This document shows, piece by piece, positions 1 through 29,328 of a stretch of DNA of 29,328 nucleotides. The stretch spans positions 1 to 29,328 of IMG/VR virus record IMGVR_UViG_3300032295_002282. One strand, written 5' to 3'. The first letter of the stretch is position 1; the number at the start of each line of letters is the position of its first letter. The position numbers and the translations under genes are program-made. This DNA comes from a virus. Lineage: Duplodnaviria; Caudoviricetes. The notes under the pieces were generated by a model, which saw nothing but the letters and a program-made list of their open reading frames with translations, searched no databases and had not been told where the DNA came from.

Positions 1-123
1 TTACAGTGTCATACTTTAATGCGCCACCTGTAAAATAAATGTTGTTACGTGGTATTTCTAATTTATCAGCTATTTTATATACTTCATCAGACATATTTTT
101 TTGTCTGCGAGTAATGATATAAA
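1..123. repeat. Terminal direct repeat, left copy (circular-assembly overlap)
   Basis: 1-123 is identical to 29206-29328. The protease reading frame runs uninterrupted through the join. Confidence 0.97.
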
Positions 124-1300
124 CATTATATCCAGCATCTACATATCTTTTAGCACGCATTTGTCCTTCAGGTGTGTCTAACACATCATCAAAATCAAAT
201 GATACTCTGTTTTCGTTAGGATAGTAAGGTGCTACTGGTTTAGCTTCATAAGTTGAACCTATTTTAGCTAATTCAGTTTTTTTTTCCTTTTGACGAATTA
301 TCTTTTGAGCATATGGTAACATTGCTTCACCACCCCATAATCCAACACTAATGTAAGCACAGCTATTTAAATAATCAGGATCTGATTTATCAATAAATGT
401 GATTGCACGAGATAAATAAGCATTTACACGCTTAATTGTTTCATATGATAATGGTTTACCTTGAGCTATTTGTTGTGCTCTAATTTTGCCAACTGCTGTA
501 CCACATTTTTGTGACGCAGTTCTTTCCTCATTTTTCTTAATCGCTGAAGCGGCAGCTTTCTTAGCAGCTTCAGGATAATCTGTATAACTTTCAAGTTCAA
601 CACGTGCTCCTTTTTTTAATCGTTTATCTTTTTTAATTATGCCTGTAATGGATTGCAACATATCCATTGCCTCTTCCTCTTCAATTTCATTCATTTGAGC
701 AAGTAATGTCTGATTAATTAGATCAACTAATATATCAGCTTGTGATTCTATTTTAGCTAATTTGAGGTTATGTTTAAGTAAACCTTCAATACTAAATCCT
801 TTATAAGCACCACTTTTTACTTCTTCCCAGATTTTCTTGTTATCTACCTTTGCCATAACAACCCAAGAACCAATAGGTAAATCTAAACCATATGCTCTTG
901 ATTTATCAAAGTTAGGGTCATCAACAATCCAACTTTCAAAAACATAGATATCATTTACTGGACGTTTATGGTCAACAGTAAATTTATCATTATTTTTATT
1001 TTTGAAATATAATTCTTGAGCTCTTTTTATTGTATCGGCTTCAAAGTAGATGTAGTATTCTTCACCTGTTTGCGGATCACGACGGATGATTTTCTTATTT
1101 GGAACGAGTACTGCACCGATGAGGGTTTGTTGCTCATCATTCGCTTCTTGAAGTAATACCTTCTCTTCTGCGCCTTCTTTAGACAAGTAGATGAAGTCTT
1201 CTTCGATAGCTGGATTTTCCACCAAACTGATAGCATATATACCTTGCTCTGAACCTTCTTCAAGTTCATCTTCGTTTATTTTTAGTTCGTATAATTTCAT
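1..1300 (-). CDS. 5' part of a multidomain prohead protease (XkdF-like serine peptidase). It continues across the join into 28700..29205, about 601 aa in total.
   Basis: Manual translation from ATG 1300 gives MKLYELKINEDE...AISLVENPAIE...LIGAVLVPNKKI...FTVDH...ESWIV...LPIGSWVVMAKVDN..IWEEVKSGAYKGFSIEG. The frame is open to base 1 and in frame with track ORF 28700..29299. It is absent from the ORF track. Confidence 0.9.
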   Translation of the reverse strand, partial: MKLYELKINEDELEEGSEQGIYAISLVENPAIEEDFIYLSKEGAEEKVLLQEANDEQQTLIGAVLVPNKKIIRRDPQTGEEYYIYFEADTIKRAQELYFKNKNNDKFTVDHKRPVNDIYVFESWIVDDPNFDKSRAYGLDLPIGSWVVMAKVDNKKIWEEVKSGAYKGFSIEGLLKHNLKLAKIESQADILVDLINQTLLAQMNEIEEEEAMDMLQSITGIIKKDKRLKKGARVELESYTDYPEAAKKAAASAIKKNEERTASQKCGTAVGKIRAQQIAQGKPLSYETIKRVNAYLSRAITFIDKSDPDYLNSCAYISVGLWGGEAMLPYAQKIIRQKEKKTELAKIGSTYEAKPVAPYYPNENRVSFDFDDVLDTPEGQMRAKRYVDAGYNVYIITRRQKNMSDEVYKIADKLEIPRNNIYFTGGALKYDTV

Positions 1301-1312
1301 AATAATATGGTT

Positions 1313-3676
1313 TTAACCGCCAGTTGATAAAGCTGTTTGAACTGGAGCATCTGATGAATTTTGTACGCCATTACCTCTTCTACGTCTATCAAGTGCTTGT
1401 TGTGAAGTAACTTGAGTTGATACAACATATGCTTGAACAGGACGTTGTTGTGCACCTGCAATTGATTGTTGTATTGCTAAATTTGGATTAGCAGCTGATA
1501 AACCAACTGTTGGAGCAGCCGCTTGAGCTATACTTGGTACTGATGGTTTAGCTATACTTGTACCTCCACCACCTAGACTTGCACCACCTCCACCACCACC
1601 AGATGATTTTTTATTTGCAGATTTAATTTTACTAATACCTGATGCAGCAGCAGCTACAGCAGTAGCAATACCTAATCCTGCTCTAATTTTAGCTGCAGTA
1701 GCTAAACCAGCAGCGATACCAGGACCTGCAAAAGGAATTGCTGAATATGAAGCAAAGTAACCTGCAATCTCACGTTGTGTATCAATTACAATTTTAGCAA
1801 TGTTAGTACCTTGTTCAATTACAATTGCTGCAATAGCTAAACCTTTACTTTCTTCACCAAATTGACCTAATAAATTACCTAATGCGGCAATATTACCAAT
1901 AGTCAAATCTTGTAATTGTCTTAATGCCTCTTGTTTTGATTTTTCAATCGCTACTTGTTGTTCAGAAGCATTTACAGTGATTGCTGTTTGAGTATCAGCA
2001 GTTGCTTGTGCTAATTCATTTGATTGATCAGCAAAATTCTTTTGTATTTCTGCTTTGTATTGTCCACTCGATTCAACTACACTAGTAAGTGCTGCTTCAC
2101 GTTGTGTAGCTGCTTCAAAATCTAATGCTGTTTTCTGAGTGTTATATTCTGCATCGGTAATTGTTTCTGCTGCTCTTTGTTCTTCTAACTTACGTTGTTT
2201 AGCAGCAAACTCATTATCAATAGTTGTTATTTTTACATTTAATAATGCATCTGCATCCTCAATTGCTTTATCTAAAGCTTTCTTTCTATCATCTTCTGCT
2301 TTTTCATCTGCTTTTTCTTTAGCATCATTAGTAATAGCCTGATCTTGAGCAGTATAACGTGCATTAACAGCATTAACTGCTTTCAAGTATTGTTCTTGAG
2401 TAATTAATTTAGCATCAAGATTAGCTTTTAATTTAGCTAAATCATCATCACGTTGAAATTGAATTTCTAAGCGACGTTGTGCTTCGTCATCAAGTAATGC
2501 TTTAGTAGCAGTACGTTGTGCCTCTAAAATCATTTTTTCTACATCGGCAGCTGTTTGCTTTTGTTTTTCAGCAAATTGTTCTGCTTCACGTTGTGCTTTT
2601 TCACGATCTTGTTTACGTTGAGAAGCACGCTTTGCACCTGCTGCCTCATTATCTTTTCTAATACCTTCTTGTACTGCATAGTTGTTTATGCGTTGCTGAG
2701 ATTGTAAATCTTTAATACGAGCAGTAGTTTCAATCTCACCTTTAGTATAATCATCAGATATCTTAGAAAAATCCTTAGCATTTAAGTTTCTATCTGTTAA
2801 TGCTTTATTATAAATTTGAGTACGTTCTTTTTGAGCGCGTTTTAATGACTCAATTTCTCCAGTAATATTTTCATTTGTGATTCTATTAAGTTCAGCTCCT
2901 GAAGCACCTATTGCTTTTGCTTGTGCTATTCTTTCAGCACCATTACGTTTAAGTGCTCTTAATTCACCATTTAATCCTACATCTACTAATTCTAATGATT
3001 TAGTAAATGCAGCATTTGCAGCAGTTGCTTCTGCTGTATTGTCAATAAAATCAATTAATGCGCTAACTGCTAGACCTAAACCAACAACTAAGGCACCAAT
3101 ACCAGTTGCAATAAGGGCGCTTGAAAATGCTCTTACACCTACTGATGCTGTTGTTGCACTTACACCAACCGCATTTAAAGCCGTTGATGTTGCTACTGTA
3201 GTGGTAGCAAATAATTTTTGGATACCAGATGTAGTTTGAATTACAACACCTAAGTTTTTAAACGCATCTTGTGCTGCTAATAATTGGTTTATACCCTGAG
3301 TAAATGCAAGTAAACCTTGTATTTTAAGTAATGATTTTTGTACATCCTCAGATTCAACACCAAAGGCAGCTAATGCACCTTGTACAGCAGTAAAACCACC
3401 TAACACACCTGTTAATGCTTGTCCTACCGCAGCAAATTTCTTATCAGCATCAAAGGCAGCAGCTAACGCTCTAGCATCACCTAATGTATCTCTTAATTCA
3501 CCTACTTTTTGAGCGGCTTTAGCTGCTTCAGCAGAAGTTAATCCAAATTTAGCAACGGTATTTTCTAAGTCAATACTTGCCTCACGTAATTGTTTACGTA
3601 GATTGTCTGCTGAACCAGCTGCATTCTGCAACTGCGAGTCATCTACGTTTAATTTTATTTGTATTTCTTTGGCCAT
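1313..3676 (-). CDS. Tail tape measure protein
   Basis: 787 aa, Ala/Gln/Lys-rich helical and coiled-coil composition, with hydrophobic Gly/Ala segments (ALIATGIGALVVGLG, AIPFAGPGIAAG). Located at the end of the tail module. Confidence 0.85.
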   Translation of the reverse strand: MAKEIQIKLNVDDSQLQNAAGSADNLRKQLREASIDLENTVAKFGLTSAEAAKAAQKVGELRDTLGDARALAAAFDADKKFAAVGQALTGVLGGFTAVQGALAAFGVESEDVQKSLLKIQGLLAFTQGINQLLAAQDAFKNLGVVIQTTSGIQKLFATTTVATSTALNAVGVSATTASVGVRAFSSALIATGIGALVVGLGLAVSALIDFIDNTAEATAANAAFTKSLELVDVGLNGELRALKRNGAERIAQAKAIGASGAELNRITNENITGEIESLKRAQKERTQIYNKALTDRNLNAKDFSKISDDYTKGEIETTARIKDLQSQQRINNYAVQEGIRKDNEAAGAKRASQRKQDREKAQREAEQFAEKQKQTAADVEKMILEAQRTATKALLDDEAQRRLEIQFQRDDDLAKLKANLDAKLITQEQYLKAVNAVNARYTAQDQAITNDAKEKADEKAEDDRKKALDKAIEDADALLNVKITTIDNEFAAKQRKLEEQRAAETITDAEYNTQKTALDFEAATQREAALTSVVESSGQYKAEIQKNFADQSNELAQATADTQTAITVNASEQQVAIEKSKQEALRQLQDLTIGNIAALGNLLGQFGEESKGLAIAAIVIEQGTNIAKIVIDTQREIAGYFASYSAIPFAGPGIAAGLATAAKIRAGLGIATAVAAAASGISKIKSANKKSSGGGGGGASLGGGGTSIAKPSVPSIAQAAAPTVGLSAANPNLAIQQSIAGAQQRPVQAYVVSTQVTSQQALDRRRRGNGVQNSSDAPVQTALSTGG

Positions 3677-3852
3677 AGTGTTGTTGTCAATGTTTTAAAA
3701 CTACGTTTAAATTTTTTAACCGCTGTCTTTTTGTCAATAGCTAATTCGTATTTTCCCTTAGCCATGTCTATAACCTCGTGTTGCGCAATGTGTGGTGCTG
3801 CATTTAGTAGCTTCCACACAAGGTCAATGTTTATATTTGGGTGTTGTATCAT
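3655..3852 (-). CDS. Hypothetical protein upstream of the tape measure gene
   Basis: 65-aa ORF filling the gap between the 904-aa tail gene and the tape measure gene, on the coding strand. Confidence 0.7.
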   Translation of the reverse strand: MIQHPNINIDLVWKLLNAAPHIAQHEVIDMAKGKYELAIDKKTAVKKFKRSFKTLTTTLWPKKYK

Positions 3853-3856
3853 AATT

Positions 3857-6571
3857 TTATCTTAAGTTTAATCTAGATGAGTTTTCCATTGAAGAACTAA
3901 ATACAGTATATTCGGCTCTTACAATACCACCACTTACTGATGCTGTTCCTGTCAATTGAGAGAATGAAGCATTATCTATATAAGATGATGTTTTTGGAAT
4001 TACTTGTGTACTACCTGATTGGAATCTGAAATATAAGTATCCTGATCCAGTTGCCCACAAACTACCATTTGGATTTTGATATGTTGGAGGTGTTACTAAT
4101 CCTGCTAGATATATTCCTGAAACAAATAATCCAGGTAGTGGTGATGTAGATGAACTTATAAATCCAATAGTATTCCATCCTGTTTCACTAAATGAAGGAT
4201 ATACTGAAGATGTAGAATATATAGCAGAAGCAGTTATCGAACCTGTTTGTATACCTAAGTTTGTTATTGAGAATCCAATATAATTGTTTATATCAGTTGA
4301 AAGTGATTGACTTTTATTTCCAAATAACTGTTTAGATGATCCAATTGTTGGATGAACTGAAGCTGTGCCTGGTATAATAAGTGTTTCAACTTTTGGAAAT
4401 TCATAGTACATATAAACTGATGATGTACCATTCCAAGTTACTCTAGTTCCTGAATCAATATCAATTTTTTGTCCACCTGCACCTCTAATTTTATATAAGT
4501 TAGATCCTGAATAACCACCACTTACAAAAATAAATGTATTTGCTTGAGGTTGATTTATGTAAGATGAATGGTAAAGTGAATTTGAAATATAAGTAAATGG
4601 AGTCCACTTAGAATCATTTTCTAAAGGCATTGATGCCGTAGTAGTATTTCTATAAATAGAAGCTGTTAATGGGTATAAACTACCTGTATCAGTAACATCC
4701 ATATATTGATCAAAATAGAATCTTACTGATTGAGTTGTGAAACAACTACCACTTGTATTTGCTAAACTTTGAGAAACACTATTAAAATATATTTGTGCTT
4801 GTGATTGAGCATCTGCTTGTGAACAAGAACTATATGATTGAGAGGCTGGTATAGATACATTTACAAAAGTACCATATTCAGGTCCTGCAGAACAATCATT
4901 TTTCTGTACAGTAGCACTTATAGCTGTGTTGTAATATAATCCAACTTTATCTACTCTAAAATTAGCAAACGTAGCATCACTTGCACTAAATGGTGTCATT
5001 GTATATGCTACTTTAACTATATTACCACAAGAACTTACAGCAATGGAAGCAAAATTTGTAGTCCAAGCTTGTCCACTTGTATATTGAATTGGATTACCAT
5101 TTAAATCAACAAATTTGAAATAATAGTAATTTGATTGTGAAACATATGAAGCAACATCTGAATTTATCAATGAACCAGTTATGTAAACAGGTTCTAAACC
5201 ATCTAATCCACTAGGAACAGTGAAATAAGAATGTACTCTAAATTTAGCATCATTTGCATCTGGAAAATCAGTTGAACTTGTATATAGGAATGAAGCTGTA
5301 ATTGGTTTAAGTGTACCACTAATTAATAAATCACCTGTAAGTATAGGTTGTGTAACAATATCATTTGCAAGTCCTAAACTTTGGGTAAAGTTATTATATA
5401 ATTTAGGTTTAGATTCTAGTGGTATTGTTACAGTTTGACCAAATGAAGTAATTTGAGTAGGTCCAAACATAAATGCTGTACCGTTACCTTCATTAATACC
5501 TACAAACATTATTTTTTCATTATTTTTATCTCTAGGCTTAACCCAAACATATGATCCTGAAGTTGCTGTAATTCCATTTAAATCGTAATTTACACTACCA
5601 GAATTTTGACTTGAACTAATATAACCTGCTATAGCCCATTTAGGATCATTTTCTGCAGGAGCATTTGCTGAACCAGATGCTGCTGATGAAGTATATAAAT
5701 AAGACATTGTAACTGGGAAGTTACTTGTATCTTGAACATCTGTTTGGAATGTAGATCTAAGTGTGAAACAGAATGTAGATCCTGTATCACAACTACCACT
5801 TGCATTAGCCCAACTTTGAGATACACTATTGAAATAGTTTTGAGCGCTTGTTTGAGCTTCACTTAATGAACAAGTACTTACTGATTGAGAAGCAGGTACT
5901 GTTACTAAACTAAATGAACCAGTATAACAAACAGCACAATCATTTCTTTGTACTGATGCACTGATTTGTGTATTGTAATAATAATTTATTGAACAAGTAC
6001 CATTTGTATTTGCATACGACTGAGAAGTAGCTGCAAAATAAATAGATGCACTTGTATTTGCTTCACTTAATGAACAAGTATTTGTAAACATTGATGATGA
6101 AGCAGGTATTGTATAAAGTACAGATGAACCTGTTTGACAAGTAGGACAATCATTTTTAGTAATTGAACCACTTATTTGTATATTATAGAAAGTATTAATT
6201 GAACAACTACCAAAAGAATTGGCATTTGATTGACTAACACTAGTTAAATAAGCTAATGCTTGGGCATTTGCGTTTGCTTGAGATGCAGTTGAAGTAAAAG
6301 CATCTGCTGGTACTATTGTAGTATAAAAACTACCTGTTTGACAAGTAGGACAATTATTCTTTTGTGTTGATGCACTTATTGCTGTATTACCATAACTACC
6401 ACTTACACTACCACTAAATACAAATGTATAAGAACCTGTAACACCTGCCCCATAACATAAATTAGCTACTGACATAGTAACACAATTTACACCAGGTGAA
6501 CCTGCTAAAGCTTGAATCATATCTATGTTGATAGGATAACTGTTAGGTACTGTTAAATAAACTGTAGGCAT
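3857..6571 (-). CDS. Tail-associated or receptor-binding protein with four DUF5977-like repeats and four copies of a second degenerate domain
   Basis: 904 aa, Ser/Thr-rich. Repeats of the form YYNT.ISAS.Q.NDC...GS....PAS...S...A...A..YF.S.SQS.AN..G.C. Confidence 0.75.
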   Translation of the reverse strand: MPTVYLTVPNSYPINIDMIQALAGSPGVNCVTMSVANLCYGAGVTGSYTFVFSGSVSGSYGNTAISASTQKNNCPTCQTGSFYTTIVPADAFTSTASQANANAQALAYLTSVSQSNANSFGSCSINTFYNIQISGSITKNDCPTCQTGSSVLYTIPASSSMFTNTCSLSEANTSASIYFAATSQSYANTNGTCSINYYYNTQISASVQRNDCAVCYTGSFSLVTVPASQSVSTCSLSEAQTSAQNYFNSVSQSWANASGSCDTGSTFCFTLRSTFQTDVQDTSNFPVTMSYLYTSSAASGSANAPAENDPKWAIAGYISSSQNSGSVNYDLNGITATSGSYVWVKPRDKNNEKIMFVGINEGNGTAFMFGPTQITSFGQTVTIPLESKPKLYNNFTQSLGLANDIVTQPILTGDLLISGTLKPITASFLYTSSTDFPDANDAKFRVHSYFTVPSGLDGLEPVYITGSLINSDVASYVSQSNYYYFKFVDLNGNPIQYTSGQAWTTNFASIAVSSCGNIVKVAYTMTPFSASDATFANFRVDKVGLYYNTAISATVQKNDCSAGPEYGTFVNVSIPASQSYSSCSQADAQSQAQIYFNSVSQSLANTSGSCFTTQSVRFYFDQYMDVTDTGSLYPLTASIYRNTTTASMPLENDSKWTPFTYISNSLYHSSYINQPQANTFIFVSGGYSGSNLYKIRGAGGQKIDIDSGTRVTWNGTSSVYMYYEFPKVETLIIPGTASVHPTIGSSKQLFGNKSQSLSTDINNYIGFSITNLGIQTGSITASAIYSTSSVYPSFSETGWNTIGFISSSTSPLPGLFVSGIYLAGLVTPPTYQNPNGSLWATGSGYLYFRFQSGSTQVIPKTSSYIDNASFSQLTGTASVSGGIVRAEYTVFSSSMENSSRLNLR
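4742..6394 (-). repeat. Four DUF5977-like coding repeats (~6394-6203, 6190-5993, 5980-5789, 4936-4742)
   Basis: Same Cys-bounded consensus as the repeats in the upstream gene. Confidence 0.85.
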
Positions 6572-6580
6572 AATTTAATT

Positions 6581-8161
6581 TTAAGGGCACAATGCTTTAT
6601 TTGATAAAATTCCTCCATTATTGATTTGTGCTACAGCGGCTGGAGTTGATGTTCCATCTGCAGTATAAGCATACCATTGATTACCACCAACAAAACCAGT
6701 TATAAGACTTGTATCTGAGTATAATCTAGTTACTGCTGTTAAAGTACTTTCTGATGCATAGTAATCATTGTAAGTATCAGTTGGTTGATTTGTACAAGCA
6801 CTACCTGAATCACTATAACCAAAAGTATCATTATAAATTCTATAGGTATAGTAACTCGAGCCTGTTATGCAAGTACCATTTGTATTCGCATACGATTGTG
6901 AAGTACTATTAAAATATGTTGAAGCACTAGCCTGAGCATCTGGTTGAGATACACTTGAACTAAATACTGAAGCGCTTATTGTATATGTAACAAACGATCC
7001 TGTTGCACTACCTGTACAATCATTTTTCTGTATTGAAGCACTAATTTGTGTGTTATAATACAATGAAGATGTTGTACAAGTACCGTTTGTATTAGCATAT
7101 GATTGAGATGTGCTATTGAAGTATGCTGAAGCACTTGCTTGAGCATCTCCTTGTGATACACTAGAACTGAAATTACCAGCTGGTAAAGTATATGTTACAA
7201 ATGATCCTGTAGTACTACCTGTACAATCATTCTTTTGAATGGATGCACTTATAGCTGTATTATAAAATATTGAAGAAGTACAAATACCATATGTGTTAGC
7301 ATATGATTGAGATGTGCTGTTGAAATAAGCACTTGCACTTGCTTGAGCAATAGGTTGAGATACGCTTGAACTAAATGTTGAGGCACTTACTGTATAATTA
7401 ACAAATGAACCTGTTAAACTACCTGTGCAATCATTTCTTTGTATTGAAGCGCTTATAGCTGTATTATAATACATTGGACTAGAAGGACAAGATCCAGTAG
7501 TATAATCTATTTTAATTGTTACAGAGTTTGGATTGTTACAACAGTTTGAACCTGTAATACCAAATGTTACTACTTGACTTGAAGTATTATATAATACTGA
7601 ACCATATAATGTAGGCGGTTGTTCGCACGTGTTATCAAATGTAAATTTATTATCTAAACTACCTTCTAATAATGGACCTAATAATTCCATTCTACATTCA
7701 CCTGTTCTTAAATTGTAGTCATTTATAGCACGTAGATGATAATAGTTAGAACGTAATTGAATAATATCATTTAATTCTAATTTACTATAAACAGCAAAAG
7801 GTAATACTGCATTACATCTTAAAATTCTAGTTCTAGGATCATAAAGTAAATTTACATAATTACTCCAGTATTTGTCATAAAGTGACTGTGAAGGGGTTTG
7901 TGTACCATACACAGGCTCTTCATTTAAAAATAGTAATGACAACGAACTTGTAGTCGTTGTCTGTCCACTATAATGATCAAAATAAGGGAATGCTGTAAAT
8001 GTATCAGTAGTTACAAGTGTACTACCTGTATTATAATATTGTACTTTAATAGTGTCACACTCTTTAGTACCATTATAGAAAAATATTCTAGGAAATACTT
8101 TGGCAGGTGCAAAACTTTCATTCGAAATAAAGTAAGGTATGTATATTTTGTTTTTCGCCAT
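6581..8161 (-). CDS. Tail tip protein: tail-hub C-terminal-like domain followed by three DUF5977-like repeats
   Basis: 526 aa. N-terminal PRIFFYNG...SLYDKYWSNYVNLLY...LELNDII...AINDYN region, then three ~68-aa tandem Cys-bounded repeats. Confidence 0.75.
   Translation of the reverse strand: MAKNKIYIPYFISNESFAPAKVFPRIFFYNGTKECDTIKVQYYNTGSTLVTTDTFTAFPYFDHYSGQTTTTSSLSLLFLNEEPVYGTQTPSQSLYDKYWSNYVNLLYDPRTRILRCNAVLPFAVYSKLELNDIIQLRSNYYHLRAINDYNLRTGECRMELLGPLLEGSLDNKFTFDNTCEQPPTLYGSVLYNTSSQVVTFGITGSNCCNNPNSVTIKIDYTTGSCPSSPMYYNTAISASIQRNDCTGSLTGSFVNYTVSASTFSSSVSQPIAQASASAYFNSTSQSYANTYGICTSSIFYNTAISASIQKNDCTGSTTGSFVTYTLPAGNFSSSVSQGDAQASASAYFNSTSQSYANTNGTCTTSSLYYNTQISASIQKNDCTGSATGSFVTYTISASVFSSSVSQPDAQASASTYFNSTSQSYANTNGTCITGSSYYTYRIYNDTFGYSDSGSACTNQPTDTYNDYYASESTLTAVTRLYSDTSLITGFVGGNQWYAYTADGTSTPAAVAQINNGGILSNKALCP
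6869..7471 (-). repeat. Three tandem DUF5977-like coding repeats (~204-207 nt period)
   Basis: Unit starts near 7471, 7267 and 7060, with high nucleotide and amino-acid similarity. Confidence 0.9.
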
Positions 8162-8165
8162 TGTA

Positions 8166-10286
8166 TTAACAATTTGATATTACTGATGATGGATCTATAG
8201 TTATATTTACATTTGGAGGTAATATTGCTGAACCTGTTGGAATACAATTAATTGTTGTAATACTAGGATTACAAGTAAATCCACAATTCTGATAATCTAA
8301 ATAGTAATAATCATAATCAGCGGTATTTGAACCATAAGGAATATACACATATTGAGTATAAGTACTTGTACCACCACATCCAAAAACAACGTCATAATTA
8401 ATAGGAATATAGAAATCACCATATGTGTTTGTAATAGGTGTACCTCCAATATTTAATGATACTGTTGTTCTATATAATGCATTGTTATAGAAAGAACCAT
8501 TAGCATTACAAAAATAATTTTGTGTTAAAAGGAGACCATCATCAACTTTTACCCTAATTGTTGTTGTACCAAGTGAACCTGATAAGCCAGTACCATTTAA
8601 ATAAGAAATGGGAGCAGAGGCAAATGTTGAAATAACATTATATTCACCTGATGAAAAGTCATTGGTTGTATCTGTATAAAACGATCTACCATAATCTCTA
8701 TTGTTTCTAGATTTGAATTGTCCTGATATGTAATCTGAATCTTGTTTATCACCAAATGATAATTTATTAACAGCTAAACTATTAGCAGGAATTACTTCTA
8801 ATCCCTGATTTAAATCAACATATTCATTTATATTTAGTATTTCACCTTGTTTATACCAATCATTAAATTCTTCAATTATAAAATTATTTAGATTCGTTTT
8901 ATCAGGATAAATTACTAAGTTGAATTTACGTTGGATACCTTTAATGAAATCAATTAATTTGATTCCATCTGTACCTCTTGGCATATTATAAGGTACATTA
9001 AAAACCCTACCATCTGCTGCTTGCATTACTTTAGTAACTTCAAGTGTTGATTTAGGTTCATTATCAGGATCAAGTATAACTTGGAAGTTTGAACCTCCTG
9101 AATTACTATATCTTAATCCAAATTGAAATGTACTACCCGTAGCAACTTGTGCTGTAATAAACTCAGTTTCTAAAGTAAACTTTTCTGTTTTGGTAGATTG
9201 TGAATTATATGTTTGAACATCTAACAAATAATTGTTAATGTTAACTAATGTAGTTGTACTAGGACCATATACAAGACTAAATTGTGGAATACCATTTCCA
9301 GCACCTGTACTTTTAACTTCAAAATATAATTTAAGATTACCTCTTAAACGTGATGCTGCAGCATTTGGTGATGCTGACATTGTATAATACAAACTAGGTG
9401 CGATAGCACCTGATGGATTAGATTGAATGTTATACCAAGGTAAAACAAGATCTGTACCAGCACTCATTGTTACATTTGATAATCCACTTCCACTTAAAGC
9501 AGCTATTTTGAATTGACCAAATGTTTCCAAGCTACCACTTACATAATCAGGATATTTTAGTCCTTTATTTAATACCATATAAACATTATCTAACCAACTT
9601 TGGGTAAAGAAGTTAGATGTATAAGTGTATCCTGCATAATCAAATATTGCATCAAATACCTCTTTCACTCTAATTGATGGCTTCCAATCTTGAACTGCCA
9701 TAGCACCTTCATCACTATCAATACCAAAGAAATTTTCTTCTGGAGTGTATGATAAACGCTGACCATAATCAGCAAATGGGTAAACTATTGAACCACTGAA
9801 TAAATTATAATTCCAAGATTCTTTAATATTATCCCAAGATGAGGTATGATTAAATTGAGATAATGAAGATAAATCTTCTAAATAAGCTGTATTTAAATCT
9901 CTAGCAAATTTATTTAATGTACCAAATATAGTTACCTCCCAATAATCAACTATTTCTTGGTCTATCATTACAATTTTATTCAATTGTAAGTAACCTTCTA
10001 ATATAGCTAAACCATCATAATCAATGTAACAAGGTACTTTAGCATTAGTACTAAATAAATAAGGTTCATCAATTGAAATATCATACGCGTGTTGAAAAAA
10101 CGTATTATTTTTATTTGTACCTGGTAATTGAAATGTACGAGATAAAGCATATGGAATTTGATCCACCTCAGTTACCTCAGTTAGGTTATTTGATATAAGC
10201 AAATCCTCATCTTTAAAAGTATCTAAAATGATACTTCCAGAATATGGGATATAATTTGCAACTAGTTTATACTGGGATACTAACAT
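8166..10286 (-). CDS. Tail hub or minor tail protein
   Basis: 706 aa. N-terminal LD...D...SRTFQLPGT.KNN.FF motif and later DFIKGIQRKFNL motif, typical of siphovirus tail-tip proteins. Position in the tail module. Confidence 0.7.
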   Translation of the reverse strand: MLVSQYKLVANYIPYSGSIILDTFKDEDLLISNNLTEVTEVDQIPYALSRTFQLPGTNKNNTFFQHAYDISIDEPYLFSTNAKVPCYIDYDGLAILEGYLQLNKIVMIDQEIVDYWEVTIFGTLNKFARDLNTAYLEDLSSLSQFNHTSSWDNIKESWNYNLFSGSIVYPFADYGQRLSYTPEENFFGIDSDEGAMAVQDWKPSIRVKEVFDAIFDYAGYTYTSNFFTQSWLDNVYMVLNKGLKYPDYVSGSLETFGQFKIAALSGSGLSNVTMSAGTDLVLPWYNIQSNPSGAIAPSLYYTMSASPNAAASRLRGNLKLYFEVKSTGAGNGIPQFSLVYGPSTTTLVNINNYLLDVQTYNSQSTKTEKFTLETEFITAQVATGSTFQFGLRYSNSGGSNFQVILDPDNEPKSTLEVTKVMQAADGRVFNVPYNMPRGTDGIKLIDFIKGIQRKFNLVIYPDKTNLNNFIIEEFNDWYKQGEILNINEYVDLNQGLEVIPANSLAVNKLSFGDKQDSDYISGQFKSRNNRDYGRSFYTDTTNDFSSGEYNVISTFASAPISYLNGTGLSGSLGTTTIRVKVDDGLLLTQNYFCNANGSFYNNALYRTTVSLNIGGTPITNTYGDFYIPINYDVVFGCGGTSTYTQYVYIPYGSNTADYDYYYLDYQNCGFTCNPSITTINCIPTGSAILPPNVNITIDPSSVISNC

Positions 10287-11497
10287 TATAATATTAATTT
10301 GTAGCTTCTACCTAATGTAAATTCAATAGTATAGTTAATAAGCTTATCATTTACGTGTGTCTTGAATCTAATACTCTTTGTTTTGATAATCAAAGGAATT
10401 ATTGTATTATTGTTTGGTACCCAATAAACTTCATCACTAACAAGTAATTGTTTAATCCACTCGTTATATGATTCAGGAATAAAAGTAGTATTTACTTCTA
10501 AATTCTCTTCGGTATCAACGTAATATCTTTTTCTTAAAGTAGAATAATTAGCTATATTTAAAGCTGTACTTTCCCAAGTACCAAGTTGTGGTTGGTATGT
10601 ATTTTCACTAACACTAAAGTCTTCATAATGTGCTTTAGGGAATGTTATATAATCAAATTGTCCAAATTGGTTTTTGAACTTGATTACTACAGGAGTATAC
10701 TTACATTCATCAACAACGTCAAATCTAACTGATGCTGATGGAATGTTTACACCACCATTTTTAATTTGAACAGTATAATAGGCTGTATTACTGGTAATAA
10801 AACCAGGATATAATAAATTTAATACATTTATACCACTTGCTACTTGAGTTACTGAACCAGTAGTTGAACCTGTAACGTTAGTTGATGTCCAACTATCATT
10901 TTGTGTTCTAGTAGTACCATCATAGTCTACAGCAGTATAAGTTACGCCATTAGATGAATTATAGAAATTCAATACTGACATTAAACCATAGTTCCCTGTG
11001 CCACCACAATACTCACAAATGTAAGATGATTGAGTTGCAGGTGCTGATGACATAATAGGCCATAATGCAGTTTCACTATTTGCAGGTTCACCTATATAAG
11101 ATGAACTATTAAATAACTGATATCCATCAATTGCTTGATTAATAGATGAAGTTACATCTGAACCAGTTACGTATGAGTTTGTAGATCCTGTATAATAAAT
11201 GTAGTTAGCATAAACTTTGTAATTATACATTTGATGATAATCCTGTTCAGCACCAACAAATAAAGATCCAATTATCTTGGATATATCGAATATGCCTCTC
11301 GCAGATGCGTTAGGATATTTTTGTAGCACATAATTAAAGGCAGCTGGTTCTTGAGCAAATGAACCTGTCCAATATTTTAATTTTAGTACGTATTGATACT
11401 GATCTTTAGATACATTAGTTGTATCAAGTACAGTAAATACCATTGGAGATTCCGCTAACGATAATGAAGGCGGAGTCTGTGTAAATGTATAAGCCAT
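10286..11497 (-). CDS. Putative distal tail or baseplate protein
   Basis: 403 aa. C-terminal ECKYTP..IKFKNQFG.FD...LEVNT.FI.E....IKQLLVSDEVYW motif. Directly upstream of the hub gene with TAATG coupling. Confidence 0.6.
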   Translation of the reverse strand: MAYTFTQTPPSLSLAESPMVFTVLDTTNVSKDQYQYVLKLKYWTGSFAQEPAAFNYVLQKYPNASARGIFDISKIIGSLFVGAEQDYHQMYNYKVYANYIYYTGSTNSYVTGSDVTSSINQAIDGYQLFNSSSYIGEPANSETALWPIMSSAPATQSSYICEYCGGTGNYGLMSVLNFYNSSNGVTYTAVDYDGTTRTQNDSWTSTNVTGSTTGSVTQVASGINVLNLLYPGFITSNTAYYTVQIKNGGVNIPSASVRFDVVDECKYTPVVIKFKNQFGQFDYITFPKAHYEDFSVSENTYQPQLGTWESTALNIANYSTLRKRYYVDTEENLEVNTTFIPESYNEWIKQLLVSDEVYWVPNNNTIIPLIIKTKSIRFKTHVNDKLINYTIEFTLGRSYKLIL

Positions 11498-11510
11498 TCA
11501 ACATTTTGGT

Positions 11511-11518
11511 ATATAACC
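11511..11518 (-). promoter_or_regulatory. Putative late promoter element GGTTATAT
   Basis: Intergenic, 13 nt before ATG 11497. Recurrent motif. Confidence 0.6.
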
Positions 11519-11536
11519 CAAAATTCGGCTTTTATG

Positions 11537-11878
11537 TTACTGAAACTGATCTAGTTGCTTAATTATATCTTCTACCATGCTTTCTGCCCAAGCTTCACCA
11601 ATTTTATCTAAATTGGCAGCTAATGCTTCTTCAATAAATGGATCAGGAGCAGCAGTGCCGTGACCTGAGGCTATAAATGGATAATAATCTTCAGCAGCAA
11701 TTCCATAACCTTCTTCTAATTGAATTAATTGTATTGAATCACGAAGTTGTCCTGTAACTACAGGAGCTAATGCTTTAGCTTCTCTAACTGTTTGCTCGAG
11801 AGCAAGACGTAATTGTACATCACGTCTAGCTACTTCTGCTTTATTCGGTTTTGATATGGGGTTGTTTCCTTTAGGCAT
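11537..11878 (-). CDS. HK97 gp10-like tail completion component
   Basis: AKALAPVVTGQLRDSI...Y..FI..GHG....PDPFI pattern. Confidence 0.75.
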   Translation of the reverse strand: MPKGNNPISKPNKAEVARRDVQLRLALEQTVREAKALAPVVTGQLRDSIQLIQLEEGYGIAAEDYYPFIASGHGTAAPDPFIEEALAANLDKIGEAWAESMVEDIIKQLDQFQ

Positions 11879-12381
11879 TATTCATTTACAATACAAGCGT
11901 TAGTATTATTGAACTGAGTTAATGTGAAGTTAAATTCATATCCACATAATCCATTATCCATTCTTCTATCAAATGGGGTACCTGTGACTGCATTAACATC
12001 ATATAGTTCTTTGCGCTTGCGAATGTAAGAAACAATGTCTGTACCTACTCCAAATCCAGTATTCCAAATATCAATTAAGTTATCTTCACGATTGAAACCA
12101 GGTGAGTAGTTTTGTACTTCACCTGTTGTAGAATTATCGATAATTACTTTTCTATCAGCAAATATCATTCTAACATTATGAGTAGTAGTTTTTTCGTTTA
12201 CTGTTGAATTTGTAATATAAAATTGAACGTAAGGAAAAATAGACTGTTTAGCAGAATCAAATTCATAAATGTCTCCAAAAAATACAGATGCGACATTGGG
12301 ATGGCTACTTGCTAATTCATACAGCAAAGTAGTCATTTGATAAATCGATGTATTTGGGTTTGTAAGAACTAAAGTAGCCAT
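11878..12381 (-). CDS. Putative tail terminator or completion protein
   Basis: 167 aa with FFGDI...IFPYV and PF..R.DN.LCG motifs. Located among the neck genes. Confidence 0.6.
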   Translation of the reverse strand: MATLVLTNPNTSIYQMTTLLYELASSHPNVASVFFGDIYEFDSAKQSIFPYVQFYITNSTVNEKTTTHNVRMIFADRKVIIDNSTTGEVQNYSPGFNREDNLIDIWNTGFGVGTDIVSYIRKRKELYDVNAVTGTPFDRRMDNGLCGYEFNFTLTQFNNTNACIVNE

Positions 12382-12382
12382 T

Positions 12383-12535
12383 TTAATAGAATCTTGATTT
12401 CTTGTTATTAGATAATGTTGATTTGTTGGTTTCGTTTTTAGAAACGTTTCTATCTGTGTTTTTAGTCATTCCTAAATACACTGATAACAAACTAACATTT
12501 TTACTTTTTGGTTTGTATATTTTTTTCTTTGTCAT
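12383..12535 (-). CDS. Small basic hypothetical protein (50 aa, start revised to 12535)
   Basis: ATG overlaps the upstream stop (TAATG). Begins MTKKKIYKPKSKNVSLLSVYL. Confidence 0.6.
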   Translation of the reverse strand: MTKKKIYKPKSKNVSLLSVYLGMTKNTDRNVSKNETNKSTLSNNKKSRFY

Positions 12536-13056
12536 TATACGTGAATACCAGCTGTGTATGACCAACCTTGGTTAGGATAAACGTTGTCTATTTTACCATT
12601 GGATAGATAATATTCAGGATACAAGTTAGGATATGATAAAAGATATGTTAATAATCTTTCTTGATAGAATTGAGCTGATTGAAGTGACTTTTCAACTAAA
12701 TAATCTATTTCATTCTTACTTGGTAATACTGATTGTTCACTCAAGTGACGTTGTACACCCGTATTAGAAATGTTATAAGAAAGGAACGGTAATGATTCTA
12801 CAACTGTATAGTAAACTAGACAATCAGTTATATAGTCATCTAATAACGTTTTATATGCAGCGTTAGCTACATCGTTTACTGTTCCTGCAACAATTATTGC
12901 TTCTAATTTTTGAAACAATACAGTACCCAAAACAGGTAGAATATACTTGTCTTGAGCAGTTTTCATAAACGGTACTAATTTATCTGGATCAATGTTACCG
13001 CCATATGGGGTGCGTTTAGTAACATCATCTCTCTTTATGAATAAAATGTTTAACAT
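12535..13056 (-). CDS. Putative head-tail connector or adaptor
   Basis: 173 aa directly after the portal gene, GNID.DKL.P...AQD..I.PVLGT.L motif. Confidence 0.65.
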   Translation of the reverse strand: MLNILFIKRDDVTKRTPYGGNIDPDKLVPFMKTAQDKYILPVLGTVLFQKLEAIIVAGTVNDVANAAYKTLLDDYITDCLVYYTVVESLPFLSYNISNTGVQRHLSEQSVLPSKNEIDYLVEKSLQSAQFYQERLLTYLLSYPNLYPEYYLSNGKIDNVYPNQGWSYTAGIHV

Positions 13057-13063
13057 TTCTTAT

Positions 13064-14425
13064 TTATTTTATTACTTCGTATTCTAATTTTGTTTCTGCA
13101 GTCATGGCAAATGGTCTATTACCATAATCACTCGGTGATGTATAACCATCAATTACTCTTCCTTGGTTGTCATCACCTACTGGGTTATCATCATTATCAT
13201 CTAAATCAGGTAATTCACTAATTTGTCTTGCTGACTCATCTTGTTGTTCACCTTCTTGTGATTCAACAATATTTCTATTTACTGCATTATCACCAATTTG
13301 TTCTTGCATATCAGCAATGAAACCTAAAGGCATTAATGGATCAAAATACAATTGAGCCTCAGTTACACCATTGTAATAGAAGATATCTTCAATTGCATCA
13401 ATTATTTGTTGCTGGAATGGAGCAACTACCATTGATTGGAATATTTCAAAACCAACTCTCATTTCATCAGCATTTGAGCTGAATCCTTGACCACGCTCAC
13501 GTAAACCAAATAACAATGGAGTAGTAATTCTATGTGCTACCATTATTCTACGAGCTGCTTCTTCAGATAAAAACTGATATTTGTCGTGTAAGTTTTCTAC
13601 TTGTAAAGCATCAATTGTTGTAGCACTATCTTTATTATCATTAAAGTTCATTACAAACTTACCTGCATTTGATGAACCAACAAATTTTTGTTTTAATGCT
13701 GCTTCTAATTGTTCTCTTTCTTCAATTGGTGGAATACCATTGTTGAAATTGATCATAGTAAGTGGCATAAAACCATTTAATATATTGTTGATGTGTAAAT
13801 TTGATAATTCACTCTCAACTGAGGTATATTGTAATGCAGCATACCAATCAGGTAATCCATAATAAAATTTACCTGGTTTATATGGTTTAATGTAGTAAAT
13901 TTCAGTTGTAGGAATACCTTCACTCTTAGTGTATGCAGGTATTTCTTCGTATACTATTTTTTTAGCACTCCAATCAGGTGAGTAGTAATAACAATCGATT
14001 TCACCTCTGATATTTACTTTTCCTGAACGTAATGTTTGAACTGGTACGTGTACTATTTCTTCTATACTAGAACCATCTTCAGAATATATAAGTTGAAACG
14101 CTGCGTTACCATAAAGTTTAAGATCAAAAATAGCTTTATTCAAATCTTTATCTGCTAATAAGTTGTAAATCATAGTATCCACATTTGGATCTTTTGATTT
14201 CAAACCCTTACCAAATATTAAATTTGAAGTTGCATCTACGCAAGCAGCATTGGTAGTTGATGTTTCATACTTTTCAGTAATTACACCAAAGAAATCATCT
14301 GTATTATAGATGCCATACTCAACCCAAGGCGTTCTTTTACCACTAGCACTTTGCTCACTAACTTTTGGTTGTATGTAGTTAGTTAAGTTAACTACTGATA
14401 TAAAGTTTTTATTTGATTGATTCAT
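13064..14425 (-). CDS. Portal protein
   Basis: 453 aa with DLKLYGNA, YYGLPDW, NGFMP, F.GSSNAGK and IMVAHRIT.P.LFG motifs, plus an acidic C-terminal tail. Confidence 0.9.
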   Translation of the reverse strand: MNQSNKNFISVVNLTNYIQPKVSEQSASGKRTPWVEYGIYNTDDFFGVITEKYETSTTNAACVDATSNLIFGKGLKSKDPNVDTMIYNLLADKDLNKAIFDLKLYGNAAFQLIYSEDGSSIEEIVHVPVQTLRSGKVNIRGEIDCYYYSPDWSAKKIVYEEIPAYTKSEGIPTTEIYYIKPYKPGKFYYGLPDWYAALQYTSVESELSNLHINNILNGFMPLTMINFNNGIPPIEEREQLEAALKQKFVGSSNAGKFVMNFNDNKDSATTIDALQVENLHDKYQFLSEEAARRIMVAHRITTPLLFGLRERGQGFSSNADEMRVGFEIFQSMVVAPFQQQIIDAIEDIFYYNGVTEAQLYFDPLMPLGFIADMQEQIGDNAVNRNIVESQEGEQQDESARQISELPDLDDNDDNPVGDDNQGRVIDGYTSPSDYGNRPFAMTAETKLEYEVIK

Positions 14426-14429
14426 AAAC

Positions 14430-14786
14430 TTAATAAATTATATATTCGTTGTTTGATCCTGTATATGTTATAAAGTCTGGAGTTGATGCTGTATATGCTG
14501 AAGCACTTGAGTACAACATTTCGCCTGAATATAGTTCTTGTATTTCAGTCGACCCTGACATTTGAAATAATTGCATATAGTAAAACCCATCATTTGTTAA
14601 ATTGAATGATGCTGTAACAGTCAGAAAATCAGCACTATTAAAAGATGCAGTAGGAATAATCGATGATGTCACATTAGTGTCTTCATTTACTAATTTGATC
14701 TTGTAAGACACAGGTGACACTGATGATGTTTCTCTTACTCTAATAGCAAATGATTGAGAAGATGTTACTGGTTGAATTACTATCAT
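14430..14786 (-). CDS. Putative virion structural protein
   Basis: 118 aa, beta-rich and S/T-rich. Lies between the tail tube and portal genes and is preceded by the late-promoter motif. Confidence 0.6.
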   Translation of the reverse strand: MIVIQPVTSSQSFAIRVRETSSVSPVSYKIKLVNEDTNVTSSIIPTASFNSADFLTVTASFNLTNDGFYYMQLFQMSGSTEIQELYSGEMLYSSASAYTASTPDFITYTGSNNEYIIY

Positions 14787-14790
14787 AATG

Positions 14791-14798
14791 ATATAACC
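14791..14798 (-). promoter_or_regulatory. Putative late promoter element GGTTATAT
   Basis: Just downstream of the terminators, 4 nt before ATG 14786. Confidence 0.65.
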
Positions 14799-14818
14799 AC
14801 AAATTGATGATTTAGTCT

Positions 14819-14851
14819 AAAAAAAGGGACCACTGTAGAGAACAGCGGTCC
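14819..14851 (-). terminator. Intrinsic terminator
   Basis: Minus-strand GGACCGCUGU-UCUCU-ACAGUGGUCC followed by C and a U7 tract. The G-U pair works only on the minus strand. Confidence 0.8.
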
Positions 14852-14907
14852 GATTAGATAAAATATACTATATGCCGTGGCTGAATACGGCAAAAATAAA
14901 TATATGA

Positions 14908-14940
14908 CAAAGAAATAGGCCATCCAAAAAGGATGACCTA
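14908..14940 (-). terminator. Intrinsic terminator after the tail tube gene
   Basis: Minus-strand UAGGUCAUCC-UUUUU-GGAUGGCCUA followed by UUUCUUUG. Confidence 0.75.
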
Positions 14941-14992
14941 AATCTTAGTAAACACTGTAAATGGGATATATATAAAAACTCCCTAGTTATAA

Positions 14993-15544
14993 TTAGCTGT
15001 TAGAGCCAGTCACAACTGTAGGAGCATTAGTAATAGTACCAAATGGAAGAGATACAGTTGCACCTGAAACGTAGTTTGCAGGTAAAGCCTCTAATCCAGT
15101 AAACGTCAAGCTATATCCGTACTTATCACCTAATGAAGCACCAGTTTCAGTAATTGTACCTTCAGTTACATCAGCACCGTGTACACGTCCTACTAATAAT
15201 GTTTGACCATTATTTGTTTGAACGAATATTTGTGGTCTACCATAAGCTAACAATTTAAGTTGTTTAGTTGTAGTAGCATCTAATGATTTAAGGTTCAATA
15301 CTAATACTTGTGAAAAAGCAGTAGTACCATTATCTCTTGAGGTTACGATGGTTTCAGTGTAGGTAGAGTTGCCTTTTAAAGCATACTTGTAAACAGTTGA
15401 ACCAGTTAACCAGGCAGTTACTTGATCATCAGAATTTAAAGAACCAGTAGCACTAGAGTTATAGTTCTGAAAATAAACTGCGAGCAAACCACCAACCGAA
15501 TCTTTACAAGGTTCATTACGACCTAAAGTAATATCGCAAGCCAT
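14993..15544 (-). CDS. Putative major tail tube protein
   Basis: 183 aa directly after the capsid gene and followed by terminators. MACDIT.GR..PCKDSVGG...SRDNGT...GD..GYSLTF.G.E motifs. Confidence 0.7.
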   Translation of the reverse strand: MACDITLGRNEPCKDSVGGLLAVYFQNYNSSATGSLNSDDQVTAWLTGSTVYKYALKGNSTYTETIVTSRDNGTTAFSQVLVLNLKSLDATTTKQLKLLAYGRPQIFVQTNNGQTLLVGRVHGADVTEGTITETGASLGDKYGYSLTFTGLEALPANYVSGATVSLPFGTITNAPTVVTGSNS

Positions 15545-15631
15545 ATTTTAATAATTTAATTTGTTTTTTTAAAAAAAATGAGGTTTTGTTTTTAGGAGGG
15601 TAACCACCAACCATCCATTATTTTATGCTAA

Positions 15632-16573
15632 TTAGCAGTTCTTGTAAAGTACAATGTCTGAACCAACACCAAACTGAACACCAGCTGAGTAGCGCATTAC
15701 AAAGCGTACATTCTGAGAACCATCTAAATCACTCATATCTAATACTCTTACTTCGTTGAAATCACTCTTAAGAGCAGTACCGAAGAATAAGTTAGATTTT
15801 TGAGCAGCTACCATAGTGTTAGAAGCTAAACCAGGGCAGTATTGAAGAGGTATGCCTAAGAAATCTAATGGCTTACCACCTACATAAGCACCAAATTGGT
15901 AGTTAGCAGTACCTAATGCGAAAGCATAAGCTTTAACTACGTTAGCAGGTACATAGATGCTTAAATCTTCTTTACCATATACTGCAGAAGGAATAGAGTT
16001 AACTACAGATTGTAATTGGTTGATTACAGAAGCTGAAGTAACTGCAGAAGCTGAAACGATCAATGGACCATTAGCTGAACCTGAAGCAGCACATAATTGA
16101 GTTACGATACCATCAAACTGACCTACTGATGCGTTAGCACCTTGCCAGATGTTAGTTTCGTTTTGTTGAGCAACTTGCTGAGCAACATATCCGATTACGA
16201 AATCAGAGAATGAAGTAGGCAAAGTGTCATTTAATACTGAAGGAGCCATCATAGTAGCTTCCCAAGTTTGACGTAATTGTTTTTTACACAATTGTAAGTT
16301 AACTTGAAATTCTTCAGTTGTTAATACTCTCTCGTCGATTGACATAGAGGCAGGAGTAGCATTACCGAAATCACAAGCAGCGTTACCAATCAAGTTAGAG
16401 AAGTCAAACTTCTGAATAACTTCTTTGTAACGTACGTTAGGAAGTACAGTAATCAACTCTTTATCGATTGTTGGTGAGCTGAAAAGCGCAGCAGCGATGT
16501 ATTTACCAGCAAATTCACCTGCATAGGTGTTGTTGGTTAACGTAGGCTGTTGTAAAAATACGTTCTTATTCAT
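15632..16573 (-). CDS. Major capsid protein
   Basis: 313 aa downstream of the scaffold gene. TYAGEFAGKYI, NLQLCK, IWQG, FDG and LDGSQNVR motifs, with codon bias suggesting high expression. Confidence 0.88.
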   Translation of the reverse strand: MNKNVFLQQPTLTNNTYAGEFAGKYIAAALFSSPTIDKELITVLPNVRYKEVIQKFDFSNLIGNAACDFGNATPASMSIDERVLTTEEFQVNLQLCKKQLRQTWEATMMAPSVLNDTLPTSFSDFVIGYVAQQVAQQNETNIWQGANASVGQFDGIVTQLCAASGSANGPLIVSASAVTSASVINQLQSVVNSIPSAVYGKEDLSIYVPANVVKAYAFALGTANYQFGAYVGGKPLDFLGIPLQYCPGLASNTMVAAQKSNLFFGTALKSDFNEVRVLDMSDLDGSQNVRFVMRYSAGVQFGVGSDIVLYKNC

Positions 16574-16610
16574 TTTAATAAGTTTTTAAAAATTTATTTT
16601 AGTTAATTAA

Positions 16611-17366
16611 TTAAAACTCACTCATCTTGCGGAATACGCGTTGCTGAGTAGTTTCAAATTCTGATTTGTTGTTATAAAATTCGTTGTAAGAAGGTTTAGC
16701 AGCTTCAGGAGCACCAGTTAATTTACGTGCAGAAGACATTTTAACTTCTTTACCAGGTACTTTAGTTTCAGGTACAGTTACCATCTTCTCTTCGCTACCC
16801 ATTTCTGTTTCATCACCTTTTTCTTTAGTCAATGAAGCAAATGCTTTAGTTAATTCTTCAATCGCTTTCTTGATGTCTTCGATTTCAGCTTTAGTTGCAT
16901 ACTTTTCTTCAGGGCCTAAATCTTTTAGAGGTTCGGCCATTTCTTCTTTTTCAGGAGATTTGGTTTCAGGAACCATTGCTTTCTCCTCCATAGATTTTAA
17001 TTCCATAGTTTCGGTTTTTTCTGATTGTGTTTTGTTTGTGATTGCTTTAGTCTCTTTAAGTTGTTTAATCTGAAGTGACTCAATCTTATTGCCGTCGATT
17101 TTTAAGGCATACTTTGTAGGACCACCTTGTGATAAACCATCAGCTGTATCTTCAATTACAATGTCGTATTCACCATCAATAAGAGGTTTTTTAGTACCAT
17201 CTTCTGAGATAACAAATACAGGAACACCGATTTTCCATTCAGATACTTCTAAGATATCGTTGTCAGGAAGCAAAGAACCATACACAACATCGCGTGTAAG
17301 TTCAACTTCTTTTGCATCGATTGATAACAAAGTAAAGATTTTATTCAAAAGTATTTTTGAATCCAT
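16611..17366 (-). CDS. Putative capsid scaffolding protein
   Basis: 251 aa immediately upstream of the capsid gene. Charged coiled-coil C-terminal half ending RVFRKMSEF. Confidence 0.7.
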   Translation of the reverse strand: MDSKILLNKIFTLLSIDAKEVELTRDVVYGSLLPDNDILEVSEWKIGVPVFVISEDGTKKPLIDGEYDIVIEDTADGLSQGGPTKYALKIDGNKIESLQIKQLKETKAITNKTQSEKTETMELKSMEEKAMVPETKSPEKEEMAEPLKDLGPEEKYATKAEIEDIKKAIEELTKAFASLTKEKGDETEMGSEEKMVTVPETKVPGKEVKMSSARKLTGAPEAAKPSYNEFYNNKSEFETTQQRVFRKMSEF

Positions 17367-17386
17367 ATCTAATTTATTTTGTGATT

Positions 17387-17394
17387 ATATAACA
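17387..17394 (-). promoter_or_regulatory. Putative late promoter element TGTTATAT (variant)
   Basis: Intergenic, 20 nt before the scaffold ATG. Confidence 0.5.
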
Positions 17395-17400
17395 ATATCG

Positions 17401-17640
17401 TTATTTCTTATTTGAGAGGTTTTTGCGTTTCATGCCCATACCACCTGAATAAGTATTTCCAGTAAAGCTTGGTTGACTAAACTTCATTAATGCCTTTTTA
17501 AAAGCATAATCCTCTAAATTTATTTGTTGATAGCAAATTGCAGCAGCTTGTTGCTGATCATATTCGCCTGCTAATTCAGCAATACACTCACTTATGAATG
17601 TATCTTCTGATTGGCCTTGTTTACGTTGTGGAATTGGCAT
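17401..17640 (-). CDS. Small head-region protein (79 aa, start revised to 17640)
   Basis: MPIP...E/D.FIS.C....EY...QAAAICY motif. The ATG lies 1 nt after the stop of the upstream 41-aa ORF. Confidence 0.7.
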   Translation of the reverse strand: MPIPQRKQGQSEDTFISECIAELAGEYDQQQAAAICYQQINLEDYAFKKALMKFSQPSFTGNTYSGGMGMKRKNLSNKK

Positions 17641-17641
17641 A

Positions 17642-17767
17642 TTAATGTTTTTTACCTTGTCCTCTATATATTTTAGTAGGCGCATCTTTGGGGCCGCTAG
17701 TTTTTCTAGCTTTACCGCCCTTGCGCTTACCGAATGTTAATTTATTTGAATTTACTGTCTTTGCCAT
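17642..17767 (-). CDS. Small highly basic peptide with C-terminal YRGQG motif (41 aa, not in the ORF track)
   Basis: MAKTVNSNKLTFGKRKGGKARKTSGPKDAPTKIYRGQGKKH. TAATG coupling to the upstream gene. Confidence 0.8.
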   Translation of the reverse strand: MAKTVNSNKLTFGKRKGGKARKTSGPKDAPTKIYRGQGKKH

Positions 17768-20700
17768 TATGCTACTTGTGTTATAGTTGTAATTACTGAT
17801 GGAATAGCTGGTAAATTACCTGTAGCTGCTTCACTTAATATTTGAGCATTACCACCTGATGTTTGATAAACAATTTCATAGTAATCATTTGCTGCGGCTG
17901 TATCTAAAATGTTAGCAGTTAACAACTGTGCTGTGTTATTTGCTAATACTGCTTTTGAGTTACTTGCTGCTATATTAGTTCCGTTTTTCTTAAACCAAAC
18001 ATATAATGTATCTGCGCCTGCTGAAGTATTAACTTGAACAGAGAATTGAATATTATAAGTTCCAGCATTAGTTATTTTTAATAAATCACCACTACCTGAA
18101 GTAGCAACCCCTGCTGATACACCTGTTGAATCAAATATTACTGATTGAGATACTCCAGCAGCTGGTGTATTTGAAGATGTAGCCCAAAACTCACCATAAT
18201 TGTATTGTTTATTACCATTAACTGTTAAGCTACCTGATATATCAACGTTTTGAGTAAATAATGTATAAGCAGCTGAAGCAGTGTATGCTGTATCTCTACC
18301 TAAGGCAACTGTTGAATTACCATTATTCATTCTAATATCTTGTCCTGCTATAATAGCTGAGTTAGCAGATGAAGACATAAATGAAGCTGAAGTAGCAGCA
18401 ACTAAAGCTCTAGAAGAGTTTCTAATTGTTGAATCATAGTTTCCTACTAACGCTACCCAGTTAGTACCTCCTAAGTCACCACTAAAATCTGCTAAAGCAG
18501 CAGAACCAGTTACTTGTGCTCCAGTGTATGATCCTCCTATTGCAACGGCTTGAGTTGCTATAGCAACACTACCAATAGATTGAGTCATATTAACTTGAGT
18601 AGAAGCAATAGCTGTTGCATTATTAGCTAATGTATTTGGTGAACCATTCCATCTACCATTTATATCAACAATATCACCTTTGAATATTGAGTTAGCATTT
18701 TGTCCTGGTAATCTCATTACTATATCTCCAGAAGCACTTACATAAAATGGAGTTGATCTTGAACCAGTATTTGCACCATTACCTATAGCAAATCTAATTT
18801 GTGAATCAAGTGCTAATGAACCTGTTTCGTTAAATTGACCTAAAATTACAGATGATGAACTATTATTTGCGCTTGAGGAACCACTATATACAAGGTTAGA
18901 ACCATATATTAAAGCGTTTGCTATACCTGTTCCTGCTGTACTTGCACCTTCTAATGATACTGTATTTAAAAAACCACCTATAAAGTTGTTAAGAACTTGT
19001 GTATTTGATGTTCTACCAGCGCCCGCTGCTCTAATGCTTTGAGCACCACCTGCAATATTATTATTGTTAAATTGAATTATATTAAAAGTAGTAGAACCTG
19101 AAATTGAGCTACTTACTGTTAGTGAACCATTGATTACGTTATTAGTAGCAGTTAAACTAGCAGCATTTGAACCAGTAGCTTTACTTAGATCTAATATAAT
19201 AGCACCATTTATATTATTACTAGTAAAAGTATTATTATGAATAGCAGATGAATTACTACCTGTTACAAAGATATTACCAGCAAAATAGTTTTGGTTTAAA
19301 ACAGGTTGTTGAGCTGAAGCTGTCCAATATACGTTTCCTACAATAACATTTGAGTTACCACCAAACGAAGCACTAAAATAAGAACCAGAGTTAAATCCTG
19401 GGTTCATTAATATATTATTCTTACCTGTAAATGTAGCTGAACCTGATTGGCTAGCAGCACCTACTCTAGGGAAGATAATGTTTGGAAACTGACCTGCTGA
19501 ACCTGTAGAATATACTTGTCCTGTTGAACCAGTAGACATAAACATGTTTCCATCTCTTGAACTAAGAGTACCAAATAATGTTTGTGTATCTGATAAGGTA
19601 TCACCTAATTGGTTTGAACCTGTATTATTAATTGTTGAAGAAGATACGATTGTATCTACTGTCAAGAATGTAATTGAAGCTGATTGTATATTAACACTAC
19701 CAGTGAATGTGTTAGTGCCATTAAATGTATTTGAACCTGTTGTAGCTAAACTACCTGTATCTACTGTTCCACCACTTCCAGTTACTGGAGTAGCCCAAAC
19801 TATACTGCTACCAGAACGAGTAAGTACTTGACCTACTGAACCAGTACTAAAACCTCCTAAATTTGTAGAAATCCAAGCACCTGTTTTTAAATCAAGATAG
19901 TTACTAGCATTAACTCTTAATACTGCTGGAATAGTACTACCTGAAACTTCAATAACAGAATTATCATTCATTGTTAAACTTGTAGCAAAGAAGTCAACAT
20001 CATTACTACCACTATTGTTAAATGAAACATAGTTTCCACTACTGAAATCACCAATATTAGCTCTGTTCATGTGAACAGTTTGATCATCAATTGTAGTTTG
20101 ACCATTTCCCCCTAATATAATTGCTCCATCGTGATTAACAGTATTACTTGAACCACCTATGATAGCACCATCTATATTATTGATAGTATTATTAAGACCA
20201 CCACCAGCAAATCCTCTATTATTATTTAAAGTATTAGTGTTACCACCAGCTATAAAGTTATTATATCCTGGGTTTGCAATTGTGTGACTATCACCAAAAG
20301 CAAATCCATTATTTTGTGTATTATTTGTAATACTATTACCAAAAGCTAAACCATTACCATTTGCACCAACGTTAGGAATTGTATTACCACTACCTAAATT
20401 AATCTTTAATCCATTCTGATTACTACCTTCAATAGAACCAGTAACACCTAAGCTACCAGTAATTTGTGCTGAACCACTAAATGGAAAACTACTACCACCT
20501 GAACCTGTGTTTACAGTAATCGGGAATGTTGTACCATTACCTTTAGTAAACGTAATTGTATTTAAACTTACAGATGCTGTAATTAATGAAGATGCTGTAA
20601 TAGCATTTGTCACATAACTTGAAGTAGCAGCTTGTAAAGTATTTACTTGAGTTTGTATTGAACCAGTAAATGTATTTGTACTGGCAGTATACGCATTAAA

Positions 20701-20913
20701 TGATGAAGTAGTAACTAAACTACCTGTATTAATTGGTGAAGCAGAAGACGAAGCAACTGCTTGAGCAATAATAGATGCTGTTTGCTCATTTAATACTGTA
20801 TCGTTTAAGAATGTATATTGCTCATTTCTTATACGTTGTGGAGTGATAAACTGTGAAGTATTATCTGGAAAATTTGCTTGTATCGAAGCTGATATATCTG
20901 AACGTTGAGACAT
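17767..20913 (-). CDS. Fibre or adhesin-like virion protein
   Basis: 1048 aa, G/S/N/T-rich. Beta-roll-like repeats (FIAGGNTNT, AIIGGSSNT) and a C-terminal C1q/BclA-like jelly roll (AGTYNIQFSVQV...VWFKKNG...ANDYYEI). Confidence 0.7.
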   Translation of the reverse strand: MSQRSDISASIQANFPDNTSQFITPQRIRNEQYTFLNDTVLNEQTASIIAQAVASSSASPINTGSLVTTSSFNAYTASTNTFTGSIQTQVNTLQAATSSYVTNAITASSLITASVSLNTITFTKGNGTTFPITVNTGSGGSSFPFSGSAQITGSLGVTGSIEGSNQNGLKINLGSGNTIPNVGANGNGLAFGNSITNNTQNNGFAFGDSHTIANPGYNNFIAGGNTNTLNNNRGFAGGGLNNTINNIDGAIIGGSSNTVNHDGAIILGGNGQTTIDDQTVHMNRANIGDFSSGNYVSFNNSGSNDVDFFATSLTMNDNSVIEVSGSTIPAVLRVNASNYLDLKTGAWISTNLGGFSTGSVGQVLTRSGSSIVWATPVTGSGGTVDTGSLATTGSNTFNGTNTFTGSVNIQSASITFLTVDTIVSSSTINNTGSNQLGDTLSDTQTLFGTLSSRDGNMFMSTGSTGQVYSTGSAGQFPNIIFPRVGAASQSGSATFTGKNNILMNPGFNSGSYFSASFGGNSNVIVGNVYWTASAQQPVLNQNYFAGNIFVTGSNSSAIHNNTFTSNNINGAIILDLSKATGSNAASLTATNNVINGSLTVSSSISGSTTFNIIQFNNNNIAGGAQSIRAAGAGRTSNTQVLNNFIGGFLNTVSLEGASTAGTGIANALIYGSNLVYSGSSSANNSSSSVILGQFNETGSLALDSQIRFAIGNGANTGSRSTPFYVSASGDIVMRLPGQNANSIFKGDIVDINGRWNGSPNTLANNATAIASTQVNMTQSIGSVAIATQAVAIGGSYTGAQVTGSAALADFSGDLGGTNWVALVGNYDSTIRNSSRALVAATSASFMSSSANSAIIAGQDIRMNNGNSTVALGRDTAYTASAAYTLFTQNVDISGSLTVNGNKQYNYGEFWATSSNTPAAGVSQSVIFDSTGVSAGVATSGSGDLLKITNAGTYNIQFSVQVNTSAGADTLYVWFKKNGTNIAASNSKAVLANNTAQLLTANILDTAAANDYYEIVYQTSGGNAQILSEAATGNLPAIPSVITTITQVA

Positions 20914-20928
20914 ATTTTTATTTTATTT

Positions 20929-21186
20929 TTAACTAAAAGCTGATTGTAAAAATCCATCAGAAAATGCACTATAATTGGCAGGATTAGGACCAATATAGCC
21001 TATTGCTTGAGCGTGTAAATCCTGATTACAACATTTACGTGAGTAGGTAGCACCATAAGTTGATGTACCCCAACATAAACAAGCTCTATTTCCACTTCTG
21101 GGAGATGAACGACCTGGTATATAAGGTCTATTTGCTGCTTGAGTTAAATCAATAGTAGCAACCTTGTTGAATCTTGATTTTGGCAT
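20929..21186 (-). CDS. Small Cys-rich hypothetical protein
   Basis: SSPRSGNRACLC...TYSRKCC...AQAIG motif. Preceded by the late-promoter motif. Confidence 0.75.
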   Translation of the reverse strand: MPKSRFNKVATIDLTQAANRPYIPGRSSPRSGNRACLCWGTSTYGATYSRKCCNQDLHAQAIGYIGPNPANYSAFSDGFLQSAFS

Positions 21187-21190
21187 ACTG

Positions 21191-21198
21191 ATATAACC
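21191..21198 (-). promoter_or_regulatory. Putative late promoter element GGTTATAT
   Basis: Intergenic, 4 nt before ATG 21186. Confidence 0.65.
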
Positions 21199-21217
21199 AA
21201 GGACGTGTAAAACATCC

Positions 21218-21493
21218 CTATCTACTCAGTTGATTTGTAGATTGTTTGATTAATATATGTTCAACCTGAGATCTATCTTGTAGATAAGCTAAAAATGTTA
21301 AACAAGCGTGTAATGGTAATTTAGTAACAGCATCAAAATCTATAAGCCTGCCTCCAGCCAATGTATAGATTGTTTGATATGTTCCCCATTTGTTTGCAAA
21401 GTTTGCTTCAACTCTTGTGCTATTTCCGAAGTTAGCTCCGTCAAATAGAGACTCGTACTGTTCACCAAGGCTAGTTGTAAAAGCAAAAAAAAA
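21218..21493 (-). CDS. -1 frameshift extension of the chaperone (gpT-like)
   Basis: Open -1 frame with no good ATG, entered at the T9 run (A9 at 21485-21493 on the plus strand). FANKWG.YQTIY.LA.G...CLTFLAY. Confidence 0.7.
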   Translation of the reverse strand, partial: FFFAFTTSLGEQYESLFDGANFGNSTRVEANFANKWGTYQTIYTLAGGRLIDFDAVTKLPLHACLTFLAYLQDRSQVEHILIKQSTNQLSR

Positions 21494-22026
21494 CTGATCG
21501 CGCCCCAAACAACATCACACGTCATGTGTGATTTAAATAAATCAATTCTAACTTGAGATGTACCTGAGTAATCATCTAAGATATATTCTTTACCACTTTT
21601 ACGAATAATGGGGCGATATAAAATGGATAAGAATTTATATATATTTTCTTGTTCCCATAATTTTTGACCATATAAAGTCAAATCAAGATACTCACCATAA
21701 GTAAGTTCTTGTAAATTAGGATGGAAACCATATTCTACATCATCAATTTTAAATGTCTGAACTAAAGGCATTGCTGATGTTTGTTTAAACATCCTAGTCA
21801 TATTCTCAGAAATTTCATTTATAGTATTCATTTCCAAAGCTGAAAATAAATCTCTATGAATTAAACAGAGATAGTGAGCAAATTCTTTGAGTACAAACTC
21901 ATTATAACCTTCATCTTCAGGTTTTTTATCTTTAACTACATCATAATACTTTAGATATAATGATAACTTAATTTCTTCCCATCTAGTTGGGATTGTGTGT
22001 TTTACTATTTTAGATGAATTTGACAT
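21340..22026 (-). CDS. Putative tail assembly chaperone (gpG-like, 228 aa, start revised to 22026)
   Basis: MSNSSKIVKHTIPTRWEEIKL...YGFHPNL.ELTYGEYLDL...ILYRPI. Contains a U9 slippery run, and an overlapping -1 ORF extends past its stop. Confidence 0.7.
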   Translation of the reverse strand: MSNSSKIVKHTIPTRWEEIKLSLYLKYYDVVKDKKPEDEGYNEFVLKEFAHYLCLIHRDLFSALEMNTINEISENMTRMFKQTSAMPLVQTFKIDDVEYGFHPNLQELTYGEYLDLTLYGQKLWEQENIYKFLSILYRPIIRKSGKEYILDDYSGTSQVRIDLFKSHMTCDVVWGAISFFLLLQLALVNSTSLYLTELTSEIAQELKQTLQTNGEHIKQSIHWLEAGL

Positions 22027-23188
22027 AATATTTCCCAGTTCCTGATTTTGATTGTGTGTATGTACCGATATAACGTAAAGCATCAATAGCATGGTTGAAC
22101 GCATCAATAGGTTGATTTGTCATGTTACCATCTCTATCCATTCTCCACTTATAATTGTTTAATTCTTTTATCAAGTTAATACTATCTTCTGTAACTAACA
22201 AATTATGTCTTCTAATATAATCGATACCTACATTGATACTATCTTTACCTTTCTTAGTTGGTTTAATGTTGAAACCTGCTCGTCTAAGTTCCTCAATTGA
22301 TTTTGGTTCAGCTGAATCAGCAACAATTAGAGTATGAGGTGCAACATCTAGTTTCTTTAATTCACCAATGATGTCGTTATTAGTTAATTTAGTTTTATAC
22401 AATAACTCTTTAACAAATAAATCATTAACTCCACCTTTCCAGATTTCAACTATTGTAGTTGGGTCATTTGAATAACCAAAGTCCATTCCTAACCCCACAA
22501 ATTGAGTGGTGTGATAGTCTATACCTTTAATTTGCTGATATTGAAATATAAGCGTTCTGCCTGATCCTCTCTCACCCAAAGCATAGATGCGATAATAATC
22601 ATCATCTGTGTACTTCAAATTTTCAATTTCACGAATCGTTTCTTGGGGCAGGAATGGATTATCTTTATAAGTTGATTTAATGAAATCTATTTCATCTACT
22701 CTTTCCTCTAATAAATCATAAATCCAAGATTGGTTATCTGAGGGGTTATAGTCAATAATAACTTGTTTCTCAGTTCTAATAGCCAATTGGAATTGTTCCT
22801 CATAACTTAATTCATTCGCTTCATTCAAATATAAAATGTCACGTTTAGATCCTCTCTTCTTAGCCGCATCATCCATTGATAAGAAATCAAATGTACATTT
22901 GCCTAAGCGATAAGTACCTTCAGTTTTATTGTGATCAGATTCTTTATATAAGTTCATTGCATCTAAAATGCCAATGAAATCTCTCATAGCTGAGAGTTTA
23001 AGTGAAGGCATACTACGTCTACAGATTGATATAGTAAGAGGCTGAGTTGCCTCAAGCCCCTTAATTATTAATACCTGTAGTATTGAATATGTTTTTCCGC
23101 TACGTGTACCACCTTGATGGATTACGAAACGTTTTTTTGAGTTATATGTTTTACTAAATAACTCTGATGTTTTTATGTTTAAATGCAT
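22010..23188 (-). CDS. terL: Terminase large subunit, PBSX-like
   Basis: Walker A QGGTRSGKT, Walker B variant LYLNEANE, DYNP, STYKDNPFL, nuclease motifs GMDFGYSNDP and NHAIDALRY. Confidence 0.97.
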   Translation of the reverse strand: MHLNIKTSELFSKTYNSKKRFVIHQGGTRSGKTYSILQVLIIKGLEATQPLTISICRRSMPSLKLSAMRDFIGILDAMNLYKESDHNKTEGTYRLGKCTFDFLSMDDAAKKRGSKRDILYLNEANELSYEEQFQLAIRTEKQVIIDYNPSDNQSWIYDLLEERVDEIDFIKSTYKDNPFLPQETIREIENLKYTDDDYYRIYALGERGSGRTLIFQYQQIKGIDYHTTQFVGLGMDFGYSNDPTTIVEIWKGGVNDLFVKELLYKTKLTNNDIIGELKKLDVAPHTLIVADSAEPKSIEELRRAGFNIKPTKKGKDSINVGIDYIRRHNLLVTEDSINLIKELNNYKWRMDRDGNMTNQPIDAFNHAIDALRYIGTYTQSKSGTGKYYVKFI

Positions 23189-23196
23189 ATCTCATT

Positions 23197-23505
23197 TTAC
23201 AACGAGTTGTGCGGTGCATTATCACTTTTCACAACTTCTATTTTGATGCTAGAAACACCTTCTTCAGTATTGAATGTAGTTTCAACTGCTTTAAGTTTAG
23301 GTAAGATATATTCTGACATCTTAAGCATTAATTCAAATGCCTTAACAGGGTCATTTTCTTTGATATCTTCTAGCCATTCTTCAACTTCAGGCATTTTATT
23401 TTCTAACAATTTAGCGAATGCTTCTCTAATTTGCTTTGCTTCTTTATTCTGTGTACCTTTTGGTCTTCCTGCATTTTCATCTCCAGGTTGGAATCCTTTA
23501 GCCAT
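23197..23505 (-). CDS. terS: Putative terminase small subunit
   Basis: 102 aa immediately upstream of terL, N-terminal F.PG..N.GRPKG motif. Confidence 0.75.
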   Translation of the reverse strand: MAKGFQPGDENAGRPKGTQNKEAKQIREAFAKLLENKMPEVEEWLEDIKENDPVKAFELMLKMSEYILPKLKAVETTFNTEEGVSSIKIEVVKSDNAPHNSL

Positions 23506-23523
23506 TGTTCTGCGTTTTGAACA

Positions 23524-23531
23524 TTATAACC
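23524..23531 (-). promoter_or_regulatory. Putative late promoter element GGTTATAA
   Basis: Intergenic, 18 nt before the terS ATG. Confidence 0.6.
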
Positions 23532-23578
23532 ATTTTTTTGCGCTTTATGCCTTGGGTTTTGAAGTTACGGCCCTTTCT

Positions 23579-23818
23579 TTATACTTCCAAGTTTGTACCT
23601 GACTCAAATGTTGCTTTATTAGCCTCAACCCAGCGTTTAATATCGCCTAACCAATCTAAAAATAGTTGTGGATTACAGGAACAAGGTTTATGATAAGGGT
23701 GATTCATAACTTTAGCGTGCCAACTTGCAGTAGCACCTTGATCATCACCAGTAAATTGTTTTAAATCAATCTTAGACAACCAATCATTTAGTTGTTTCCA
23801 TTCGTAATTTGATATCAT
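23579..23818 (-). CDS. Hypothetical protein with a PCSC motif
   Basis: 79 aa, ATGA-coupled to the sigma gene. Confidence 0.7.
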   Translation of the reverse strand: MISNYEWKQLNDWLSKIDLKQFTGDDQGATASWHAKVMNHPYHKPCSCNPQLFLDWLGDIKRWVEANKATFESGTNLEV

Positions 23819-24375
23819 TGTTTGTAACTTTTAGAATTATAACCTTGTTTTTCAAGTTTAGTGCGTACAATCTCTCTAGTATTTTTCAATGATGTCCAGA
23901 TTGATGAAGTACTGATTTTAGTTTCTTTATGTAGTGAATTGATAGAATGGTTTTTACCATCCTTATTTTTACCATTTAAATACAAATCAATAAGACGAGC
24001 ATCAAACCAATGAACATCATTTTGTAATGTTTCATTCACTAGTCTAATCATTGCCTCAAAATTATCATCTTTATCTAATGAATAAAAATCAGCCTCAAAT
24101 TCAACTTCAGGTAATGCAACGTGTGAACTGGCATGTTTCTGATATCTGTTTAAAAAAACGCTTCTAAGTGTTTTATACAAATAATATAGATTGACAGTAT
24201 TGCCGTACTTGATTTTGCTAATGTCTTTCATTTCCCACAACATCACAAACATATCCTGAACCATATCTTGGGCAGTATGTTTATTATTACTAAAGTTATA
24301 AGCTACTTGGTGTAGCCATTCACTGTGAATGTCGTAAATTAATGTTATTAACTTTTGCTTTTCGTTTTCACTCAT
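23815..24375 (-). CDS. ECF-type sigma70-family RNA polymerase sigma factor
   Basis: Region-2-like WLHQVAYNF....AQDMVQDMFV.LW and region-4 HTH-like SINSLHKETKISTSSIWTSLKNTR. Confidence 0.85.
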   Translation of the reverse strand: MSENEKQKLITLIYDIHSEWLHQVAYNFSNNKHTAQDMVQDMFVMLWEMKDISKIKYGNTVNLYYLYKTLRSVFLNRYQKHASSHVALPEVEFEADFYSLDKDDNFEAMIRLVNETLQNDVHWFDARLIDLYLNGKNKDGKNHSINSLHKETKISTSSIWTSLKNTREIVRTKLEKQGYNSKSYKQ

Positions 24376-24551
24376 AGTTTAGATAGGTCAATGGACTCAT
24401 TGCAGCGACCTATTTTATTTAGCCATTGACGTCGCTTTTCGCAACCACAATCCTTATAGCCTAACTTATGAGCAACCCAAGTAGAAATGGGTTTGCCGTA
24501 GCCAAATGTTAAAACGTAAATTAATGCTTCGGTGAAATTACCTATACACAT
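24372..24551 (-). CDS. Small CGC-motif protein (59 aa, not in the ORF track)
   Basis: MCIGNFTEALIYVLTFGYGKPISTWVAHKLGYKDCGCEKRRQWLNKIGRCNESIDLSKL. Its stop overlaps the sigma ATG (ATGA). Confidence 0.8.
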   Translation of the reverse strand: MCIGNFTEALIYVLTFGYGKPISTWVAHKLGYKDCGCEKRRQWLNKIGRCNESIDLSKL

Positions 24552-24552
24552 A

Positions 24553-24807
24553 TTATTTGGTGTTTTTTAATCTAACAAAACGTAATACCTCCATACAGTA
24601 AAATACTTTATACTGATATCCCTTCAATATAGTTTCTGCTTGTTTCCAAATCTCAGCTGATTTAAAAAATATAACTTCGTCACCAGGTGCAACTATAAAA
24701 CAATAGTTTTCCTTAAGTTGTTGTTCTGTAACTTGTGATAATGGATTAAAAGGTGGTTCATAATCACCTGCAGCTGTAGATGTTACTGTGTAAGTGTAAT
24801 CGCTCAT
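24553..24807 (-). CDS. Hypothetical protein
   Basis: 84-aa ORF with an AT-rich leader, abutting the next gene. Confidence 0.7.
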   Translation of the reverse strand: MSDYTYTVTSTAAGDYEPPFNPLSQVTEQQLKENYCFIVAPGDEVIFFKSAEIWKQAETILKGYQYKVFYCMEVLRFVRLKNTK

Positions 24808-24844
24808 TAAAAATTGTGTTTACTGTATATAAATATTATGAAAT

Positions 24845-24874
24845 AAAAAAAGCCATAGCTTACGGGCTACGGCT
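24845..24874 (-). terminator. Intrinsic terminator upstream of the sigma operon
   Basis: Minus-strand AGCCGUAGC-CCGUAA-GCUAUGGCU followed by U6. The G-U pair works only on the minus strand. Confidence 0.8.
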
Positions 24875-24934
24875 TAAAAGACATGAATAGCACTGCATAC
24901 TTCAAAGTTGGAACAGATGCGAGTGTTAATGTCA

Positions 24935-24942
24935 TTATAACC
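24935..24942 (-). promoter_or_regulatory. Putative late promoter element GGTTATAA upstream of a short terminated unit
   Basis: Shares the ATGGTTATAATG context of the terS copy, and lies about 60 nt before a terminator hairpin. Confidence 0.5.
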
Positions 24943-25140
24943 ATATTGTTTAACTATTGGTTGTTGTGTGTATATACCTATATACCCATGGGATTGTGTG
25001 GCAAAAGATTGTATTGCCGAAATTTTTAAAAATTTTATAAACCACATAAACTTCCCGTTTTTATACGAAAATCACTTTACTAAACCAAACTTATTTTTTT
25101 CTCTCTATTTTTTTATTTTAAAGGGGGGTCGTATGAGTAC

Positions 25141-25170
25141 AAAAGTAGCCACGTGGTTAAACGTAGCTAC
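25141..25170 (-). terminator. Terminator-like hairpin downstream of the tandem promoters
   Basis: Minus-strand GUAGCUACGU-UUAACC-ACGUGGCUAC followed by UUUUGU. Confidence 0.6.
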
Positions 25171-25221
25171 AATTGTAAATAACAGTATAATATGAAACAT
25201 TACTCTCTATGAGTGAGACTA

Positions 25222-25389
25222 TAAAGGTAAGACCAGGTTTTGAGGCAACCAAATTTACTTTCAAGTACATAACATTTAGGCCCTAAAGGTACGACCAGGT
25301 TTGTACCAAGCCAAATTTATTTTTTACTACATTGTGTAGTGTTAACAAGTAGACACCTAAAGGTAAGTTAGGAATTTGGCAACGCCAAA
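25222..25389 (-). promoter_or_regulatory. Three tandem Bacteroidota-type housekeeping promoters (25222-25253, 25284-25315, 25358-25389)
   Basis: Each reads TTTG-N20-TACCTTTA on the minus strand. This is a near match to the -33 TTTG / -7 TAnnTTTG consensus, and the 20-nt spacing is the same in all three. Confidence 0.8.
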
Positions 25390-25586
25390 TAATGTTGTGC
25401 GTCACCTCAAGTAACGTGGTGCACAACCATTTAATTAATAGTCAATGCACCACATATTACAATTGGTCGTATATATAGATATCCACGAGTAGGGTTGGTG
25501 AGCGAATGGATGGGTTTTACACGTTACCCTGACACTTAATGTTTCTTTACGTCCCCAACGTTAACCATTGATTAATGTAGGTGACC

Positions 25587-25799
25587 CTAATTTGGATGTA
25601 TTGGACCAGCCATATCCATTATTTGTACTTGCTTAGCAGCCATTTCATATATGGCCATTAACACTTTATCTTTCCAATCATCACCAATCATTTCTCTCCA
25701 TACATTATCATATGCATCATCAAACATTGATGCTTGTGGGTCAATTAAACCGATTTCTACTGCTAGCTTTATTGTATCAATTACTTGTGTGCTCGTCAT
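25587..25799 (-). CDS. Hypothetical early protein
   Basis: 70-aa ORF with an A-rich leader. Confidence 0.7.
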   Translation of the reverse strand: MTSTQVIDTIKLAVEIGLIDPQASMFDDAYDNVWREMIGDDWKDKVLMAIYEMAAKQVQIMDMAGPIHPN

Positions 25800-25843
25800 T
25801 AGTTAGTTGTTTTAAACGTTTATATTGGCGTTTTAAATTAATA

Positions 25844-26047
25844 TTAGTCACGTGACTCAGCCCATGATACTAAATCACTTTGTGCTTGTGCTTCAGCACG
25901 TTCTTTGGCTTGTTGTAATTCATATTGGTAAACTATATGTGCACGTCGTTCAGCTATTTGTCTTGTCATTGTTAGATGATATTGTTCATCTACATTTGTG
26001 TACATGTGCTGATTCATGTTGTAGTTACCATTGATGTTGTTATTCAT
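25844..26047 (-). CDS. Hypothetical early protein (start uncertain, probably 26047)
   Basis: Asn-rich start followed by a helical segment. The track start at 26098 overlaps the methyltransferase gene. Confidence 0.6.
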   Translation of the reverse strand: MNNNINGNYNMNQHMYTNVDEQYHLTMTRQIAERRAHIVYQYELQQAKERAEAQAQSDLVSWAESRD

Positions 26048-26069
26048 ATGTGTTGTGCTGATATTATTA

Positions 26070-26753
26070 TTAGTTATCGTTATTATTAGTTTCGCCATCT
26101 AATGCTTTGTGTTTAACACCAATGTGGAATGAACCACCATCTGCTCTTACTGCTGCACTAAATGGATAAACAAACCATTCTAAGTCAGTGTCTTTAAATG
26201 CTGCTGTTTCAGTTAATATATCAAAATACCATTGATGTTGTTGGAATACACTTTGGTGCAATACTACTCCATCAATTACATCTGTGTTAGTACTAATACT
26301 AGCAACGAATATACCATTGGGATTAAGGTTATTATAGATGTTTTTAAACAACGCATTCAAGTCATTTGGGTGAATGTGTTCAATTAATTCCCAAGCTGTT
26401 ATAAGGTCAAATTTAATTGGATCACCTGTGATGAATTCAAAGCTAAATGGCTTGGTAGCATCAGCAGTGAATAAATTCTTATTATGATATGCTGGCCAAT
26501 TTGCACGTTGGTGTTTTACACTATAATCACTACCTTCTACACCAATTGCTAAATGCCCTCTGTTGTGGTAATCAACTATCATTTGCCCACCACTGCAACC
26601 AATGTCTAGTACATTGATTTTTTTATTACTAAACCATTGTTCTGTTTGGTTAATGAATTCTTCATTTGTACTGTTGTCTCTCATTGTACCCCAAGGCATA
26701 ATGTGATCTGGTGATTCATATGCTATTGGATGTTCTGTGTTAATTTTAATCAT
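26070..26753 (-). CDS. Class I SAM-dependent methyltransferase (small-molecule or glycan type)
   Basis: Motif I VLDIGCSGG, AIGVE, ADAT, FDLITAWELIEHI, L.PNG.F. No DPPY/NPPY or PC DNA-methylase motif. Confidence 0.9.
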   Translation of the reverse strand: MIKINTEHPIAYESPDHIMPWGTMRDNSTNEEFINQTEQWFSNKKINVLDIGCSGGQMIVDYHNRGHLAIGVEGSDYSVKHQRANWPAYHNKNLFTADATKPFSFEFITGDPIKFDLITAWELIEHIHPNDLNALFKNIYNNLNPNGIFVASISTNTDVIDGVVLHQSVFQQHQWYFDILTETAAFKDTDLEWFVYPFSAAVRADGGSFHIGVKHKALDGETNNNDN

Positions 26754-26947
26754 TATGGTTTTATTTGTCGTTTAAGTGATTCTATTTGTTCTATTGCTGA
26801 TGCATAATCAGCTTGTAATTGGATGAAGTCGTGTTCTAGTTCATTGAATAATGATTCTAGTTTAGTTATGTCTTCATCTAATTGTCTTAGTGTGTCAAGC
26901 CATTCTTTACCAGCAGCTTGATCCATATTTTTTGAAGTGTTCTTCAT
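26753..26947 (-). CDS. Small coiled-coil protein
   Basis: Heptad Leu/Ile pattern. TAATG-coupled to the methyltransferase gene. Confidence 0.65.
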   Translation of the reverse strand: MKNTSKNMDQAAGKEWLDTLRQLDEDITKLESLFNELEHDFIQLQADYASAIEQIESLKRQIKP

Positions 26948-27581
26948 ATTTGTCAGTTGATTTATGTTTAAGTGTCCATTTGGTTCTAACGTTAGCGTGA
27001 AAGTCCTTTAATAAATTTAATGATTCAGCTCTTTCTTCATCATAATCTTTGAGCAATTTCATTATATCATCAAATCGTTCATTAAATACTGCTCGCCAAT
27101 GTTCTTTAGCTGCTGTAAATTTTTCAATATTAATTGTTGGTTTTACTGGTATTAAACCATTAGCTTCAATTATTCTATTATTATATTGTTTTACTGCTTC
27201 AGGCATTGGCTTACCTTGTTTCTCATAGTAACGCTGTAGTGCCTTTAAATTTTGATTATCTTTGTTTTGACGATAATTCATTCTAAAGCATTCAGCACAT
27301 TTAGTACTATAGCCTTCTTTAGCTGTTTTACTTGGATAGAAATGTTTTAATGTTTTTACTTCATTACACGTTGTACATTTTCTAGCTTTACCTTCTGGTG
27401 TTTCAAGTATTGGTGAAATAGGTTGACGTTGTATTTTATTTCTTTTATTTTTCGCCGTTATTTTCGCTTTACAGGTTTTACAAGTTTTTTCAAATTGATT
27501 TACTCTATGATATCTAGGATAGAAATCAGTTGATGGTTTTATTTCACCACATTTTCTACATTGTTGTTCTAAAATATCCAT
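26907..27581 (-). CDS. Tandem zinc-finger protein, putative DNA binder
   Basis: Two CxxC..K....FY.......CxxC units followed by a helical C-terminus. Confidence 0.75.
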   Translation of the reverse strand: MDILEQQCRKCGEIKPSTDFYPRYHRVNQFEKTCKTCKAKITAKNKRNKIQRQPISPILETPEGKARKCTTCNEVKTLKHFYPSKTAKEGYSTKCAECFRMNYRQNKDNQNLKALQRYYEKQGKPMPEAVKQYNNRIIEANGLIPVKPTINIEKFTAAKEHWRAVFNERFDDIMKLLKDYDEERAESLNLLKDFHANVRTKWTLKHKSTDKYEEHFKKYGSSCW

Positions 27582-27688
27582 TGACTAACTTTGTAAATTA
27601 GGAATAAAAACAACATATACCAAAATAATAGTTGTAAAGCATAGTTGTTAGCTATCTGTTTTTTAATCCATTCTTTTATTCGTTCCAT
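27569..27688 (-). CDS. Small single-pass membrane protein (39 aa, not in the ORF track)
   Basis: MERIKEWIKKQIANNYALQLLFWYMLFLFLIYKVSQWIF. It fills the 27581-27676 gap and overlaps both neighbours. Confidence 0.65.
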   Translation of the reverse strand: MERIKEWIKKQIANNYALQLLFWYMLFLFLIYKVSQWIF

Positions 27689-27975
27689 GGAGGTTGTTGA
27701 GTTTTAAGTGAGAATTTAGATTTGGGTTTCTGTTGGGGTTTTGCTTTCATCTCAAGTTGATGCATTTGGTAACATAATTTCTCCAACATTTGTAATTGAC
27801 CTGGTGTTACATATGGTTTTTCATTTACCCATTCTGCCATACCAGTTAGAAATTTGCTTATAAAAGCATATTCATTTGATTTCAGTTGTGATTGATATTT
27901 TTCAAACTGATCTGCTACGTGCTGATAGTAATTTTCTATTTCCTCAGTCACTTCTAGTTTAATTCTTAAGTCCAT
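27676..27975 (-). CDS. Hypothetical early protein
   Basis: 99-aa ORF in the early operon. Confidence 0.7.
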   Translation of the reverse strand: MDLRIKLEVTEEIENYYQHVADQFEKYQSQLKSNEYAFISKFLTGMAEWVNEKPYVTPGQLQMLEKLCYQMHQLEMKAKPQQKPKSKFSLKTQQPPWNE

Positions 27976-27981
27976 AACATT

Positions 27982-28257
27982 TTATTTTACTGATTTAGAT
28001 AATTCAAGCATATTGTTAAAGTGAGTTAAACCTTTACTTACATCGTGCCCTGTAATAACTTTAAATCCACGTACTACACCACTACGTTTTTCTGCTTTAT
28101 AAATCATAGCATTGCTTGCATTTAATGCTTTTTTAGCTTCTGCCATTGTTGGGAAGTAAGCAAATACGATTACTGGTTTACCATAACCTTCTACCATTTT
28201 GTCTTTAATTTTTGCTGAACGTAATTTATTATCAGCGAATTGTTTCTTTTTTTCCAT
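27982..28257 (-). CDS. Small basic protein with a NUMOD1-like HTH
   Basis: GKPV......FPTMAEAKKAL.......I pattern. First gene after the promoter at 28279-28310. Confidence 0.55.
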   Translation of the reverse strand: MEKKKQFADNKLRSAKIKDKMVEGYGKPVIVFAYFPTMAEAKKALNASNAMIYKAEKRSGVVRGFKVITGHDVSKGLTHFNNMLELSKSVK

Positions 28258-28278
28258 TGTGTTTACATTTGTTTGTTA

Positions 28279-28310
28279 TAAATATACGATGGAACCCTCA
28301 GTAAACCAAA
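28279..28310 (-). promoter_or_regulatory. Bacteroidota-type promoter for the early operon
   Basis: Minus-strand TTTG-N20-TATATTTA, ending 21 nt before ATG 28257. Confidence 0.8.
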
Positions 28311-28316
28311 TCTAAT

Positions 28317-28348
28317 TTTGGTAATCTAAAAATATTTTATTATATTTA
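28317..28348 (+). promoter_or_regulatory. Divergent Bacteroidota-type promoter on the plus strand
   Basis: TTTG (28317-28320), N20, TATATTTA (28341-28348), back to back with the early promoter. Confidence 0.7.
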
Positions 28349-28354
28349 TTAACG

Positions 28355-28684
28355 CACATAAGCACATTGTAAATAATAGCTGTGTAATAGTAAACATAAC
28401 GCTGTGAGATTCAGCATCGTCCCCATTTGTTTAACAGGGTTCCAAATGGACAAGGCGCGAACAGATACAACTGTTCAACTTGGTTTAGATTTGTTCAACT
28501 AATGGATTGAACAATGGAAGTCCAGGGTTCGAAGTTTTACTGCAACATAGCACTTGTAAATAATATTTTAACTTAGTGTTAACCAGTTCTAATGTAAGCT
28601 GCCATTTATATTTAGAATTATTCAGCTGGTTAATTACGTTTGACACATAAAGAGAGCCCCGCATTAGCGGGGCTTTCATTTTTT
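28355..28684 (+). ncRNA. Candidate structured non-coding RNA (~330 nt)
   Basis: Bounded by a promoter and a terminator. Five or more hairpins including a T-loop-type GCUG-UGAGA-UU-CAGC. Only ORFs of about 20 codons or fewer on this strand. Confidence 0.55.
28654..28684. terminator. Strong, probably bidirectional intrinsic terminator
   Basis: GAGCCCCGC-ATTA-GCGGGGCTT, followed by TCATTTTTT on plus and CTCTTTAT on minus. Lies just after the protease stop. Confidence 0.85.
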
Positions 28685-28699
28685 CTATTTTATATAGAG

Positions 28700-29328
28700 T
28701 TACTCTGCTTTAGGATGTCCTTTAGGTAGTAAATCATAATCTGTAGTATAAGCATCATTTTGAGGTCTACCATTTTTTAACAAATATAAAAATGCGTTTA
28801 CTCTAGCAAATGCCCATTGTGATGGTGATTGTACTTTAGGTGAACGAGATGTGTTATAAGCACCTAAACCACGTTGAAATACTGATTTTAAGGCACCTAC
28901 ATTCGCTTTACCATATTTGGTATTTGATTCTTTATTATTGAATTCAGATGCTTTATTTTTAAGTGTTTCTTCATCTTGTGCACTTACCTCAGCACCACGT
29001 TTACCACTTGCATCACCTTTAGCTGTACCTTCACCTTTTGGATTTGGATTAGGTGTATCTGATTTAGGTGCTTTAGGAGATGCTTTAATTCCTCCACGTT
29101 CACCTACTTCAGCAAATTTAACTGTTTCAACACCAGGAACATATTCATTTATTCTGTTTAGCTCATTCTGATTATTGTCAAAGTGTTTAGCTATTTTTAA
29201 TCGTCTTACAGTGTCATACTTTAATGCGCCACCTGTAAAATAAATGTTGTTACGTGGTATTTCTAATTTATCAGCTATTTTATATACTTCATCAGACATA
29301 TTTTTTTGTCTGCGAGTAATGATATAAA
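28700..29328 (-). CDS. 3' part of the multidomain prohead protease (end of the HAD-like domain, a linker, and a C-terminal RG.GAY...QWAFARVNAFL domain)
   Basis: The track start 29299 equals position 94, which is 402 codons downstream of ATG 1300 in the same frame. Stop at 28700-28702. Confidence 0.9.
   Translation of the reverse strand, partial: YIITRRQKNMSDEVYKIADKLEIPRNNIYFTGGALKYDTVRRLKIAKHFDNNQNELNRINEYVPGVETVKFAEVGERGGIKASPKAPKSDTPNPNPKGEGTAKGDASGKRGAEVSAQDEETLKNKASEFNNKESNTKYGKANVGALKSVFQRGLGAYNTSRSPKVQSPSQWAFARVNAFLYLLKNGRPQNDAYTTDYDLLPKGHPKAE
29206..29328. repeat. Terminal direct repeat, right copy (circular-assembly overlap)
   Basis: Identical to 1-123. Confidence 0.97.

Follow-up and report, generated by a model that had tools for sequence, protein, structure and literature searches.

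The terminase, portal and tape-measure matches of the phage genome analysed here all lie on the minus strand, and the question raised by this locus is what is made from a plus-strand unit at 28350-28690 and what it does for the phage. The window, the whole stretch of 29,328 nucleotides that was analysed (IMG/VR record IMGVR_UViG_3300032295_002282), is a whole virus record in one contig. It carries a 123-nt terminal repeat at its ends, and the genome is therefore taken to be circular, with a length of 29.2 kb. It belongs to a small, uncultured tailed phage, probably from lake water. Lake-water metagenomes account for 15 of the 20 sequencing runs listed as containing it, and the seven best contain at least half of the sampled words; the listing includes no RNA run, which counts neither for nor against transcription. 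A protein of Nonlabens phages P12024L/S shares 30% identity with the probable capsid protein. This match, the lake runs and the promoter type together point to a freshwater Bacteroidota as the probable host.

The unit lies between the early and late regions and has the following surroundings.

27982-28257, minus strand: first early gene, 91 aa, excisionase/Cro-like as judged via its L036 homolog; flank of the RNA
28279-28310, minus strand: sigma-A-type (Bacteroidota) promoter of the early operon; the RNA promoter adjoins it in the opposite orientation (motif)
28317-28348, plus strand: predicted RNA promoter TTTG-N20-TATATTTA (motif)
28350-28366, plus strand: conserved 5' leader CGCACAnAAGCA (invariant columns in the homolog alignment)
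28652-28686, both strands: bidirectional terminator-like hairpin common to the RNA and the convergent late operon (stem 28652-28677)
28700-29299, minus strand: prohead protease gene, 3' end; the gene runs on across the circular junction (123-nt terminal repeat; the full-length L036 homolog matches Peptidase_S78_2)

The 91-aa ORF is 42% identical to a 93-aa ORF of the relative L036, which matches PHROG excisionase (3e-5); used as a query itself, it found no viral relative in that search. The plus-strand promoter described in the first-pass annotation was found at 28317-28348, back to back with the minus-strand copy at 28310-28279. Its -7 box sits at the same position in all eight slot loci compared, and the TTTG part is present in five of them. 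The genome contains 7 copies of the motif TTTGG-N18-20-TAnnTTTR, where shuffles give 0.39 (n = 200, maximum 4). We take the TTTG upstream element to be part of the Bacteroidota sigma-A promoter type. The -7 box of that type is TAnnTTTG, of which the window motif is a variant (PMC9723704). Early transcription by the host sigma-A RNA polymerase is thus predicted from the motif, and no minus-strand promoter of this one type (TTTG..TAnnTTTR) lies inside the unit. At the other end, the terminator is present with its better T-run on the plus strand, as had been noted. This holds for the window and does not extend to the family: the equivalent hairpin of the homolog L038 has a T-run solely for the late-operon strand, and in the homolog L395 the RNA is followed by a 183-aa ORF. 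Downstream ORFs are lacking in the window, L038 and L172. The plus-strand ORFs, initially given as only 18 and 20 codons, reach 32 codons once GTG and TTG starts are allowed.

Of 108 loci retrieved with the protease and terminase, one (L038) carries a diverged version of the unit at the corresponding position (nhmmer E 8e-9). L172, the core of which equals that of L038 except for one inserted base, came from motif scans of viral contigs; across three such scans (31, 33 and 99 loci) L038 and L172 were the only true members, and a metagenome motif scan gave two true members out of 31, L395 and L402. Two genome motif scans yielded none (0/21 and 0/15), their best locus, L449, reaching 16.9 bits with little match outside the scanned motif. 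The RNA model matched none of 48 further loci, and an exact 15-mer scan with the T-loop hairpin returned 35 loci, none matching past 21 nt. Core identity is 75.5% between L038 and L395 and 58-59% between the window and either, which defines three independent lineages. Only these three were found, and two of the records with the RNA, G001 and G002, are incomplete.

RNAalifold applied to a plain MAFFT alignment of L038, L172 and L395, with the window excluded, yielded a multi-branched fold of 39 pairs, 6 of which change on both sides. After addition of three junction-closing pairs and removal of two 5' pairs, 6 of 40 pairs change on both sides and 98.3% of cells are paired. This count was equalled by 2 of 500 shuffles, with 0-1 in slid controls; it comes from an alignment not fitted to the structure and rests in effect on a single pairwise comparison. 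A model built from the three homologs detects the window at 28379-28551 on the plus strand (37.8 bits, E 8e-8; 678 kb, 63 sources). When the window is fitted to the model, 15 of the 40 pairs are changed on both sides, a count that leans to the structure. Contigs from lakes add independent changes. One X17 contig has 28426T>C together with 28446A>G, preserving a pair in helix P3b; elsewhere this contig weakens P1c. The lake contigs also carry 28511A>G, which keeps a pair of the P5 hairpin as U.G, and 28417T>A, which gives back the AAC linker seen in homologs; in lake strains 28548T>C converts a G.U pair of P1 to G-C. Compensatory changes on a shared five-way junction are thus seen in the three lineages collected.

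Folding energy is less informative. The z score is -4.39 on the plus strand with the terminator included and -4.48 on the minus strand; it is -2.29 for the core alone (4 of 200 shuffles as good) and -1.84 for the unit minus its terminator (5 of 100 as good), and scores below that of the core were reached by 4 of 49 genome tiles. Because the core score is weak, the minus strand scores equally and some tiles lie lower, energy by itself does not lift the stems above chance. As far as sequence comparison can tell, they are beyond chance by covariation, not by folding energy, and the segment 28350-28690 very probably encodes a real structured RNA.

From 5' to 3' the RNA consists of the leader, a repeat, the 5' strand of P1, hairpins P2, P3, P4 and P5, the 3' strand of P1, the repeat again, a variable hairpin and the terminator. 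P2, which carries the T-loop, joins P3, P4, P5 and P1 in a five-way junction.

28379-28400, plus strand: 5' strand of the long-range closing helix P1 (P1a, P1b, P1c) (pair probabilities; change at 28548)
28401-28415, plus strand: P2 hairpin with the T-loop-consensus loop UGAGA-UU (homolog loops; stem with a double change)
28418-28457, plus strand: P3a, internal loop and P3b with the 13-nt loop L3 (three double changes, L038 versus L395)
28459-28476, plus strand: P4 hairpin (two double changes, L038 versus L395; probability 0.98)
28479-28526, plus strand: P5 with a lineage-specific extension of ~33 nt containing the hairpin 28491-28514 (alignment, folding, 28511A>G)
28527-28551, plus strand: 3' strand of the closing helix P1 (homolog model, folding)
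28579-28633, plus strand: P6, 3' hairpin, a separable module (folding; not alignable in L038 and L395)

The stems listed by the first-pass annotation (28401-28415, 28423-28449, 28459-28476, 28491-28514 and 28579-28633) all pair fully at these positions; it did not mention the long-range closing helix, the direct repeat on either side of the core or the lack of an initiator, all of which emerged here. In P1, pair probability is 0.83-0.98 for P1a and the outer four pairs of P1b, 0.28-0.56 for inner P1b and 0.07 for P1c. P1c, P3 and P5 reach just 0.07-0.22 in the window's own ensemble, although the consensus fold costs 2 kcal/mol more than the minimum-energy fold. P6 is regarded as a separate module since, in one X4 contig, the 3' hairpin 28579-28633 and the terminator sit behind different upstream sequence. 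A pseudoknot of L3 with the 3' junction was considered and rejected; it would have 7 bp in L038 and 4 in L395 and does not fit the window.

The P2 loops read UGAGA-UU, UGUAA-U and UGCAA-U across the lineages and keep YGNRA in all three; the P2 loop had been excluded from the patterns used to find homologs. The T-loop consensus of FMN and cobalamin riboswitches is (YGNRA)NY (10.1101/2022.12.26.521914), and the terminal loop of the window fits it in full, as do those of the FMN and class-II cobalamin riboswitches, with the loops of all three lineages starting with the YGNRA pentaloop. The hairpin GCTG-TGAGATT-CAGC thus keeps its original assignment: a YGNRA pentaloop plus one or two extruded bases on a covarying stem, a fit judged from sequence. 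Unlike those riboswitches, the phage RNA gives no aptamer match, and three of its four members have no downstream gene. GGTTCGA, which had suggested a tRNA-like arm, is replaced by GGTTGCC and GGTTTGCC in homologs; as it is not conserved, it is not a tRNA arm, and ARAGORN finds no tRNA or tmRNA gene in the window.

The conserved signal might come from a small antisense protein rather than from an RNA.

28485-28679, minus strand: antisense ORF of 64 codons, rejected as a gene (frameshifts; no family match)

All four members have an ATG-started minus-strand ORF that runs through LQVLC, with three synonymous differences in those five codons. However, the ORFs are 64, 47, 40 and 59 aa long and their frames diverge right after LQVLC, and the changes elsewhere compensate RNA pairs. 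Contigs of runs X2, X3 and X4, from three studies, have a net -1 frameshift between the ATG and LQVLC that brings stops into the frame (+1 at 28572, -1 at 28641 and 28649); X10 and X17 show a further 1-nt deletion at 28545. The frameshifts in X2, X3 and X4 largely refute the ORF as a gene, and no family match was found for it. Codon-level conservation of this ORF had been named as a competitor of the RNA; with the ORF broken in close strains, the RNA reading stands and a protein is a very improbable source of the signal.

Alternatively, the locus could act as DNA, as an origin or operator. A protein of the phage or its host would then bind the two quasi-palindromic repeats, and it would be single-stranded DNA, once displaced, that adopts the fold instead of RNA. 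The minus strand folds about equally well, the repeats that flank the core are partly self-complementary, the Cro/excisionase-like gene adjoins in the window, and motifs of plasmids may act as single-stranded DNA (PMC5737381). The adjoining 91-aa gene, however, is missing in G001 and G002, all members keep the promoter box just upstream, and the P2 loop retains the RNA-specific T-loop consensus. The one-sided changes at 28548 and 28511 keep G.U pairs that exist on the plus strand only. A purely DNA-based element is unlikely on these grounds, and the structured RNA is retained.

An exact direct repeat flanks the core on both sides in all four members, with lengths of 12, 11, 10 and 11 nt.

28367-28378, plus strand: direct repeat, 5' copy TTGTAAATAATA (repeat search)
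28554-28565, plus strand: direct repeat, 3' copy; candidate RNA-DNA hybrid site (repeat search)
28435-28442, plus strand: second repeat CAGGGTTC, copy in loop L3; other copy at 28523-28530 in the 3' junction (weak)

Per 1000 shuffles, 4, 4, 12 and 1 reach the respective repeat lengths, and each repeat is found nowhere else in its available record. TGTA forms the first letters of the repeat in all members; the 7 letters that follow match at 7, 7, 6 and 6 positions within elements and at 2-4 between lineages. Something keeps the two copies identical within each phage; the partner could be the DNA template strand or a protein that binds and co-evolves, or the copies could stem from target-site duplication. 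Repeats of at least 12 nt are present in 8 of 171 genome tiles, and the force of the result comes from the position being fixed in three lineages. The repeats are AU-rich, and no conserved complement that could serve as a partner strand was found within the RNA; in the window, partial pairing between the two copies could extend P1. The shorter repeat CAGGGTTC occurs twice as annotated, at 28435 and 28523. The homologs have repeats in the corresponding positions, GGTTG in L038 and GGTTTG in L395, a pattern like that of the bracketing repeat but weak.

Target-site duplications would be expected of a small mobile or selfish element, such as a ribozyme, an intron-like or a MITE-like insert, with the 10-12-nt repeats as its footprint. 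The repeats do flank the core exactly and differ between lineages, and the core ends are paired. Homing-endonuclease-like genes are common in this phage and its relatives, and L395 has a nuclease-like ORF after the RNA; such an ORF is, however, also present without the RNA (L309, L039). The promoter and the leader CGCACAnAAGCA lie outside the repeats and are conserved along with the core, and the single swap seen breaks at 28354/28676, away from the repeats. The element interrupts no gene and matches no ribozyme or intron family, and no empty-site joint occurs among the matches listed in 8 sequencing runs, a small sample. Insertion of a mobile element is accordingly quite unlikely to account for the locus.

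What occupies this slot in related phages bears on function. The closest relative, L036/G004, is 90% identical to the window over 22.7 kb (terminase, 98%), and the alignment breaks from 27667 to 28675. Its slot lacks the RNA but has the same back-to-back promoters, together with an ORF of 138 aa that contains three repeats of 18 bp. This ORF has a weak PHROG DnaD-like match (E 7e-4), and its low-confidence structure model (pLDDT 46) may resemble a winged helix, with a predicted helix-helix-helix-strand-strand start. The second clade, with terminases 51-53% identical to that of the window, comprises G001 and G002 with the RNA and G003 with a DUF6291 gene in its place; G003 has 77-80% nucleotide identity to G001 and G002, and its DUF6291 gene has internal repeats and the same promoter. 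The order in L395 is promoter, RNA and 183-aa ORF, and in L309 promoter, DUF6291 gene, small ORFs and a 181-aa homolog (66% identical). The slot of L351 holds a Lin1244_N/replication-initiation gene (7e-29) and that of L340 DUF1376/primosomal genes. In an X17 contig, 652 other letters replace 28355-28675 between an unchanged promoter and terminator.

A set of 24 ORFs chosen by eye, 23 from 50 of 80 holin-like loci plus a 99-aa ORF of the window, contains three DUF6291 proteins, one Lin1244_N/replication-initiation protein and two DUF1376-like proteins. The others are HNH-type, AAA, DruA-like or unassigned. For DUF6291 an initiator role is inferred because it is fused to DnaB_2 (2) or Phg_2220_C (29) in 31 of 120 longer homologs listed, and because all four DUF6291 proteins scanned match PHROG replication-initiation or primosomal families.

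Several side observations concern these slots. In L036 the homologous promoter drives just a ~100-nt hairpin-plus-terminator transcript (4529-4430, minus), a possible small RNA. The ~110-nt leader of the DUF6291 gene in L037 (5790-5680, minus) has the promoter, CGCA and AAAACATA in common with the 5' part of the RNA and can form two competing helices, as a remnant or as a regulatory leader. The 181-183-aa ORFs (L395 381-932, L309 6651-7196, L039 3794-4339) follow either the RNA or an initiator-type gene; their D..D-V-K motif is presumably PD-(D/E)XK-like. This family has no Pfam match; the 183-aa member matches only hypothetical clusters in the protein atlas, and its model (pLDDT 32) is unusable. 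A DruA-like (Druantia) gene fills the slot of L313 at 6481-7695 (Pfam E 5e-20).

Small tailed phages normally carry an initiator protein or their own replisome. Among the window ORFs scanned (20 at first, then more, some tail ORFs excepted) no match to replication families was obtained, and tblastn with initiator-type queries found none in the window, G001 or G002, the early regions of which are fully covered. The circular genome therefore has no recognisable replication gene; a hidden initiator is possible, for instance the 99-aa ORF at 27676-27975 (minus). This ORF is unique to the window among the loci compared and the sole unshared candidate for that role; an atlas look-up gave a best score of 0.87, a lead only and without a name. 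The converse search agrees: the RNA model matched none of 10 whole records, 8 of them chosen for an initiator-type gene (a search with no positive control), and was negative for G003-G005 in the same search in which members scored positive. RNA and initiator occur together in no record examined.

Since a conserved RNA lies in the slot where sister phages have a likely initiator gene, and no replication gene is recognised, the RNA is a candidate for starting DNA replication. We judge it an evenly balanced proposition that the RNA acts in cis in replication initiation, opening or priming the phage origin in place of an initiator protein. Among the functions suggested originally, that of a replication primer draws real support from the exchange of this slot with initiator-type genes. 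Several facts weigh on the other side. The strong plus-strand terminator lies 90 nt after the 3' repeat copy in the window, and neither a GC-skew turn nor a DnaA-like box was found at the slot. In G005/L039, the early region of which is covered completely, the RNA and any recognisable initiator are both missing, and just a 68-aa ORF and four 13-bp repeats are seen; a missing initiator therefore need not be made up for by this RNA. The L039 arrangement (4336-4660) has the repeats between divergent promoters, followed by the 68-aa ORF, which is coupled to the 181-aa one; it may represent another, third type of replication module. The slot ORFs of L310, L315, L317, L321 and L354 likewise gave no family assignment.

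The same exchangeable early cassette could instead house a free trans-acting RNA, such as a 6S-like RNA-polymerase decoy, a protein sponge or an anti-defence decoy, with the repeats as protein-binding sites. The RNA has its own predicted promoter and, in the window, its own terminator; L038, however, has no terminator on the RNA strand. The slot also accepts non-replication genes (DruA-like, AAA), which speaks for this reading, but a trans-acting role offers no reason for the absence of any examined record with both RNA and initiator. 6S RNA is an unbranched rod with a central bubble and a long closing helix with internal loops. The phage RNA likewise has a long, irregular closing helix with internal loops, and the phage encodes a sigma-like protein (23815-24375). 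Its branched five-way core differs, and neither 6S nor any other family is matched at E up to 10. The decoy or anti-defence role proposed at first gains no support, and a trans-acting RNA of any kind has, in our estimate, a modest chance of being right. Apart from this, the sigma-70 region 2 protein (minus strand) has similar-looking ORFs in the early regions of relatives.

For a replication RNA, a mechanism can be sketched. The host polymerase would transcribe it early, the core would fold co-transcriptionally, and P1 would bring both ends together. As P1 sets the 5' repeat copy beside the site where the 3' copy is transcribed, the 5' copy, identical to the DNA just transcribed, could pair with the template strand at 28554-28565; the L3 loop copy would perhaps pair with the template at 28523-28530. 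This pairing would hold the bubble open, the nascent RNA would stay hybridised, and host RNase H/Pol I and the PriA restart system would start the plus-strand leading strand, as in ColE1. Such invasion of the template by an RNA repeat, argued by analogy, is rather doubtful.

ColE1 has no initiator; its RNA II, made from a host-polymerase promoter, forms a persistent hybrid from which RNase H and Pol I make the primer (PMC5043065). The hybrid requires an rG stretch of the RNA pairing with a dC stretch of the template (PMC4412123). The phage unit would resemble it in lacking an element-encoded initiator, in a non-coding RNA from a host-polymerase promoter (here predicted), and in an upstream RNA segment that can pair with the downstream template, rG/dC in ColE1 and putatively the direct repeat here. 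It differs in size (~220-330 nt versus 550 nt), in showing no sequence or Rfam similarity, and in its repeats, which are AU-rich with an additional short GGUU repeat and no paired G/C tracts. No antisense RNA I was found here, and the carrier is a tailed phage of probable Bacteroidota rather than an enterobacterial plasmid. ARRPOF, GEBRO and PAGEV, RNAs of 223-349 nt with several stems, are associated with replication regions, and the ARRPOF plasmid replicates without its rep gene (PMC5737381, PMC12990946). As described there, ARRPOF has P1-P8 and four pseudoknots, unlike the five-way junction with a T-loop, and belongs to plasmids, not to a phage. The T4 origins oriF and oriG consist of a promoter and a downstream region of transcript R-loop, a layout shared here if an R-loop forms; T4 has its own replisome and, in the account consulted, no conserved folded RNA is described, in contrast to the window phage with no recognisable replication gene (PMC4412123).

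The first-pass annotation did not recognise the RNA as a named family, and Rfam agrees: nothing in the window reaches the gathering threshold, and the sub-threshold matches that appear at E up to 10 fall nearly all at the terminator end. No Rfam match was obtained for L395 (E up to 10) or L402 (E up to 1), and the ARRPOF, GEBRO and PAGEV models matched neither the window nor L395 at E up to 10, nor L402 at E up to 1. Among cultured phages and plasmids (PLSDB, 72,556 plasmids), no match covered more than 19% of the query. No description of such an RNA was found in the literature searched; motifs and contig names are not in four supplementary files of a study with over ten thousand phage RNA candidates, which may list it unnamed elsewhere (PMC10690425). 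The RNA thus represents an uncatalogued phage family that most likely works like an RNA-primed replicon and is a member of no named one. The fullest form of this idea is a tailed-phage replicon without any replication protein, in which a compact T-loop RNA, with its own guides copied from the DNA just read, invades the template and primes, and which moves as a cassette between phage lineages, interchangeable with at least three initiator-protein families. We regard this as a possibility rather than a probability. An RNA that is exchanged with initiator genes would carry protein-free, RNA-primed replication beyond plasmids, into phages and Bacteroidota, and could serve in vectors as a replicon of 470 bp. 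It would also offer a 200-nt, covariation-solved model for how a transcript stays on its template, a matter still speculative even for ColE1 (PMC5043065).

Two further features of the early region were recorded. The early genes of the window include one for a SAM-dependent methyltransferase (26070-26753, minus); the methyltransferase-like gene in the early region of L039 is a different one. Three tandem TTTGG-N19-TACCTTTA motifs, ~62-74 bp apart, lie at 25222-25389 (minus) inside a 780-bp gene-free stretch. Their interpretation as iterons at 25.25-25.39 kb was dropped, and they are read as a tandem cluster of host-type promoters; similar motifs are present in L116, with small ORFs between them.
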